Assembly (NCBI GenBank): GCA_900754285.1
Contig: CAAECB010000080.1
Location: forward strand, 1,797 to 65,796
DNA: 64,000 nt
Direction of reading: 5' to 3'
DNA from: Clostridia bacterium
GTDB taxonomy: Bacteria; Bacillota; Clostridia; TANB77; CAG-508
Shown here: one piece after another, positions 1 to 64,000 of the stretch
Layout of the letters: each line of letters starts with the position of its first letter
Position numbering within the stretch: position 1 is the first letter of the stretch
Position numbers and translations under genes: made by a program
Notes under the pieces: model-generated
Told to the model about the DNA's origin: nothing
What the model saw: only the letters and a program-made list of their open reading frames with translations
The model's database searches: none

Positions 1-618
1 ATTGTTTGATAAAAATTGAGCATCAATATCATAATTTGTTTTATGTATATGACCTAATGCAACATAATCAAAACCTTTTTGTCTCAAAACTCTTTCTGAA
101 ATAGGATTATAATTTTTTTCTTGCAATATAGCCCCATTCAATGTTCCATGAATTACTAAAATATTCAATTTCTCTGGATTATCTATATTCAAATTTTCTA
201 TATCACAACCATTACAATAAAAATCATTAAAGCCAAATCCATAAATATCAACATCATCCATTGAAACTTTTTCTATTTTAGAACCAAAAATTTTTACATT
301 TTTATTCCATTTATACTGATTATAATATGAATTTTTTAAATATGGATCATGATTACCAGGTGATATAAAAATTTGAGTATCTGGTATCTCTCCAAACAAA
401 CTATTTATATATTCAATTGTTGATTTTTTTATATATTGATTTTCATATAAATCCCCTGATATAAATAAATATGGTATTTTATTTTCTTTAATATAATTTA
501 TAACTTTTTTTAAAGCCTTTCTTTGATCTAATCTCCTAATATCTCCAAAGCCTTCTCTATCAGCCAAATTCACAAACGGACTATCAAAATGCATATCTGC
601 AATATGTACAAATTTCAT
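1..618 (-). CDS. calcineurin-like metallophosphoesterase, SbcD/YhaO-type (3' end beyond window)
   Basis: Absent from ORF track because it runs off the edge. Own translation from ATG at 618 (GGAGG RBS at 632-636): MKFVHIADMHFDSPF..ISGDLYEN..SPGNHDP..VIHGT..ALGHIH, the phosphoesterase motifs. Confidence 0.8.
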   Translation of the reverse strand, partial: MKFVHIADMHFDSPFVNLADREGFGDIRRLDQRKALKKVINYIKENKIPYLFISGDLYENQYIKKSTIEYINSLFGEIPDTQIFISPGNHDPYLKNSYYNQYKWNKNVKIFGSKIEKVSMDDVDIYGFGFNDFYCNGCDIENLNIDNPEKLNILVIHGTLNGAILQEKNYNPISERVLRQKGFDYVALGHIHKTNYDIDAQFLSNN

Positions 619-724
619 AATAATCTTGTAACCTCCTATCTTTAGTATGCGAACATTTGTATTGTATCACATATATTTTAAAAGTCAAGAAAAAAGTAGA
701 ATTTTTTAAAATTCTACTTTTTTT

Positions 725-2797
725 CTATTCATCAAGAGGCCCAAACAACTCATCAAATTTAGCCTCAAGTTCTTTTTGTAAATCATACTCATCATCCTGA
801 GGAAGAACAGGCGCATCATCCTCAAAATCCTCCAAAGAAGAAGTACTAGAAGAATTAGAATTAGCAGTCACTCCAACAGGAACCTTTTCCTCTAAATCCT
901 CAAAAGCAGGAACTTGAGGAGTATTATCAACAACAGGTTTAGAAGTAATTTTAGAATCATTATTATCTGCAAACTCCTCATCATCAAACAAATCATCCAA
1001 AGAATCAACCTTCAAATTCTCAACTTGTTTAGCCTCATCCTCTGGAACATATGGATTATACGGATTATATTTTCTCCAATTACCTCTATGAATTTCACCA
1101 ATGTCATTATGGCTAATTTCATGACGAGCCAACTCTTTTGCCATTGGATGTTTAAAATAATAAAATTTCGGAGCCTTAACAGGTTTTAGACCCTTTACAA
1201 AAATTATACATTGATCTATATCCATTCTACGCAACTCATCTGGAGTCATCAAAGCCCTAGCCATAACCTGATCAGAAATACTCTTTCCTGTTTTATGATT
1301 TTGTTTATCCTTGCTTACAGATACACTATCTCTTTCAATTGTTTTTTCTCCTAATTGTTTTGAAAAATATTCAACAGTTTTAAAAGAGTTACTTCCTAGG
1401 AACAAGTGAGTATCACAGTTACCCATTATAGTTTCATAAGATTTTTCATAAACTGCTTCCAACTGGTCAACATTTTGCAAAATTACGCTAAAAGATATTT
1501 TTCTACTTCTTGATGTTGATATTTTTTTGTCGAAATCGGGTATTTTTCCAATATTAGCAAACTCATCTAATATAAAAAATGTCTGTTCTTTTAAAGCTCC
1601 ACCATTTTGATCAGCATAATCATATAATTGTTGAATCATTTGAGAGAAAAATATTGTCAATAAAAAGTCATATGCTGTATGTGTATCAGATGATATTACA
1701 TAAACTGCTGTTTTTTGATTTCCTATATCTTCAAAATCTATTGTATCAGTTGAAGTCAATTCTGCAATTTCTTTAGAATCAAACTTACCTAATTTTGATT
1801 GCAATGTACTCAATATAGAACTATATGTTTTTTCTGGTGCAATTTCAATAGATTTATAATACATTCTAGCTGGATGGTCATATGGTAAAGCACTAATTAA
1901 TTCTGTTAATAAATTGCTTCCACCATTTGAATTTGCTGCTCTAACCAATTCTGCACAACTAGCCAAATTTTGCTCTTCTTTTGGTCTTGTTGCTAGCAAA
2001 TAATAAATTAAAGCCTTTAGTAACATTTCTGCTGAATCGTCCCAAAATGGCTCTGAACTTCCACCATCTGTTTTTTGCCCTCTAATTATAGTATTCGCAA
2101 TAACATCTACATCTATTTCTGATGATATATGCATTAATGGGTTATATCCATCACTAAATTGAGGTCTTACTAAATTTAATACTTTTATTTTATAACCATG
2201 ATCTCGCAAATATCCAGCTGTTTTATCATATAATTCACCTTTTGGATCAGTAAAAACATAAGAACCTAACATTTGATATGCATTTGGTATTGAATATGAT
2301 GCAGATTTACCTGAACCTGAACCTCCGACTACCAATACATTTACATTTCCTCTTTTATCAACTGGTAAATAGTTATTTTCTGCTAATATAATACCTTTAT
2401 TTTTGTCTAATATACTATATTGTTCCCCATGTTGACTCCAATCACTTGAACCATGTTCTATATCAGAATATTCATGTTTTGGTGCTGATTTTACTATTCC
2501 TATTGTTAATGCTATTCCATAAATAATTGTAAATCCTACTAATGTGGATAGGAAATTGCCTGCTGCTCCTTTTGAAAATATATTTCCTAAAGTTGCAAAT
2601 GGTTGAATTATATTTTTTATAAAATTTGTAAAAAATAATGCCAAGTCAAAAGTTTCTCCTTGTTTTGCTTGGAATATTGAATACGAAAAAGGTGCAACAA
2701 ATACTATGGCTAAAAGAATCCATAGTATGGCACCTATTGTTATTTTTTTTCTATTCTTTTTTAATGCTCCTTGCATTTTGTAGTTCATAATCTTCAC
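725..2797 (-). CDS. TraG/TraD/VirD4-family type IV coupling ATPase-like protein (T4CP), N-terminal TM helices
   Basis: 690 aa. Two N-terminal hydrophobic helices, Walker A VVGGSGSGKSAS, FFILDEFANIGKIPDF typical of T4CPs, acidic disordered C-terminus. Confidence 0.8.
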   Translation of the reverse strand: MKIMNYKMQGALKKNRKKITIGAILWILLAIVFVAPFSYSIFQAKQGETFDLALFFTNFIKNIIQPFATLGNIFSKGAAGNFLSTLVGFTIIYGIALTIGIVKSAPKHEYSDIEHGSSDWSQHGEQYSILDKNKGIILAENNYLPVDKRGNVNVLVVGGSGSGKSASYSIPNAYQMLGSYVFTDPKGELYDKTAGYLRDHGYKIKVLNLVRPQFSDGYNPLMHISSEIDVDVIANTIIRGQKTDGGSSEPFWDDSAEMLLKALIYYLLATRPKEEQNLASCAELVRAANSNGGSNLLTELISALPYDHPARMYYKSIEIAPEKTYSSILSTLQSKLGKFDSKEIAELTSTDTIDFEDIGNQKTAVYVISSDTHTAYDFLLTIFFSQMIQQLYDYADQNGGALKEQTFFILDEFANIGKIPDFDKKISTSRSRKISFSVILQNVDQLEAVYEKSYETIMGNCDTHLFLGSNSFKTVEYFSKQLGEKTIERDSVSVSKDKQNHKTGKSISDQVMARALMTPDELRRMDIDQCIIFVKGLKPVKAPKFYYFKHPMAKELARHEISHNDIGEIHRGNWRKYNPYNPYVPEDEAKQVENLKVDSLDDLFDDEEFADNNDSKITSKPVVDNTPQVPAFEDLEEKVPVGVTANSNSSSTSSLEDFEDDAPVLPQDDEYDLQKELEAKFDELFGPLDE

Positions 2798-2817
2798 CTA
2801 CTCTTTTGTTTAAATTA

Positions 2818-3171
2818 CTATATGTCTCTTTCTGTCATATTTTCTGTTTTTATTGGTCTTCCTGTATTTCTACGATGTTGATCGATTTTTTTGAATTGTT
2901 CTACATCTGCTTTTATTACTTGTCCATCAACAATTCTAACTGCTAAACCTGTTTCTGCATCATATCTACATTCATTATCTCTTGCAACTGTTTGCATTAA
3001 TTCTTGTGCTATATGTTCTGCTATATCATCTTTTTGAGCCATAGCTTGAACTTTTGTTGCATCTCCTGGCTTTTGTCCTTCTTTTAATTCATTTTGCACT
3101 TCTGCTAATATAGAACAAACAATTTGTATTCTCATTTTGCTGTCATCTTTCTGAGCGCCCGCATTTCCCAT
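2818..3171 (-). CDS. hypothetical protein, co-oriented just upstream of T4CP-like gene (start perhaps M13 at 3135)
   Basis: ORF track. 20-nt gap to the T4CP-like gene. No family recognised. Confidence 0.4.
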   Translation of the reverse strand: MGNAGAQKDDSKMRIQIVCSILAEVQNELKEGQKPGDATKVQAMAQKDDIAEHIAQELMQTVARDNECRYDAETGLAVRIVDGQVIKADVEQFKKIDQHRRNTGRPIKTENMTERDI

Positions 3172-3189
3172 TTAAAACTTCCTCCTTAA

Positions 3190-3744
3190 TTAATCTTTTT
3201 TGTCTCTAATTTCAAAGGCAAAATAAGATTTATATGGTTTTAATTTACACTTACCTTTTACTTCATTTGTTTTCTCGTCAAAATAAAGAACTGGTTTCAC
3301 TTCTTCTGTTGTTTCTGGGTCTATAATACATATTGGCCTTTTTAAATTAGGAGTATATCTGAAATCTTTGTATTCAGTTTCTGACTCCGTATACAAACTA
3401 TCAAGTTTTAGTGGCATTGGTTTTTTAGAAATAGATATTTTATTTCCATCTAAAAGTGCCATATTTACCACTACTCTTTCTTTTCCAAAAGACAAAATAA
3501 CTAATTGATCCTCATCTTGTGATGGATCATCTATATAAAATGTTTTTCTAGTATTTTCTCCTCTTATTTCTTCTGTAAAATCCAATCTTTGTATTGTATA
3601 TTTTGGAGATTCTGCTAAAAATTCTTTTTCTGTTTTATTTACTTGGTATATTACTGTTCTAACATCTTTAGGATCTGTAATACTAAAGTGTTTTCCTTGC
3701 CACATATCCATTCTATGACACCCCTCTTCTATGATTTTACACAT
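3190..3744 (-). CDS. hypothetical protein (start perhaps M12 at 3711)
   Basis: ORF track. 18-nt gap to the next gene, same strand. No family recognised. Confidence 0.4.
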   Translation of the reverse strand: MCKIIEEGCHRMDMWQGKHFSITDPKDVRTVIYQVNKTEKEFLAESPKYTIQRLDFTEEIRGENTRKTFYIDDPSQDEDQLVILSFGKERVVVNMALLDGNKISISKKPMPLKLDSLYTESETEYKDFRYTPNLKRPICIIDPETTEEVKPVLYFDEKTNEVKGKCKLKPYKSYFAFEIRDKKD

Positions 3745-3824
3745 AGCTCGTCTTTTGCATGTCCACTATATATTATACCTAAAAACAAGCCATTTGTCAA
3801 TAAAAAATTTATGTTAATTATTTT

Positions 3825-4709
3825 TTAATTTGATATATTATTTTCTCTTGGATTAAAAGATGATACTTGTTGTAATTTTTCATATAAAGATTTTTCTTCT
3901 TCTGATATATTTTTTGGTACTACAATTTTTACTTCTGCCACTAAATCACCTTTAGAACCTTCTCTATCTTTATAACCCTTACTTGTAATTCTTAATTTTT
4001 CTCCACTTTGAATTCCTTGTGGAATATATACTTTTGTTTCATTTTCTATTGTTGGAATATTAACTCTTGTCCCTAAACTTGCTTCCCAAGGTGTAAGCAA
4101 TAATTCTGTATATATGTCAAGTCCATCTAATCTAAAATTTTTACTATCTTGAATATCAATTTTTAAATATAAATCACCATTTTTTCCACCATTTTTTCCT
4201 TTTTTTCCTTGTCCTATTAATCTTACTTTTTCACCATTTTTTATTCCTTTTGGTATATTTATAGAAAAAACTTTGCTCTTTCCTTCTACATCTTTTAACG
4301 CTATCTTTTTTTCTGTCCCAAAATAAGCTTCCTCTAATCCTACTTGGATTTCTGTTTCTACATCTTCTCCTCTAATTGTTTCTTGTTCTTTTGCATCTTC
4401 AAAATTAGAATCCACATTTCCTAGAAATATTTGAAAAATTGATTCTTTACTTTTTAATTTTTTTTGCTTATTTCGCACATGGTATGTATTCCATGTTCTA
4501 TCATATTTTCTTTTTGCTGATGGTACTGATAATGTCCTATATGCTTCATTTATTTCTTTTATTTTGTCTTCTGAAAAACTATCTCCTACATTTAAGTCTG
4601 GATGATACTTTTTCGCTGCACTTCTATATGCTGATTTTATTTCATCTATTGATACTCTTGTATTTTCAAGTCCTAATATTTCATAATAATCTTTAAACAC
4701 TTTAAACAT
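3825..4709 (-). CDS. J-domain co-chaperone, CbpA-like DnaJ homologue without zinc finger
   Basis: N-terminal J domain DYYEILGL..AYRSAAKKYHPDLN, then DnaJ C-terminal beta domains (GEDVETEIQV..GEKVRLIGQG..GDLYLKI). No CxxCxGxG repeats. Confidence 0.85.
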   Translation of the reverse strand: MFKVFKDYYEILGLENTRVSIDEIKSAYRSAAKKYHPDLNVGDSFSEDKIKEINEAYRTLSVPSAKRKYDRTWNTYHVRNKQKKLKSKESIFQIFLGNVDSNFEDAKEQETIRGEDVETEIQVGLEEAYFGTEKKIALKDVEGKSKVFSINIPKGIKNGEKVRLIGQGKKGKNGGKNGDLYLKIDIQDSKNFRLDGLDIYTELLLTPWEASLGTRVNIPTIENETKVYIPQGIQSGEKLRITSKGYKDREGSKGDLVAEVKIVVPKNISEEEKSLYEKLQQVSSFNPRENNISN

Positions 4710-4841
4710 CCTCCAATTATAGAATCCTATAACAAATTTGGTACACTTATTATATCATAAAATCGAAAAAAATCTATAGTTTTTCCAATTTTTTATCTGC
4801 TTTTAATAAACTCATTAATCAGCACATCAAATAATATATCA

Positions 4842-6281
4842 TTAATCTTGATTTTCTGTAACACTTTGTACATACTTATTACATAATTCAAAAAATTTCA
4901 TTCCATTAGATGCTTTAAACAAAATGACATCTCCTGATTTAGTATTATCAATCAAATACTTTAATATTTCGCTTTTATCTTCAAAATAAATAATTTGTTT
5001 TTGGTTGTCTACATTATTTTTATTTGCCTCTTCAGCAATAAATTTAGCATTTTCACCACTACATACTAAAACATCAACATTACTATCTGACACTGCTTTA
5101 CCTATTTTTGTATGCATTTCTTCTGCAAAATTACCTAATTCAAAAACATCTCCTAAGACCGCTATTTTTCTGTGTTCCTTATATCCATCTAATGAGCTTA
5201 ATGATGCTTTTATTGATTCGTAACTAGCATTATATGCATCATTAATAACTGTAATATCATCTTTTAATTTTTTGACTTCCATTCTTTTTTCAGTCAAAGC
5301 AAATGTTTCTATTCCATTTTTTATTTTTTCTTTTTCTATCCCTAATAAAATTCCTACAAGAGTTGCACATAATGAATTATAAATAAAATGTATTCCTCCA
5401 ACTGGTACATTTACAAAAAATGTTTCCTCTTTTCCTTCTTTTATAAAATGACAAACAAATTCACTTGCATTTTCTTTTAACTTGATATCACTTGCCCAAA
5501 CATCACTTTTATTTTCTATTCCAAAAGAATGAATTTTTAAAATTTTATTTTCAAGATTTTTGTTATGCCATTCATTAAGTTTATCATTATCCTCATTTAT
5601 AATTATTTCTTTATTTTTCATACCATCTAATATTTCTAATTTTGCTTTTAAAATATTATCTCTTGAACCTAAATTTCCTATATGTGATGTTCCTATATTT
5701 GTTATAATTGCTATGTCTGGCTTTGCAATATTAGTAAGTAAGTCTATCTCTCCAAAGTGATTCATTCCCATTTCAACTACTGCAACTTCTTGATCTATTA
5801 AATGTAATAAAGTTAATGGCAATCCTATATGATTATTATAATTTCCCATTGTTTTTAATGTTTTATATTTTTGTGCTACTACATTTGCTACCATATCTTT
5901 TGTACTCGTTTTTCCAACACTTCCTGTTATTGCTATAACTTTTAAATCTTTTCCATACAAATTTCTTTTATATGCAGCTATTTTTTGCAATGCTTCTAAA
6001 CTATTTTCTACTACAATAATTGTTCTGTCTGGCCATTTTTGCAATAACTTCACATCTATTTTTATATTGTTTATAATAACAATTTTTCCATTCTTTTTAA
6101 ATGCTTCTTCCCAGTATTCACTTCCATCTATTGTGTCTGCTTTTAATCCTATATATACATCATTTTCATTCATTCTTCTAGTATCATATGCAAACTCTCC
6201 ACAAACTGCTTCTTTGTCTCCTTGTAAAAGTATTCCTCCTGTTATTTCTAAAATGTCTTTAACTTTTAATTCTTTATTCAT
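4842..6281 (-). CDS. murF: UDP-N-acetylmuramoyl-tripeptide--D-alanyl-D-alanine ligase
   Basis: 479 aa. Mur-ligase P-loop ITGSVGKTSTKDM, DAYNASYES motif, overall MurF architecture. Confidence 0.9.
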   Translation of the reverse strand: MNKELKVKDILEITGGILLQGDKEAVCGEFAYDTRRMNENDVYIGLKADTIDGSEYWEEAFKKNGKIVIINNIKIDVKLLQKWPDRTIIVVENSLEALQKIAAYKRNLYGKDLKVIAITGSVGKTSTKDMVANVVAQKYKTLKTMGNYNNHIGLPLTLLHLIDQEVAVVEMGMNHFGEIDLLTNIAKPDIAIITNIGTSHIGNLGSRDNILKAKLEILDGMKNKEIIINEDNDKLNEWHNKNLENKILKIHSFGIENKSDVWASDIKLKENASEFVCHFIKEGKEETFFVNVPVGGIHFIYNSLCATLVGILLGIEKEKIKNGIETFALTEKRMEVKKLKDDITVINDAYNASYESIKASLSSLDGYKEHRKIAVLGDVFELGNFAEEMHTKIGKAVSDSNVDVLVCSGENAKFIAEEANKNNVDNQKQIIYFEDKSEILKYLIDNTKSGDVILFKASNGMKFFELCNKYVQSVTENQD

Positions 6282-6455
6282 AATTGTTTCATTCCTTCCT
6301 TTTGTAACAATATATTTTTATACTTTTTTGCTAAAATTTTTATCAATATGTTTTTTATTTAATATATGTCAATTTTTCTTATTTTAATATAATTTTTTAT
6401 AAAAATCAATTATTATTTTTATATTCTAGAAAATTAAGATAACTTTTTTAGATAC

Positions 6456-6494
6456 AAAAAGTAGGAAGAAAATTTACTTTTCTCCCTACTTTTA
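6456..6494 (-). terminator. rho-independent terminator downstream of surface-protein operon
   Basis: Stem gtaggaaga (6461-6469) / tctccctac (6481-6489), one mismatch. T-run on the minus strand (plus-strand aaaaa 6456-6460). Confidence 0.6.
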
Positions 6495-6554
6495 ATATTT
6501 TTTTGAGTCTTGTCATAAAAGCATTAGTGTTTTTTGAGTCCGGCCCCAAAAACA

Positions 6555-9500
6555 TTAGCTTTTTCTTCGTTTTATTACAAAGATTACCGTTGTTATTCCT
6601 ATTGCTAATACTACTAAAACTGTGATTCCTATTATTGTGTATTTTATAGTATTATCTTCTGCACCTGTTGGTGGATGTATTATAATGTCTTCTGGATAAT
6701 GGAAATCTGGCTCTTTATTGTTTCCTGGGTTGTCACTGTTTGGATTTTCTGGGTTTGGTTTTTCTGGGTTAAAGTTTCCTAGTGTTTCTCCAAATGTTGT
6801 ACTTGTATCACTCTTGTAAAGCTCTCTTCCCCATGTTTTTGTTACTTCAACAATTTCTGCCCAGTTACTATATTTCATATCATCTTGTGTTGGAGTTAAT
6901 GATTTATCTAATAATAGTTTTACTGGTATTTGCGCACTTTCTGTTGGTTTTAACTGTTGTTGCTCAAATCCTTTTCCTATTAACATTGTTGTGTATTTAG
7001 ATTGATTTGCATCTGTTTTTAAAGCATTTCTTACATCTTCTGACAACCAATCGCGTGTATCTGCCCAATTTATTGTTGACCATTTATATTGCTCATTTGC
7101 AACTGTTGAGTCTGTTAACATTCTATTTGCTGTATCAAATGTTAATTCATTGTCTACATAGTTGATTATATTAGATACTATTACTTTTACTTTGTCATTT
7201 TCACTTCCTGCTATTCCATTTCTATAATAGTTTTTAGTGTTATACTCTAACTCACTCTTATTTGTTACATTAAATCCATATTCTACAAATAGGTCTGCTC
7301 TTTGTAAGATTTCTGAGTCTAGTTCTAATTCTACAAATCCTTTTACTGCTCCTACGTTTTTGCTTTCTCTTCCTGAAGATGGCATATATTTTACATTTGA
7401 TATATCCATATTATCACTTGGTACTACCTCTTTTATTGTATTCCCTTCTGCTGATTTTAATAATATTTTGTTTATTGTATTATCTATTTTGACTTTGTAT
7501 CTTGCTCTTTCTACAATTCCAAAATCTATATTATTTACATCATATTTCATATTTTCATTTGCTGCTGAATCTGCATTATCTGTAAATATGTCATCTTTTT
7601 CATATTGGAAATCCATACATGGTGTAAATGCATCTATCTTTAAGTCATTATTTATACTTGTATTATATTTTATATGTTGCATATTGTCATTTTCTGATGC
7701 CCATGTTCTTTCTATCTCTGTTCTTGTTTTTGAGCCATCATTTGGTAATTTATAATATTCGTTTTTATTGTCATATACATCAATTGCATCTGAATATCTT
7801 GTGTCTACGTCTTTTTTATACCATGATGTGTCTTTATTTTTATAATTTGCATTTTCTCTGTCTTGACTATAAATTGTTGCTTGATATTGTTGTACTGGAT
7901 ATTGCTCATTTCCATATTGATATACTACAATATAATTTCCTGGTAAAAATCCTGATAGTTGATATTCTCCTTCATTATTTGTTACTGCTGTTATTTCTGT
8001 TGCTCCACTAGAATTGTAATTATATGCTGCATTTCCTAAATCTTTATTTGCTCCTACATCAATTAGTTTTACTGATACTCCACTTACTTTTTTGTCTTCC
8101 GAAGAATTGTATTTTCCATCTCCTTTTCTTTCTTGTCCTTCTTTAAATTCTTCTGATGTTGCATCTTCAAATACAATTCCTTTTGTTGTTCTGACATCTG
8201 ATGATATTTTCATTGTAACTTCTGGTGCCCATGCTAAGTCATCTTCTACATTTTGTAGTCTTTTACTTGGGTCTGCATTTCCAACTGCTGAATCTGTATC
8301 TATTGCTGTATATCCTTTATTGTCTTTTTTTGCTGTTGTTGAATTGATTTCTACAACATTTGCTGCTAATTTTATATCTCCATTTAACATATTTTTCAAT
8401 ACATCTTGTGATACTTCATATTTTACAAATACTTCATTTGCACCATTTGTTAGAATGTTTACTTTATTATATTCTGTGTTGTATACTCCTTGTCCTGATG
8501 TTTGCATATTTCCACTAAGTGTTACTGTTCCTGCTGCTTGGTCTATTGTTGCTCCTGTTCCTGTTCCTACTATACTTAATGAATTATCATAATAGTTCAC
8601 TATATTGTTTACTGTTGTGTTTATTTGTGTATTTTGGTTTGTTATATTAATTTTGTATGTTAAATATACTTTTAATGCTCCTTGATTTTGTTTGTTATAT
8701 TCTGCATCTGATCTATATATTTCTCTTATTAATGCTGTATTATATGCATCACTTGTCCTAATTTTTATGTCAAAATTATCATTTCTATTATATTTGTACA
8801 CATGTGAATATGTTTTTCCATAATCTTGTCTTGTTAGTGCTACTTCTGCTGTATATAATTGGTCTCTTATTGCCATATCTGGCAAATCTCTTTCATATAA
8901 TCCAAAATTAACATTTGATATTGTGTTATTACTTATTGCTTGATTTTGTAAATAATATCCTGCTTCTGTTGTATATGAAGTCATATGATATTTATCATCT
9001 GCATAATAATCACTACTATATGCTTTTGAGTTTTTATCCTTTTTAGTTGTACTATAAATTACTTTACTCTCATACCTTCCTTCATCTGGATATTGAGAAT
9101 ATTTATAATCTATTGTACTTCCTCCATTCGCATTATTACTAGATACATTATTTTCATTTATTTGCGTTTTTGCAGTTATTGTAGAAAAATTATTATTAAA
9201 TGTATCTCTTCCTGATGAATTTTCACTTGCTTTTGAACCTGCTACAGCCGTATTTTTTACTACACTTTGATATTTAATACCATTATACTCAAATTCAATT
9301 GTGTATTGACTTAATTCATTTTGCTTTATTGCTAAATTCTTACCATTAAATTTATATTTTCCATTTGCTCCTGTTGAGTTTCCATCACTATCATATCCAG
9401 AACAAACTTCTGAAACTATATTACCATTTTTCTTTAATACAACTCTTACTCCATTTATTCCTTCTCCATTATTAAACATATCATTCCTGATATTGGTTTT

Positions 9501-11006
9501 TCCTACTCCTCCATCCAGGAATACAGTTCCTTCTATACTTACCAGCACTGGATTATCATTTAATGTGGTCCAATCATTCTTTTTCAATGTTACACCATTA
9601 GCATATGTTACCTGATATCCTTTTGGTGCTACTGTTTCATAAGCCTTATAATTTCCATCAGGCACTCCTCCTATATATATCTTCCCTTCAGAATTAGTTG
9701 TAAATTCATACGGAGTATCTTGTAATCCACTTTGTGCATTTACCCATTTATTTTTATCCGTATTTTTTACCGTAAATTTTGCCCCACTCAGCTTTATATT
9801 CGTATTTGTTGCATCTTGTTTTATTATTCCTAAGTCTATCGTCGCTTTTTTATTTGTTACATAATTATAACTTGCCGAACCTGTTGTTGACGATATATTT
9901 ATCATTCCTGTATTTGTTGCTACATAATTAGCTGGTGCTTTTGTTTCTTTTGTTTGATATTGTCCCCATGTTGCTCCATTTATCGCTATTTCTCCATTAG
10001 CATCTGTAGTAAATTGATGTGCACCTGCTTCATTCTTATTTGCTACTTTATTTGAACCTAACCATTTTCCAACTGAAGTATTGTAAAATTTGAATTTTGC
10101 TCCTGCTAATCCTTTTGATGTATTATCTGCATCTACTTTTTTTATTTTTATATTTTTCTGAGCCACTGCTCCTCTAAAGACAATTTGTGATTGTGCATAT
10201 TGTCCTCCTTTAATATCTGTCAAATCAGATTTTAATTCAATTATTCTAGCTTTGAATTTCAAACCCTTTCCTTTAGTAACAGCTTCATCATAAGCTGTTG
10301 ACATAGTATCTGCATAACTAGTTCCATCAAATCCATTAGTAGAACGTAATTCACACGCATTTAGTATCTTTCTTCTTAAATCTCCATGCTTTGCCCCAAA
10401 ATTATCAATACCTCTTTTTAATGTTTGTTGTACTCTTTCTTTTGCTGCACCAACAGCTTTATCTGTATTTTTTGCTGATGCTGGATCTGAATCCGTAACA
10501 TTTACTCTTGAATATAAATATGCCTCATATGCTACACGATAAAAATAATTTCTACAATATGTACCATTTATAACCTGATTAAGATCATAACTTCTACCTC
10601 CTGTATAATGAACCACACAAGATCCATTTCCATCTAGATTTATATCTATTATTGATGTTATTTGATATCTTGCTGTTGCATAATTTTCACGCGTATCTCC
10701 ATGTTTATCATCTGAACAATATGTATTTACTAAGTTATACGCTTCTGGTCTATTCTCTCTTGTTGTTGTAAACTTTTTTTGAATAAAATTAAACATATCA
10801 TCACTAAAAAATTCATCACTTGTTTTTGCTAAACGTGCTAAATCTTCTATTGAAGCAATTGCGTTTGGTCTCTTGCCTCTATCTGTATGTCCATCTTTTG
10901 CATCTAATTGTTGTGCATTAATTGCTGAAACTTTAGAAGGTATAAAGAGTAATATTGCAAAAAACACTATTATTAAACTTATTAATATATTTCTTTTTAT
11001 TTTCAT
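6555..11006 (-). CDS. giant cell-surface adhesin-like protein with Cna-B/SpaA-type and SdrD-B-like repeats and C-terminal sorting-signal-like anchor
   Basis: Signal peptide MKIKRNILISLIIVFFAILLFIPSKVSA. Repeated G.Y...ET.AP.GY motifs (GQYQTKETKAPANY, GNYKAYETVAPKGY). SdrD-B-like INGVRVVLKKNG..GKYKFNG and VSGVSVKLID..GEYQLSG. C-terminus HPPTG + hydrophobic helix + KRRKS. Confidence 0.8.
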   Translation of the reverse strand: MKIKRNILISLIIVFFAILLFIPSKVSAINAQQLDAKDGHTDRGKRPNAIASIEDLARLAKTSDEFFSDDMFNFIQKKFTTTRENRPEAYNLVNTYCSDDKHGDTRENYATARYQITSIIDINLDGNGSCVVHYTGGRSYDLNQVINGTYCRNYFYRVAYEAYLYSRVNVTDSDPASAKNTDKAVGAAKERVQQTLKRGIDNFGAKHGDLRRKILNACELRSTNGFDGTSYADTMSTAYDEAVTKGKGLKFKARIIELKSDLTDIKGGQYAQSQIVFRGAVAQKNIKIKKVDADNTSKGLAGAKFKFYNTSVGKWLGSNKVANKNEAGAHQFTTDANGEIAINGATWGQYQTKETKAPANYVATNTGMINISSTTGSASYNYVTNKKATIDLGIIKQDATNTNIKLSGAKFTVKNTDKNKWVNAQSGLQDTPYEFTTNSEGKIYIGGVPDGNYKAYETVAPKGYQVTYANGVTLKKNDWTTLNDNPVLVSIEGTVFLDGGVGKTNIRNDMFNNGEGINGVRVVLKKNGNIVSEVCSGYDSDGNSTGANGKYKFNGKNLAIKQNELSQYTIEFEYNGIKYQSVVKNTAVAGSKASENSSGRDTFNNNFSTITAKTQINENNVSSNNANGGSTIDYKYSQYPDEGRYESKVIYSTTKKDKNSKAYSSDYYADDKYHMTSYTTEAGYYLQNQAISNNTISNVNFGLYERDLPDMAIRDQLYTAEVALTRQDYGKTYSHVYKYNRNDNFDIKIRTSDAYNTALIREIYRSDAEYNKQNQGALKVYLTYKINITNQNTQINTTVNNIVNYYDNSLSIVGTGTGATIDQAAGTVTLSGNMQTSGQGVYNTEYNKVNILTNGANEVFVKYEVSQDVLKNMLNGDIKLAANVVEINSTTAKKDNKGYTAIDTDSAVGNADPSKRLQNVEDDLAWAPEVTMKISSDVRTTKGIVFEDATSEEFKEGQERKGDGKYNSSEDKKVSGVSVKLIDVGANKDLGNAAYNYNSSGATEITAVTNNEGEYQLSGFLPGNYIVVYQYGNEQYPVQQYQATIYSQDRENANYKNKDTSWYKKDVDTRYSDAIDVYDNKNEYYKLPNDGSKTRTEIERTWASENDNMQHIKYNTSINNDLKIDAFTPCMDFQYEKDDIFTDNADSAANENMKYDVNNIDFGIVERARYKVKIDNTINKILLKSAEGNTIKEVVPSDNMDISNVKYMPSSGRESKNVGAVKGFVELELDSEILQRADLFVEYGFNVTNKSELEYNTKNYYRNGIAGSENDKVKVIVSNIINYVDNELTFDTANRMLTDSTVANEQYKWSTINWADTRDWLSEDVRNALKTDANQSKYTTMLIGKGFEQQQLKPTESAQIPVKLLLDKSLTPTQDDMKYSNWAEIVEVTKTWGRELYKSDTSTTFGETLGNFNPEKPNPENPNSDNPGNNKEPDFHYPEDIIIHPPTGAEDNTIKYTIIGITVLVVLAIGITTVIFVIKRRKS

Positions 11007-11007
11007 A

Positions 11008-14000
11008 TTATTCTTTTACCTCCTTTCTAATTTTTAAAACACCTATTCCAAATCCTATTAATGTTATTATTATAATAGTTGTAATAATTATCACTCTACC
11101 TGTTTTAATACTTAAAATAACATTTGCAGAACTTGTTTCATCATTATCTGTATCTTTTAAGTTTTGTGAATTTGTTGAGCTTAAAATTTCTGCTTTATTT
11201 TCAATTGTTCCTAAATTATTATTATTCATTTTTTTAGCTAAAATCAAATTTATTTCTTTTGTTTCTCCTGGATTTATCAAAACATCTTTTAAACTCATTG
11301 TATGTATATTTCCATCATTGCTTTGATACCATCCTGCATTTTGTGTTTTATCAAAAGACATTTCAGATGGTAAATAGTCAACTATTTCATTAACTTTACC
11401 TGCTATTTCTCCTTCATTTGTTACTATAATTTTGTAATTTATATAACATACTGTATTTTCTAACGTTTTTGCATTTATTTCTGCTTTAGCTAATTTACTA
11501 TTATTAAATGTTTTTGTGCTTTCTCCTTTGTTATCAGCAATTGTTATATTTGTTACTACTTTATCTAATTTAAAATCAAAATTTTTATTTTTTATAAATC
11601 CTGAATCTATATTTGTATATGAATCATCTTTAATTTCTATATAATTTGTTATAGCTAAATTTTCTCCATTAGATTTTGCTGCAATTGTATCTGAATTTTT
11701 ATAATCTTCTACATCTTCTTTTTGATATGTTGTCAATGAATATTCATTAGAATCATATTCAAATGCTACAATATATTTTCCATTTTTTACATTTTCAAAT
11801 TTATATTTTCCATTTTCATCTGTAATTGTTTCATAAATTTGCTTTCCTTCAGATGTAATTAATTTCACTTTCATTCCTGGAATACCTGTGTTTTCATCTC
11901 TTTCACCATTTTCATTTGTATCTATCCATGCCATTCCAGAAATTGTATTTGGTCCTAAATCTTCATTATTATCATCTGGATTTTTTACATTTTCTAACTT
12001 ATAAGATACTTCTTTTTGTATTGTATTTGTTGGAGCATCAATATATAGAATTGCTGAAATGTCTGTTTCTGTAGCTTTTGAGGTGTCTACAGTTGTTTTT
12101 ACAACTAGTTCAACTTCACTGTTTTTCCCTATTGTCAAATTTTTGTTTACTTTATTGTTTTTTATATCAGATATTTCTTCTCTTTTTCCATCTATTGTTA
12201 CATAAGCACTATCTATAACACATCCATTTGGTATTGTTACACCTATTGATATATCCCCTTCTATTGCACTATCACTTTTTATTGTTGTTGTAAAATCAAC
12301 TTTATCACCTGTTGTTAATGTTTCCTTTGTTTGACTTCCTTTAAAATCAACATTTAATCCTAAATTCTTTTGTATCAAATTTACCTCTATAGTATTTGCT
12401 GTATATATGTTATTATTATATTCTGATGTAAAATATATACTTGATTTTGCCTTTTCTTGATGTATATCCATATCTTGTAATTGAAAATCTTGTTGTATTT
12501 GTACTATTCCCGATGCCTCTAATTTTGGAACGTTTAATGTTATCTCATCATCTAAAACTTGTGTTACTTGTGATGTTTCTTCATCCATCAAACTTCCTTC
12601 TATATATGTCATTCCACTCATATATGCTTTTACTTTTACATTTGTTAATTCTGTATTTGTTAGGTTTTGCACATATAAAACAATTGGATATGTATCAGCT
12701 CCTGTATATGTTGCATCTTCTGACCTATATGGTACAGCATATACTTTAATTTTAGCTTCTTTTATTACATTATTTATTGTTTTATATTGATTTTTTATTC
12801 CATCATCTGCTCCTATTATTACAGTTCCTTGTGTATTTGAAGATGAATTTTCTTTTTTGTCTTTTACACCTACTTGATACTGTAATTCTACTGTTGCATT
12901 TGGCTCTATATCAATTTTGTTAGATACATATTGTTTACACTTCTCATCTTCTGAATATTGATAACTATCTACTACTTCATCATGTGGATTCTTTACTTTA
13001 TACACTTTCATATTATATAATGTTCCATTTTGTTGAGTTGCTGCTAAATATACATTTTTTAAAGTTTCATTTGATTTATTTGTTATTTTTGCTATATAAG
13101 ATATTGCTTGTCCATTATAAACTTCATCACCATCTTTTAGTTCTTGTGAACCAGATTTAGCTGTTATAGTTACATCAATTTTGTCACTATTTACATTATC
13201 TTCTGTAGTTGTAATTATATTATCTGTTGTACTATTTGCTGTATCATTAGTATCTGCACCATTATCTACTACCGCTTCTTGTTGCTTTGCAGGAACACTA
13301 AATAACACCTCATTTTTATCTTGTAAATCTTGTCCATTTATTTGATATGATATATCTTCTTTTACATATCCATCTATTCCATCAGCTAAATTTGCTGGAA
13401 TATTTACACTATAAGTAATATTTAAAACTTCTTTTGAAAGCATTTTTTCTAAAACAATTTTATATCTTTGAACAGTGTTAAAATCTTGAACATTTTCTAT
13501 CCAATTTTCTCCTTCCGCTTCTGTTGAATATAAAATTTTAACATCTTTGTTTGCTTTTATATTGTTTAAATATGACATTTGAATTCCATTTTTAGTTATA
13601 CTTCCTGTTATAATTACATTATCAATATCATATTCATTATTATTTACAACTGATATATTACGTTCTACATTTTTGCTATCTTGCTCACATTGTAATTCTA
13701 CTTTTTGAGAATCATAAGTCATAATTACATTATTATTTTCTGCACTTTGAGCTGCTACTCCATTATTTTCATCAATTTTTGTTTCAGAATAAGCAAATAG
13801 TCCATATTTTGCTATTCCTTTAACTTGTTTATTGATTGATTTCACATCATATCCTTCATTTGTAATATCTAATTGTATTTGTGATTCAAATGATGGTACA
13901 TTTTTGCTTAATTCAATATTTGCACTTACTACTATTTGAGCATCTTTATCAGTATCATTTTTGTAATCTGTTTGAGCTCCTGATAATGTTAGCAATATTT

Positions 14001-15381
14001 CTATACATCCATTTGCATTTACACTTTGTTGTGCTTTTACTATTTTTAATTGGTCATCATATAATAAATTTATAGAATTTACATTTACATTTTTTATTTG
14101 ATTTGGAAATGTTATTTTTACTACTGGATTTTTATATAAAGCGTCTGATATTTCCTTTGATTCTAATGTTGCTATCATTTCTACATTATTATTGATTTCC
14201 GTAGCTAAAAACTCTGTTTTATTTATTTCTAAATTTGCTTTTACTTCTTCTTTTCCTATATTTGTTTCAAATATAGTTTGATTTGTTTTTTCACTATAAT
14301 TTACTTTTTCTACATTTTGAATTTTTGTAAAATTATCTAATTGCTTATTTTCTATTTTACTGTTTGTAAAATATTTTTTTGTTTTTATTTCTAATTCTCC
14401 AACTTGTACTGGTGTTCCTGTTATTTTTAAATTTGCTTTTTCTGTATTTTCTGGGTAGTTTATTACAAATTGGTTTTCTTCTTCTTTTACCTCTACTCCT
14501 TCTATTTCATTTACTTCTAATTTTGCTTCTTCTCCAAATATTTTTCTAAATTGCTCTTTATTTATACTTGTACTTTCTAAAAATGTTGATGCTTCTATTT
14601 CTTTATTTTTTGTATCAACAAATTTTGTTTCCCCTAATTCTATAGAAATATCTTTAGTATCTTGTGTATTTACAATTTCTAAAACATTGTTTTCTTCTAT
14701 ATATGCTTTTTTAGCTGTTTCTATTGTAAAATATTGTTTTGGCAATTCTTGTGTTCCACTCAAATTTCCTGTTAAAAACTCTTGTGTTTCTTTAATTGTT
14801 ATATCTTCTGATATATTTTTTTCTACAACATCTTCTTTTTTATGAAATTTTGTTTTTACATTAACTCCAAAATTTTGGCTTCTTTCTTTTACTTCAACTT
14901 GCCCTTCATATGTATATATAATTTTATACAAATCTTCACCATTTCCATATGTTGCTTTATCTTCAATATTTACATTTGTTTCATTTACTATTGATAACTT
15001 ATTTGTATCTGCATCATATTTACTTTCTAAATAGTTTCCATTGTGAATTACTGCTATATTGCTTGGTTTTATTGTATCTAATTCTGGAACTACTACTTCT
15101 ATTTCTTCTTTTTCTTTAGGAAGTTCACTATTATTAGATTTTACCATTACATTTTGCTGCAATAATACACTATTTTCATTCACTTTAGTAAATTTTACAA
15201 CTTCTTGTTTTACCTCAGTATCTATATTTTCAATTAATTTATTAAATCTATCATCTTCTTGCACTTCCTGGTTTTCATCATATGCCACTACTATTCCATT
15301 TAATAAATTTAGTGAATTTATCATCAATATTGTTATTATTAATATTAATGCCATTGCTTTTCTTATTTTTAAATTCTCCAT
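11008..15381 (-). CDS. giant cell-surface protein, tandem partner of the adhesin, SdrD-B-like domain and C-terminal anchor
   Basis: 1457 aa. N-terminal signal/TM. IPGMKVKLITSEGK..ENGKYKFENVKNGKYIVAFEY (SdrD-B-like). C-terminus SIKTG + hydrophobic helix + KIRKEVKE. Stop is 1 nt from the start of the next gene. Confidence 0.75.
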   Translation of the reverse strand: MENLKIRKAMALILIITILMINSLNLLNGIVVAYDENQEVQEDDRFNKLIENIDTEVKQEVVKFTKVNENSVLLQQNVMVKSNNSELPKEKEEIEVVVPELDTIKPSNIAVIHNGNYLESKYDADTNKLSIVNETNVNIEDKATYGNGEDLYKIIYTYEGQVEVKERSQNFGVNVKTKFHKKEDVVEKNISEDITIKETQEFLTGNLSGTQELPKQYFTIETAKKAYIEENNVLEIVNTQDTKDISIELGETKFVDTKNKEIEASTFLESTSINKEQFRKIFGEEAKLEVNEIEGVEVKEEENQFVINYPENTEKANLKITGTPVQVGELEIKTKKYFTNSKIENKQLDNFTKIQNVEKVNYSEKTNQTIFETNIGKEEVKANLEINKTEFLATEINNNVEMIATLESKEISDALYKNPVVKITFPNQIKNVNVNSINLLYDDQLKIVKAQQSVNANGCIEILLTLSGAQTDYKNDTDKDAQIVVSANIELSKNVPSFESQIQLDITNEGYDVKSINKQVKGIAKYGLFAYSETKIDENNGVAAQSAENNNVIMTYDSQKVELQCEQDSKNVERNISVVNNNEYDIDNVIITGSITKNGIQMSYLNNIKANKDVKILYSTEAEGENWIENVQDFNTVQRYKIVLEKMLSKEVLNITYSVNIPANLADGIDGYVKEDISYQINGQDLQDKNEVLFSVPAKQQEAVVDNGADTNDTANSTTDNIITTTEDNVNSDKIDVTITAKSGSQELKDGDEVYNGQAISYIAKITNKSNETLKNVYLAATQQNGTLYNMKVYKVKNPHDEVVDSYQYSEDEKCKQYVSNKIDIEPNATVELQYQVGVKDKKENSSSNTQGTVIIGADDGIKNQYKTINNVIKEAKIKVYAVPYRSEDATYTGADTYPIVLYVQNLTNTELTNVKVKAYMSGMTYIEGSLMDEETSQVTQVLDDEITLNVPKLEASGIVQIQQDFQLQDMDIHQEKAKSSIYFTSEYNNNIYTANTIEVNLIQKNLGLNVDFKGSQTKETLTTGDKVDFTTTIKSDSAIEGDISIGVTIPNGCVIDSAYVTIDGKREEISDIKNNKVNKNLTIGKNSEVELVVKTTVDTSKATETDISAILYIDAPTNTIQKEVSYKLENVKNPDDNNEDLGPNTISGMAWIDTNENGERDENTGIPGMKVKLITSEGKQIYETITDENGKYKFENVKNGKYIVAFEYDSNEYSLTTYQKEDVEDYKNSDTIAAKSNGENLAITNYIEIKDDSYTNIDSGFIKNKNFDFKLDKVVTNITIADNKGESTKTFNNSKLAKAEINAKTLENTVCYINYKIIVTNEGEIAGKVNEIVDYLPSEMSFDKTQNAGWYQSNDGNIHTMSLKDVLINPGETKEINLILAKKMNNNNLGTIENKAEILSSTNSQNLKDTDNDETSSANVILSIKTGRVIIITTIIIITLIGFGIGVLKIRKEVKE

Positions 15382-15577
15382 AATAAATCCCTTCCTTTTT
15401 TATTATACATTTATCACTATTTTCTCACATATAATATACAATAATCTAAAAAATAAAATCAATATCAATTTTTGCCAGTTTGATTTTTTAGACTTTTTCA
15501 GCCTAGGGAAGGTTTTTTTTTGACATTTTTTTCAAATTCATTAAGTTTTTGTTACAATTATATTACATACCTTTTTA

Positions 15578-15609
15578 TATTCTAGGAAGTTAAAAAAACT
15601 TTCCTAGAA
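15578..15609. repeat. palindromic element ATTCTAGGAAGTT-N6-AACTTTCCTAGAAT (copy 1)
   Basis: Perfect 13-bp arms. A second copy lies at 63911-63950. Both adjoin the intergenic repeat family. Confidence 0.7.
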
Positions 15610-15610
15610 T

Positions 15611-15657
15611 AGAACAAAAGCGGACATCAGTAACATTGGCACTTATTAAAACATTTT
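15611..15657 (+). repeat. intergenic repeat family, partial copy A (5' half)
   Basis: agaacaaaagcggacatcagtaacattggcacttattaaaacatttta aligns with the first half of the full copies at 17485 and 63801. Confidence 0.75.
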
Positions 15658-15814
15658 AGTTTGATGCAAAATATGCTACTTCATATAAATATTTAGATGT
15701 ATCACCATCTTTATCTATATTTTTTTCTTAAAATAATAGCAAAAAATTATATATCATGTTATAATATAAAAGATGGGTTTATAGATACCTAAAAATCTAA
15801 ATATATATATAAGG

Positions 15815-17476
15815 ATGAAAATAACTATGCCAAATCAAATAATAGCAAATACAGAAAAAGTTATAGAGCAAGAAACTATAGAAAAAAATACTGAACAAGA
15901 AAAAACAAATAGTATAGTTAATGAAGATATTACAATAAAAGAAGAAACAGAAAGCAAAAATAATAGTGAAAAAATTACTCCTGTAGAAGAATATTTGCAA
16001 ATATCTCAAACTGAAGAACCTAAACAAACTCATACTACAGCATTACAAGTGATTTTAATAATAGCATCAATAATATTAGCAATATTTTTAATTTTCTTTT
16101 TAACTTTTACAATTGTAAACACAAAAAGCAACAAAATAATATCAAATATATTTATACAAAATTATGATATATCAAATTTAACACAAGAAGATGCAGTTAA
16201 AAAAATGAATAATATAATAACAAGTCAAATACCTGAAGAAATAACATTGAAACATAATGATTATGAAACTTCTATATCAACAAAAGAATTAAACATTCAA
16301 TTTGATACAACAACTGCTGTAAATGATGCTTACAAAGTCGGTAGAACAGGCAATTTATTGCAAAATGATTTAACAATATTAGAAACAAAATTACAAAGAA
16401 AACAATTTTCTTTAAAATTATCTTTAGATACAGATACATTAAAAAAACAATTACAAGATATTTCTGGAAAACTACCTGACAAAGTAAAAGAAAGTAGTTA
16501 TTACATAGAAGGCTCTAATCTAATTTTGACAAAAGGGGAAACAGGAGTCGTTGTTGATGTTGATAAAACTGCTTCTGAAATTATAGAACAAATTCAAAAC
16601 TTAAATGTAAAAAATAATTCAATAGAAATCTCTACTGAAGAAAAATCACCTAGTGCTTTAGATATTGATAGTATTCATTCAGAACTTTACTCTGAAGCCA
16701 AAGATGCTTACTTTACACAAAATCCCTATGCAATTTTTCCAAGTGAAAATGGTGTTGATTTTGCAATTAGTATAGATGAAGCAAAAGCTATGTTACAAGA
16801 GGATAAAGAAGAATATGCAATTCCTCTAAAAGTACTTTACCCAAGTGTTACTACAAATATGCTAGGCTCTGAAGCTTTTCCTAATCTTTTGTCACAATAC
16901 TCTACAAGCTATTCTACAAGAGATCAAAAAAGAACAACTAATTTAAGATTAGCTGCTAATAAAATAAATGGTACTGTTTTAATGCCTGGTGAGACTTTTT
17001 CTTATAATAAAGTTGTTGGAGAAAGAACTATTGCTGCTGGATATCAAGAAGCTCCTATTTATGTTAGTGGAAAAGTTGTTGATGGTTTAGGTGGTGGTAT
17101 TTGCCAAATTACTACAACACTATATAATGCTGTAGTTTATGCCAATTTAGATATTGTGGAAAGAAGTAATCATCAATTTGTTCCTTCTTATGCTCCTGCA
17201 AGTCGTGATGCTACAGTTGTTTATGGTTCAATTGATTTTAAATTTAAAAATAACCGCGACTACCCTATTAAAATTATTTGCTCTGTTCAAAATGGTATTG
17301 CTAATTTTCAAATTTATGGTTTGAAAACTGATAATGATTATGAAGTTACTATTTCTAACAGAGTTACTGGTACTACTTCTAATGCAATCTATTCACAAGC
17401 TTACAAAATTCTAAAACAAAATGGTCAAGTTGTTAGTTCTACTTTGCTTTCTCAAGATGTATACAAAAGACATTAA
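15815..17476 (+). CDS. VanW-family protein with N-terminal TM anchor (start may be ATG 15827)
   Basis: C-terminal VanW signature region GETFSYNKVVGERT..GYQEAPIY..GGGICQITTTLYNA. TM helix ALQVILIIASIILAIFLIFFLTF. Confidence 0.85.
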   Translation: MKITMPNQIIANTEKVIEQETIEKNTEQEKTNSIVNEDITIKEETESKNNSEKITPVEEYLQISQTEEPKQTHTTALQVILIIASIILAIFLIFFLTFTIVNTKSNKIISNIFIQNYDISNLTQEDAVKKMNNIITSQIPEEITLKHNDYETSISTKELNIQFDTTTAVNDAYKVGRTGNLLQNDLTILETKLQRKQFSLKLSLDTDTLKKQLQDISGKLPDKVKESSYYIEGSNLILTKGETGVVVDVDKTASEIIEQIQNLNVKNNSIEISTEEKSPSALDIDSIHSELYSEAKDAYFTQNPYAIFPSENGVDFAISIDEAKAMLQEDKEEYAIPLKVLYPSVTTNMLGSEAFPNLLSQYSTSYSTRDQKRTTNLRLAANKINGTVLMPGETFSYNKVVGERTIAAGYQEAPIYVSGKVVDGLGGGICQITTTLYNAVVYANLDIVERSNHQFVPSYAPASRDATVVYGSIDFKFKNNRDYPIKIICSVQNGIANFQIYGLKTDNDYEVTISNRVTGTTSNAIYSQAYKILKQNGQVVSSTLLSQDVYKRH

Positions 17477-17484
17477 AAAGGTAA

Positions 17485-17589
17485 AGAACAAAAGCGGACA
17501 TTAACAGCATTGGCACTTATTAGAACATTTTAAAGTCCGCGTATTTGTTCGCGCACGAAATTTGCAAAGCAAATTTCTGTGCATTGTTA
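17485..17589 (+). repeat. intergenic repeat family, full copy B (~105 nt, two predicted hairpins)
   Basis: ~90% identical by eye to 63801-63906. Hairpin 1 gcggac..gtccgc, hairpin 2 gcacgaaatttgc-aaa-gcaaatttctgtgc. Confidence 0.85.
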
Positions 17590-17591
17590 AT

Positions 17592-17630
17592 AGAACTATT
17601 AGTATAAAATACTAATAGTTCTTATTTTTT
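17592..17630 (+). terminator. rho-independent terminator after VanW gene
   Basis: 13-bp stem agaactattagta / tactaatagttct, loop taaaa, followed by tattttttt. Confidence 0.75.
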
Positions 17631-19014
17631 ACATTGTTAGAACCCCATTTGGAGTATCTTTAATAACTAAAATATCTTCTTCTCTACCATTTTCTGCATT
17701 AATATATACTAAAAATTCAGTATTATCTACTTTACCTTTAAATTCATAACACAAAATTTCAGTCTTCCATTCTGTAGGAATATATGCCATTCCTTCACTT
17801 TCTATATTAAGTTGTTTATTTAAAGTTTTTTTAGCATCTTCTTTAGAAATTTTGATTTTTGAAATATCTCTTATAGTATGATTATTTAAATATCCTGTAG
17901 TTTCAATACCTAAAACTTCTCCATTATCTAAAGCAACTTTAACTTTAATTAAATCTGGATACATTACAACTCCATCTTGATTATAAGCATAATTTATAGT
18001 CATTATTCCATTTTGTTTTAAATAATATGTTTCTTTCATATTTTCAAAGCCATGTTTAGATAAAAAATTTTTTCCAATATTGTCTGCATCATCTTGTGAG
18101 ATTATTTCAGAAGTAACTTCTCTATCATAATTCATATAAATTACATGTCCACCTTTTTGAGAAATAGAAACACTTATATTTTTATCATCATTAGTTTGGA
18201 CAGAAAATGTGTAAGAAGGAATTGTTGCATTTTCTGATAATCCTAAACTTGAAATCTCTTTTATTTTATCTTGATTAATTAATTGTGTTACAACTTGTTT
18301 TGCTTTTTCTTCATCAATATTTTCTCCTGTTAGTCCTTTTTTCTCTTCATTAGTCAAATGTTCAGAAAATGCTCCATCATAAATTAATCCTGAATACTCA
18401 TGAAAATTCTCTTCTAGATTACTAAATCCATCTTTACTTTCTGTACTTACTTGTTGTGCAAATGCTGCATTACCTTTTTTGGTTAACTCTCCCCATTTAA
18501 TTCTTCCTGAATTAATATCTTCTGATAATTGATTCAAAATACTTTCTAGTTCTAAACTATAATCATGTAATTCTTTTAGATTCTTCAAGTCCTCTTCTCC
18601 TAAGCTTTCATCATAAATATTTTTGCGTGATAAAGAATAACTATAATCACTTACTTGATTTAAAAACTTTTGTGTTTTTTCAAGTTCCTGGCTCTCTATT
18701 GGTAATCTTGATAAATATGTCTGTGCCATATTGGCTTCTCTCCATAAACTTGTTAGTGTTTCTGCTCCATGTTGTGGTGTTGTTGATATTAATGATTTTG
18801 CCAAATATGTTTCTACATTTTCTACATAATCTACTAATTCATAAAATGCCATATTATAAGTATCTTCTGAAACTTGTCTTGCTTGTACTTGTTTTTGATA
18901 TAATAATATTCCTAATATAATTATTATTAGCAAAAATACTCCTATTACACTTAGCATATGCCCTTTTTTTAATCTATCTACCCAATCTTGAATTTTATTC
19001 ATATAAATTTTCAT
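17629..19014 (-). CDS. ypeB: spore germination protein YpeB
   Basis: 461 aa. N-terminal TM, YpeB-like N-domain (SLWREANMAQTYLSRLP), C-terminal PepSY-like repeats. Directly downstream of the sleB-like gene. Confidence 0.8.
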   Translation of the reverse strand: MKIYMNKIQDWVDRLKKGHMLSVIGVFLLIIIILGILLYQKQVQARQVSEDTYNMAFYELVDYVENVETYLAKSLISTTPQHGAETLTSLWREANMAQTYLSRLPIESQELEKTQKFLNQVSDYSYSLSRKNIYDESLGEEDLKNLKELHDYSLELESILNQLSEDINSGRIKWGELTKKGNAAFAQQVSTESKDGFSNLEENFHEYSGLIYDGAFSEHLTNEEKKGLTGENIDEEKAKQVVTQLINQDKIKEISSLGLSENATIPSYTFSVQTNDDKNISVSISQKGGHVIYMNYDREVTSEIISQDDADNIGKNFLSKHGFENMKETYYLKQNGIMTINYAYNQDGVVMYPDLIKVKVALDNGEVLGIETTGYLNNHTIRDISKIKISKEDAKKTLNKQLNIESEGMAYIPTEWKTEILCYEFKGKVDNTEFLVYINAENGREEDILVIKDTPNGVLTM

Positions 19015-19085
19015 TCCTTTCCTTTATTGAAATTTTTTATAATGTAAATTTTATAAAACTCCATTTTCCGCTTATCCATTCTTTA

Positions 19086-19628
19086 TTATTTGCAAAATCT
19101 GTGTTTACCTATTGTTTTTACTAATGGCCTTGACCATATCCATTTATTTGTTGCTGTTGCAGGATTAAAATAATATATACATCCACCTGTTGGATCCCAT
19201 CCATTCATTGCATCTCTAGCAGCTTTATATACTGTTGAATTTTCTGCTATTGGCTTATTTATTTGTCCATCTGATACTGCTGTAAAAGCACCTTTTTGAT
19301 ATATTACTCCTGCTATCGTATTAGGGAACTGCGAACTTTTTACTCTGTTTAATATAACTGCTCCTACTGCAACTTGTCCCTCGTATGGTTCTCCTCTTGC
19401 TTCTCCATTAATTGCTCTTGCCATTAATTGTACATCTGATGTAGAGTTCGTACTTTTTGCATATGTTATACTAGAATATTTTTTATTACTTTTTTTAAAT
19501 ATGTTTTCCACAAATAACCCACATACTGTGAATAACATTATTACTAATAAACTTATTAATATTTTTTTTATCTTTTTCAAATTATCACCTCTTTCTATAT
19601 TTTGTATTTTTTTCAAAAAAATATACAT
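19086..19628 (-). CDS. sleB: spore cortex-lytic enzyme SleB-like cell wall hydrolase (start probably TTG at 19580)
   Basis: Hydrolase_2 signature ARAINGEARGEPYEGQVAVGAVILNRV..FPNTIAGVIYQKGAFTAV. RBS agaggtga precedes the TTG. Confidence 0.85.
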   Translation of the reverse strand: MYIFLKKIQNIERGDNLKKIKKILISLLVIMLFTVCGLFVENIFKKSNKKYSSITYAKSTNSTSDVQLMARAINGEARGEPYEGQVAVGAVILNRVKSSQFPNTIAGVIYQKGAFTAVSDGQINKPIAENSTVYKAARDAMNGWDPTGGCIYYFNPATATNKWIWSRPLVKTIGKHRFCK

Positions 19629-19698
19629 TATTTTTTTAATTTGCTTGTTTTTTTACAAAATATATTATATAGTAATAACCATAGATTGAGAGGAAAAT

Positions 19699-20841
19699 AT
19701 GGATACAGATAAAAAGAAAATTATAATATTTTATGCATCATATGGAGGTGGACACCTAAATGCAGCAAAGTCACTAGAAACATGTCTAAAAGCAGAACAT
19801 CCGAATTTTGAAGTTGAACTAATTGATTGCATGAAATATGTAAATATAGGAATTGAAAAAATCACAACAACAGCATACAAAGAAATTACAAAAAAAATGC
19901 CATGGGCATGGGGAAAATTATATGCAGATTCTCAAAAAGGAATATTAGCACATTTATCAAGTAGAACAAATAAATTTTTTGCAATAAAATTGCTAAAATT
20001 ATTAAGAGAAAAACGACCAGATATAATAATTTCAACACATTTTTTTGGAAGTCAAATGTGTAGTTATTTAAAAAGAAAAGGAAAAATAAATGCAAAATTA
20101 GCAACAATAATGACAGATTTTGCTCCACATGGTCAATGGCTAATTGGTAGTAATAATATTGATTATTATTTTGTTGCTCATCAAGGTATGAAAACATATT
20201 TAATATCACAAAATATTTCTGAAGAAAAAATATTTGTTACAGGTATTCCTATTTCAAATAGATTTTTATTAGATTTTAATAAACAAGAAATATTAGAAAA
20301 TTTTAATCTGTCTAAAAATAGAAAAAACATTTTATTTTTTGGTGGTGGGGAATTTGGTCTAGGAAAAGCTAGGACCGTAGAAATCTTTGAATCCCTAGTA
20401 AAAAATATAAATAATAATTATTCTATTATTGCTGTTGCTGGTAAAAATGAAAAAATGAAACAACATTTTGAAGAAGTTGTTTCTAAATATAACAAACAAG
20501 AATATGTGCGTGTACTTGGTTTTACTAATCAAGTTCCAGAATTAATGCATATCTGTGAATTTGTAGTTACAAAACCAGGTGGTCTTACAACTTCAGAAAG
20601 TTTAGCATGTAATTTACCAATGGTTATTATTAACCCTCTTCCTGGTCAAGAAGAAGAAAATGCAGAACTTCTTGTAAAAAATGGTATTGCTATTTGGATA
20701 AAAAAAGATGATAATCCTCAAGTAATTTTTGAACAACTTTTTTCTAATCCAGAAAAACTAAAAATTATGAAACAAAATACTAATATTTTAGCTAAACCTT
20801 TTTCAACTAAAAATATTTGTGAAATTATATTAGAACACTAG
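19699..20841 (+). CDS. diacylglycerol glycosyltransferase (MGDG-synthase / UgtP-like)
   Basis: KKIIIFYASYGGGHLNAAKSL N-terminus and C-terminal GT28-like KPGGLTTSESLACNLPMVIINPLPGQEEENA. Confidence 0.8.
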   Translation: MDTDKKKIIIFYASYGGGHLNAAKSLETCLKAEHPNFEVELIDCMKYVNIGIEKITTTAYKEITKKMPWAWGKLYADSQKGILAHLSSRTNKFFAIKLLKLLREKRPDIIISTHFFGSQMCSYLKRKGKINAKLATIMTDFAPHGQWLIGSNNIDYYFVAHQGMKTYLISQNISEEKIFVTGIPISNRFLLDFNKQEILENFNLSKNRKNILFFGGGEFGLGKARTVEIFESLVKNINNNYSIIAVAGKNEKMKQHFEEVVSKYNKQEYVRVLGFTNQVPELMHICEFVVTKPGGLTTSESLACNLPMVIINPLPGQEEENAELLVKNGIAIWIKKDDNPQVIFEQLFSNPEKLKIMKQNTNILAKPFSTKNICEIILEH

Positions 20842-20851
20842 CATAATATTT

Positions 20852-20902
20852 AGAACAAAAGCAGACATTAATAACCTTAGCACTTATTAAAAGATTTTAA
20901 AG
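20852..20902 (+). repeat. intergenic repeat family, partial copy C
   Basis: agaacaaaagcagacattaataaccttagcacttattaaaagattttaaag matches the 5' half of the family. Followed by the hairpin aagagcc..ggctctt. Confidence 0.7.
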
Positions 20903-20972
20903 AGCCTCACTTCCAAAAGTTTGGCTCTTTTATCTATTAAAATTTGCTCTAATTTTAAAAACAAATTTATTA

Positions 20973-21581
20973 TTAAATTTCTCTTCTACCTTCTAGTGCT
21001 TTAGTCAAAGTAACTTCATCTGTATACTCCAAGTCTCCTCCAACAGGAACTCCATGAGCAATTCTAGTAACCTTAATTCCTAAAGGCTTAATTAATTTAG
21101 ACAAATACATAGCCGTAGCTTCACCCTCAACTCTAGGATTTGTAGCTAATATAACTTCTTTAACTTGTCCATCCATAAGTCTAGAAAGTAATTCTTTAAT
21201 TTTAATATCATCTGGTCCCACACCATTCATAGGAGAAATAGAACCATGTAAAACATGATATACACCTTTAAATTCATGTGTTTTTTCCATTGCCACAATA
21301 TCTCTTACATCTTCAACTACACATATAGAAGATGCATCTCTTTTTGGATTACTGCAAATTGGACATGGGTCAGTATCTGAAATATTAAAACATTTACTAC
21401 AATATTTCAAATTTTTCTTTGCCTCTAATATAGAATTTACAAATTTGCTTGTTTCTTCTTCTGTTGAATTTAATATATAAAATGCAAGTCTAGCAGCAGT
21501 CTTATGACCAATGCTAGGCAATCTTTCAAAACTTTCTATTAGTCTTTCTATTGATGGTGAATATAATGACATTCCATTCAC
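20973..21581 (-). CDS. recR: recombination protein RecR
   Basis: Hh[16 protein letters not shown]4 zinc finger [16 protein letters not shown], Toprim region. Conserved dnaX-ybaB-recR order. Confidence 0.95.
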
Positions 21582-21668
21582 GCCCTTTCCCTAAAGCATA
21601 TATCATTTACGATTTTTGTGCACTGTTATTTTTTATTCTTTAATAACCTGCTATTATCAAAATTAAAA

Positions 21669-22022
21669 TTACATCAAACCAGGTATATTAAATTTACCTA
21701 ATTCAGCAGCTTGAGCAGAATCAACTTTTCTTAAAGCTTCATTAACACAAGTTAAAATTAAATCTTCTAGCATTTCTACATCATCTGGATCAACCACATC
21801 TTTTTGAATTTTAATTTCTTTTAAAGTTTTATCTCCTGAAACTTTAACACTAATAGCTCCTCCTCCAGCAGTTGCGTCAAATTCTTTTTGAGCTAATTCT
21901 TCTTGTGATTTTTCCATACTTACTTGCATTTTTTTAGCTTCTTTCATTAAATTATTTATATTCATTCCTCCGAATCCGCCCATACCTCCTGGGAATCCAC
22001 CTCTTTTTGCCATTTTTATCAC
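21669..22022 (-). CDS. ybaB: nucleoid-associated protein YbaB/EbfC
   Basis: ~115 aa. NINNLMKEAKKMQ..ATAGGGAISVKVSGDKTLKEIKI pattern. Lies between dnaX and recR. Confidence 0.9.
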   Translation of the reverse strand: MIKMAKRGGFPGGMGGFGGMNINNLMKEAKKMQVSMEKSQEELAQKEFDATAGGGAISVKVSGDKTLKEIKIQKDVVDPDDVEMLEDLILTCVNEALRKVDSAQAAELGKFNIPGLM

Positions 22023-22111
22023 ATTCCTTTCACTTATATTTTAATAAATTAGACATTTTCTACTTTCATATTTTAAGAACTTTATTAAAATATGAAAACA
22101 ATTTTTTATGC

Positions 22112-23719
22112 TTAATCAATTATATTTAATGGTATATTTGCATCATTTGCAAAATTTTGTAAATTTTGCTCAGCCGTAAGTTTTGTTACCACTGCATTTG
22201 ATGTGTCTATATATTTAATATGCATTTCTTTGCCACAAGCCATTGAAACCAATTTAGTTAATTCTTTTACATTTTCTTGTTTTTCTAAAACTGTTTTTCC
22301 AAAAGGTGTTAAACCTTTTGAAAATTCAATACCTACTGTCATATCATTTATTTCTTTTGCTTGTGTATTTATTAAATTTGTATATAAAACAATTCTTCCA
22401 TTGTTTTTTAAACTTCCTAATATATTAGGCCATGCCTTAGCAATACCTTCACTTGATGCTTTTATTTTTATTTCTGGTCTTATTGATACATTTTTTTGTG
22501 TATTATTTGTTCTTAAATTATTAGCCTGCACATTATTTACCACAACACTATTTGCTTGACTACTAGGCATTTGTACTGTTTGACTAACTCCTGCTGGAGC
22601 TTGAGTTGTATAAACCACTTGTTGTACTTGTGTAAATTCTTCTGGCTTAGCACATAATTTTATCATCTCTGCTTGGAAAACTACACTCTTTTGATTAGAC
22701 CATTTTATCCTGCTTTGTAATTCAGACAATTGATATATTAATTGTACTAATCTCATTTTAGGAACTTCAATAGATATATTTTTTATTTGTTCTAATTCGT
22801 TTTGATTATATAAATCTAATTTTTTTGTACTTTGGAATACTAATATATCTTTTACATATTTAATCATTTCAAATAAAAAATTATCTAAATCTTTTCCCTG
22901 ATTTAAAATATCATTTGTACTTTGTATTGTGTTTTCAACATTATATTCAATTATAGCTTTTACAATGTTATTAACAAAATCAAATTTAGGAATTCCTACT
23001 AAATCTTTTATTTTATCTTCATCTATTTTGTTTTCTCCATCTTGTATGCATCTTTCCAAAATAGATAATGCATCTCTCATTGCTCCCTCTGACAAAACCG
23101 CTATAATTTGAAGTGCTCCTTCTGTTATTTCTATATTGCTTTCTTCGCAAACAATTTTTAATCTTTTTATTATATCTTCATTTGATATTCTTTTAAAATC
23201 AAATCTTTGACATCTTGATAAAATTGTTGCTGGCAATTTTTGTGGTTCTGTTGTTGCTAAAATAAATTTTACATGTTCTGGTGGTTCTTCTAATGTTTTT
23301 AATAGTGCATTGAATGCTGCTATTGAAAGCATATGAACCTCATCTATTATATATACTCTATATTTTGCTTTTGTTGGTAAAAAATTTACTTCTTCTCTTA
23401 TACTTCTAACATCTTCAACACCATTATTAGAGGCTGCATCCATTTCTACAATATCTGTTAAAGACCCATTTATTGCTGCTTTGCAGATTTCACATTCATT
23501 ACATGGCTCTCCATCTTTTGGATTTAAGCAATTTATTGCTCTTGCCAAAATTTTTGCAGATGATGTTTTTCCTGTTCCTCTTCCTCCATTAAACAAATAT
23601 GCATGGCCTACTCTATTAGCCATAATTTGATTTCTTAGTGTTCTTGTTATATGTTCTTGACCAACCATTTCTCCAAAAGTCATTGGTCTAAATTTTCTAT
23701 AAAGAGCTGTGTACCCCAC
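22112..23719 (-). CDS. dnaX: DNA polymerase III subunit gamma/tau (start revised to GTG 23719)
   Basis: ALYRKFRPMTFGEMVGQEH..GGRGTGKTSSAKILA..zinc module CNECEIC..DEVHMLS. The first 23 codons of the track ORF overlap the SRP RNA and are not DnaX-like. Confidence 0.9.
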   Translation of the reverse strand: MGYTALYRKFRPMTFGEMVGQEHITRTLRNQIMANRVGHAYLFNGGRGTGKTSSAKILARAINCLNPKDGEPCNECEICKAAINGSLTDIVEMDAASNNGVEDVRSIREEVNFLPTKAKYRVYIIDEVHMLSIAAFNALLKTLEEPPEHVKFILATTEPQKLPATILSRCQRFDFKRISNEDIIKRLKIVCEESNIEITEGALQIIAVLSEGAMRDALSILERCIQDGENKIDEDKIKDLVGIPKFDFVNNIVKAIIEYNVENTIQSTNDILNQGKDLDNFLFEMIKYVKDILVFQSTKKLDLYNQNELEQIKNISIEVPKMRLVQLIYQLSELQSRIKWSNQKSVVFQAEMIKLCAKPEEFTQVQQVVYTTQAPAGVSQTVQMPSSQANSVVVNNVQANNLRTNNTQKNVSIRPEIKIKASSEGIAKAWPNILGSLKNNGRIVLYTNLINTQAKEINDMTVGIEFSKGLTPFGKTVLEKQENVKELTKLVSMACGKEMHIKYIDTSNAVVTKLTAEQNLQNFANDANIPLNIID

Positions 23720-23748
23720 TCCTATCACATCCTTTATACAACAAAAAT

Positions 23749-23880
23749 GGTAAGGTCTTAATCTCTCTATAGAGAGCACTCCACACAAAAGTATCTACTT
23801 ATTGCTGCTTCCTTCCGGATCTGACAAGGTTCATAGGCTCCTGTCGGATTACTCTCTATACAAAGATTAAATCCTTTACC
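23749..23880 (-). ncRNA. ffs: signal recognition particle RNA (small/4.5S-like), approximate ends
   Basis: Minus strand reads ..CCUUGUCAGAUCCGGAAGGAAGCAGCAAUAAG.., the conserved domain IV. 5' GGUAAAGG.. pairs with 3' ..CCUUACC. Canonical position upstream of dnaX. Confidence 0.75.
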
Positions 23881-23926
23881 ATCTGTATTATATACTGATT
23901 TATAATTTTTGGCAAGTACTTTTTCA

Positions 23927-24697
23927 TTATTCTTTTATTCTTTTAAAAACATATTTGCTCATATCCGTAAATTCTTTTGATGCTGTCCCATTTTCTATAA
24001 CATCTTCTAATGGTAATTCTAACGGAATTGAAGCTTTATATATTTTACCAGAATCTAATTTTATTGAAATATCAAATTTGATATTTATTTTTAAATCTTC
24101 TAAAGAAATATTTGCCTTTTTTAATAATTCATTATGATTAATTTGTTCATCATTTGCTACATAATTTGCAATATCACAATTACTACAGCGGAAAACCATA
24201 ATTCCACCTTGATTTGTGATTTTCATTTCTTTCATATCTGCTTTTTCTGCTACTTCATATTTTAAGTCTTTTGTAATATTTTCTTCTACATTAGAAAATA
24301 TCGCATTTGGATTTTCAATATCTGGCCTAAATATTTTTAGTGTTCCTTTTTCATTTTCTTTACTGACTTCTATATTATCTATATTTATTTCTTTTATAGT
24401 TTCTTTCTTTTCTGATTCATTGTATTCTGGATTTTTGTCTACATATAAATATATATCATTATCCTGGTCTATTGTAAAATTCCATTGATTTCCTTCTACT
24501 TTTTCTTCTTTATCATTTCCTTGTGCTGAACTTATTATTGATATTTTTGAAAGTATATATGGCATATTTGTTTCGCCTTCTACTTCATATTTTACACTTG
24601 TTATCCAAACTGCAAATATTACAATAAATATAATAAATAATAAAATCCCTATGTGAAAAAATTTATTGTTTGTTATTCTTTTTATATCAAATTTCAT
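23927..24697 (-). CDS. hypothetical membrane-anchored protein
   Basis: ORF track. N-terminal TM FFHIGILLFIIFIVIFAVWI. No family recognised. Confidence 0.5.
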   Translation of the reverse strand: MKFDIKRITNNKFFHIGILLFIIFIVIFAVWITSVKYEVEGETNMPYILSKISIISSAQGNDKEEKVEGNQWNFTIDQDNDIYLYVDKNPEYNESEKKETIKEINIDNIEVSKENEKGTLKIFRPDIENPNAIFSNVEENITKDLKYEVAEKADMKEMKITNQGGIMVFRCSNCDIANYVANDEQINHNELLKKANISLEDLKINIKFDISIKLDSGKIYKASIPLELPLEDVIENGTASKEFTDMSKYVFKRIKE

Positions 24698-25178
24698 TAT
24701 TTATCACATTCCCTTCTTTTTTCTTTTGCTTTGCTAATCGCAAGTCTTTAAAAAAGTCTTTTAGTATTTGCTCACATTCTTCTTCTAACACTCCTGATTC
24801 ATATTCTACTTTGTGATTAAATGTGTAATCTTCTAGTAAATTAAAAACAGAACCTATTGCTCCTGTTTTTAAATCATGTGTTCCATAATATATTTTTTTT
24901 ATTCTTGATTGTATTATCGCTCCTGCACACATTGCACATGGCTCTAATGTTACATACATCTCACAATCTAATAATCTCCATGATTGTAATTTTTTACTTG
25001 CTTTTTGTATTGCTATTATTTCTGCATGTTTTGTTGTGTCTGTTTTACTTTCTTTTAAGTTATGCCCTCTTGCTATTATTTTTCCATCTTTTACTATTAC
25101 ACATCCTACTGGTACTTCTAGTTTTTCATATGCTTTTTTGGCTTCTTTTAACGCTTCTTTCATGAATTTTTCTTGCAT
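24687..25178 (-). CDS. tadA: tRNA-specific adenosine-34 deaminase (start taken at M10; track ORF extends to 25205)
   Basis: CDA motifs HAEIIAI and TLEPCAMCAGAI. RBS aaggaaag precedes ATG 25178. Conserved tadA-ffs-dnaX neighbourhood. Confidence 0.9.
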   Translation of the reverse strand: MQEKFMKEALKEAKKAYEKLEVPVGCVIVKDGKIIARGHNLKESKTDTTKHAEIIAIQKASKKLQSWRLLDCEMYVTLEPCAMCAGAIIQSRIKKIYYGTHDLKTGAIGSVFNLLEDYTFNHKVEYESGVLEEECEQILKDFFKDLRLAKQKKKEGNVINNEI

Positions 25179-25250
25179 TTTTTGCTTTCCTTTCCAATAG
25201 CGCATTTTATAATATTAAAATTTTTCATCTAGCCATTTTCTTACTTTTTC

Positions 25251-25263
25251 TTGGTGTTCCCAG
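25251..25263. repeat. prophage attachment site (left), TTGGTGTTCCCAG
   Basis: Identical 13-mer at 63613-63625, which overlaps the last 12 nt of tRNA-Arg. Lies between tadA and the first phage-like gene. Confidence 0.7.
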
Positions 25264-25394
25264 CCATTTTTATATAATTTATACAAATTTCTAAATGCTA
25301 GGAACAAACATATACTTAATATTTTAAACCTTTTTAAACTTTTGCAATTTTCTAATAACTCTATAAAACTTTTTCTATTGCATTAATTATTGCA

Positions 25395-25658
25395 TTACCT
25401 TATCATTTTATTTACAGTATTTATTCTGACTAAATTTACAACTTTATTAAAAGTTTTATTAAATACATTTACAATTAATTTTTCTTTCCAATTTAATTCT
25501 TCTGTTAGTTCATTTACTACTATTTCTTTTGCTTCTTTCATAAAAAATCCCTTCCTTTGCAAATTTTTATTATTTGCAATAAAGAGGTTATATTGTAGTC
25601 TTATTATACCCTTTTCTTCATTTTTTGTAAATACCTTTTTTTCTTTTTTGTTTTTCAT
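25395..25658 (-). CDS. hypothetical prophage-end (moron region) protein
   Basis: ORF track. RBS aaagagggg upstream of the ATG. Basic 87-aa protein, no family recognised. Confidence 0.45.
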   Translation of the reverse strand: MKNKKEKKVFTKNEEKGIIRLQYNLFIANNKNLQRKGFFMKEAKEIVVNELTEELNWKEKLIVNVFNKTFNKVVNLVRINTVNKMIR

Positions 25659-25755
25659 AAATAAAAACCCCTCTTTCGTAAATATAATTTGACAATTTAC
25701 TCGTAAGAGGTTATACTTAATTTACAGTTAACTCTTTTGAGTAAATTGTTTGTGG

Positions 25756-25795
25756 AAAAGAGATGTATTAGATTTGCGGTCCGTGCATCTCTTTT
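25756..25795. terminator. 10-bp-stem hairpin, terminator-like
   Basis: aaaagagatg (25756-25765) / catctctttt (25786-25795), T-rich 3' flank on the plus strand. Lies between two minus-strand moron genes. Confidence 0.45.
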
Positions 25796-25893
25796 TTCTT
25801 ATTATACCAGATTTATTTTCTATGTCAAAACCCGTTTTCGACAAAAAAAGCCTGTATGTATTGAAAATACTACAAACTTTTTTTCAGATTTTT

Positions 25894-26238
25894 TTATTGT
25901 TCCAAATTCGTTCTACTTCTAAGCTCATGCCAATTTACTCCTGATATATATTTTATGCTTTCTGATGACAATAATTTATTTTTCTTTGCATATTTATTCC
26001 ATTCCTGTATTGTTGGAAATTTTTCTTTTTTTCTTGTTATCTCTTTCAAACATTTTATAGACTCTTCATACTTTAAATATACAAAATTATCTTTTGGATA
26101 TTGCACTTCTTTTTTATAATATTCATTTAATACTTCATCAAAACGTTTACTTACTTTCTTTGTTTCTTTTGAATTTAATCCATACTTTTCTACAATTGCA
26201 TCTAGTTTATTTCTTATTCTCTTTAATCTTTCTTTCAT
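25894..26238 (-). CDS. Spo0E-like aspartyl-phosphate phosphatase domain fused to a C-terminal domain of unknown function
   Basis: N-terminus LKRIRNKLDAIVEKYGLNSKETKKVSKRFDEVLNEYY resembles the Spo0E/YnzD family helix-hairpin (..SQELDxLIxxY). RBS acggagag. Extended -10 tgatataat upstream. Confidence 0.5.
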   Translation of the reverse strand: MKERLKRIRNKLDAIVEKYGLNSKETKKVSKRFDEVLNEYYKKEVQYPKDNFVYLKYEESIKCLKEITRKKEKFPTIQEWNKYAKKNKLLSSESIKYISGVNWHELRSRTNLEQ

Positions 26239-26368
26239 CTTTTCTCTCCGTCTTTTGTTTTTTTCATATTATATCATACTATTTATATAAAGATGCGTAG
26301 TGTAAAGCTGTATTAGTAAATTTTATGTCGAAATATGTTGTAAATTATACTTTTAGTTTGAATTTTTA

Positions 26369-26397
26369 TTGACTTTTATATTTTCTTTTGATATTAT
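26369..26397 (+). promoter_or_regulatory. sigma-A-type promoter of small hydrophobic-peptide gene
   Basis: -35 TTGACT (26369-26374), 17-nt spacer, TG-extended -10 TGaTATTAT (26389-26397). Confidence 0.6.
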
Positions 26398-26410
26398 ATT
26401 TTTATCGTTT

Positions 26411-26532
26411 GGCACTCACCATGACAGCTTAGTTGTATTAAGTAGCAACTAGTTGTTATGCAAATATTAATTTAGTTGCTACTATCATGCAACTAGGGAT
26501 TAGACCTTATTTGCAATACGAGGAGGTGAGTG
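26411..26532 (+). promoter_or_regulatory. structured 5' leader that can sequester the Shine-Dalgarno sequence
   Basis: cactcacc (26413-26420) is the exact complement of ggtgagtg (26525-26532), which overlaps the SD aggaggtgag. Internal 11-12 bp hairpin agtagcaacta (26441-26451) / tagttgctact (26473-26483). Alternative partner gcaacta at 26489-26495. Confidence 0.55.
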
Positions 26533-26534
26533 AA

Positions 26535-26741
26535 TTGGAAACTCTTTTAGTGATAACAGTTATAATCTTTTCTTTAGGCTTTTTATTTGAAAAAGTCACA
26601 AACTTTTTCAAGGAAATGAAATCTGGTTCTGCCAAATTGGCTAAAGGATTCGAAGCCAGGCTATCATTTGTTCCAATCGATAGCAAAAAAAGTGAAGTAA
26701 GTGCCACTAACACAAACTCCACAAACGATAACATAGATTAG
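26535..26741 (+). CDS. small hydrophobic peptide (68 aa, N-terminal TM), type I toxin-like or holin-like
   Basis: TTG start 7 nt after AGGAGGT. (M)ETLLVITVIIFSLGFLFEKV.. then a charged/polar tail. The track ORF starts at upstream ATG 26487, which lacks an RBS. Confidence 0.55.
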   Translation: METLLVITVIIFSLGFLFEKVTNFFKEMKSGSAKLAKGFEARLSFVPIDSKKSEVSATNTNSTNDNID

Positions 26742-26754
26742 CAAACTAATCTGT

Positions 26755-26779
26755 AAGGAGCTTTGCTCCTTATTTTTTA
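26755..26779 (+). terminator. rho-independent terminator
   Basis: aaggagc-ttt-gctcctt followed by atttttta. Confidence 0.8.
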
Positions 26780-26799
26780 TTATATTCATTAATTGTATT

Positions 26800-26930
26800 T
26801 TTATCACATGTATTCCTAGAATGTCAAGTTTTTTATCTAATGTTACAAAAAAGTTAATTTTTTGTAATGAAATTGTAACATTTCTTTTTCTTCCTGTCAA
26901 TATTATAACACAAATTTTATGTAATTTCAA
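26800..26930 (-). promoter_or_regulatory. three tandem sigma-A-type promoters firing antisense into the small-peptide gene
   Basis: Minus strand: TTGAAA(26930-26925)-17-TATAAT(26907-26902) with TGt. TTGACA(26900-26895)-17-TACAAT(26877-26872). TTGACA(26828-26823)-17-GATAAA(26805-26800). Confidence 0.5.
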
Positions 26931-27118
26931 GCAAAAAATTGCCTAATTTCAGCCAATTTTTGACCTTTTAAAATCAATTTTAAGCTATTTTATTTTTTAT
27001 TTAATGTAGTTATATACCTTGGTTTTTCGGTATTTTTGATAATTTTATAGTTAATGACAAAATTCGACAACATTTTCATTTTTTATGTGATATAGTGTGA
27101 AAAAAAGGAGGTATTTAT

Positions 27119-27421
27119 ATGCGACATTTACATATTATAAGTAATGAAAATATTAAAGAATATGAAACATTATTAGAACTTTACAAAAATAAGGACTTCT
27201 CAACTGTTAGAAATGAAAAAGAAAAGGAAATTGAAGAAGATATTCTTAAAGAACTTATACAGCAAAAGCCTATAATTGGTAAACTTTTGGCAAATGACAC
27301 AACTAATTATTTATCAAGATTAAATGAAATGGATTCAACAATTGAAGGATTTCCTACTTTAATTAACACTATGCAAAATTATCTTCAAACTAATATTACT
27401 ATAATTAAAGAAGCAAAATAA
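27119..27421 (+). CDS. hypothetical moron protein
   Basis: ORF track. Strong RBS aaaggaggt 8 nt upstream. TTCGACAACATT motif at 27063-27074 in its promoter region. Confidence 0.5.
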   Translation: MRHLHIISNENIKEYETLLELYKNKDFSTVRNEKEKEIEEDILKELIQQKPIIGKLLANDTTNYLSRLNEMDSTIEGFPTLINTMQNYLQTNITIIKEAK

Positions 27422-27447
27422 AGGGACTTTTTACAGCTCCTTTTATT

Positions 27448-28842
27448 TTACATCTTTATGCAATAACTTAATGCAATCCATCCACTTGGAGTTAAACCAA
27501 ATCCATTTTGAATTTTAGTAACTGTTGTTATTACTCCTCGTTTTAATCCATTGGTATATTGACTTCCTAATTTTTTATTCTGATATCTTGCATTAGATGT
27601 TAATTGTTTATAACTCTTTATTTTATAATTTGTGCCAGGGCCTGTACGAACATTTAATACATTTGCATTAACTCTATATGTTCCTGTAGTATATTTTTGA
27701 ACTGTTTCATTTTTGGCAACATCTATATATCTAGTTGTATAAGCTAATGAAATCCATCCTAAGTTTGTTTTTCCAAAGTTGTTTGACTCTGCTAATACAG
27801 TTACTATTGAGCCTTTTGCATATCCACCAACTCTTGAGTATGATGTACTAGCTCCACTTCTTATATTCAAACCACCATTTGCCGTTACCTTAACTTGATA
27901 ATTTACTTTGTTTATATTAGATTCCACTTTATCTGTCACTATTGTTGTAGTTGTATTTTCTTTTGTGTCTGTTCTATCATTTTTGAAACAGAAAAATTTT
28001 TGATAATTTGCATACTCTCTAAAATTCTCTATTGATACATATACTGTATTACTATTTACTGTTGCTAATCCTCTACGGCTAGATACATCAAATTTTCCAT
28101 TATACAAATATGGATCATATACTTTTATATAATCTCCTTCTATTCCTACAAGAACAATGAAATGTCCTCCGTATGTAAATAAACCTTGATTACAACTTGT
28201 TATTATGTAATTATTATCTTTTAATTTTGTTACTGCATCATCTAATTTATAACATTCACTGTACCCAATATCAAATATATCAGCTGTCCACTTAAAAGCG
28301 CTCCAATATGTTCCTTGATTTGCACTTCTATAACCATATTTTGTATATAATTCTGCCATTGTGTCTGGTGTTATATTTCCTTTTATGCTAGACACTACCA
28401 TTGCTGCTGATGTTGGTCCACATCCACTTGAACCTATTGTTTGTGATTTATTTTCTATGCTAGAATACATTTTACTAGACCATCTATTATCTAATTGTGA
28501 ATAATATGTTAAACCTGCATATTCTCCTAGTTGAACATTTGGTGCTTTTTCTGAACCATTATATGCTACTATTCCTTGCTCTTCAAACCCTTCTGACTCT
28601 GTTTCTTGAACTTCTAGACTTTGCTCGTCTGTTTCTGTTAGATTTGGTATCTCTGTACTAGATTTATTTATTTCATCTACTACTGTACTTATGGCTTCTG
28701 ATATCTTATTTGTATCAACTTGTCCAGTTTCATTATATTCTAAATAAACATTTAACAATATAGATACTGATACTAATATTGCTACTATCAAGCTTATTGT
28801 TTTTGTTTTACTTTTAAATATTTCTTTTAATTTATTTTTCAA
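27448..28842 (-). CDS. endolysin: signal-anchor + C39-like papain-fold cysteine peptidase + two SH3b domains
   Basis: TM TISLIVAILVSVSILLNVYL. Catalytic-Cys context SSGCGPTSAAMVV and His context YGGHFIVLVG. Two SH3_3-like repeats (LNIRSGASTSYSRVGGY.., LNVRTGPGTNYKIK..). Confidence 0.75.
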   Translation of the reverse strand: MKNKLKEIFKSKTKTISLIVAILVSVSILLNVYLEYNETGQVDTNKISEAISTVVDEINKSSTEIPNLTETDEQSLEVQETESEGFEEQGIVAYNGSEKAPNVQLGEYAGLTYYSQLDNRWSSKMYSSIENKSQTIGSSGCGPTSAAMVVSSIKGNITPDTMAELYTKYGYRSANQGTYWSAFKWTADIFDIGYSECYKLDDAVTKLKDNNYIITSCNQGLFTYGGHFIVLVGIEGDYIKVYDPYLYNGKFDVSSRRGLATVNSNTVYVSIENFREYANYQKFFCFKNDRTDTKENTTTTIVTDKVESNINKVNYQVKVTANGGLNIRSGASTSYSRVGGYAKGSIVTVLAESNNFGKTNLGWISLAYTTRYIDVAKNETVQKYTTGTYRVNANVLNVRTGPGTNYKIKSYKQLTSNARYQNKKLGSQYTNGLKRGVITTVTKIQNGFGLTPSGWIALSYCIKM

Positions 28843-28854
28843 TTTTCTCCCCTC

Positions 28855-29139
28855 CTAATCAATTATTTCAAATTCTTTTACTTTTTCCATTAATGCTTCT
28901 ATAAACGAATTACCTCGCAATTTAAAATATATTTCTGCACTATGCTGTATGCTTTCTAATTCATAATGTGTTATCTTTTTATCTTCTTTACATCTATCAT
29001 ATATAGTCAATATGTCATTTCTTAAGCTACACTTTGTTGCTTCTATCATTGACATGCAAAAGCTAAACATTCCGATCGAAAATGTTCCCAGAAATGTAAT
29101 TAGAAACCAATAATCTTTTAAAAATTCTAATACTTGCAC
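28855..29139 (-). CDS. putative holin (single TM)
   Basis: 94 aa. TM WFLITFLGTFSIGMFSFCMSMI. Sits immediately upstream of the endolysin. Confidence 0.4.
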   Translation of the reverse strand: MQVLEFLKDYWFLITFLGTFSIGMFSFCMSMIEATKCSLRNDILTIYDRCKEDKKITHYELESIQHSAEIYFKLRGNSFIEALMEKVKEFEIID

Positions 29140-30977
29140 TATCCTTCCTCCTTTGTAGCTTGTAAACTATTTATTAATTTGCTTATGTCTGCTACTGCTT
29201 CTACATCAAAAACTGGACTTACTTCATCTGTTGAATAAATATGTGTTGTATCTTCATAACTAGTTGCTTTCTGTATTTCTTTTGCTACTGCTTTTTGTTC
29301 ATCTGTAAATGGTATCCTTGTTTCTGCTGCTGTTTTATAATATACAACTACTGGTGTTCCTGCATCATATTGAGCCTTTAGCCATGCTTTAAATTCTACG
29401 ATACTACTCCATTTCGAATTAACATCTGTAACAGCTATGTACCAATTATTCGGTTCTACTTGTAGAAATATTGATAAGTCTCCATTTATAAATTGTGTTA
29501 TTTCAAAATGAGTAGAATACCCTTTTCCATATTTTTCTGTTTCTTTGAAAGGTACATTTTCTGTTAATGCCAAACCAAACCTTCTTGAAATATTTGTACC
29601 AGCTGAATACAATTGCCAATTTTCTGTTCCATTTAATATGATTTTTTTCCATCCATGCACTTCTTCTTCATTATTCCAATCAAAATAGTCATCTGTTAGC
29701 ATTTCTTTCTGTACTGGCATAATATACTCTTGTTTTTGTGTCTTGTCAGATTTTTCTAATATTATTTTAGTACAGCCTTGATTATATTTACTATATTCTC
29801 CTGCCTCTGTCCCCTCAACCATCTTAACTGTATAATCCACATAATCGTTTGCATTACAATCACTGCCTCGCGTTGCATAAAACCATATGAACAAATATCT
29901 ATTACTATCATTTATAGTATCTGCTACTTTATATTGCAATGTAATTACACCGTCTGTTGTATTCTGAGTTTCATCATATTTTTCATTTGATTTTGTTCCA
30001 GTATAATCCGTATTATTTTGTCTTAATACTAAAAATCCTTTGTTTGTGCTTGTACTAGATTTTACTTTTGTTTTTAAAGTTAGTGTTTTACCTGCATAAT
30101 TTGTTAGATCCATTATTTTAAAACCTACTGCACTATTAGAATTTTTCGAGCTTGTCGCAATTATTCTAAAATTAGTACTGTCAGTAATTTCTACACTAGC
30201 TTCATTAAAGTTTCTATAATCATACTTTGTAATATCAAATATATTTATATTACTACCAACAGTTTTTATTGGACTTTGATAGTCTGGTGAAGGACTTGCT
30301 CCGTGTTGTTCGTAAGCTTTATTTTCTTTTCCTTCATATATCGCAACTTCTGTTACTGTTTTATTTACATATGTAGAGTCTGTATAAATATAACAGTTAA
30401 TAGCATTTGATATATCCACTGTATTTTGAAATGAACTTCCAAATGTTTTATTTAGAATTTGTCCCATACTATCTGTTATTACAAATGCAGCATGTGCTCC
30501 TGAAAATATGTTTCCATCAGAAAATTTGCCATGTAAATAATAGTATTTATTAACTTCCATCTTTGGAATATTTTCTTTTCCTAACCACTTGATTGTATTT
30601 CCACTACTTGATGTCGTATATGGTAAATTAGCATTTAATAGATTATACCCTTCTCTTGTTTCCTGCTTTACATTTCCACCAACTTTAAACTTTCTAAATC
30701 GCACATTCTTTGCTGTATTATTTAATGTTATATTTTCTCCTTGACTGTTTACAGACGGCATTATATTGCTTATGTTTCTTAAGTTTTCTATCTCTTCTTG
30801 TAACTCTGATATACTATTATCTTGTTCTATGTTTTTCTTTGAGACTTGTTCTGTATTGTCATCTATTTTATCCCAATTTTCATTAAGTGTTTTTTCAATA
30901 TCAAAATCACTTTCTAAATCTATTTCATTTGATGTATCCCATTTAAACAATTTTAATTTTTCTGTTTCTGTTGACAT
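29139..30977 (-). CDS. tail fibre / receptor-binding protein (start taken at M13, RBS aaaggaggag)
   Basis: Position after the tail tip gene. N-terminal coiled-coil fibre-like region (MSTETEKLKLFKWD..ELQEEIENLRNI). Track ORF extends to 31013. Confidence 0.55.
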   Translation of the reverse strand: MSTETEKLKLFKWDTSNEIDLESDFDIEKTLNENWDKIDDNTEQVSKKNIEQDNSISELQEEIENLRNISNIMPSVNSQGENITLNNTAKNVRFRKFKVGGNVKQETREGYNLLNANLPYTTSSSGNTIKWLGKENIPKMEVNKYYYLHGKFSDGNIFSGAHAAFVITDSMGQILNKTFGSSFQNTVDISNAINCYIYTDSTYVNKTVTEVAIYEGKENKAYEQHGASPSPDYQSPIKTVGSNINIFDITKYDYRNFNEASVEITDSTNFRIIATSSKNSNSAVGFKIMDLTNYAGKTLTLKTKVKSSTSTNKGFLVLRQNNTDYTGTKSNEKYDETQNTTDGVITLQYKVADTINDSNRYLFIWFYATRGSDCNANDYVDYTVKMVEGTEAGEYSKYNQGCTKIILEKSDKTQKQEYIMPVQKEMLTDDYFDWNNEEEVHGWKKIILNGTENWQLYSAGTNISRRFGLALTENVPFKETEKYGKGYSTHFEITQFINGDLSIFLQVEPNNWYIAVTDVNSKWSSIVEFKAWLKAQYDAGTPVVVYYKTAAETRIPFTDEQKAVAKEIQKATSYEDTTHIYSTDEVSPVFDVEAVADISKLINSLQATKEEG

Positions 30978-30990
30978 ATTCTCCTCCTTT

Positions 30991-31398
30991 CTAGCTTGCT
31001 GCAACATATACAAGAGTTGCTAATATTTGTGCCACATTTTGAGTACTACCAGAATTTTGATATATTTCAACCTCTCCTGTCGTTCTAATTTGCATATATG
31101 AATTAGGTATAAAATTATATGAAGCATTTTTTATTACAGCATGTCCTGCTACTAACTTACCTGGTCTATATTTTTCTTCTAATGTAGTTAATGCATATGC
31201 TTTATTATTTGCTAAATTTGAAATACTTACTGTATATGCCATATTCATTACAACTAAACGGCCTATTTTATAGAATGTTGTTCCTAATGAATTTGTTGTT
31301 GAATTTACATCTATTTCTTTTGCTATATTATTTTGAAATGTATCAAACATGGCTTTATTTAACTTTGTTGTTCCATTTTGAAAATCAATCTTTTCCAT
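30991..31398 (-). CDS. hypothetical tail-associated protein
   Basis: ORF track. Lies between the tail tip protein and the fibre. Confidence 0.4.
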   Translation of the reverse strand: MEKIDFQNGTTKLNKAMFDTFQNNIAKEIDVNSTTNSLGTTFYKIGRLVVMNMAYTVSISNLANNKAYALTTLEEKYRPGKLVAGHAVIKNASYNFIPNSYMQIRTTGEVEIYQNSGSTQNVAQILATLVYVAAS

Positions 31399-34025
31399 TT
31401 ATTTTTTCCTCCATTTCTTCAATTTTATTTTGAAGTTTTTCTATTAATTTTTGTTGTTCTTGTATTGCCTTACAACATAAACTTGTAAATGAATAATTGT
31501 CTACACCTGTATTATCTAGTGATGTTACTTCTTTTGAGTAATTATAATTGTCTCCAATTACAAATCCTAAATGCTTTTTATCTGTATCTTTTTCACTCTT
31601 TAAGTTGTATTTATATATGTCTATATTCTTTATCGTTTCAATTGCATTATCTTCTAATTTTTCAAAGTTTTTCTTTTTTCTTTCTAATGATGTTTGTGTT
31701 ATTATTGGTGAACTTATTTCATTAGGTAGCATTGAGGAATTTCCTGTCCCTATATAATTTGACATCATAGCTGATCTTTCATCACCCTTATTTACACCTA
31801 TAACATCTGAAACCATATAAGCCATGTACGATACATCTTTAGATGAATCTTGGAATACTCTCACACCATCTAGTGTTGTATTTCCCCACATTTTAAGATT
31901 TCCTCCCTCAATTTTAGCACTGTCCATAGTTGCATTTTTACACGACATATTTCCATCTTTATCCACATTGAAATTATTACTTTTTATGGTTGTATTATCT
32001 CCTGTTAGATTTATTTCTTTTCCGTTTAAGGCTGATTTTATTTGCATCGATTGTAACTGCTTCACTAGATTGATTAATTTTTGAAATAATTTCATCATTT
32101 CCCACCTTCTTACTTACAGTACTTGTGATATTATCTGTTGTTTGTTTTATTTCTGATTTTGTTGTTGTTAATTCTTCTTTTGTAGTATAAGTTTTTGATA
32201 CTGTACTACTGATTTCATCTCCTTTTAAATTTATTGCACTATTCATTTCTGTTGTTGTACTGTAATCTTCCAATTTCTTATTTACAGATAAATTAATTTC
32301 TTGTGCTGTCTGTTTTATTTCACTATCCATTGCTACATTAGTTGCATAAATTTCTGAATATTCACTTTTTATAGCCCCTTTAGCTGATATTTCTGCATCA
32401 TAATTCTTTATTGATAATGTATTGTTCCCTTCTTCAAGTAATATTTCAATTGTTCCTAAATCCTCTGTGATAACTTCATCTTTTATTGTTCCATCTTCAT
32501 TTATTCTTCTAATAACTTGTGCTTTTCCTTCTTTTAGTACATACTCATCATATACTGTTCCATTTTGCCTTAATGGTTCTTGTACATTCAGTTCATATTC
32601 CTTGCTTTTACCGTCCTGGTCCTTTATTACTATTAAGCTATCTCCCTTTAGATATAAGTCATCACTTAAATATAAATCATCACTTAATTTTAAAGATTCA
32701 AATACTGTATTATTTCCTTTTATGTGTAATTCTAATAAATTCCCTTTTATACAATTTTCTAATGATATTGTTGTTATTCCTTCTATGCTTCTAGTTAAGT
32801 CTGCTATACTTGATACTTTATCTGTTATACTATCTAATGTTTGTTCATGCTCTGTTAGTTTTTCTTCATGTTCTGTTGTTTCTTGTACTAGTTGTGATAT
32901 TTTTCCTTCTATTTGGTCTATATTACTTTGCACTCTTCTGTTCAAAACCTTTTGACTTTCTTTTTTAATTGTAGTTTCTTGTTTTTGTTTGGTGCTTATT
33001 GCACTTTTTATATCAGCTATAAATCTTGTTTGATAATCTAATTCTCCTTGATATATTACTGGCTTTCCATCTATAATAATTTTATCTCCTACATCTAGTG
33101 CTGGATCTATTATCGTTTTTCCCTCAAAGCTATTCGCTGTTAAATCTTTTACCTGATTGTAAATATTTTGAATTTGATTTGCTGTTGTAATAAACATATT
33201 TTCTTGATTTATCCATAGATTATTTCTAGTTGTATCTCCATATTTATAACTTCTAACACCATCCTCGTATGATAACTTAGATACTTGAAATTCCTCTCCC
33301 CATTTATAGCTTCCAAACAATTCTAACGGTATTTCTTGTTCATCCTGATATATTCTTCTTATATACAGTTTTCCATCTCTGCCTATAAAAGCAAATCCTC
33401 CAGCACTTTCTGCAATATATCCTATATATTCTCTGGCACTTACTGTATTATCATATACTGCTATTTTTTCATCACAATTCAAAAAAGAAGTAGAACCTAA
33501 TTCTACTCCTGCTTTTAAGCATATTCCTTTTAATACCTCTAATAAAGTTGCTGGATATGTTAAACTACTTCCATCGTAATTAAACTCAAATTTTGACATA
33601 TTATCAATACATTTTATAGTTAATGTATTATCGTCATTTTCTTTATACTCATCTATATTAAATATTCCTATTGGTATTATTTCATATTCTCCATTGTTTT
33701 TAGTTAAACTTTTTACTTTTATTCCTTTTAGCTTTCCTAATAACATTGAATTAACTTGCTTTACTGTTAAACTACTATCTATTAATATTCCATAATCTAC
33801 TTTTACCTTTTTCATATTTTGAGGCATTTTTTCTTTATATATTTTAAATTCTATATATTTACTAGTTGTACTTCCTAATTCCAAGTTTTCTTCAAATAGT
33901 GTTTGCCCTACCTTAAAGTCCAAAACATAATCTGGATTAATTAATACGTCATCTATATAAATATTTAATATGCTTTGTACATTTTTATATATGTTTTCTT
34001 TCCATTTTTGACTTGTATTATACAT
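31385..34025 (-). CDS. tail tip/minor structural protein; the C-terminal 212-aa module is reached only by a +1 shift at CGG 32024-32022
   Basis: Track ORFs 31995-34025 and 31385-32098 overlap. 0 frame: ..DANKISLK-R-KRNKSNRR*. +1 frame: ..GKEINLTGDNTTIKS... C-terminal part ends with an S74-type intramolecular-chaperone-like segment (DIYKYNLKSEKDTDKKHLGFVI..coiled coil). Confidence 0.7.
32022..32024 (-). other. in-frame CGG codon = candidate +1 recoding site (tail protein)
   Basis: Coding strand ctt aaa CGG aaa aga. 0-frame stop 8 codons later. The +1 frame continues for 212 codons. Confidence 0.7.
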
Positions 34026-34036
34026 TTCAAGCCCTC

Positions 34037-34447
34037 CTACGCATTTGATACTGTCTGTTTTTGCTGTACTGTTAATTCTTTTTGCATTAGATTAAAAGAC
34101 ACTTTCCATTTTGATTTGGAAGTGTCTTCGTCATTACCTGTTTTGTGCATTTCACTTGTTCTTTTACTTACTCTAAATTTTGCATTTTCTAGCATTCCAC
34201 CTTTTACTGATGGGCACTTTACTGTTACTATTAGAGGATTTCTATATGTTAATTGTAATAGTTTTTCTGCTTCTTCCTCTGTTAAGTAATCCCATGTCAT
34301 TTCTAATTTAAGCATTCCTACAGCTATTGGATTGTCTATTAATGCTCCTGTTACTTTTGATGTATAACTATCATTGTCTGTGTCTTCTATATTGTCTTTA
34401 TATGTGCTTGGCGTTTTTTGTACTACACCATCTACTTTCCATAACAT
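34037..34447 (-). CDS. tail component downstream of tape measure (distal-tail-protein position)
   Basis: ORF track; called by position only. Confidence 0.4.
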   Translation of the reverse strand: MLWKVDGVVQKTPSTYKDNIEDTDNDSYTSKVTGALIDNPIAVGMLKLEMTWDYLTEEEAEKLLQLTYRNPLIVTVKCPSVKGGMLENAKFRVSKRTSEMHKTGNDEDTSKSKWKVSFNLMQKELTVQQKQTVSNA

Positions 34448-34450
34448 ATT

Positions 34451-37318
34451 TTACCCTCCTACTAATGCTTCTATATCTTTTCCTGTTCTTCTTGCTCTGT
34501 CTCTTAAATCTTCTAATAAAATTTGTCCTAGTTTTTGATTTCCTACGTTTACCGTTAAATATATTGGTCTATCATTGTTACTTCCACTATAATTAGATAA
34601 TACATCTTCAAATGTATCTCTCATTATATTCTGTGGTGTAACAATTTCTGGGTTCGTTTTAGCTCCTGAATATTCACCAGCTAATACTGTTGTCGCTTCT
34701 GTTAGAACTCCACCTTTTGCTAGTCTTGGTAATGTTACACTTGGTATCAAATTTATATTAAATCCAAAAGTTTTTCCTCCTAATCCAGGTACCCAGTCTG
34801 GAATATCAAATTTTAATCTATTTAATGTTTTTATAACTGCATTAACGCCCTTTACAATTCCATTTGCCATTCCTTCTATTCCACCTAAAATAGAATTTAT
34901 AATGTTTTTGATTGTATTCCATATACCATTAAATATATTTGTTACTATTGTCTTAAGTCCTGTCCAAATAGTATTCCATATTGTTTTAATTCCATTTAAT
35001 ACATTTAATATTGTATTTTTTATTCCATTTATAACATTTGATATTGTACTTTTTATAGCATTCCATACTGTTGAAATCACACTTTTTATTCCATTCCAAA
35101 TATTACTAAAGAATGTTGCTATTGCATTAAATACTGTTTTCACTATGTTTAATATTCCATTCCACAAATTACTTAAGAAATCTTTAATTCCATTCCATAC
35201 TGTATTTATTTTGTCCATAATACTATTCCATAGATTAATAAAAAATTCCTTAATCCCATTCCATACATTCTTTATAGTATCACATATTTTTTGCCACAAA
35301 TTTTTGAAGAACTCTGCTATTTTGTTCCATATTTCTTCTGCTTTTTGTTTTATCCAATCCCATGTATCTTTTATAGCTTTTGTTACAGTATCCCAATTCA
35401 TTATAGCTACTACAATTAACGCTATAACAGCAATAATTGCTACAATAATAGCAACTAACCAGCCTATACTAATTCCAAATGCTGTCGATACTGCCGTTGC
35501 TATTGGCATAACAGCATTATAAATTGCCATAGCAGTGTTATAAATACTTATTGCTATAGCAATAACTTTTATTGCAACTGCAATGCCTAATAAAAATTCA
35601 GCAACTATTGGATTTTCAACAAACCATTTAAATATATCTACTAATCCATTTAATATATCTAGAGCAATTGTTCCTATATTCTGTCCTATATTAGATAAAG
35701 CATCTATTAATGGTTGCCAATCTATTTCTGCTATTTTTTCTGATATTCCTCTGAATTTGTCTGAACAATTGTTTAACCAATTTTGAAAACCTTCGCTTTT
35801 TACTACATTATTTATTGCTGTTAATAAATTATTAAATGCATTTGCCAAGTTCTGTACTATTGCATCTCCATTACCATTATGATTCCAAGCATTTGAAAAT
35901 GATTCTGCTATGTTCCCTATAATTGCTAAAATTAATTCTAATGATTTATATACAGTTCCGTTTGTAATTATCTTTTCAAAGCTTCCCCATACTGATGATA
36001 TTAAACCTCCAACTTGCCCTGCTGTTACCTTTATTTGTTCCACCAAATCAGGTCCATACTTATTCCAACTATCAACAAGAGGCTTAAAGAAATCATATAA
36101 TTTTTGTGCTAATGTTGACATTTGATTATCTATTCCAGATAAATCAATGCTTGGTGATGCACCACCACCATTTCCACTATCAGAACTATCATTAGATTGT
36201 ACATTATTAATTTCATCATGTATACCCGCTAACTGTTTCGTTTCATTTTTTGTCTTTTTTGCACTTCCAGCCATATCTGAATAAGACTTTGCACTTGCTT
36301 TTGCAAATATGTTTACTTTGAATAGTGCGTAAACAACAGATTGTATAGCTTTCATTAATTGATATACTAAGTTAGTTACATATTGAATTACAGGAGCAAA
36401 TGCTGAACCCATCGCATATTTCATATAATCAATATTCGCACTTAATTGTTTAGCACCAGCATTTTGGCTTGATAACCATTTACTAGCACAACCACTTAAA
36501 GCACTATAAATACCTTGCAACGAAAAAAGTGCACCAGCATATTTTAAAATATGTCCTAGTCCACTTTTAAATCTAACACCAATACCTTTTATATGATTAT
36601 TAATATTTTGTGTTACTTTTGAAAATTTTTGTCCTATTGCTGGTAACTTACTAAAAATATCTTTTATTTTAGAAATACCTGGTTTTGCTTGTTCTATTTT
36701 TTGTTTAAATCCTCCCAAAAAACTACTCAATTTATTTTGAGTAGTTGATGTTTTTGAAGTTTGTTGTTCTAGTTCTGCCATTTTGGATTTTGCACTATTT
36801 AACAATGCATTATATTTTTCAATTTCATTATTCAATTTATCACTTTGCTTAACTAAACTTTGATAATTTGTATTATTATCTAATTTTTTATATGTTTCTT
36901 GCTTTATTTGTTTATTTCCAGCTTCTGGCATTTCTTTTATTACTGATTGATTTGTATCATATCTTATTTTGTCTAATGCATTATTTGTAACATCTAACTT
37001 TAATTGTCGACTAGTTATTTTCTTTTGTAGACTATCTATTTCTTTTTCTATTTGTGTAATTTGTTTCTGTGCATCTTTATTATTTACTTTTATTGCAATT
37101 TCACTATTTTCTGAACTTTTTTTGAAATCTTCCATCTTCTTTTTCATAAAATTAACTGCTTGATGTAACTTGTTTGTCATTGCTTTTGTATCCACTTTTG
37201 AAAAAGCATCTTGTGCTTGTTTCATTGATTGTTTTATTGCTGGTATTATCTTTTGAAATTCTTTCAATGCTTCTTCTACTTTTGCAGTTACAATTATTTC
37301 TATTTCTTCTACTTTCAT
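34451..37318 (-). CDS. tape measure protein (start at M12, RBS aaaggagga)
   Basis: ~955 aa. N-terminal coiled coils, central TM cluster, C-terminal run of ~11-aa W/F repeats (NLWNGI, NIWNGIK, TVWNAIK..). Confidence 0.85.
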   Translation of the reverse strand: MKVEEIEIIVTAKVEEALKEFQKIIPAIKQSMKQAQDAFSKVDTKAMTNKLHQAVNFMKKKMEDFKKSSENSEIAIKVNNKDAQKQITQIEKEIDSLQKKITSRQLKLDVTNNALDKIRYDTNQSVIKEMPEAGNKQIKQETYKKLDNNTNYQSLVKQSDKLNNEIEKYNALLNSAKSKMAELEQQTSKTSTTQNKLSSFLGGFKQKIEQAKPGISKIKDIFSKLPAIGQKFSKVTQNINNHIKGIGVRFKSGLGHILKYAGALFSLQGIYSALSGCASKWLSSQNAGAKQLSANIDYMKYAMGSAFAPVIQYVTNLVYQLMKAIQSVVYALFKVNIFAKASAKSYSDMAGSAKKTKNETKQLAGIHDEINNVQSNDSSDSGNGGGASPSIDLSGIDNQMSTLAQKLYDFFKPLVDSWNKYGPDLVEQIKVTAGQVGGLISSVWGSFEKIITNGTVYKSLELILAIIGNIAESFSNAWNHNGNGDAIVQNLANAFNNLLTAINNVVKSEGFQNWLNNCSDKFRGISEKIAEIDWQPLIDALSNIGQNIGTIALDILNGLVDIFKWFVENPIVAEFLLGIAVAIKVIAIAISIYNTAMAIYNAVMPIATAVSTAFGISIGWLVAIIVAIIAVIALIVVAIMNWDTVTKAIKDTWDWIKQKAEEIWNKIAEFFKNLWQKICDTIKNVWNGIKEFFINLWNSIMDKINTVWNGIKDFLSNLWNGILNIVKTVFNAIATFFSNIWNGIKSVISTVWNAIKSTISNVINGIKNTILNVLNGIKTIWNTIWTGLKTIVTNIFNGIWNTIKNIINSILGGIEGMANGIVKGVNAVIKTLNRLKFDIPDWVPGLGGKTFGFNINLIPSVTLPRLAKGGVLTEATTVLAGEYSGAKTNPEIVTPQNIMRDTFEDVLSNYSGSNNDRPIYLTVNVGNQKLGQILLEDLRDRARRTGKDIEALVGG

Positions 37319-37352
37319 TATTATCCTCCTTTCTTTTTTTATATTTAACATA

Positions 37353-37380
37353 ATAAAAAAACACCTACTCTATGTAAGTG
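37353..37380 (-). terminator. rho-independent terminator closing the nuclease cassette
   Basis: Minus strand cacttac-ataga-gtaggtg (one G-U) followed by ttttttt. Overlaps the stop codon at 37370. Confidence 0.7.
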
Positions 37381-38329
37381 TCTTCGTTTTATTCTTTTCT
37401 ATCATATTTTGTAATGTATCTCTGTCCCATAATATTATTCCTGTGACTTTAGCAAGTTTTTGAGCATTATATGTAAATTTACTATTAGTTAATACAACTG
37501 CAATATTGCAACCATAATAATCTTTGCCAGACATAGCTTCTTGAATAGCATCATTTCCAACTTTTCCATTATACCTTTTACATTGTATTGCATATTTTAC
37601 TTTATCTTTTTCTGCAATAATATCTATTCCATAGTCTATGCTTTTGGGTGTATTTATAACATTTTCATATCCATTAAATCTTAATAATTTAACACAAAAT
37701 TCTTCAAATTCAAATCCATCAAGATTATCTATTAATCTAAAATCGCATTTATTTATAAAATCTATTTTTTCTTTTTCTGATTTTATTTTACTATTTAGAA
37801 TTTCTAGTTCTTTTTGTAATTTTTCTTTTTCTTTTTTTAAAGTATTATTTTTATTTGATAATATGTCAAATGTCCTTTCTTCTCCTTTTATTGCTCTATT
37901 GATAATGTCTTCGTGTTCAGTAATTTGTTCTAATCTATTCTTTTTATCTTCTAATTTTATTATTTCTACACGAATTTTATTTTTATTTTTAATTAGTTGA
38001 TTAATATTTTCTTGGTATTTACTAATTAGACTAAGAATTTCTTGGTTATTATTTATATATTTCTTAATTTCTTCTTTGTTTACTTCTAAATCTCTAATCT
38101 CAAATTCTAGTCTTTCTTTAATTTTATGTAATTTAATAATTTCTTTTATTATTGGTTTTCCAAGAATTTGGACTACAACTTTTCTTTCCCATAAAAAACA
38201 TATAGTAAAAATTATGAAGAAAAATAAAAAAATTGGGAAACTATTATTTATAAAGAGTGTACTTATTAATAAATTTAACAATCCCAATAATAAAACTAAT
38301 TTTTCTTTTGTATTATGATTATTCTTCAA
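37370..38329 (-). CDS. membrane-anchored coiled-coil protein with C-terminal Mrr-type (PD-(D/E)xK) restriction-endonuclease domain
   Basis: Two N-terminal TM helices (LVLLLGLLNLLISTLF, IFLFFFIIFTICFLW), ~150 aa of K/E-rich heptads, then FEEFCVKLL..GYENV..SIDYGIDIIAEKD..KYAIQCKRY, the Mrr_cat D..D..QxK pattern. Confidence 0.7.
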   Translation of the reverse strand: MKNNHNTKEKLVLLLGLLNLLISTLFINNSFPIFLFFFIIFTICFLWERKVVVQILGKPIIKEIIKLHKIKERLEFEIRDLEVNKEEIKKYINNNQEILSLISKYQENINQLIKNKNKIRVEIIKLEDKKNRLEQITEHEDIINRAIKGEERTFDILSNKNNTLKKEKEKLQKELEILNSKIKSEKEKIDFINKCDFRLIDNLDGFEFEEFCVKLLRFNGYENVINTPKSIDYGIDIIAEKDKVKYAIQCKRYNGKVGNDAIQEAMSGKDYYGCNIAVVLTNSKFTYNAQKLAKVTGIILWDRDTLQNMIEKNKTKTLT

Positions 38330-38344
38330 TTCATCAACTCCATT

Positions 38345-38635
38345 TTATCTATATACTATTAATGTTCTTATTAAAAAAGCACTACCCATTGATTGAAACA
38401 TAGTATTGTCTATTTTTATATCTATAATTTCATATCCATTTGATTGCATTTTTTCAATTATATTATTAATTTGAATAGTATACTTATTTTCACACTCTAA
38501 TCCGTTTGTTGTTGATTTTGACATTGTATTAAGCATTATTATGTGCTTTTTTCCATCTTTTTGCTTAAGATATTTTTCTATATTTTTATATAAATTTTCA
38601 GTAGAATTTTCATACCCTTTATCAAATAATCCCAT
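38345..38635 (-). CDS. small hypothetical protein, first gene of the nuclease cassette
   Basis: 96 aa. RBS atggaggtt. 15-nt gap to the nuclease gene. No family recognised. Confidence 0.5.
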   Translation of the reverse strand: MGLFDKGYENSTENLYKNIEKYLKQKDGKKHIIMLNTMSKSTTNGLECENKYTIQINNIIEKMQSNGYEIIDIKIDNTMFQSMGSAFLIRTLIVYR

Positions 38636-38667
38636 ATTAAAACCTCCATTTCATTTATTATAAATAA

Positions 38668-38711
38668 ATTATAGCACTTTCAATTATGCTTTTTTGTCGA
38701 ATGTTGTCGAA
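38668..38711 (-). promoter_or_regulatory. cassette promoter with tandem TTGTCGAA boxes
   Basis: Minus strand TGcTATAAT (TATAAT = 38673-38668). Upstream, plus-strand TTGTCGAA at 38694-38701 and 38704-38711 (10-bp period). Confidence 0.55.
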
Positions 38712-38723
38712 AATAATATTTTT

Positions 38724-39050
38724 TTAATTTTTTTCTGATTTCATTATTCCTCTCATTCTTCTTATAATTTCTTCTGGAGACTGTATTTGCTGTTCTTCCT
38801 CATTAAATAGCTCTTTGTAGTTATCTCTAATCAGTATTATTTTTGGATTCTTACTCATACTATCTGCTCTTATAAGTTTATTTGTTACCGCTTCTTGTAA
38901 GTTAATTTCACGTTTTAAGTCATCTATTATTTTTATTAGATGAGATTGACAGTACACATTTATTTCTAAATATCTACTATTCCAAAACTCATATGGTTTC
39001 ATATCAAAATAATAAGCTAATCTTTCCATTGAATATATCAATTCAATCAA
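38724..39050 (-). CDS. tail assembly chaperone-like (T-part position); its frame stays open upstream, -1 relative to the preceding gene
   Basis: Position between the G-like gene and the tape measure. The -1 frame is open across the stop of 39086-39547. Confidence 0.45.
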   Translation of the reverse strand: MIELIYSMERLAYYFDMKPYEFWNSRYLEINVYCQSHLIKIIDDLKREINLQEAVTNKLIRADSMSKNPKIILIRDNYKELFNEEEQQIQSPEEIIRRMRGIMKSEKN

Positions 39051-39085
39051 ATTATTAGATTCTTTGATTTTTTCTACTATTTCAT

Positions 39086-39547
39086 TTAAGCCTCGTAGCC
39101 TTGAAATCCTTGTTCTTGGAATTGTTTCTCTGCTATTTTGCTCATTGCACTTTCTGCTGATTTTTGAACTAATTCGTTCATATTCATTGTTGATAAAGGA
39201 TTTGAGGTCATTTCTTTTAATTCTTTCTTGCTCATTTTCTTTTTGAAAAAACCCTCTTCATTCAATGCCTCTGCAATCTTAGCATATAATTCACTTATAG
39301 TTATTCCTTCTGCTCTACAATCATCTATAAAATCATATACTTCATCTGATGAATTAAATGCACTTTCTCCATTCTCGTTTTCTGCTAACTTAAATATTAT
39401 TTTTGTTAAAGCTTCTCCATCTAATATTGAATATGCTTTTACAAATGCTTCTTCAAAGTTTTTGTTTTTTAGTAGATTAGCTATATCTACTATTTTTCTT
39501 GTTTTTAGTACTAAATTAATATTTTTATTTTTTGTTTCTATTATCAT
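39086..39547 (-). CDS. tail assembly chaperone (G-like)
   Basis: 153 aa, acidic. Sits directly after the major tail protein. Confidence 0.5.
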   Translation of the reverse strand: MIIETKNKNINLVLKTRKIVDIANLLKNKNFEEAFVKAYSILDGEALTKIIFKLAENENGESAFNSSDEVYDFIDDCRAEGITISELYAKIAEALNEEGFFKKKMSKKELKEMTSNPLSTMNMNELVQKSAESAMSKIAEKQFQEQGFQGYEA

Positions 39548-39652
39548 TTTATTTCTCTCCTTTGCAAAAGAGAGAAGGCCTAAGCCTCCTCAGTATTTTC
39601 TTCTATTGTGCTAGTAATTTTCTTTGTTCTACTCCTAGCACTTAATGTAGAA

Positions 39653-40117
39653 CTATTCTGTGGGAAAGCCTTTGCTTTCTTGTATTTCTGAACTTCTATA
39701 GATTGTTAATTTTGTTTTTAACATATCATCTAGAGCAATTTCACTCATTCCTACAAAGCATGTTCCTGTGAAATACCATGTAATTGGTTTTCCAGATTCT
39801 GATGCTGTACTTTCTGGTAGTTGTATTGCCCAATATCCATTTGTTTTGGCTGTTTGCACAGCTTTTAATTCATCATATTGATCTTCTTTAAATAATATTT
39901 CTATTTCTAAATTTTCTGCTTTTTGTCTTCCTTCTGCCATTCTTTCATCAGGAATATCTAAAGCACTATATGTAACCCCTTCTGGAGCCTTTAGAAACTC
40001 TGGTATACTTTGTACAAAAGCAATTTGCTTTCTTTTTGATGCTGATTTTAAATCTTCTAATGTATCAGCATGAAATAATTTAGTCATTGTACTTGTTTTT
40101 GGTTCTGACATCTTCAA
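39653..40117 (-). CDS. major tail protein
   Basis: 154 aa. Called from position and size in the siphovirus tail module. Confidence 0.6.
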   Translation of the reverse strand: MKMSEPKTSTMTKLFHADTLEDLKSASKRKQIAFVQSIPEFLKAPEGVTYSALDIPDERMAEGRQKAENLEIEILFKEDQYDELKAVQTAKTNGYWAIQLPESTASESGKPITWYFTGTCFVGMSEIALDDMLKTKLTIYRSSEIQESKGFPTE

Positions 40118-40126
40118 TTCCTCCTA

Positions 40127-40513
40127 TTATCTTATAAAATTAAAAGAGGTTGTTATTGAATTATAACTAACCTCAAATGTTATTGTTATACCGTATTTTT
40201 GCAATATAGAGTCATATACTGCAGGGCTGGTATTTGTCCTTATAAAATTTAATTCTTGAAGCTTTTTATCAACTTCATCTGTCATTTTCATTGCTTGGCG
40301 TTGCTTTTCGTTCCAACAAGTTATTGATATCTGGAATGTAGATTTAATCGGAAATGCATTCTCTGTTAAATTTACTGATTTTAAAGGTGTATGTAACTCT
40401 AAGCAAGGAAATGTACTTGTAGTAGTTGGATTTGTTAATATTTGCTTATACTTTAATATCTCTAGTTTCTCATATACTAAATCACTAAACTCTAATTCAC
40501 TTAAATCTTTCAT
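40127..40513 (-). CDS. tail terminator / head-tail joining protein (by position)
   Basis: ORF track. ATG overlaps the stop of the upstream gp10-like gene (TAATG). Confidence 0.4.
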   Translation of the reverse strand: MKDLSELEFSDLVYEKLEILKYKQILTNPTTTSTFPCLELHTPLKSVNLTENAFPIKSTFQISITCWNEKQRQAMKMTDEVDKKLQELNFIRTNTSPAVYDSILQKYGITITFEVSYNSITTSFNFIR

Positions 40514-41057
40514 TATTTACAACACTCCTTTAGCATTTCATCTAATTTTTTCTTAACTATTTCTGCATTTTCATTTCTACTTTTAAAACTTGCATCAGTC
40601 ATAAAATGATTAGCTTTTGCTCCGAACTGCCACATAAAATTGTTTTCCACTTATTGTTATAATAGGATAATTTAATGTTCTTCCTACTTTGTCTATAGGT
40701 ATATACCATTCTGTATAACCTGATTCGATAAAGTGTTTTGTTTTCCCTATATGTTCTTGTTCAGCATATTGTCCAGTGCCAAAGTATTCAAACCATAAAT
40801 AAGATTGTCCATTTTCAGTCATAAATTTAGAAGAATCTGCATAAACACGACCGCTTCACTTCTTTAGTAGACATATCAATCATTTCTACTAATATGCCAT
40901 CTTCCTTATGCCCTTTTTCCAACCTTATTGCATAACCTCTAATGTTTTTTAGTACATCTTCTGTTATTATTTGAGCTGTTTTGGGTAATTTTTGAATTAT
41001 AGTATCTATTTTCTTAAAATTATGTTTCACTTTAATATTACAATTGAATTTTATCAC
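40513..41057 (-). CDS. HK97-gp10-like head-tail component needing two +1 shifts at CGG codons
   Basis: Three ORF pieces join as ..STKEVK|GRVYADSSKFMTENGQSYLWFEYFGTGQYAEQ..FYVAV|GAKANHFMTDASFKSRNENAEIVKKKLDEMLKECCK*. The EYFGTG and G.KA..F motifs resemble the gp10 family. The final stop overlaps the next ATG. Confidence 0.7.
40622..40624 (-). other. in-frame CGG codon = candidate +1 recoding site (gp10-like, site 2)
   Basis: Coding strand gca gtt CGG agc aaa agc taa. The +1 frame gga gca aaa gct.. runs to 40513. Confidence 0.7.
40851..40853 (-). other. in-frame CGG codon = candidate +1 recoding site (gp10-like, site 1)
   Basis: Coding strand gtg aag CGG tcg tgt. 0-frame stop 7 codons later. 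The +1 frame ggt cgt gtt tat gca gat.. joins ORF 40610-40822. Confidence 0.7.
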
Positions 41058-41380
41058 TGTACTTTCTCCATTCTATATACATAAGTACTTCCTATTTTAT
41101 TTTTATCTAGTACTCTATATTCTGGAATAAACTTTTCCGATTTTGAGATATCTTCAAATGATATTCCATTTCCTTTTTGTATATCATAATCTCTAGTCGT
41201 ACGACCTTTATATGTACTATAATCCACTTCACCAGTAGACTTTCTATCTAACTCATTGACATCTTGCTGCATATTTAGCCAAGCTAGTCCTTTATATTTC
41301 CATACTTTATTTGACTCACCGTGGTCTTCTATTTCTTTATACTCTGATATATATACTTTTATTAAGTCTCGTAATAACAT
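41054..41380 (-). CDS. head closure / head-tail adaptor protein
   Basis: 108 aa. Position after the connector. Start and stop overlap the neighbouring genes. Confidence 0.5.
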   Translation of the reverse strand: MLLRDLIKVYISEYKEIEDHGESNKVWKYKGLAWLNMQQDVNELDRKSTGEVDYSTYKGRTTRDYDIQKGNGISFEDISKSEKFIPEYRVLDKNKIGSTYVYRMEKVQ

Positions 41381-41685
41381 TATTTAATCCTCCTTAAACC
41401 AGATTTTATAATGTCATTTCTTAACTTATCTATAATATCTTCAAATGATGTTGAAATAGAACCTTCATTTCGACTTGTTAAGCCTTCTGCTCCCCTTGAA
41501 AGATATATTGCTTTTGTTGCTTTCTTTATATATGGAAATAGTTTTGTGTCATCTTTTTGTCTATTAGAAATATCAGAGGCAATAGAACTTACTTCCTCTA
41601 ATATTTCATTTAAGACTTCTTTATCATCTTTATAATTAGCCCCTAAATCAGCTATTATTTTGTCTATATTACTGGTTTCTGCCAT
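41380..41685 (-). CDS. head-tail connector (gp6-like DNA-packaging) protein
   Basis: 101 aa, alpha-helical. Sits directly after the capsid gene. Confidence 0.5.
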   Translation of the reverse strand: MAETSNIDKIIADLGANYKDDKEVLNEILEEVSSIASDISNRQKDDTKLFPYIKKATKAIYLSRGAEGLTSRNEGSISTSFEDIIDKLRNDIIKSGLRRIK

Positions 41686-41702
41686 TTCTATTGCCTCCTT
41701 AA

Positions 41703-41810
41703 TTATTCTTTTTCAGCTTTTGGTTTATCTTCTTTTGTTTCTTTCTTTTCAGCTTTTGGTTTAGCTTCTTTTTCTGCTTTGTTTATTTTTAGTCCTATAA
41801 ATGTTGACAT
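41703..41810 (-). CDS. small Lys/Glu-rich protein (35 aa), below the track's 60-aa display limit
   Basis: Own translation MSTFIGLKINKAEKEAKPKAEKKETKEDKPKAEKE* with RBS ggaggtaaacaa. Confidence 0.45.
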   Translation of the reverse strand: MSTFIGLKINKAEKEAKPKAEKKETKEDKPKAEKE

Positions 41811-41821
41811 TTGTTTACCTC

Positions 41822-42808
41822 CTAACCTTCGTATGAGCAGTATACACCAGCTAATTTGTTTTCATATACATGTCCATATAAGTTGTTATTTCTGTATTTG
41901 AATACGTTACTGTCTCCGTTTTGGTCTTCGTCAGGTGTAAAGTATTTAATGAATTGGTCCATAGCTGTAACAACTGCAGATTTTTCAACACATAAGAAGT
42001 TTATATCTTTTCCACCTTCTACTAATTCATAATAGTTTAATGTTTTTGGGTTTCCAGATGGAGAATTTACTTTTGAATATACTCCTCCTGATTCAGTATA
42101 ATATGTTTTACTTGATACTACTTCTGTATCTGTTGATTTTACATATGTGTCTTTTGCTTTTTGATATCCATAGTTTTCTTTTCCACTGTTTAATGTTACT
42201 GCTGTATACATTCTTGTTTGTGGAACTTCAATTATTGTTGCAAATCTTTCTAATACTTTTTTAGATTTAGTTGTATCTAAATCATCAATCATTCCTTTTA
42301 GAGTTGGTGTTATGAATAAGATTCTATTTTCTGTTGAAACTTCATCTTCATCCATTTTATTTGTACATGCTCTTAATGCACTTACAGCTCCTGCACCATC
42401 AGAAATTGTTTCTTTCTTTCTTGATATTCCATCTACTCCTGCTATTTTTGCTATTCTTGCTGCATCTGTCTCTGGAACTACTTTTGTTCTTACAAATTCT
42501 CCTGATAATTTTGCAAATGGTAATCCTAATGCTTCTTGATTATCTAATCTATCAATTCTTAAGTCTTGACTTCTTTCTTTATCATATTTTACTGTTTCCC
42601 ATTTGAAAGTTGTTGAACCTTTTGTGTATCCATCATTTCTTGAGAAATCTCCTAAACCATCCATATCTAGTTTAGCCACTTTAATTTCTCCGTTTAATCC
42701 TTTTTGTACTGTTGTTTCATCTCCATCTAATATAGATGTTTTTGCTTCATTTTTATATACTTCATCTAATTTTGGTAAGTATATTGTTGATATTTCAATA
42801 TTATTCAT
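41822..42808 (-). CDS. major capsid protein
   Basis: 328 aa. Position after the scaffold. Strong RBS. Confidence 0.75.
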   Translation of the reverse strand: MNNIEISTIYLPKLDEVYKNEAKTSILDGDETTVQKGLNGEIKVAKLDMDGLGDFSRNDGYTKGSTTFKWETVKYDKERSQDLRIDRLDNQEALGLPFAKLSGEFVRTKVVPETDAARIAKIAGVDGISRKKETISDGAGAVSALRACTNKMDEDEVSTENRILFITPTLKGMIDDLDTTKSKKVLERFATIIEVPQTRMYTAVTLNSGKENYGYQKAKDTYVKSTDTEVVSSKTYYTESGGVYSKVNSPSGNPKTLNYYELVEGGKDINFLCVEKSAVVTAMDQFIKYFTPDEDQNGDSNVFKYRNNNLYGHVYENKLAGVYCSYEG

Positions 42809-42820
42809 TTTTTAATCCTC

Positions 42821-43411
42821 CTATTTTATTAATCCCATTGCCTTTCTTATTGCTTCATCAGCACTTGACTTATTACCAGATGGGTCTGGGTTATATGGTG
42901 GTTTTTCTTTTGACCACTCGTTTACAGCTTTTTCTGTAATTCTATCTTGAATTGTTTTTATAAGCTTTGTTTTTTCTTGTAATTGCTCTGCTGTCATGTT
43001 TTCATAATCAAAAAGATTTAAAAATTCTGGGTCAAATGCTGTATCTTGTGTTGTTGCTATCTTTAAAGCTTCATCTTTTAAATCTCTAGCATTTAACTTT
43101 TTTTGCATTGCTTCATAATCTTTTTGTTGCTTTTGCAATTGATATTGTAATTTTTCAGTTTCGTTCATTTGTGCTAATCTTTCAGCCTCTGATTTTTCAG
43201 CATCATTTTTTGCTTTCCAACTATCTTGTGCTGTTTGAATAGCTTTTTGAACTCTTCTGTCAAATTCTGCTTGATTCTTTCCATCTTTTAAGAAATCATC
43301 AAATGTTACAGGGTTGTTGTTTGCTCCTGTATTATTTTGGTTATTTGCTCCCGCTGGTTCATTATCTGCCCCAGTATTAGTATTGTTTGTATTATTGTCT
43401 TGTCCTTCCAT
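42821..43411 (-). CDS. scaffolding protein (DUF4355-like)
   Basis: N-rich N-terminus then a long charged coiled coil (FDDFLKDGKNQAEFDRRVQKAI..). Confidence 0.8.
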   Translation of the reverse strand: MEGQDNNTNNTNTGADNEPAGANNQNNTGANNNPVTFDDFLKDGKNQAEFDRRVQKAIQTAQDSWKAKNDAEKSEAERLAQMNETEKLQYQLQKQQKDYEAMQKKLNARDLKDEALKIATTQDTAFDPEFLNLFDYENMTAEQLQEKTKLIKTIQDRITEKAVNEWSKEKPPYNPDPSGNKSSADEAIRKAMGLIK

Positions 43412-43425
43412 TTCTTACTCCTTTT

Positions 43426-43457
43426 GCCCCAGCCATTGCCTAAGCCCCAGCCATTGC
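43426..43457. repeat. GC-rich 14-bp tandem direct repeat in the scaffold 5' leader
   Basis: GCCCCAGCCATTGC at 43426-43439 and 43444-43457 (minus strand GCAATGGCTGGGGC x2), 15-30 nt upstream of the scaffold RBS. Confidence 0.7.
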
Positions 43458-43504
43458 GAATTTGTATTCTGTTATTCTTTAGTGCCTTCAACCAGTAAAA
43501 AGGC

Positions 43505-43532
43505 ATAAAAAATAGACGCACGTCTACGTCTA
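43505..43532 (-). terminator. possible terminator after small membrane-protein gene
   Basis: Minus strand tagacg-tagacgtg-cgtcta followed by tttttt. Confidence 0.4.
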
Positions 43533-43561
43533 AAAATTTATAATTATAAAATGTTAATAAC

Positions 43562-43717
43562 TTATCTATTCTTTTTGCTCTCCATAATCCCCTGATAAAA
43601 CTCAAATTTTATTGGTTCTATAAATAATGGTCTTAATATTGTAATTATAGTAAATATAATCCAATACCAAGTTGGCATTTGTAATTTAATGCTTAATATT
43701 AAAACTAATAACCACAT
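43562..43717 (-). CDS. small membrane protein (51 aa), not in track
   Basis: Own translation MWLLVLILSIKLQMPTWYWIIFTIITILRPLFIEPIKFEFYQGIMESKKNR*. RBS gaaggtggaaagt. Confidence 0.5.
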   Translation of the reverse strand: MWLLVLILSIKLQMPTWYWIIFTIITILRPLFIEPIKFEFYQGIMESKKNR

Positions 43718-43795
43718 ACTTTCCACCTTCTTTCCATAATAAAAGCACCTACTTCTATAGTAAGTACTTGAAAATATTTATTCAATTATTTCATG

Positions 43796-44017
43796 TTATT
43801 CTAATCTATAAGCTCCAATATTAGATTGCACATATTTTTCAGTGTCTTTATAGTGGGCTTCTAAATTTACTTCTCTGTCTTTTGCATATTTATTAGTTTT
43901 TATTAACTCGACAAATCTTTTTTCTGCTTTTTCTTTATCTTTATATACTCCCAGTATCCAGTCACAATAATCTTCAAAGTCTTCTTCATTGTTTTGAAAA
44001 ATTATATATATTTTCAT
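43796..44017 (-). CDS. hypothetical phage protein
   Basis: ORF track. Translationally coupled (ATGA overlap) to the upstream small ORF. Confidence 0.45.
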   Translation of the reverse strand: MKIYIIFQNNEEDFEDYCDWILGVYKDKEKAEKRFVELIKTNKYAKDREVNLEAHYKDTEKYVQSNIGAYRLE

Positions 44018-44154
44018 TTATTTAGCTCCCTTTCTAAATATTCTTTATAGTCTGCAAAACTATTCCATTCATCATAATTAAAACCTAATGGTCTTTTTCC
44101 GTTCTTTTCTATATATTTATGAATTAATTCTTTTATTTCATATGGTATAATCAT
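44014..44154 (-). CDS. small hypothetical phage protein (46 aa), not in track
   Basis: Own translation MIIPYEIKELIHKYIEKNGKRPLGFNYDEWNSFADYKEYLERELNK*. Confidence 0.4.
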   Translation of the reverse strand: MIIPYEIKELIHKYIEKNGKRPLGFNYDEWNSFADYKEYLERELNK

Positions 44155-44162
44155 GTGTTTTA

Positions 44163-44357
44163 CTACTCCTTATTTTTTCTTATTTGTACTGGATTTTGTA
44201 TGCTATCGTATTTATTAGTCAATTCTTCTATTTTTGCCTTTATCCTTTTATCTATTTTATTAATGTCAAATCCATTAGGATATATCTTAATTAATTCTTT
44301 GTCTAAATCAATAATATATTCTTTTTTTAACAAATCTTGAATTTGTTTTTCTGTCAT
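44163..44357 (-). CDS. hypothetical phage protein
   Basis: ORF track. 4-nt overlap with the upstream gene. Confidence 0.45.
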   Translation of the reverse strand: MTEKQIQDLLKKEYIIDLDKELIKIYPNGFDINKIDKRIKAKIEELTNKYDSIQNPVQIRKNKE

Positions 44358-45913
44358 TTTAAGACCTCCTTAATATAATTGTATAAGTTTATATCTCTTC
44401 TTTTTAATAACTTATTTTCTTCAAAATAGCATCTAAATCCTTCTGAAAAATATTCTCCTAAAGTTTTAGGATTAAATGTAAAGTCTAAATAATTCAATTT
44501 ATAATTTCCATCTATATCTTGTTCATACACTCTTCTTTGATACTCTGAAATAAATTTATTTCCATCTAACCAGAACTCATTTTCCTTTCCATATCCTTTT
44601 ATATTGTCTGTATGTATTTCTTTAATATTTAACCCATTTTGTTGTATTTCTATGTATTTTTTATCATGTAATAAATCTAGTTTTGTTTCTATCACATGTC
44701 CAATTTCATGTAGTATTTCATATTCGTTACTATCATTTAATAAATGTATTATATTATTTTTTCTATCATAATAACTATTATTTTTTGATACTTCAAAGGT
44801 CGTATCATTTATAATTTTTTGAATTTTTCCTGGCAACCTTTTTATTGCTTTCTTTATATTGCTATCTAGATTTTTGCTATTAGTATAATTGTTTTTTCTT
44901 ATATAATCAACATTATTATACTCTGTTTTTTCTTGTTTTTCAACTGGTGACACATATCTTATAGTACTCCTGCACCAATGCCAATAGTACATTATTGGAG
45001 GTAAATTAATACCAGGTACCAGCCCATTTACCCTAACTGGCATAAGCTTAATATCTTTTTTACTATTTCCCCAATATCTATTAAACTTATTCTCTTTATT
45101 AATATAAAATCTCATCATATTCATTGATTGGCACATCTCAGTACTATGTTCATCAGTTACTGCCCAAAATTCAACTTGTGCATTATCATCAGCATTTAAT
45201 TTTATTCCTTGTACTTTTGCTAAATTGTTTAGTCCTATCGCTTGTAAATCCGCTGCACCTGAGATTTTATCATTATTTATATTAAGCTTTTGATTGTTTT
45301 GTCTGTTTATTATTGTTTGAAACTCACTAGAATCAATTTCTAAGTTTTTCTGCTGCTGTATATTTAAAATTGCTTGTTTGTATATTTGTTGTGCATTATA
45401 TTGCATTGTTGCTTCAATGTATTGATTCCAATTAATTCCACTATAATTTGGTTGGTCTAATAATGCAAGAAATAAAGCCATCTCTAATATTGATGGCTTT
45501 TTCTTTTTAGTTACTTCTTGTTGTCCTTGTTCATAGTAGTAGTTAGCATCTTCGTACATTATCTGGTTTTCTTGTTTTTCAAGTTTGTTTTGTTCTTCTA
45601 TATATGCACTATAAATAAGCAATTCTAGTATTTCACTATTCTTTACTCTTGTTCTTTTATAAATATTATTTGCTAATACAGTAAAGTAGTTGTTATTCTT
45701 TAATAATCCTTGCTCTTTCCAAGACTCTATATATGTATTTATTCTTTTTTTAGTTTTATTATCAGCTATATTATAGATGTTTTCTGTTGTAAAGTTAAAT
45801 GTATCAAATAATTCTTGTAATCTATTTTGAGTTTGTTTGTTTGTCTTTTGATATATCGTTTTCAGTTTTTGCATCTGTTGGTCGTGGTACTTCCACATTT
45901 CCATTTGCATCAC
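44354..45913 (-). CDS. minor capsid / head morphogenesis protein (SPP1 gp7 / Mu F position) with C-terminal HExxH metalloprotease-like module
   Basis: Follows the portal. C-terminal NEYEILHEIGHVIE contains HExxH. True start probably a few codons in (ATG 45904, RBS aggtga). Confidence 0.6.
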   Translation of the reverse strand: MMQMEMWKYHDQQMQKLKTIYQKTNKQTQNRLQELFDTFNFTTENIYNIADNKTKKRINTYIESWKEQGLLKNNNYFTVLANNIYKRTRVKNSEILELLIYSAYIEEQNKLEKQENQIMYEDANYYYEQGQQEVTKKKKPSILEMALFLALLDQPNYSGINWNQYIEATMQYNAQQIYKQAILNIQQQKNLEIDSSEFQTIINRQNNQKLNINNDKISGAADLQAIGLNNLAKVQGIKLNADDNAQVEFWAVTDEHSTEMCQSMNMMRFYINKENKFNRYWGNSKKDIKLMPVRVNGLVPGINLPPIMYYWHWCRSTIRYVSPVEKQEKTEYNNVDYIRKNNYTNSKNLDSNIKKAIKRLPGKIQKIINDTTFEVSKNNSYYDRKNNIIHLLNDSNEYEILHEIGHVIETKLDLLHDKKYIEIQQNGLNIKEIHTDNIKGYGKENEFWLDGNKFISEYQRRVYEQDIDGNYKLNYLDFTFNPKTLGEYFSEGFRCYFEENKLLKRRDINLYNYIKEVLK

Positions 45914-47405
45914 CTACTTTTCCGTTATTATCTTGCCCTAATTTAGTCATATTCTCTAAATTTTTTTGCATATCTTCTTCATTTTGTTTATCTATCTTTT
46001 CCAACTCCGAATTACTATCTAAGTCATCAGGTAACATATCAATAATTGATGCATCACTTAATAATCCTCTTAATTTCAATGCTCTTGTTGTCTCAGTGTC
46101 TTTATCAGTTGGTAGATTTCTTTGTAAATCTATCTTTATACTTCTGAAGTCATAAGATTTATGTTTTCTTTTATTTATTCTATCTATAATTGTTTCCCAT
46201 CTTCTTAGTATTGCTTGTTTAAAATGTTTATCAGCATCTGTTATCATTTGCTCTAATGCAAAGAATTTTCTATCTAATGCACTTGCATTATCTGCATTTG
46301 TAAATCCTAAATCTGTTATATTAGGTACTCCACTTATCATTGCTATTAAGTCTATTAATGTCTTTTTATGATTCTCTAATGCTGTATCTTGTACACTTTT
46401 TTCAACCCAAGCAATATCTCCTGAATTATCTGGTGTATAGAATACTTGCATTTTCAATAATGCTTTGTCTTCTTCTTCTCTTGCTTTATTAACCACTTGC
46501 TTTGGTTGTCCATTCTCATCTAATTCTGGTTCGCCTTTGTCATCTAATTTTGTGGTCATTAAATCATTTTGTGGTGTAAAACCTGTTATTTTTAATTTTG
46601 CATCATCATTATATTGAAATGTATTTCTACTATTTTGTATCACTCTTTCGTAAGCACAAATTAAAGAGACTACCAATTCAAAACTTGATAGTCCCATTTC
46701 ATTTTCTATTGCTATGCAAGGAAGCATATTCCATTTACTTTTTTCAAATTTTTGTTTGTCTTCTTCTAATTTTGCATAATCATTTGGTGTTGGTGAATAA
46801 TATTTTTTACCATTTATTGTTGTTAATTCTACTATTGTTATATCAGCACCATTTTTATCTCTTTCAGTCCATTTCCTTAGTTGTCCTATTTGTTTTACTG
46901 GTGTTGAATAATCAAATATTCCTATTGTATTTAATGCACTTTGCTTAGTATATACTATTTCATTGTCCTCATTTTCATATAACACTTCATAGCACCCTCT
47001 CATTCCAAAATAATCAAATGCTAAATCAAAAAATTCTGTTGCATCATCGTTGTATTTGCTTATATAATCTATTAATACTTTTAATTCTTCATCTTTATTT
47101 GCATCTGTATTAAAGACTTTATTAAGTAATTTTTTGATTATATTTAATTTTGTTGGATCTGATATTTTTTCAACATCATATACTGGTGCTTTTCCTGCAA
47201 AATACCCTGTTACCATTGAATTAATATAATTTTCAAATGCAACTTTTATATTTTCATCATTTATACTTACTAGTTCAGAATTATCCGTCTTTCTTCTTAT
47301 TCTTTCATATAGTTGTTTTCTTGCATTCCATTCTTTATCTGCTAACATTAATATTTGTGCTACACTGTTTTCATTCTCTAATGTTTCTGGATTCCATTGT
47401 ATCAT
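45822..47405 (-). CDS. portal protein (SPP1 gp6-like)
   Basis: 527 aa. Immediately downstream of terL. Size and position typical of a portal. Confidence 0.8.
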   Translation of the reverse strand: MIQWNPETLENENSVAQILMLADKEWNARKQLYERIRRKTDNSELVSINDENIKVAFENYINSMVTGYFAGKAPVYDVEKISDPTKLNIIKKLLNKVFNTDANKDEELKVLIDYISKYNDDATEFFDLAFDYFGMRGCYEVLYENEDNEIVYTKQSALNTIGIFDYSTPVKQIGQLRKWTERDKNGADITIVELTTINGKKYYSPTPNDYAKLEEDKQKFEKSKWNMLPCIAIENEMGLSSFELVVSLICAYERVIQNSRNTFQYNDDAKLKITGFTPQNDLMTTKLDDKGEPELDENGQPKQVVNKAREEEDKALLKMQVFYTPDNSGDIAWVEKSVQDTALENHKKTLIDLIAMISGVPNITDLGFTNADNASALDRKFFALEQMITDADKHFKQAILRRWETIIDRINKRKHKSYDFRSIKIDLQRNLPTDKDTETTRALKLRGLLSDASIIDMLPDDLDSNSELEKIDKQNEEDMQKNLENMTKLGQDNNGKVGDANGNVEVPRPTDAKTENDISKDKQTNSK

Positions 47406-47416
47406 TTTATTTCCTC

Positions 47417-48707
47417 CTATATTGGTTTTATATATCCAAATTGTAATTTCTTTTGATTTATGTATTTTTCTACTGCATATCTCATTGCATCCATCAAATG
47501 ATTACAGTCATCTATTGGTCTATTTATTTTATTTCCAAACTTATCCTCATCCCAAGTATAGTTACTTATTTCTGTTATAAAATTTACACATCTAGGGTGT
47601 ATTATTATTTCAAAGTCTTGTATAAATTGAATACCATTGTTTATACTGTCTTTTCCTTTTAAAGCTCCTGTAATATGTCTTAGTCCTAATCCCCTTAACT
47701 CATCTATTGACTTTGGTTCTGCACTATCTGCTGTTATTTTTTCCTTTGAATAACCCATTTGATTTACTTTGTCATATATTGCTTTGTTACTCATTCCTTT
47801 TTGATATATTTCATCATATACATAAATCTTTTTATTTTTTAAATCTATTGCACCACAAAATAGTGCTGTTGGGTCATTTGTATAACCAAAGTCCAATCCA
47901 AAAGCACTATCTATGTTTCTTATTGTATTTAATTCAAATTTTTCTTCTTTCCAATTCTCATATACTAATCCATCAACTATACCCCAGTTACCTAATCCTG
48001 CAACTTGATATCTTCTAGGATTATTCTTTTTCATTCTTTCAAACACTTTCTTGTCTGCTTCATCTAGCCACTCGTTACAAAGATAATTTGTTGTCATTGC
48101 TAATATATCATCATCTTTAACATCAAAAAATCTTTTCTTAATCCAATGATGTTCATTCCAAGGATTTAATGTTATTGTTATTTGTTTAAATAATCCCTCT
48201 GGTACTTCTCCGTCTTATACTTTCATCTATTACATCAAAATCAGATTCTTTTGTTATTTCGTATGCTTCTTCAATCCATAACCAACATAAAACACCAATA
48301 TCTACTGATATTGATGTTACTTTTAATGGGTCATCTAATCCTCTGAAATATATTTTCTGTCCTGTAGGTTTGTATGTCATTTCTAATGGGCTTTCTTTTA
48401 TTTCCCAGAAACTATCTACTTGTAATCTATGTATTGCCCATTTCAGTTCTGTAAAGCAACTATCTTTTAATGTTCTAAATGTTTTTCTAATTACAAGTGT
48501 ATTAGCTTCTTTATATTTCATCATGCTACTTATTATCCATAATGCTGTTGTCTTTGATTTTTTACTTGCTCTTGAACCTTTGCATACTCTATATCTACAT
48601 TTGCAATGCCAATACTCTGCATAACCTTTTCCAACTATACTTTGTAATGATATGTTATTTACTTGTTTCTGTATATTTTTGTCTATTATTTTATTCTGTA
48701 ATATCAT
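47417..48707 (-). CDS. terL: terminase large subunit, split between ATPase and nuclease parts by CGG 48212-48210 (+1 continuation)
   Basis: N-part Walker A-like CKGSRASKKSKT. Junction DESIR|GEVPEGLFKQITITLNPWNEHHWIKKRF joins track ORFs 48186-48707 and 47417-48097. The 0 frame stops 7 codons after the CGG. Confidence 0.8.
48210..48212 (-). other. in-frame CGG codon = candidate +1 recoding site (terL)
   Basis: Coding strand ata aga CGG aga agt. The +1 frame gga gaa gta cca gag gga tta ttt aaa.. is in phase with ORF 47417-48097. Confidence 0.75.
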
Positions 48708-49128
48708 CTGTTATCACCACTGGTATATTTCCAGCAACTTCAACTTTTTCTTTAAATGTACCATATCTTTTTCCAAGTAGTTCTGCACATTTTGTTCTAT
48801 CTTGTAATGAAGCATCTAATCCAAATTGGTCTTTTTCTTCTCCTCGCATTACTTTTGTTAAGTACTGTAATACTTCATCCTGTGAGGCAATTCTTTGGTC
48901 TTCTTTTTCTTGAAGTTTTATCTTTATAAATTTGTCTAGTTTTGACAAGTTTTGTGAACCTATTCTATTAAGATTTTTTCCCTTGTATCCAGCTTTTTTA
49001 CAAGCTTCTGTTGCATTTGCAGTTTCTATATAATAATCAATAAATCTCTTTTGCATTTCTGTTAATAAGTTATATTCCTCTTCTATATTTTCATATTCCA
49101 TCTGCCTCACTTCCTTTTCTATGTTCAT
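48691..49128 (-). CDS. terS: terminase small subunit (Terminase_2-like; start possibly M10 at 49101)
   Basis: EMQKRFIDYYIETANATEACKKAGYKGKNLNRIGSQNLSKLD HTH region. Overlaps the terL start. Confidence 0.75.
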   Translation of the reverse strand: MNIEKEVRQMEYENIEEEYNLLTEMQKRFIDYYIETANATEACKKAGYKGKNLNRIGSQNLSKLDKFIKIKLQEKEDQRIASQDEVLQYLTKVMRGEEKDQFGLDASLQDRTKCAELLGKRYGTFKEKVEVAGNIPVVITDDITE

Positions 49129-49513
49129 TTATTAGATATTTCATTACATCTATCTTGCTATAGCATTCTTCTTTCGGTTTATATCTATCTTGTAGTTCAA
49201 ACTCATCTGTTTCTTTGTTATATATTTCTACTTGTTCTTTTTTTAGTATTTGATATTTAGTACAATACTTACAATTCTTTTCACTATAAAATTGAAAAGT
49301 ATTTATCTTGTATATTTTTCCTTTTATTGATAAAGCATATAATAGTTTGTTTATATTTTTATTTATGTTCACGCTTTTTCTCCTTTTTGGTCTATGTCTA
49401 AAACAATAATCATAGTATCTACATTGTTCACATTTTCTTTTCATGCAATTTGCATAGTTAATTTTCTTGCTCATAATACACACACTTTGTACATACTGCT
49501 TCACAGTTTGCAA
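49091..49513 (-). CDS. Cys-rich hypothetical protein upstream of terS (start uncertain, perhaps 49474)
   Basis: ORF track. CMKRKCEQCRYYDYC and CKYC motifs. Confidence 0.4.
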   Translation of the reverse strand: MQTVKQYVQSVCIMSKKINYANCMKRKCEQCRYYDYCFRHRPKRRKSVNINKNINKLLYALSIKGKIYKINTFQFYSEKNCKYCTKYQILKKEQVEIYNKETDEFELQDRYKPKEECYSKIDVMKYLINEHRKGSEADGI

Positions 49514-49604
49514 ATACTCTTATTTCACAATCATTCTTTTCTTTGTTTTTACATCTTGTACAATATTCTTTTTTATATTTTTCTATTCTTTCTTGATTAG
49601 TCAT
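49458..49604 (-). CDS. small zinc-ribbon-like protein (48 aa), not in track
   Basis: Own translation MTNQERIEKYKKEYCTRCKNKEKNDCEIRVFANCEAVCTKCVYYEQEN*. RBS aaaggagag. Confidence 0.45.
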   Translation of the reverse strand: MTNQERIEKYKKEYCTRCKNKEKNDCEIRVFANCEAVCTKCVYYEQEN

Positions 49605-49880
49605 ATGTACTCTCCTTTTTTATTTATAAAACACTATGTAACGATATAAATGTAGCTCAGCTCTACATATGCTCCTAAGTTTTTCTTTTAAGCAGGCGGA
49701 ACATAAACCGTAATTTAATACGTTAAACCAGATTTCTGATTATTTTATATATCGCTACATACTATTTTATAAGTATTAATTAGAACTTGCTAGGAAAGTT
49801 CTATATCATGCAACTTTGTAAGGCAGTGTATATGTGACACCTCTATTTATATTATCAGTTACCTAGCATACTGTTAATAA
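49605..49880 (-). other. 276-bp non-coding, relatively GC-rich, structure-prone region ahead of the packaging genes (cos/pac or ncRNA candidate)
   Basis: No ORF. Long-range complement tatgtagcgatata / tatatcgttacata, plus local hairpins atgtag..ctacat and tagaactt..aagttcta. Confidence 0.4.
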
Positions 49881-50129
49881 CTAATTTAAATCTATATTTT
49901 CAATTTCTGCTCTTATTCTAAGTGTTCTTATATAGTTCCCCATGTATTTCTTTTGTTCTTTTAATAGTTCTAATGGGCAACTAGGTGTAAAATTTAATGT
50001 TCCAGCTTCATATTTTACGGTCATTGCATCTAACTTGTCGTATCTTATTTTTGTTTGTAAATATTCAGCTTTAAATCTTTCTTTATAGTTTTCACTATTC
50101 ATTAACTCAACTGTATCTTTTAATTCCAT
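49881..50129 (-). CDS. conserved phage protein of unknown function (start at M7)
   Basis: ORF track. RBS aaaggaag 8 nt before ATG 50129. First gene after the putative late promoter. Confidence 0.5.
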   Translation of the reverse strand: MELKDTVELMNSENYKERFKAEYLQTKIRYDKLDAMTVKYEAGTLNFTPSCPLELLKEQKKYMGNYIRTLRIRAEIENIDLN

Positions 50130-50151
50130 TTTCATTCTTCCTTTCATAACA

Positions 50152-50186
50152 TAATAAAAAGAATAGACATTTAAAACATCTATTCT
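50152..50186 (-). terminator. intrinsic-terminator-like hairpin in the leader of the late operon
   Basis: Minus strand agaataga-tgttttaaatg-tctattct followed by ttttt, ending about 5 nt before the RBS of 49881-50129. Confidence 0.55.
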
Positions 50187-50248
50187 TCTAACATTTAAAT
50201 AAATAAAGGGATTCTTTATTTTTGCCTCTCGGCTTTTTTACTATTGTT

Positions 50249-50307
50249 ATTATACTATATATTTTTGTATAATACTACGACATTTTTACGACATTTTCAC
50301 GACATTT
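50249..50307 (-). promoter_or_regulatory. putative late promoter: three tandem AAATGTCGT boxes (11-bp period) plus a TATAAT
   Basis: Plus strand ACGACATTT(T) at 50277, 50288 and 50299. Minus-strand TATAAT = 50254-50249. Confidence 0.5.
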
Positions 50308-50782
50308 AGAATTTTATCATCTTTTCAGTAGCTTTTTCTATAATTCTTTGTATGTGTCTATCGCTTCTAGTTTGATTAAACAGCTTAAAGTATAATCTAT
50401 TTCCTATGTCTTCAGCCGTTCTTCCTTCGACATAATAAGCTGTTAATATTTCTCTTTCTTTATACTTCAATCCTTCTAGTCGATCTTCAACTGCTTCTAC
50501 CTTTTCTCTTAATTCTTTGACTTTTTTTTCTAATTCTTCTATTTTGTTTTCTAGTTCAATTCTTTTTATGTCATTTTCTTCTACTTTTTTTGATACTTTA
50601 TCGCTTATTTGGTTTTTGCTATGTATATCTTGATTATCTCCATATGAAGATGTCATATTAGTATCAGAATCAACATATTTTAATTTTATTATTGATGTCT
50701 TTAACTCTTTAAGCTTAATATTTAATCTTGCCTTATTTTCTTTATATTCTTTTAATAATACTATTAAGTTTTCTCGTGTCAT
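50306..50782 (-). CDS. sigma-70 region-4-like / phage late transcriptional activator
   Basis: C-terminal KEREILTAYYVEGRTAEDIGNRL resembles a sigma r4 HTH. Central coiled coil. Sits directly upstream of the tandem boxes. Confidence 0.5.
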   Translation of the reverse strand: MTRENLIVLLKEYKENKARLNIKLKELKTSIIKLKYVDSDTNMTSSYGDNQDIHSKNQISDKVSKKVEENDIKRIELENKIEELEKKVKELREKVEAVEDRLEGLKYKEREILTAYYVEGRTAEDIGNRLYFKLFNQTRSDRHIQRIIEKATEKMIKF

Positions 50783-50798
50783 TAGTGTACCTCCTTAA

Positions 50799-50993
50799 CT
50801 ATATTTTTCCACTTCCACACTTTTTTGCTGTGCTTATCATGTTTCCTTTTTCTGTTATTAATCCTAAGTCAAATTTTGTAAAACACTCTTTATATCCACA
50901 TATTTTTTCTTTATATAAAAATACATTATTATTTATCTGTTTTTCAAATATATATTCTCGATTATTTTTACTTATCGTTTTTGGTATTTTCAT
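50799..50993 (-). CDS. hypothetical phage protein
   Basis: ORF track only. Confidence 0.35.
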   Translation of the reverse strand: MKIPKTISKNNREYIFEKQINNNVFLYKEKICGYKECFTKFDLGLITEKGNMISTAKKCGSGKI

Positions 50994-51198
50994 TCTTTTG
51001 TCCTTTCAAATATTTATATATTACTCTTTCAACATAAGCTAATGCCTCATAACTTGTTATAAACCTTCCTGAATGCCTATGTCTTACTGTACTTCTTATT
51101 ATCTTTATTTCTTGATTATATTGTCTTTTATACATTGTTGCTAATTGATTCTTACTTAATCCTGCTTTCCACTTCTGAATTATCTCTTTATCTTGCAT
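50968..51198 (-). CDS. small HTH DNA-binding protein
   Basis: KWKAGLSKNQLATMYKRQ resembles a resolvase/transposase-type HTH. Confidence 0.45.
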   Translation of the reverse strand: MQDKEIIQKWKAGLSKNQLATMYKRQYNQEIKIIRSTVRHRHSGRFITSYEALAYVERVIYKYLKGQKNENTKNDK

Positions 51199-51251
51199 AC
51201 TACACCTCTTTAGATTCTCTTTAGAAATCTCTCTATATATAGTATGCTCTT

Positions 51252-51698
51252 TTATTTGTTTATTAATTCTTTTGCTTTATTTTCAAAATATTGTTTTATT
51301 CTTTCTTTTGTTAGAGCATAACAATACTTATCTACAAGTACTTTCTTACTCTCAATATATTCTGCCATTAAATCTATTGTTTTGTCTTTATTTTGTAATC
51401 GCTTGTTTATTTTTGAAAATTCTTCTTTATATAGACTATATTTTTGTAATTTTTTAACTTCTTTTACTCTATTTCTTAATTTTCTTAATAATTCATCATT
51501 ATGTTTCTTTAGTTTATCTATCTGTTTGTCTTTTTCTTCTAGCATAGATAAAACTGTTTCTATTGCTATGCTATCTGTATCTAAATCTGCTGTTAATTGC
51601 ATTGCAAATATGTCCCCATTTTTCCTTGCTTCTTTAATGACGCCATTATTTATTTGTATCATCTTTTTTAGTCTTTCTATTGCTTGTTCTTTTGTCAT
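51252..51698 (-). CDS. coiled-coil hypothetical phage protein
   Basis: ORF track; heptad-rich. Confidence 0.4.
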   Translation of the reverse strand: MTKEQAIERLKKMIQINNGVIKEARKNGDIFAMQLTADLDTDSIAIETVLSMLEEKDKQIDKLKKHNDELLRKLRNRVKEVKKLQKYSLYKEEFSKINKRLQNKDKTIDLMAEYIESKKVLVDKYCYALTKERIKQYFENKAKELINK

Positions 51699-51701
51699 AT
51701 G

Positions 51702-52112
51702 TTAGTCCTCCTCTGAGTTATCTAATATAAACTGTTTTACTGTTTGTCCAGTATATTTATATGCTCTATCATCTATATATAATTGTGCTGGTAATTTTCT
51801 ATTTGTTACACCTATATATTTCAAATCATTCCAAAATGTTTTGTCATTACTTATACTTATTGCTTCACACCAAAATCCTTGTTTATTCCACCAATTTATT
51901 ATTTGTATTGGTTCTCTTGTAGAACATATAAATATTGGTATTTCTAATTTTTGTAATAATAACATTAAGTCTAATACTTCCTTATTATATTCATCATATA
52001 TACTTCCATCTTGCCAACCTTTTGAATATTTATGTATTACACCATCAAAATCAAAACATACTGCATGTCCTTTATTTAATTTTAAATCTAAACTTTTTTC
52101 TTTTATTTCCAT
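51702..52112 (-). CDS. HAD-superfamily phosphatase / nucleotidase-like protein
   Basis: Motif I CFDFDGVIH and motif IV-like YIDDR. Confidence 0.6.
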   Translation of the reverse strand: MEIKEKSLDLKLNKGHAVCFDFDGVIHKYSKGWQDGSIYDEYNKEVLDLMLLLQKLEIPIFICSTREPIQIINWWNKQGFWCEAISISNDKTFWNDLKYIGVTNRKLPAQLYIDDRAYKYTGQTVKQFILDNSEED

Positions 52113-52504
52113 CCTAATTCCTCTACTTTCTTATTTATTGCTTGTAGTTCTTGTATATCTAATGCATCATTATCACAATATATTGCAATTCTTTTAGTTC
52201 TAAGATTAAATGCTATTCTTATTAGATGTTCATCGTCTGAAGAATATAAATCAAATCTTTCATGTGATTTTGAACTATGCTTTTCATACCCTAACTCGTC
52301 AAACATCTCATCAGCGCACATATTTTGTTCACTTAACTTTCTTCCACAAAACGGACAATAATTTATATCTATATCAATACTGTCGTAATCGTTCCCTGCT
52401 TCTATATAATAATCTTTGTTAACTCTACCAATTGCAATTTCTGTTTCTCCATTTTCTTCTAAAATTTCTCTATCTCCACTTAGTAGTTTACAATATTCAC
52501 ACAT
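52103..52504 (-). CDS. hypothetical zinc-ribbon protein
   Basis: CEYC...CPFCGRKL pair. Confidence 0.4.
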   Translation of the reverse strand: MCEYCKLLSGDREILEENGETEIAIGRVNKDYYIEAGNDYDSIDIDINYCPFCGRKLSEQNMCADEMFDELGYEKHSSKSHERFDLYSSDDEHLIRIAFNLRTKRIAIYCDNDALDIQELQAINKKVEELGWK

Positions 52505-52505
52505 T

Positions 52506-53271
52506 TTATTTTCTCCCTTCTAGTAGTTCTTGTAAAACTCTTTTTTGTTTTAATAACTCTAGTTTATCTTTTTCAACTTCTTTTTTGTATTCTTCGTTGT
52601 CATCATCTGAATATTTACATTCTAATATTGCTATATCTAGTTCTTCTATTTTAGCTTTTATTTTTTGAATTTGTGGACAATATTCATCACACATTATTTT
52701 ATTTTGCTTTCTTAATCTTTCGTTCTCTCGTTGTAGCTTTTGTACTTTCTCTAGTTTTAGATATTTTGTAGTAATAATTGTTGCCTCGTCTGGAAATTCC
52801 GCATCCCCTTCAAATATTATTTTATATTCTCCATTGTTCAATATTTCTTCTATCTTGTCTTTTACTTTTTGAACTGAAATATAATTTTCTTTAATATATT
52901 GTGGTGTTTCTTCTTTAATTACTTTTTGCCCGTTCAAGCACATCTAATAATTTTTCTTGTAATTCTTCATTCTCTTTTGCATACTTATTTATTGTAGTTT
53001 GCTGTTTATCCAGTTCATTGTGCATATATTCATTCTCTTTTAATACTCTTTTATAATCTGATAAAATTACTTTGTATGCTTCTTGTAATAATTCTTCTAC
53101 ATAATAATTTCTTTCGTTTTTTTCTAATATAAATATTGCATCTTCTATTGTTAATTCTAAAGTATCTGTTTTACCATTTGAATATCTTGTATATTTTTCT
53201 TTGATTCTTTCTTCTATACTATTTTCCATGCTACCGACATTTGTGTCGGTACCATTGCTATTTTCTTTCAC
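52506..53271 (-). CDS. coiled-coil protein, either two overlapping ORFs or one product joined by +1 at CGG 52932-52930
   Basis: 0 frame ..KLLDVLE-R-AKSN*. +1 frame GQKVIKEETPQYIKEN... The downstream ORF also has its own in-frame ATG (MCLNGQ), so fusion is not proven. Confidence 0.45.
52930..52932 (-). other. in-frame CGG codon = candidate +1 recoding site (coiled-coil ORF pair)
   Basis: Coding strand ctt gaa CGG gca aaa agt aat taa. Confidence 0.5.
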
Positions 53272-53515
53272 TTAAAACACCTCTCTTTTGCATATCTGTT
53301 ATAATTTCTTTCTTGTATATAATTTTAAATGTTGTATATACAATATCAGTTCTAAACCACGACATTTTATTACATAGCCATTCTAAAAAATCTGATAAAT
53401 AATCTAATATTACAAATGGAAATAATAATATGTAAGTAATAATATACAAAGCTTTCATTGTCTTTTTATGTTTATTAGCCATATTTGAAGTTATTTTTAA
53501 ATCTTTTATTCTCAT
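53258..53515 (-). CDS. small membrane protein
   Basis: TM ALYIITYILLFPFVILDYL. Confidence 0.4.
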   Translation of the reverse strand: MRIKDLKITSNMANKHKKTMKALYIITYILLFPFVILDYLSDFLEWLCNKMSWFRTDIVYTTFKIIYKKEIITDMQKRGVLSERK

Positions 53516-53522
53516 ATCTTAT

Positions 53523-53690
53523 TTACTCCTTTACCTCTATAATATCATTTTCAGGGCAATACCATATTCGCCCATCATTTTGTTTTATATGTACTGTCAT
53601 ATCTCTTGCTGTCGGTTTAAAATTTTTTATTACTACTCCAACATGTCCATCATATGTTGCTACTCTTTTGCCTATTAATGTTTTTACCAT
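53523..53690 (-). CDS. small hypothetical protein (55 aa), not in track
   Basis: Own translation MVKTLIGKRVATYDGHVGVVIKNFKPTARDMTVHIKQNDGRIWYCPENDIIEVKE*. RBS ggaggag. Confidence 0.45.
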   Translation of the reverse strand: MVKTLIGKRVATYDGHVGVVIKNFKPTARDMTVHIKQNDGRIWYCPENDIIEVKE

Positions 53691-53692
53691 AT

Positions 53693-53980
53693 CTATTCTC
53701 CTCCTTGATCGTTTTTCTTTATCAATTCTAATATAATACTAAAATTTATATTAGGAATTATACTTTGGATACGCTCTGCTTTATATTTCTGTTTAAGTTC
53801 CTTTATAATTTTCTTCGCTTTCTCTTTTTCAACTTTCTTGATTTGAAATCTGCCTTTTCTTGCGTCATTTCCTATAAAATTAAATAGACAAGTATTAGCT
53901 CCCTTTTCTGTTGTTTCACAAATTCGTGGAAATTGAAACTCTTTTGTTACATCATTCCATATCATGTATCTATATTCCAT
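53693..53980 (-). CDS. hypothetical phage protein
   Basis: ORF track only. Confidence 0.4.
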   Translation of the reverse strand: MEYRYMIWNDVTKEFQFPRICETTEKGANTCLFNFIGNDARKGRFQIKKVEKEKAKKIIKELKQKYKAERIQSIIPNINFSIILELIKKNDQGGE

Positions 53981-54317
53981 CTTCTCCTCCTACTTTATTG
54001 CAATTAGCCATATAACTTTCTTTTGTTAATATTGTTTGTATATCTTCTTCCCATAAAGTACATTCACTGCTATCTTTACTACTATCTATATCAACACATT
54101 TTCCACTTGGGCAAGGTCCTTCATTTATTACATTTTCTACTCTGTATCCGTTTACTATATCTCCAACTTCTATTAAGTCTATTAGTTGTTTACTGTGTTT
54201 TACTATTTTGCCATATTCTGCATCTAAAAAATTAGCTATTTGTAAATTCTTCTTTTCTTCATCTACCTTAAAAATATAACCTTTGTCTGTTCTCACATAT
54301 TCGTTTACTTCTATCAT
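53970..54317 (-). CDS. hypothetical phage protein
   Basis: ORF track. RBS gaggaggtaaga. Confidence 0.4.
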   Translation of the reverse strand: MIEVNEYVRTDKGYIFKVDEEKKNLQIANFLDAEYGKIVKHSKQLIDLIEVGDIVNGYRVENVINEGPCPSGKCVDIDSSKDSSECTLWEEDIQTILTKESYMANCNKVGGEDGI

Positions 54318-54328
54318 CTCTTACCTCC

Positions 54329-55151
54329 TCACATAAGTGCTTCAAATGTAACTTGTCCATCTTCCATTATCCCATTTAAGATATTATCACTTATCATTTT
54401 TTCCTTTGCTTGATTATAAAAGTCCTTTTTTATTTCAAAGCCATAAGCATTTCTTTTCAATTCTGCACAAGCTCTTAAAGTTGAAGCACTTCCGTGCAAC
54501 TGGATCTATTACTACATCCCCTTCATCTGTAAATATTTCTATTAGTCTCTTTAATAGACTTATTGGTTTTTGTGTTGGATGTATTTTAGGGTATAACTTA
54601 GAATTATCTCTTTTCCATTCAAACCAGTTAAATATCATTTTTCCTTTTTGTTCTTCTGTTTTGCCATTATTAAATTTGGGTAGCTTATCTCTATAAAGTA
54701 CCACTGCATATTCTGTTGCTCCTACTATTTTCATATTAGCTTTTAATACTGATGCAGAATAATTTTTTACAAAAACAAGTGGATAACTTTTCATTAAACC
54801 ATGTTTTTTCGCCTCATCTATTACCATTTGCATTTGCTCAAAAGCACAAAATACTATCATTGCTGGAGCTTGTCCCTTTTCTTTTGGTTCTTTCTTTAAA
54901 TATCTCGTACAAAAATCAAAAAAATTATTTATTTTAAAGTCATTATCTGTATCAAAGAAACTTTTTCCAGCTAGTTTGCTTTCTCCATTTTTGTTATTTC
55001 CATCTTTATACCACATTGGGTTGCTTGCATAAGCATTATTTCCAAGGTTATATGGTATGTCTGCTATTATTAGTTGTGCATGTGGTATCCCATATCTTTT
55101 AGCATTTTCAAAGTGATCGTTATATAATTCTATCTTACATTTTCTATCCAT
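54329..55151 (-). CDS. orphan beta-class N6-adenine/N4-cytosine DNA methyltransferase, interrupted at AdoMet motif I by CGG 54494-54492 (+1 continuation)
   Basis: Motif IV IIADIPYNLG. Junction VVIDPVA|GSASTLRACAELKRNAYGFEIKKDFYNQAKEKM..EALM* restores motif I (DPxxGSxxT). The 0 frame gives unrelated RKCFNFKSLCRIEKKCLWL*. Confidence 0.8.
54492..54494 (-). other. in-frame CGG codon = candidate +1 recoding site (methyltransferase)
   Basis: Coding strand gtt gca CGG aag tgc. The +1 frame gga agt gct tca act tta aga gct... Confidence 0.75.
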
Positions 55152-55165
55152 TTTTTACTTCCCTT

Positions 55166-55496
55166 TCATTTGATTATCCTTAATTCCAAATCAGGATACT
55201 TCTTTTCAAATAATTTATGTTTTAATTTGAATACATCTGTCTGCAATCCTTTTACATCTTCAACTACCATTTTGCCGACGTTGGCAATATGAAAAATCCG
55301 CTATATATTCAATCTTTCTGTATGTTTTTCCATTTTTCTTAAAACTATCTTGAAGCAAAAATCTTGGTTGTAATTCTAAGTTGCTTATTTCTCCTGCTCT
55401 TTCTAACAACTTCAATTCTTTATATCTTTGACTTTCTCTTATACTGTCAAATACATACATATCAACTTGCACTTTTTTATTTCTGTATTTGTTCAC
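55166..55496 (-). CDS. DUF1064-family phage protein (nuclease-fold), interrupted by CGG 55277-55275 (+1 continuation); GTG start
   Basis: NKYRNKKVQVDMYVFDSIRESQRYKELKLLERAGEISNLELQPRF..IEYIADFSYCQR|GKMVVEDVKGLQTDVFKLKHKLFEKKYPDLELRIIK* matches the family layout I recall. Confidence 0.7.
55275..55277 (-). other. in-frame CGG codon = candidate +1 recoding site (DUF1064)
   Basis: Coding strand caa cgt CGG caa aat ggt agt tga. The +1 frame ggc aaa atg gta gtt gaa gat gta aaa gga... Confidence 0.75.
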
Positions 55497-55647
55497 TTCT
55501 CTTTAGCTCCTTTCTCAATTTTTCTTGCCAATTCTCTACTCCTGATATAAAACTTTTACATCTCATTACTGGTTTATAATCTTCACTTTCTTGTTTGTTA
55601 CAGCCTAAACAGTAATGACATAGTGTATTCTTTTTTATCTGTTTCAT
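55477..55647 (-). CDS. small Cys-containing protein (56 aa), not in track
   Basis: Own translation MKQIKKNTLCHYCLGCNKQESEDYKPVMRCKSF..KRSEQIQK*. Confidence 0.4.
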   Translation of the reverse strand: MKQIKKNTLCHYCLGCNKQESEDYKPVMRCKSFISGVENWQEKLRKELKRSEQIQK

Positions 55648-55650
55648 AAA

Positions 55651-55905
55651 TTAGTCCAATCTTGAAATATGATCTATATTTTTTGTTATCATATCCATTA
55701 AATAATATCTTTTAAAACTTACCGATTCACCAAATCTGTTTTTACTGCTTTCCCATTTTGTTTCAAACTCATAGCCTAGCTCTTTTAACTCTTTTATTCT
55801 TGTTGCTAGTTGTGTTATTCCTAAATCATTGTAAGCATCTTTACTTGTTATGCTTCCAAATTGTCTTATATAATCTATTATTCTTTGCCTTTGATTCATC
55901 TTCAT
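55651..55905 (-). CDS. winged-helix DNA-binding protein
   Basis: QRQRIIDYIRQFGSITSKDAYNDLGITQLATRIKELKELGY. Confidence 0.5.
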   Translation of the reverse strand: MKMNQRQRIIDYIRQFGSITSKDAYNDLGITQLATRIKELKELGYEFETKWESSKNRFGESVSFKRYYLMDMITKNIDHISRLD

Positions 55906-55912
55906 TTGTTTA

Positions 55913-56455
55913 TCACTCCCCTATCTGTTTTATATCCATTTTTTCTACTAGTTTTTTTGTAAAGTCTTTCATATTTTGAGGCAATAGTTTTTGTTCTCTT
56001 TCTCTATTTACTATTACTTCATATTGTTTCAAAAATTGTCCTTTAGTTACACTATTCACTATGTCTGTTTTGGTTTGTGCCAATTCTCTAACTTGAGCTA
56101 CATTTCCAAAAAACTTTTTTACTTCTGGACTTGCTTTTTCAAATTCTTCTTCAGTCATATAATTACCTTGACAAATCATTGAGTATGCCTCATTCCATGC
56201 CTCTATAGCTGTTTTGTTAGTTGTTGGTTTTATCATTTCTATTGCATTTTTTCTAACATCATGTATTGTTGGAGGATATGGACTTTCCATTATTGTCTTC
56301 TTTACTGCTTGTAAAACTAGTATATAATCTAAATCTCCTAAACACTCTAACCACGTATTTATCATTAGTTGCTTTTGTATTTTATCTTTTTTAGATATAC
56401 TGTCATAATTACCAGCTAAAAGTGTTATTATTTGAATTGTTTCCGTTTTGTTCAT
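55913..56455 (-). CDS. replicative helicase loader-like protein (G40P-loader family)
   Basis: IQIITLLAGNYDS..NTWLECLGDLDY..YPPTIHDV pattern. Follows the replisome organiser. Confidence 0.6.
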   Translation of the reverse strand: MNKTETIQIITLLAGNYDSISKKDKIQKQLMINTWLECLGDLDYILVLQAVKKTIMESPYPPTIHDVRKNAIEMIKPTTNKTAIEAWNEAYSMICQGNYMTEEEFEKASPEVKKFFGNVAQVRELAQTKTDIVNSVTKGQFLKQYEVIVNREREQKLLPQNMKDFTKKLVEKMDIKQIGE

Positions 56456-57203
56456 CTTCTTCTATTCTTGCCTCCTCCCATAATTGCTTAAAATCATTCA
56501 TTCCACTTTTTACATTACTATATTTTCCTTCAAGTACACTTGTCGCCTTATCTATTCTCATAAGAAAATCAAAGTCAGCTTTCCATTTTCTATCATTTTG
56601 TCCTGTAAGGAACTCACTAGAATTTGCAATTTGACATATTTGTTCAAACTGTTCTTCTGTAAATTCTTTAAGAAACTTGTCTATAGTCTTATTCCTCTTT
56701 TCTGTAAGTTTTTGAATTTGTGGCAAATTTGTGCAGATGGAATTGTATATATCTTTTATTCTTATTCTTTTATTTTCTTTTTCTTTTATATTATCTTCTT
56801 TTTTATTAGGAGAGTTAGTTCGTCGAATATTCGTCGAATTGTCTCCGAATAGGATTTGCATTGTTTTTTCGTCATATTCTGGTATCTTACTTTGACTAGG
56901 TCTATCAATTTTTTGCCATGTATTCCAATTGTAAAGGCTATAATAACTACTTCCGTTACAAGAGTAAAAGTTTACGGACATATTAGAGCTTATCTCTGAT
57001 AAGGTTTTATCTATATCGGCACTCCTTATACCTTCTTCATAAGGGAATAATGTAGACTTTAAATATACTGGATTACATCTTCCTCTCCCTTCATCATCAG
57101 CAAGAGAGAATAGACCTATAAAAACTAATTTTCCCAAAGTTGATAACTTACTAAAATCTTCACTTTGCCATATATTAGGATCTATCATTCTTTTTCTTGC
57201 CAT
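56409..57203 (-). CDS. replication initiator / replisome organiser
   Basis: N-terminus RKRMIDPNIWQSEDFSKLSTLGKLVFIGLFSLADDEGRG. Contains tandem TTCGTCGAAT repeats (56819-56839). Confidence 0.55.
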   Translation of the reverse strand: MARKRMIDPNIWQSEDFSKLSTLGKLVFIGLFSLADDEGRGRCNPVYLKSTLFPYEEGIRSADIDKTLSEISSNMSVNFYSCNGSSYYSLYNWNTWQKIDRPSQSKIPEYDEKTMQILFGDNSTNIRRTNSPNKKEDNIKEKENKRIRIKDIYNSICTNLPQIQKLTEKRNKTIDKFLKEFTEEQFEQICQIANSSEFLTGQNDRKWKADFDFLMRIDKATSVLEGKYSNVKSGMNDFKQLWEEARIEEDEQNGNNSNNNTFSW

Positions 57204-57817
57204 TTCATTCCTCCTGTCTTTACATTCTTTAATCTGCTATCAACTATCATGTTCTCTAAGTATTCATCTTTGTAATAATAACTATCCTGTTCAAAACTAA
57301 TATTAGTATTTATATGTACAAATTTTATATTTGTATTTGTATAATCATTTAGATACATTTGCATATCTTGTGTTTCTTTATTTAACCCAGTTGTTAATAA
57401 TATTCCTTTTGCATTTACTAATGTTGAACCTATTCTTTCATCACAATCTAGTGAATTTAATAAATTCAAATATCTGCTTAATTGTGCTATATCTTTTGGT
57501 TCTGCTTGTCTATTTTTCAATTCAACTACTATAAATGTTTTTAATACTTCTAAGTATGGATCATCTGATTTCTCCTGTATTTGAAATAATAAATCAAATC
57601 TTGAATCTCCCACTATTACTTGCCTTCCTACAAATTCAATTTCCTCCACTTTCATGTTATCATTTATATATAGTTTTTTTAAAAATTTTATAAATTCTTC
57701 AATATTTTCACATATGTAATCTTCTAACTCTTTTTCATTATTTATATACACTCTTTTTCTCCTTTCGTACAATTTCAGGGCTAGTTTTGTGTCTAGCCCT
57801 GTTGCTTTATTCTTCAT
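57185..57817 (-). CDS. PD-(D/E)xK nuclease-fold protein (NucS/DUF91-like)
   Basis: SRFDLLF ... FIVVELKNRQA gives a D..ExK arrangement. Confidence 0.5.
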   Translation of the reverse strand: MKNKATGLDTKLALKLYERRKRVYINNEKELEDYICENIEEFIKFLKKLYINDNMKVEEIEFVGRQVIVGDSRFDLLFQIQEKSDDPYLEVLKTFIVVELKNRQAEPKDIAQLSRYLNLLNSLDCDERIGSTLVNAKGILLTTGLNKETQDMQMYLNDYTNTNIKFVHINTNISFEQDSYYYKDEYLENMIVDSRLKNVKTGGMKWQEKE

Positions 57818-58142
57818 CTAAATCTTTTATAGCTCTTGCTTTTTCCATCTTTACTTTTTCAGCATCCTTTTTTGCCTTTTCATCACAAACAAATTTAATC
57901 ATTTCCTTGTAAAATTCTTTATCTATTACTTTTATAGTTGTTATTAATTCATCACAAAATTTGCTGTCATATTTAAAATCTATTTTTACATTATTATTCC
58001 AGTCTTTTTCATATTGTATATGATCATATAACAATGTTTTTATCCTATCCAACAACATTGTATCTGTATTGTTAGGTTTATCCTTCAATAACAATTCTTT
58101 ATATTCATCTATACTTATTACTATTTCATTTTTATTAGCCAT
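57807..58142 (-). CDS. hypothetical phage protein
   Basis: ORF track only. Confidence 0.4.
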   Translation of the reverse strand: MANKNEIVISIDEYKELLLKDKPNNTDTMLLDRIKTLLYDHIQYEKDWNNNVKIDFKYDSKFCDELITTIKVIDKEFYKEMIKFVCDEKAKKDAEKVKMEKARAIKDLDEE

Positions 58143-58164
58143 TTTCTTTTCCTCCTAATATTTT

Positions 58165-58446
58165 TTATAAATAACTTTTTCCTATTAATTTTATAAATTC
58201 TTCTCTTGTATGATTTTTTTCATATTCTTTTTGACATTCCTGCTTTAACTTCAAATCTAAATCATGGCCATATTTTCCATGTACTCCATATGTTCCTCTA
58301 TGTTCTGAATATGTTAGCCATACTTTGAATCCATTTTTCTCTGATATTTTTCTTTTTCCTGTACCAAAATATATATGATGTTCTTCTAGTCCATAAGTTT
58401 GTCCACTGATATAGCTTTCTTTTTTGTTTTGTAAAATTGATTTCAT
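58165..58446 (-). CDS. conserved phage protein with His-rich motif (unassigned)
   Basis: GLEEHHIYFG..HRGTYGVHGKYGH. Overlaps the ninB-like stop. Confidence 0.35.
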   Translation of the reverse strand: MKSILQNKKESYISGQTYGLEEHHIYFGTGKRKISEKNGFKVWLTYSEHRGTYGVHGKYGHDLDLKLKQECQKEYEKNHTREEFIKLIGKSYL

Positions 58447-58985
58447 TTTTTATTCCAACTTTCTAGCAAACTCTTTATTTCCTGTTGTGATTTCGTTTCA
58501 ATACCATAAACCTTACAATCTTGAACTACACCATCTATCAACCTAGCCATTTGTTTTGAATTAAAAGAACTTGAGCCATAATAAGCATTTATTATTTTAA
58601 ATTCTGTATTTTCTATATATGTTGTATCTGCTATTTCACAAAACCATGCTATTCCTTGTGCATTCCACATTTTTTCAAATGTTTTTATATTTTCTGCTTC
58701 TATCTTAAATCTTCTAAATATTCCTAATTCTTTCACTCTTCTTCTATATTCTTCAACTGTATCTATTTCAGCTAATTCGCATAATTCCTGTAACAGTTTC
58801 CAAAAATAATTATTTGCATTAGTTGTTCTCTTTTTTATATACTTTTTAGCTTCTATTTTAAGTTTTAAACCTTTTAACTGTTCTATATCTGATAACTTGT
58901 CTCTTCCATCAATTAAAAAGCTTATTTTTGGTTTTCCTGTTTTATAATCTATATTTATTTCTTCCAATGTCCCTGTAGTTTGCAT
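58443..58985 (-). CDS. NinB/Orf-family recombination mediator
   Basis: KKRTTNANNYFWKLLQEL and YYGSSSFNSKQMARLIDGVVQDCKVYGIE parallel lambda NinB RSLDQNRKLWACL / GQSTSRMRVGEFAELLELIQAFG. Confidence 0.6.
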   Translation of the reverse strand: MQTTGTLEEINIDYKTGKPKISFLIDGRDKLSDIEQLKGLKLKIEAKKYIKKRTTNANNYFWKLLQELCELAEIDTVEEYRRRVKELGIFRRFKIEAENIKTFEKMWNAQGIAWFCEIADTTYIENTEFKIINAYYGSSSFNSKQMARLIDGVVQDCKVYGIETKSQQEIKSLLESWNKK

Positions 58986-58993
58986 TTAACCAC

Positions 58994-59665
58994 CTACTTC
59001 TTATCTGGCATCGTATTGCACTTATTTAAGATTGCTATGTATTGCTCTTTTGTTAAATCCGATGTATTTTTTATTCCATAATTTTTTTCTAATACTGCTA
59101 CCACATCAAATCCTTTTCTTATCATAAGTGCATATATTGACTTTGCTTCTACATCTGTTATTTTATTGTTAGATACTTTAACCTTTATCTGTTGCTTTTT
59201 ATAACCTGTTTCACTTGGATTTTGGTCTGGATCTTCTCCTGTTATAATTTTATAGCTTTTCATTAATGCATATTTATCTGAATATGTCATTGCTTTTCCT
59301 GAACCTTTGTCTTGTGTATCAATTCCCTCTGCAAAAGTAATTGTTTCTATATACTCATCTGGCTTATCTATATTTACAAATCTATAAGTTGTTTTTATTC
59401 TGCTAAAAATATTATTTTTTTCTCCATAATTATTAGTTGTTGTATACATTGTACTTTCTATTACTTCTCTGTTGGCTGGATAACTATATACTCTATACTT
59501 AAACTCTAATTCCTTAACTGCTTTTAATATATCCGCTTCTCCTACTGCTTTGTATGAACTTTTGCCTTCTCCTACTGTTAGATTTTTATTTACATTTGCT
59601 ATTTCATTTGTTATATTTAACATTTTCTCAAAAATATTCATTTCCTTAGCTTCCATCTTACTCAC
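58994..59665 (-). CDS. ERF-family single-strand annealing protein
   Basis: NIFEKMLNITNEI..YKAVGEADILKAVKEL..GIDTQDKGSGKAMTYSDKYALMKSY. Confidence 0.7.
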   Translation of the reverse strand: MSKMEAKEMNIFEKMLNITNEIANVNKNLTVGEGKSSYKAVGEADILKAVKELEFKYRVYSYPANREVIESTMYTTTNNYGEKNNIFSRIKTTYRFVNIDKPDEYIETITFAEGIDTQDKGSGKAMTYSDKYALMKSYKIITGEDPDQNPSETGYKKQQIKVKVSNNKITDVEAKSIYALMIRKGFDVVAVLEKNYGIKNTSDLTKEQYIAILNKCNTMPDKK

Positions 59666-60154
59666 CTACTTTATCCTTAAACCTATATCTTGTTTTATAT
59701 TTACTCCATCAACTATTTCTCCAGTTTCTTTAAAGTTTTTCATTATTGCTTTTTTATCTATTTTTATCTCTAAAACTTTTGTTTTATATTCATCTGGTAC
59801 CTTGTTTTCATCATATATTTCAACACTTTGGGAATTTTTTACTATACTTAGTGTTCCTAATTGTGTTTCTATTTTTGTAAATCCCCCTCGTTCCATACAT
59901 TCTTTTACATATTTTCTGAATTTTTTAAGATTGTTTTCTAATGACTTTCTTTGCTTTGAAATTCGTTCTTCTTCGTTTTTCATTGCTTCAATGGTTAATT
60001 CCATGTTTCTTGTATATCCAATCAAATTTTGGCTTTTTTGTTGTAATAATTCTGTCAATTCTTTTTCTACTTCTTTTTTGTCTTCTTCTGACATTTCCTC
60101 TTCTATCATTCTTGGAAATGCACTTGTTATTTGATATAAACTTAAACTTTCCAT
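59666..60154 (-). CDS. Siphovirus Gp157-family protein
   Basis: SLYQIT..coiled coil..KIETQLGTLSIVKNSQSVEIYDENKVPDEYK matches the Gp157 layout. Confidence 0.75.
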   Translation of the reverse strand: MESLSLYQITSAFPRMIEEEMSEEDKKEVEKELTELLQQKSQNLIGYTRNMELTIEAMKNEEERISKQRKSLENNLKKFRKYVKECMERGGFTKIETQLGTLSIVKNSQSVEIYDENKVPDEYKTKVLEIKIDKKAIMKNFKETGEIVDGVNIKQDIGLRIK

Positions 60155-60273
60155 TATTCTGCACTCATCCTTTCTGAAACTTTATCTTCATATGCTATGT
60201 CATCTTGTTCGTAATCTTCGTCATATTCTACTCTGTAATCTATATAATTTTGTACCATTATATTTTCTAACAT
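60154..60273 (-). CDS. small acidic protein (39 aa), not in track
   Basis: Own translation MLENIMVQNYIDYRVEYDEDYEQDDIAYEDKVSERMSAE*. RBS gggagga. TAATG overlap with the next gene. Confidence 0.45.
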   Translation of the reverse strand: MLENIMVQNYIDYRVEYDEDYEQDDIAYEDKVSERMSAE

Positions 60274-60352
60274 ATTATCCTCCCTCTTGATTTCTACTGT
60301 TAAAAATGCTATAATAACAATAGAAATTCATATATTTATGTGTTTTATTGAA

Positions 60353-60667
60353 CTAATTTTCTGATTGGTAGTCTGGAATTAGTTCTTTATTTTCGTCTGT
60401 TAAATTATTTGTTAGTAATTCTATATTGTTTCTTAAATCTTCCATTTTAGCTCTTAATTCTGCTGCATTATCTAGTAATATTGCATTGTCTTTTTGTTGC
60501 TTTTCTATCATTTTGTCTCTGTTTTTTATTTTTGAATTTAATAGATCTATATCTTCTTCTAAATTGTTTATTGTATCTTTTAACAATTCATTTGCTCTTT
60601 CTGCATTTTCATTGAATAGAACTACTAATAATGCTCCAGATAAAAATCCTGCTATTGCAAAAAACAT
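60353..60667 (-). CDS. membrane-anchored coiled-coil protein (start at M7)
   Basis: MFFAIAGFLSGALLVVLF then heptads. Confidence 0.45.
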   Translation of the reverse strand: MFFAIAGFLSGALLVVLFNENAERANELLKDTINNLEEDIDLLNSKIKNRDKMIEKQQKDNAILLDNAAELRAKMEDLRNNIELLTNNLTDENKELIPDYQSEN

Positions 60668-60706
60668 ATATCTTCCTCCTTTCAAATAGTTTCTCTTACT
60701 TATGTT

Positions 60707-64000: not shown

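Follow-up and report, generated by a model that had tools for sequence, protein, structure and literature searches.

Does a small locus near one end of a gut clostridial prophage (26369-26930) encode a type I toxin together with its antisense antitoxin, or do the same signals govern some other small membrane protein? Type I toxin-antitoxin systems are hard to find, as peptide and RNA alike differ from one family to the next, and to our knowledge those of clostridia have been characterised almost only in C. difficile. The window, by which we mean the whole 64-kb stretch of DNA that was analysed, represents contig C80 of a 1.6-Mb MAG in 94 contigs, and the public records closest to it are human-gut MAGs of 'uncultured Clostridium sp.'.

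We compared the locus with its relatives using 26 distinct whole-locus versions collected from same-genus MAGs, GTDB MAGs, IMG/VR contigs and metagenomes. The elements of the locus, hereafter the cassette, are conserved across these 26 related loci from gut Clostridia and phage contigs. In silico, the comparison reveals two transcription units with strand-specific terminators, a covarying leader, coding constraint on the peptide gene and mobility of the cassette. We read the cassette as a self-contained, horizontally mobile sense/antisense module of the type I toxin-antitoxin kind, with a probability of roughly 0.6.

Prophage setting and mobility of the cassette

The cassette is carried by a 38.4-kb prophage (25251-63625) integrated at tRNA-Arg(CCT). 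The left boundary is the attL core, the 13-mer TTGGTGTTCCCAG (25251-25263), which copies the 3' end of tRNA-Arg(CCT) and lies 46 nt from the start of tadA. A second copy of TTGGTGTTCCCAG at 63613-63625 covers the 3' end of tRNA-Arg(CCT) itself (63614-63689, minus strand), which adjoins the integrase gene (62351-63526). Among loci taken as tadA +/-1.5 kb from same-genus genomes, tRNA-Arg(CCT) is found on the tadA-start side in 8/13, at about 45 nt from the tadA start in L068, an arrangement that is the empty integration site. The 13-mer repeat and the empty site in relatives therefore define 25251-63625 as an inserted prophage. Another candidate att site, a 50-nt repeat shared with contig C22, was rejected since the prophage ends in the 13-nt tRNA-Arg repeat; the copy in contig C22 corresponds to the antisense terminator (described below), shared with a decayed second copy of the cassette in the same genome.

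The initial annotation had placed the locus at the prophage end. It is indeed near the end but lies inside the prophage, about 1.1 kb inward of attL, between attL and the lysis genes, which comprise a C39-like/SH3 lysin (27448-28842) and a holin-like ORF (28855-29139). Its left neighbour is a Spo0E-like gene on the minus strand (25894-26238). On a 38,210-nt metagenome contig the order, read as a circle, is integrase, Spo0E-like gene, peptide gene and lysin, and the two contig ends overlap by 31 nt inside the peptide gene; the phage genome itself therefore carries the cassette. A blastn search of 26250-27450 against a phage collection returned no match.

The surroundings of the cassette vary widely. 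The Spo0E-like left neighbour is present only in the closest relatives and in L004/L022 and is missing from most relatives, where an XRE-type HTH gene, an integrase or terminase genes, some of them on the other strand, take the left-hand place. In many phages the cassette lies between att/integrase and the lysis genes, in the L023-type phages between packaging and other genes, and in L021 within non-phage flanks, with an ABC transporter and a membrane-protein gene on the left and a LysR gene on the right. From these varied neighbours we conclude that the cassette moves as one piece and brings its four signals along.

The peptide gene and its leader

A near-consensus promoter had been read at 26369-26397 on the plus strand, and this element scores 10/12 (TTGACT-17-TATTAT with a TG extension). 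At the equivalent place, all distinct related loci have a TTGAC(A/T) and TG-n-TATAnT promoter. The predicted peptide mRNA is about 378 nt long, from about 26404 to 26781. Promoter-like sites scoring at least 9/12 are common in this AT-rich DNA, with 19 found against 15.6 expected. Under a first-order Markov model, the region 26301-27000 holds four sites of at least 10/12 (0.67 expected, P = 0.0065) and two of at least 11/12 (0.046 expected, P = 0.0015), and the positions of the sites of at least 10/12 are conserved among the related loci. A candidate Spo0A box, TGTCGAA, is located at 26326-26332 on the plus strand, 37 nt upstream of the sense -35 box. The exact heptamer recurs at the equivalent upstream position in 16 of 24 loci (the window and 23 others), and there are only eight exact copies in the entire 64-kb window. 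Measured from the start codon, these candidate boxes lie at about -181 to -218 nt (-283/-293 in L034) and are often paired, 10 nt apart. Spo0A is encoded in the genome and may bind these boxes with an effect on the cassette.

The 68-aa ORF with TTG start and N-terminal membrane helix that the initial annotation described (26535-26741, plus strand) has an AGGAGG 8 nt upstream and turns out to be a conserved coding gene. We found 33 homologues at 60-95% identity, nearly all of 68-73 aa, and a profile search of 1.84 billion cluster representatives returned only 23 members, nearly all of about 65-76 aa. One of these representatives, P0002, combines the peptide with a different C-terminus; the possibility of an assembly chimera was set aside as the same junction is repeated in a k141 contig, and P0002 is probably a real variant. 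Among 14 distinct members without indels, the median dN/dS is about 0.18, indicating purifying selection, and the differences at codon positions 1, 2 and 3 number 1267, 604 and 2076. The third-position excess and the low dN/dS therefore identify the plus-strand ORF as a real gene. Relatives retain the Shine-Dalgarno (SD) sequence as well as the start codon, which may be TTG, ATG or GTG; an in-frame upstream ATG at 26487 lacks conservation and is buried in a hairpin.

The peptide is predicted to consist of an N-terminal membrane helix, an amphipathic continuation and a disordered polar tail. Residues 3 to 19, approximately, are hydrophobic. AlphaFold with the family alignment models a helix over residues 2-45 (pLDDT >90 for residues 1-20, confident over about the first 25) followed by a low-confidence, disordered tail. 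A well-conserved amino-acid motif, KSGSAKLxKGFEAxLS, occupies the middle of the peptide, outside the region of RNA overlap, and the C-terminal tail is wholly different between subfamilies (VSATNTNSTNDNID versus DVHKHPHN). Firmicute type I toxins are usually 28-60 aa long; the peptide shares with them a small, hydrophobic character and a predicted TM helix, at 68 aa slightly above the usual size. The charged, often Lys-rich C-terminal region of type I toxins is absent from it: the peptide has 8 K/R and 8 D/E overall, and its last 20 residues are polar (S, T, N) and acidic at the end, giving a net-neutral tail. Searches of Pfam, NCBIfam, PHROGs and PADLOC with the peptide and its family gave no match at E <=0.05, and a profile search of the PDB with the family gave none either. 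The known Firmicute toxin families (TxpA/BsrG, BsrE/BsrH, YonT, Fst/Ldr and the C. difficile toxins) likewise produced no match in these library searches.

The start codon is preceded by a structured 5' leader of about 131 nt (26404-26534, plus strand), in which an anti-SD/SD helix encloses a long hairpin. It had been proposed that the 5' segment of the leader sequesters the SD region, and folding bears this out: in the minimum-energy structure CACUCACC (26413-26420) pairs with GGUGAGUG (26525-26532) across the SD, and the 157-nt segment 26404-26560 folds at -45.5 kcal/mol with the SD paired (z = -4.04; 0/200 shuffles as good). The helix also covaries among relatives. In a 15-sequence alignment of the leader, 12 pairs have changed on both sides, a number matched by 0/500 shuffles, and 96% of the alignment cells at paired positions can pair versus 30-50% when the partners are slid by 1-3 columns. 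Three positions of the helix between 5' end and SD read CG:9 UA:5 AU:1, CG:9 UA:5 and UA:10 CG:3 over the 15 sequences, and the upper hairpin of the leader contributes seven pairs with double changes. The relatives have at least eight different anti-SD/SD pairs, all complementary. Such pairs (anti-SD side first) are CACUCACC and GGUGAGUG in the window, UCCACC and GGUGGA in L004, AUUCAUCAC and GUGAUGGAU in L005, GUACUCACUCC and GGAGUGAGUAC in L052, GCAUCUACC and GGUGGAUGC in L054, AACACCACC and GGUGGUGUU in L055, and CUCCUUC and GAAGGAG in the L023 type. When eight divergent leaders were folded singly, including the unrelated L023-type sequences, the closing helix was part of the minimum-energy structure in all eight. 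An SD hidden by mRNA structure would provide the extra block on translation that is a criterion of type I toxin-antitoxin systems.

Within the leader, the anti-SD/SD helix encloses the central hairpin (26428-26497, plus strand), for which an alternative pairing partner had been suggested. The hairpin itself covaries, and GCAACUA occurs twice in the leader, making two alternative partners possible: GCAACUAAG pairs either with CUUAGUUG on the 5' side or with CUUAUUUGC on the 3' side. The alternative is real in the sequence; both partners of GCAACUAAG are invariant across the alignment and so show no covariation. A further suggestion, that the mRNA is inert until it is processed, found nothing in its favour. 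When the 5' anti-SD was removed from a whole-mRNA fold, the SD became less likely to be unpaired (0.075, down from 0.29), a value to be read in the knowledge that long-range fold predictions of this kind are unreliable; we therefore do not propose 5' processing as the activating step.

The antisense unit and the convergent terminators

Three promoters on the opposite strand had been noted, and all three have 17-nt spacing and are conserved in position. The two distal ones abut each other and score 11/12 each (P1, TTGAAA-17-TATAAT, 26930-26902; P2, TTGACA-17-TACAAT, 26900-26872), and the proximal one, P3 (GTGATA-17-TATAAT, 26807-26779), scores 10/12 with a predicted start near 26772. By match to consensus, two of the antisense promoters (11/12) thus surpass the sense promoter (10/12). 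A proximal antisense promoter of at least 10/12 is present in 23/26 loci, its -10 box ending 22-45 nt past the stop codon, and takes the form TTGACA/T-17 in the L005, L023, L025, L034, L035, L036 and L056 types. At least one distal antisense promoter of at least 10/12 is present in 25/26 loci, 93-199 nt past the stop codon. Spacers across the 26 loci are 17-18 nt, mostly 17. P2 is found in every window-type locus and P1 in most, and the L023-type loci have one distal promoter.

The antisense unit ends in an intrinsic terminator on the minus strand at 26685-26722, within codons 51-63 of the peptide gene; this terminator inside the ORF is a point that the initial annotation had not made. Its stem, GUGGAGU...ACUUCAC (26722 to 26692), is followed by U7 (26691 to 26685). 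A simple scan misses it because the apical part exceeds the 3-8-nt loop limit. In 14/14 variants the hairpin is more stable on the minus strand (-10 to -15.7 kcal/mol) than on the plus strand (-3.6 to -12.7 kcal/mol); where the minus-strand RNA has G.U pairs, the plus-strand RNA has A.C mismatches. The L023-type loci achieve the same strand property with another sequence (GUGGGGAUGU..ACAUCUUCAC and U7) and a 10-11-bp stem, and the in-ORF terminator motif is present in 26/26 distinct loci. Conversely, the clean terminator reported after the ORF, a 9-bp stem at 26753-26773 followed by a T-run (26753-26783, plus strand), favours the plus strand (-11 to -16.5 versus -5.2 to -11.5 kcal/mol on the minus strand), again in 14/14 variants. 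The two units therefore have convergent terminators, each specific to its own strand.

The predicted antisense RNAs are about 87 nt from P3 and about 180 and 210 nt from P2/P1. Their complementarity covers the final 57 nt of the ORF, counting the stop codon, as well as the 3' UTR and the terminator, with a predicted overlap of 87-96 nt with the 3' end of the peptide mRNA. The likeness to 3'-overlapping antitoxins that had first been suggested thus gains an anchor, as the minus-strand terminator inside the 3' end of the ORF defines the overlapping RNA. The short form (82 nt folded) makes three hairpins at -28.4 kcal/mol (z = -4.44), the middle one being a 7-bp hairpin, AGAUUAG/CUAAUCU, that spans the stop codon (26735-26752); the long form has z = -3.04 and a 5'-terminal hairpin. 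In window-type loci the three stems of the short RNA are invariant and all three loops variable. A cmscan search of 25000-28000 against Rfam with E up to 10 gave nothing meaningful over 26369-26930, and miRNA-type matches over the hairpin were rejected as spurious. The arrangement would amount to a cis-encoded antisense RNA gene overlapping a toxin-like mRNA, another criterion of type I systems.

The overlap leaves a mark on the coding sequence. Variability at third positions is 0.39 per site over codons 19-50 but only 0.16 over codons 51-68, so that synonymous constraint falls exactly on the overlap of the two RNAs. The invariant KKSE of the peptide is encoded by the complement of the U-tract and of the bases that open the stem. 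The antisense terminator thus fixes the KKSE codons, and some of what looks like conservation of the protein is really conservation of the RNA. Taken together, the conserved signals indicate that both transcription units are very probably real and functionally coupled.

Known systems, proposed mechanism and rival readings

Type I toxins are usually shorter than 60 aa (PMC6563280). In the prophage systems of B. subtilis, antitoxins of 100-222 nt overlap the 3' ends of toxin mRNAs of 255-294 nt (PMC6562991, PMC3834814, PMC5848175), the mRNA decays in an RNase III-dependent manner and the RBS is sequestered in 4-5 GC pairs (PMC6562991, PMC3834814, PMC5848175, PMC3531473). In bsrG/SR4 the antitoxin promoter is the stronger of the two (PMC3834814). 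In the C. difficile prophage systems the genes converge, and tandem promoters yield the antitoxin in a short and a long form (PMC6563280).

By analogy, the layout of the cassette is best read as closest to bsrG/SR4, txpA/RatA and yonT/SR6 of B. subtilis. Like bsrG/SR4 of SPbeta (PMC3834814, PMC6562991), it is prophage-borne with convergent genes; in both, the antisense RNA (about 180 nt in bsrG/SR4) matches the 3' end of a structured mRNA on the other strand (about 294 nt for bsrG), the SD lies in a double-stranded region, the antitoxin promoter is the stronger (here by consensus match) and the antitoxin has several length forms (predicted here). BsrG, at 38 aa, is unrelated to the peptide in sequence. 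A local 4-bp stem sequesters the SD of bsrG; in the cassette an 8-11-bp helix with the extreme 5' end does so. The cassette also differs in that its antisense RNA ends inside the ORF and has three separate promoters. The toxicity and the RNase III step of bsrG/SR4 may have counterparts in the cassette. With txpA/RatA (skin element) and yonT/SR6 (SPbeta) the cassette shares an N-terminal membrane helix in the peptide, a 3'-overlapping antisense RNA and a prophage-like location; their toxins, at 58-59 aa, are the closest in size, and their antitoxins are 100-222 nt (PMC3531473, PMC5848175, PMC6562991). Both are silenced via RNase III, the route that we propose for the cassette. There is no sequence similarity to them (no NCBIfam or Pfam match), and txpA and yonT use over-long SD complementarity, whereas the cassette uses a 5'-end anti-SD. 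The C. difficile systems CD0977.1-RCd11 and CD0956.2-RCd10 (PMC6563280, PMC7699646, PMC5961336) resemble it in their clostridial host, prophage location, convergent overlapping genes and short and long antitoxin transcripts from tandem promoters (predicted here), and have a proposed role in maintaining mobile elements. However, their toxins are 34-59 aa with Lys-rich tails and unrelated in sequence, and some of their antitoxins carry c-di-GMP riboswitches, whereas no Rfam family is found here. Our best reading is that the cassette, which matches no described toxin family, represents a new family of type I toxin-antitoxin-like modules.

In the mechanism that we propose, a sigma-A-type promoter would produce the ~378-nt mRNA, whose 5' end would pair with the SD region. 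The closed SD would make translation of the 68-aa membrane peptide intrinsically poor and keep its basal level low. From one proximal and two distal minus-strand promoters, an RNA of ~87/180/210 nt would be made that ends inside the ORF. As in bsrG/SR4, the resulting sense/antisense duplex of 87-96 bp may expose the peptide mRNA to degradation by RNase III, an enzyme for which the genome has a gene, and may also help to keep the SD occluded. This would silence the peptide for as long as the prophage is present; were the antisense RNA lost or outpaced, the peptide could insert in the membrane and harm the cell. The conserved signals suggest that both RNAs are made. The peptide may be toxic, and we consider a genuine type I toxin-antitoxin pair probable. 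Several features count against a toxin: a length of 68 aa, above the 28-60 aa usual in Firmicutes, a polar, net-neutral tail that is not Lys-rich, and the lack of a matching curated type I toxin model.

The same sense/antisense architecture could instead serve a non-toxic accessory membrane protein of the prophage, acting for example in superinfection exclusion, lysis timing or the modulation of a sensor kinase or sporulation signalling, with the antisense RNA and the closed leader simply setting the level or timing of expression. We regard this as unlikely, although the length, the tail, the conserved central motif and the Spo0A boxes keep it alive. A strong, possibly Spo0A-linked sense promoter and lysis and Spo0E-like neighbours would also fit such a protein: the cassette occupies a lysogenic-conversion region by the lysis genes, in some phages by a Spo0E-like gene, and most loci have exact Spo0A boxes ahead of the sense promoter; Spo0A itself is encoded in the genome. 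Conservation of KSGSAKLxKGFEAxLS would be expected of a protein with a particular partner more than of one that damages membranes in a generic way, and the peptide is longer than typical toxins and has no basic tail. However, the unit moves into unrelated contexts, one with non-phage flanks, and decays as a remnant, both typical of addiction-type modules, and three layers of repression (a closed SD, non-ATG starts in many members and multiple strong antisense promoters) fit a harmful product. A related proposal, that the cassette belongs to a prophage programme tied to the host Spo0A phosphorelay rather than being a plain addiction module, is in our view improbable. Exact Spo0A boxes are found in three accessory units at this prophage end: orf87, which has its own countertranscript-like sRNA, the peptide cassette, and the stretch upstream of orf100. 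The Spo0E-like phosphatase gene lies between orf87 and the peptide cassette. Were this proposal true, the peptide would be freed from antisense control at entry into sporulation and would act on a sensor kinase in the membrane, or bring about the death or lysis of sporulation-committed cells, and the phage would control the fate of its host cell.

The remaining readings dispense with the sense/antisense pair. The initial annotation had itself named the scenario in which the minus-strand promoters merely feed the Spo0E-like gene through one long mRNA across the peptide gene. The weak promoter of the Spo0E-like gene itself (9/12) and the failure of a simple scan to find a strong minus-strand terminator would agree with it, but a conserved, minus-strand-specific hairpin with U7 intervenes 450 nt upstream of that gene, most relatives lack this neighbour, and the arrangement is kept beside HTH, terminase, integrase or chromosomal membrane-protein genes, some on the opposite strand, making the scenario very unlikely. 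Still less credible, to the point of being nearly negligible, is that a 75-codon minus-strand frame (26734-26507) is the real gene and the plus-strand ORF its shadow. This frame is open in many relatives and has a hydrophobic stretch at its start; it stays open because the peptide has no Tyr and few Gln or His. Against it, the frame has neither an SD nor a conserved start codon (L004 has no ATG there), its start falls inside the antisense terminator, substitutions pile up at the third position of the plus frame (2076 versus 604 at the second), and the plus-strand SD and start codon are conserved everywhere. An 88-aa minus-strand ORF was also rejected as a gene, as its start would fall in the -35 box of P1.

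On the type I toxin-antitoxin reading, which we prefer, the locus defines a further family of such modules, from uncultured human-gut Clostridia and their temperate phages. Its comparative support is unusually complete for a case built on sequence, combining a covarying leader, strand-specific convergent terminators and synonymous constraint, and it offers a clear example of an antisense terminator within a coding sequence, where the needs of the RNA fix the short protein motif KKSE. Should the peptide prove toxic, a counter-selection marker or stabilising module for genetics in poorly tractable gut anaerobes could be made of the cassette.

Sequence features flanking the cassette

Exact matches to the Spo0A box (TGTCGAA/TTCGACA) occur at eight positions in the 64-kb window, and five of these candidate sites fall within accessory regions of the prophage (25837, 26326, 27063, 38695 and 38705). 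The first three lie inside the 1.3 kb surrounding the cassette formed by the gene for the 68-aa membrane peptide (26535-26741, + strand) and its facing antisense RNA gene.

Another predicted sense/antisense pair is found 0.7 kb to the left of this cassette, at 25689-25843. On the minus strand, a predicted promoter matching the consensus at 12 of 12 positions (25828-25801) drives an ORF for a basic 87-aa protein (25658-25395) preceded by a leader about 135 nt long, and the candidate Spo0A box at 25837-25843 is located directly upstream of this promoter. On the plus strand, a predicted promoter with an 11/12 match (25689-25717) would give rise to a transcript about 85 nt long (25724-25805) with two hairpins and a U-tail. 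This predicted RNA has a folding energy of -25.1 kcal/mol (z = -4.04) and is fully antisense to the leader of the 87-aa ORF. The Rfam family ctRNA_pND324 scores 40.2 bits at this site, below the gathering score of 45.

The attachment core of the prophage is a 13-nt sequence derived from the 3' end of tRNA-Arg(CCT) and present at 25251-25263 and 63613-63625. The two ends also have a 14-mer in common, TTTCTATTGCATTA, located about 110 nt inside attL (25372-25385) and about 60 nt inside attR (63540-63553). Partly repeated at 25388, this 14-mer may be an integrase arm site.

Repeats at the antisense promoter and the opposite frame

Six related loci (L023, L025, L036, L056, L034 and L005) carry three to four TGTAAY direct repeats with an 11-nt period, for example TGTAATATTTT TGTAATACAAA TGTAATATTAT TGTAATTGACT. 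The repeats are positioned upstream of the proximal antisense promoter, at roughly 10-60 nt from its -35 box, and extend into that box. In the corresponding region of window-type loci, TGTTACA/TGTAACA occurs as inverted copies, and there is also a perfect palindrome of 10 bp (26843-26867). Both arrangements look like regulator binding sites.

Opposite the peptide gene, a minus-strand frame of 71-75 codons (26507-26734) is open in many relatives. It has neither a Shine-Dalgarno sequence nor a conserved start codon, and we rejected it as a gene. We read the frame as a by-product of peptide composition: it stays open because the peptide lacks Tyr and is poor in Gln and His.

Variant cassettes and assembly breaks

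Contig C22 of the same genome (locus L002, G000:C22:2692-5741, at 1501-2050) carries a 50-nt copy of the sequence that holds the antisense terminator and the 3' end of the peptide gene, with 92% identity and no peptide gene upstream. The copy is joined to tandem mini-modules, each comprising a 22-aa hydrophobic ORF (MNDLIKLLKLLLIYLIVKHLSN) preceded by a strong Shine-Dalgarno sequence, a seemingly bidirectional terminator and a facing TTGACA-17-TAATAT promoter. It looks like a decayed variant cassette, because L061, a locus on a k141 contig from other metagenomes, has an intact peptide gene with that alternative end (..TNFTYDYKLHDFCNC) and an antisense promoter of the alternative type feeding the same antisense terminator.

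The circular-looking 38.2-kb phage contig ULMM01005135.1 (L044/L057) has its break point at exactly a 31-nt stretch common to both cassette kinds. This stretch is a repeat node for assemblers with k = 31, and assemblies of these phages should therefore tend to split within the peptide gene.

Follow-up and report, generated by a model that had tools for sequence, protein, structure and literature searches.

The locus analyzed here raises the question of what two small genes are doing in the middle of a siphovirus tail module, between the tail assembly chaperone genes on one side and the tape measure gene on the other. The window, by which we mean the whole stretch of DNA analyzed (64,000 nucleotides), carries a temperate siphovirus, a Clostridium-type prophage whose integration site adjoins a tRNA-Arg gene. 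A Spo0E-like gene on the same prophage, together with the Spo0A boxes (0A boxes) described below, suggests that the host is a low-GC spore-former. A scan of genome contigs returned diverged relatives only, in uncultured Clostridium and Clostridiaceae MAGs. The insert (37350-38713, minus strand) contains two ORFs, an extended -10 element and a strong terminator, and its GC content is 20% as compared to 28-31% in the flanking DNA. The first-pass annotation had described an inserted, separately signalled unit at this position; the drop in GC content, the signals and the sharp breakpoints found in related phages all bear this out, and the boundaries that it gave for the two ORFs were also correct (Table 1). 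On the chaperone side, the ORF at 39086-39547 is chaperone-like with a weak Phage_TAC_12 match that lies under the Pfam cut-off. On the other side, the tape measure gene likely starts at the ATG at 37318, which is preceded by AGGAGG, rather than at 37351. The insert is a moron: an accessory transcription unit, shuffled horizontally, that occupies a hot spot between chaperone and tape measure genes. Our reading of the whole, to which we assign a probability of roughly 0.55, is that this moron consists of two independent genes, that gene 2 encodes a membrane-tethered anti-phage nuclease, and that the promoter is probably switched by Spo0A.

Table 1. Features of the insert and its flanking genes, in window positions (aa, amino acid residues of gene 2)
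Feature	Position	Strand	Basis
Tail assembly chaperone pair (upstream flank), 39086-39547 and 38724-39050	38724..39547	-	ORF calls, profile match, collinear with relatives
Two perfect tandem Spo0A 0A boxes, 3 bp between	38694..38711	-	TGTCGAA on + strand = TTCGACA on - strand
Alternative sigma-A-like promoter P1, TCGACA-16-CATAAT	38683..38710	-	Promoter scan, 10/12 matches
Extended -10 TGcTATAAT, candidate promoter P2	38668..38676	-	Read directly in sequence
Gene 1 ribosome-binding site GGAGG	38643..38647	-	Read in sequence
Gene 1, 96-aa soluble protein, phrog_17572	38345..38635	-	Profile E=3.7e-23, full length
Gene 2, 319-aa membrane-anchored Mrr-type nuclease (predicted)	37370..38329	-	ORF, Pfam, model
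Gene 2 aa 11-47, two hydrophobic helices and 3-residue loop	38189..38299	-	Conservation, model
Gene 2 aa 49-193, one long helix, likely coiled-coil stalk	37751..38185	-	Model pLDDT above 90
Gene 2 aa 200-310, Mrr_cat PD-(D/E)xK catalytic domain	37400..37732	-	Pfam, alignment, Foldseek
Intrinsic terminator, 12-pair stem and U tract	37350..37385	-	Terminator scan, stem 37385-37357 then T run
Tape measure gene (downstream flank)	34451..37318	-	966-aa ORF

Gene 2 starts at a TTG codon with GGAG 9 nt upstream. A Pfam search of its product identified Mrr_cat (PF04471) with an E-value of 1.4e-30 and a score of 106 bits against a cut-off of 21, and the match covered the domain from position 1 to 115 out of 115. 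The motif DYGIDIIAEKD...AIQCKRY, quoted by the first-pass annotation, was found in the protein, and in an alignment of 31 gene 2 homologues (32-94% identity) the residues E209, D232, G234, I235, D236, Q249, C250 and K251 were invariant. Outside the nuclease core there was no Pfam domain above the cut-off; a HALZ (leucine-zipper) match in the helix fell below it, and the remaining Pfam matches were to the nuclease-core families Mrr_cat, Mrr_cat_2 and NA-iREase1, with no match to a holin. Profile searches detected no DNA-recognition or sensor domain. The AlphaFold2 model (pLDDT 88) consisted of a hydrophobic hairpin formed by helices 5-25 and 31-47, a single helix from 49 to 193 and an alpha/beta nuclease fold, and Foldseek comparison of the nuclease with the PDB gave AF1548, AspBHI, MspJI and the Avs4 nuclease domain as the best matches. 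The model, the Mrr_cat match and the invariant residues thus uphold the architecture proposed earlier, namely two transmembrane (TM) helices, ~150 aa of coiled coil and a C-terminal Mrr_cat core, for which structure prediction had been suggested as a check. Taken together, these results predict that gene 2 encodes an Mrr-type DNA endonuclease with a PD-(D/E)xK core.

The membrane and helical parts are conserved as well. Among the aligned homologues C44 was invariant and G16, L20, F34, L35, F37 and R49 were nearly so, while the long helix (~145 residues) carried a conserved NRAIxxEExTFxILS patch and weak profile matches to coiled-coil segments of SMC, RecN and Rad50. The K and R residues flanking the hairpin point to an N-terminal anchor with a cytoplasmic C-terminus. 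We also searched the TM hairpin and stalk against 1.84 billion representatives. This search returned 11 matches, all either of the length of the family itself (289-334 aa) or fragments, and Mrr_cat was shown in only two of them, P0003 and P0023; the idea that this N-terminal part is a module shared with other effectors was therefore dropped. Fully extended, the stalk would span ~22 nm (145 residues x 1.5 A), and at this length a separation of the nuclease from the nucleoid is not obvious.

In the reading that we prefer, the hairpin and the long helix would hold the nuclease at the cytoplasmic face of the membrane, and the helix would probably dimerize the protein as well. There the enzyme would most likely cut incoming phage DNA or other foreign DNA at or near the membrane and so protect the lysogen. 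Tethering would keep the nuclease off the chromosome, a logic that has been shown experimentally for SNIPE, and the architecture is the one reported for Epona. The same protein might act instead as an abortive-infection effector, that is, as a tethered nuclease that stays inactive until membrane damage, by injection or by a holin, activates or releases it to degrade host and phage DNA, so that the cell dies. Avs/NLR-like and Lamassu systems use Mrr_cat as an effector, the closest PADLOC matches of gene 2 include LmuA, LmuB and the ZorD nuclease parts, and two TM helices joined to an effector are laid out as in holin-like or SLATT effectors; indeed, one TM-Mrr relative lies two genes away from SLATT_1 and ThsB_TIR genes. 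However, a conserved sensor or NTPase partner is lacking, and the architecture of gene 2 fits SNIPE, which is a direct-defence system. We consider abortive infection possible but unlikely.

We compared the insert with related phages and found that collinear relatives part from the window at sharp breakpoints (38713/38663, 38343/38314 and 37392/37333), with collinearity holding up to 38713/38663 and homology resuming at 37333. In one collinear relative (L029) gene 1 is kept and gene 2 is cleanly absent, in another locus (L012) an unrelated bPH/SHOCT gene takes the place of gene 1, and in a third (L001) the slot holds other content; gene 2 is missing from L029, L001 and L037. Members of the gene 2 family occupy the chaperone/tape-measure slot at several loci, and they also occur 3' of the tape measure gene, beside Ltp, TM2 or Bro-N morons, and in the lysogeny module directly behind an HTH repressor and ImmA. 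Among viral sequences we found ~36 distinct Mrr_cat relatives, most with 1-3 predicted N-terminal TM segments, and at the six loci that were inspected the gene neighbours HTH or ImmA-type genes, in most cases followed by an integrase. Proteins with Mrr_cat and a predicted membrane anchor are common in lysogeny modules of Firmicutes phages. A role of gene 2 in the tail or virion was rejected, since collinear relatives lack the gene and lysogeny modules contain it. The homologues are therefore not uniformly virion or tail components, and the lysogeny and moron context of the relatives points, as had been proposed, towards defence or exclusion and a role that would be expressed in the lysogen.

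The two genes had been taken for a two-gene cassette, and an obligate system in which gene 1 serves the nuclease as its sensor, its inhibitor or antitoxin, or its adaptor would account for the 15-nt gap between them and for the absence of an internal promoter or terminator. A diverged pair in the same order is found in L042, where gene 1 and gene 2 are 42% and 40% identical to those of the window, and in L024 the order is reversed, the Mrr gene being closely followed by a gene 1-like ORF. On the other hand, these two loci and the window are the only three lineages in which relatives of both genes occur together, and a consistent co-occurrence, as expected of a toxin-antitoxin or sensor-effector pair, was not observed. 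When the pair was searched for in other prophage slots through the gene 1 relatives in IMG/VR, 40 of the 42 viral loci had no gene 2 (Mrr) relative inside 4 kb. Elsewhere gene 2 is preceded by bPH/DUF4429-SHOCT genes, by Zn-ribbon-TM genes or by no partner, with a promoter of its own, and gene 1 shares no similarity with the bPH partner, which rules it out as a homologue of the bPH/SHOCT gene. Since L029 lacks gene 2 and L012 has exchanged gene 1, these gene-by-gene swaps and the 40 out of 42 loci without gene 2 indicate that two accessory genes (morons), each independent of the other, are stacked in the insert and do not form an obligate pair. The cassette is not supported as a functional unit, and we regard an obligate two-gene system as distinctly improbable, although the three lineages with both genes leave a small probability of a functional link. 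Such sharply bounded modules of promoter, gene and terminator are a clear example of the shuffling of accessory genes between phages.

Gene 1 is an independent, lysogeny-associated accessory gene, and its relatives at the inspected loci lie mostly between repressor and integrase. Its product has a predicted beta-alpha-beta-beta fold. Structure searches gave no significant match in the PDB or BFVD, with weak dodecin/DUF74-like and 'Cse60' matches at E>0.007, and there were zero matches to Pfam, NCBIfam and PADLOC profiles. Gene 1 usually stands alone beside prophage integrases, and in the insert it would merely share the promoter and terminator.

We then examined the region upstream of gene 1. 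Two TTGTCGAA boxes had been noted ahead of the -10 element; both are present, and we identified them as perfect tandem 0A boxes of Spo0A, using the core and the 3-bp spacing reported in PMC3485338 and PMC2731898. The individual boxes (38704-38711 and 38694-38701) lie 59-76 nt upstream of the gene 1 ATG, at about -50 and -40 from the extended -10, and both match the TGTCGAA consensus fully. The 0A-box 8-mer occurred in 5 copies in the window as compared to 0.62 expected, a number reached in 0/100 shuffles, and a similar box lies ahead of the Spo0E-like gene. In related phages the tandem 0A boxes recur before unrelated accessory genes; cargo genes preceded by them were found in L012, L024 (three promoters), L037, L060 and L203/L204. 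The extended -10 described by the first-pass annotation was found in the sequence and is conserved, since L005-L011, L012 and L121 have TGnTATAMT at an equal spacing from the boxes. In the alternative promoter P1 the first 0A box serves as the -35 and the second falls in the spacer; at the same position L008 and L011 have TTGACA-16-TACAAT. The spoIIG promoter of B. subtilis has a 22-bp spacer, with 0A boxes that overlap it. A generic sigma-70 scan of the window gave 42 promoter-like matches against 52.7 expected, with no excess in this AT-rich DNA. We therefore based the promoter assignment on conservation across loci and dropped the scan as uninformative, because its matches do not exceed chance. 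As the boxes form a tandem Spo0A site, the genes are probably expressed in connection with stationary phase or the onset of sporulation. Transcription would start at this promoter, and the unit would probably be switched by Spo0A~P, acting at the predicted sites, on entering stationary phase or sporulation. The occurrence of tandem boxes before several accessory genes suggests that conversion genes of Clostridia prophages are wired into the sporulation decision of the host.

At the other end of the insert, a terminator had been placed at 37353-37380, and a 12-pair stem followed by a T run was indeed found there. Its RNA fold had an energy of -12.7 kcal/mol (z=-4.4), an equally good fold being reached in 0/200 shuffles. 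The 5' arm of the stem also codes for the C-terminal residues of gene 2 (...TLT*), and the same CACTTAC...GTAGGTG-T(n) module ends other cassettes in L029, L033, L037, L012 and L018. Of the features that define a moron in PMC3594210, sequence elements for a promoter and a terminator of its own are present and conserved across loci; the insert also shows the other two, namely extra DNA between genes that in related phages adjoin or enclose different content, and a base composition unlike that of its neighbours. Expression independent of late transcription, as suggested earlier, calls for a qualification, since the promoter carries a tandem Spo0A site. Since both genes lie inside the late operon in the same orientation, they must also be transcribed during lytic growth, when the insert would be read through within the tail operon. 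This unavoidable read-through, and the holin-like description of the TM part of Epona, would suit a function in the lytic cycle, such as late degradation of host DNA or a part in the lysis machinery. However, we find such a function very improbable in view of the conserved promoter and terminator elements of the insert, the relatives in lysogeny modules, which point the same way as the repressor, and the closely related phages that lack gene 2.

That gene 2 is a classical Mrr-like restriction enzyme of Type IV (modification-dependent), membrane-bound by chance, is a reading to which we give very little credence, for although Mrr_cat is the catalytic domain of Mrr and there were fold matches to the modification-dependent AspBHI and MspJI and a weak PADLOC match to mREase_IV, the AspBHI and MspJI matches were limited to the catalytic core, Mrr_N, SRA or a winged helix was not detected, and the N-terminus is a TM hairpin and helix, so that membership in the E. 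coli Mrr type was set aside for want of an N-terminal DNA-binding or modification-reader domain above the Pfam cut-off.

The reading of gene 2 as a membrane-tethered anti-phage nuclease can be carried further, into a proposal that is quite unlikely to be right. Gene 2 might be a SNIPE-like injection-site nuclease of Gram-positive spore-formers, placed by a prophage under Spo0A, that guards the membrane, and perhaps the sporulation septum, at commitment and so ends the period in which DNA of other phages can be caught inside spores. The small upstream genes, which vary among gene 1, bPH/SHOCT and Zn-ribbon-TM types, would then be exchangeable adaptors that set phage recognition. To date, cutting of DNA at entry by a membrane-held nuclease has been demonstrated for SNIPE in E. 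coli. If our preferred reading of gene 2 as a tethered anti-phage nuclease holds, defence by spatial sequestration would reach Gram-positive spore-formers and include a second nuclease fold, unrelated to the first, and temperate phages of gut Firmicutes would carry such nucleases widely.

The regulatory arrangement has a counterpart in the phi29/Nf promoter A2c and in other phage promoters with tandem 0A boxes at 3-bp spacing (PMC2731898). These promoters resemble that of the insert in the boxes, their spacing and the spore-forming host (PMC2731898), but in phi29, a virulent phage, the boxes serve to repress promoters of early lytic genes, whereas those of the insert precede accessory genes of a temperate phage.

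Among defence systems, the best PADLOC match of the gene 2 nuclease was the Mrr-like C-terminus of ZorD (E=1.6e-22), from type I Zorya (ZorAB with ZorC and ZorD), in which a membrane complex is coupled with a nuclease active close to the sites of injection. ZorA has a long coiled-coil tail. However, profile positions 917-1066 of 1071 alone matched, gene 2 lacks the SNF2 helicase, ZorA, ZorB and ZorC are absent from a neighbourhood of tail genes, and Zorya is a four-protein motor system while gene 2 is a single polypeptide. PADLOC also gave partial matches to PDC-S02 (1e-15, 2e-10 and 2e-6). These extend over the nuclease and some of the helix, span roughly half of the models and leave the TM hairpin unmatched. 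PDC-S02 is an unvalidated candidate system, and its single representative in a published test did not belong to the candidates that protected against T4, T5 or T7 (PMC12881386). We set it aside as the identity of gene 2 on account of the partial matches and its candidate status.

The first-pass annotation did not recognize gene 2 as a described defence system, but precedents exist in HK97 gp15, Epona and SNIPE. HK97 gp15 belongs to a moron in the chaperone/tape-measure slot that has a promoter and a terminator of its own and excludes superinfecting phages (PMC3594210). Like the predicted product of gene 2 it is a membrane protein encoded by an accessory unit between these tail genes; it is, however, small, has no nuclease domain and acts by keeping DNA out, not by cutting it. 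Epona, in which Mrr_cat is fused to a 2-TM domain, has been validated as anti-phage; it comes from the sedentary chromosomal integron of Vibrio cholerae and was active only in E. coli (bioRxiv 10.1101/2024.07.02.601686). Judging from its description and Pfam domain, Epona shares with gene 2 the combination of Mrr_cat and two TM helices in a single protein. Its membrane part has been called a holin domain with no mention of a long helix, whereas gene 2 is predicted to have one, and it stems from a Gram-negative integron. SNIPE combines a TM segment, DUF4041 and a GIY-YIG nuclease, and cleaves phage DNA during injection; tethering prevents self-cleavage, and the protein cuts siphovirus DNA at injection and contacts the tape measure protein (bioRxiv 10.1101/2025.11.03.685801). 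Gene 2 is not a member of SNIPE, as it had no DUF4041 match at E<=0.1 and no GIY-YIG (T5orf172-type) domain. The GIY-YIG and PD-(D/E)xK folds are unrelated, and SNIPE has one TM helix as compared to two in gene 2 and works with ManYZ in the Gram-negative inner membrane. SNIPE is probably the DUF4041 system of Vassallo et al. 2022 (PMC9519451). What SNIPE and the predicted product of gene 2 have in common is the order of their parts, with an N-terminal membrane anchor, an elongated middle and a C-terminal cytoplasmic nuclease.

The ORFs, their coordinates and a drop in GC content confirmed the two-ORF insert that the first-pass annotation had placed between the tail chaperone and tape measure genes. 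GC was 20% within the insert versus 28-31% in its surroundings, and blastn of the window against four related phage loci (L029, L012, L001 and L037) gave breakpoints that were all sharp, identifying the insert as an accessory unit, or moron. The further interpretation, a two-gene unit with a membrane defence nuclease of an undescribed kind, fared unevenly: the moron and the likely membrane defence nuclease held, whereas neither the two-gene unit nor the novelty did. The two ORFs (gene 1, 96 aa, and gene 2, the membrane-anchored Mrr-type nuclease) were 15 nt apart. Upstream, the first chaperone-like ORF had weak Phage_TAC_12 and phrog_183 matches under Pfam's cut-off, while downstream lay a tape measure ORF of 966 aa. 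For this ORF, listed from 37351, an AGGAGG before the ATG at 37318 and homology of relatives beginning at 37333 suggest that the shorter form, from 37318, is the true one. The host element was a prophage of ~38 kb, with a 14-nt repeat, TTTCTATTGCATTA, at both ends (63540 and 25372) as a candidate att core. An SRP RNA lay in the host flank (23765-23860). ORF 39653-40117, presumed to encode the major tail protein, is separated from the chaperone genes by a GC-rich terminator-like hairpin at 39572-39591 (-) that may dampen the transcription reaching the tail genes downstream.

Features of the window and of related phage and IMG/VR loci (L handles)
Feature	Position	Strand	Details
Insert	38713-37350	-	two ORFs
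Gene 1	38635-38345	-	ORF, 96 aa
Gene 2	38329-37370	-	ORF, 319 aa; TTG start, GGAG 9 nt upstream
Chaperone-like ORFs	39547-39086; 39050-38724	-	upstream of insert
HTH repressor	61523-61828
Integrase	62351-63526		adjoins tRNA-Arg(CCT)
tRNA-Arg(CCT)	63614-63689	-	beside integrase
0A-box-like repeats + extended -10	26326-26342	-	upstream of 25894-26238 (-), Spo0E-like phosphatase (PF09388, 1.7e-7)
0A-box-like repeats + extended -10	27053-27099	+	upstream of 27119-27421 (+), 100-aa ORF without matches
Terminator module	window 37357-37385; L029 4292-4318; L033 4297-4325; L037 4290-4316; L012 about 5945-5960; L018 about 4900-4915
L029 versus window	collinear to gene 1 stop (38344), resumes 37333		76% identity; 36 bp replaces gene 2
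L012 versus window	collinear to 38663, just past -10; resumes 38314 (gene 2)		bPH_3/SHOCT gene for gene 1
L001 (Bajarodcaudo virus 4) versus window	collinear to 38713, resumes 37333		2.3 kb of other small genes
L037 versus window	collinear to 38838, resumes 37392 (terminator onward)		DUF4352 gene, then gene 1, without gene 2
bPH_3/DUF4429 + SHOCT genes	L012 4414-4983; L021 3450-3956; L018 3495-3977; L041 5399-5965; L244 1988-2473
Zn-ribbon/TM/Zn-ribbon proteins	L243 2246-2494; L246 2183-2431; L026 5075-5377
L132 lysogeny module	2906-7582		ImmA, Zn-ribbon-TM2-Mrr_cat, DUF3862/BLIP lipoprotein, SLATT_1/DUF4231, ThsB-type TIR, integrase

The two genes did not behave as one unit, since L029 lacked gene 2, L012 lacked gene 1, and only 2 of the 42 IMG/VR loci carrying a relative of gene 1 (phrog_17572, E=3.7e-23) had one of gene 2 within 4 kb, both near-identical to the window. 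The other gene 1 loci inspected mostly had it either after a tape measure gene or with repressor/ImmA genes on one side and a recombinase, tyrosine or serine, on the other; positions were alike in Lactobacillus prophage Lj928 and Lactococcus phage bIL312. Gene 2 relatives kept other company. Their commonest directly upstream gene, found in five lineages, encoded a PH-like (bPH_3 or DUF4429) plus SHOCT protein; PH domains are membrane-targeting N-termini in some homologues of the nuclease SNIPE (bioRxiv 10.1101/2025.11.03.685801). In three lineages the neighbour was a zinc-ribbon membrane protein of 82-100 aa, upstream in L243 and L246 and downstream in L026. This family, with the motif MKCPKCGS...YWLIIGWW...CQNCGYSWKV, occurred by TM-stalk-Mrr genes in two different genome contexts, and elsewhere among phages the Mrr_cat protein itself carried a fused zinc ribbon and TM2 domain. 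L024 had a truncated SHOCT gene as the sole upstream neighbour of gene 2, which had its own promoter, and a gene 1-like ORF, also with its own promoter, immediately downstream. With the diverged pair in L042, ordered as in the window (42% and 40% identical), this locus leaves a little room for a functional link between the genes. Tail-anchored membrane proteins were noted as neighbours of gene 1 homologues in Lactobacillus and Fusobacterium phages (L002 3693-3992, Lj928 Ljo_1460; L004 4343-4858, phiFN37 CDS0118); these neighbours share the N-terminal motif ...ART.G...INP.YGKKG.G...NPKK..YNKVY.... The structural likeness of the gene 1 model to phage proteins annotated 'sporulation protein Cse60' was weak and short of significance (E 0.013-0.1), and it had no sequence support.

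A generic promoter scan of the AT-rich window gave no excess over chance, so we judged the promoter by conservation across loci. Two to three direct TTCGACA repeats with a 10-bp period, followed by TGnTATAMT, were conserved in several loci before unrelated cargo: gene 1 homologues (L203, L204, L024), the Mrr gene of L024, DUF4352 proteins, a bPH/SHOCT gene and, in L060, a TM protein that probably represents the Mrr relative of this locus. Read on the + strand the repeat is TGTCGAA, the core of the 0A box to which Spo0A binds in Bacillus and Clostridioides (PMC3485338), and at a phage promoter two 0A boxes 3 bp apart have been shown by footprinting to bind Spo0A (PMC2731898). We therefore regard the insert's boxes as a candidate tandem Spo0A site. 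The window held 8 copies of the 7-mer where 1.6 were expected, a count reached in 0 of 100 shuffles. Since the boxes lie upstream of TGcTATAAT, at about -50 and -40, and overlap a second promoter-like site (TCGACA-16-CATAAT), the sequence does not tell activation by Spo0A from repression. Further copies precede a Spo0E-like gene and a 100-aa ORF, accessory genes at the prophage's lysin end; a Spo0E encoded by the prophage and placed behind Spo0A boxes could allow feedback on the decision of the host to sporulate. At the other boundary, the terminator had a stem of 12 pairs and, after it, a U run (-12.7 kcal/mol, z=-4.4). The final residues of gene 2, C-terminal ...TLT in the homologues, are encoded by the 5' arm of this stem, and the same CACTTAC...GTAGGTG-T(n) module closes other, different cassettes. 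Together, the common terminator and shared promoter look like reusable boundary sequence for cassette exchange.

Residues 200-310 of gene 2 matched Mrr_cat of Pfam (E=1.4e-30; 106 bits versus a cut-off of 21). An AlphaFold2 model from 31 homologues (pLDDT 88) predicted hydrophobic helices at 5-25 and 31-47 joined by a 3-residue loop, one uninterrupted helix over residues 49-193 and then an alpha/beta domain. Foldseek aligned this domain to AF1548 (the sole sequence-level PDB match), AspBHI, MspJI, the Avs4 nuclease domain and Can2. Residues E209, D232, G234, I235, D236 and Q249-C250-K251 were invariant across homologues of 32-94% identity, as would be expected if the enzyme is active. The hairpin has Lys and Arg residues on either side, which by the positive-inside rule would place the long helix and nuclease in the cytoplasm. 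When the N-terminal 200 residues were searched alone against 1.84 billion representatives, we obtained 11 proteins, which were fragments or else matched the family in length (289-334 aa), so the stalk appears specific to a small family; P0003 and P0023 were the only two shown to carry Mrr_cat.

Full-length relatives of gene 2 (44-99% identity) occupied several positions in related siphoviruses, some in the chaperone/tape-measure slot and others past the tape measure gene with Ltp, TM2 or Bro-N morons as neighbours, while a branch at 31% identity immediately followed an HTH repressor and ImmA-type peptidase. Two reference-genome matches were full-length, in MAGs of uncultured Clostridium and Clostridiaceae. 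Among ~36 distinct Mrr_cat relatives in IMG/VR, most had 1-3 predicted N-terminal TM segments, and some also a zinc ribbon or TM2 domain. In all six loci inspected the gene had HTH or ImmA-type neighbours, and an integrase usually lay downstream. The L132 module is a putative small, compact defence cluster in a gut phage. A virion role for gene 2 is at odds with this spread over several slots and lysogeny modules. One copy (L122/L202, IMGVR_UViG_3300045988_165307), otherwise 99.6-100% identical, had a 1-nt difference near residue 80 (L202 ~4546) that breaks it into two frames, the mark of a pseudogene or else of an error in assembly. Gene 2 likely encodes a defence nuclease held at the membrane, its defence function being what we infer. 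The analysis adds most by showing how modular the slot is and how broadly TM-anchored Mrr_cat genes occur across lysogeny modules, and by recognising the boxes as a candidate tandem Spo0A site.

Both the slot and the architecture had precedents. The classic one for the slot is the moron formed by gene 15 of HK97, which encodes a superinfection-exclusion protein of the membrane and sits between the genes for the chaperones and the tape measure (PMC3594210). For the architecture, Epona (bioRxiv 10.1101/2024.07.02.601686) combines Mrr_cat with two TM helices and gave anti-phage activity, a likeness to gene 2 at the level of its described domains. SNIPE joins a TM segment, DUF4041 and GIY-YIG, and its membrane tether serves to prevent self-cleavage; it cleaves lambda DNA while this is being injected, and it associates with tape measure proteins (bioRxiv 10.1101/2025.11.03.685801). 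It is an architectural precedent, but gene 2 lacks its defining features. The PADLOC candidate PDC-S02, itself unvalidated, matched gene 2 only in part. In Zorya, the nuclease ZorD is recruited to injection sites at the membrane; its Mrr-like end was the best PADLOC match of gene 2, which is without ZorD's defining features.
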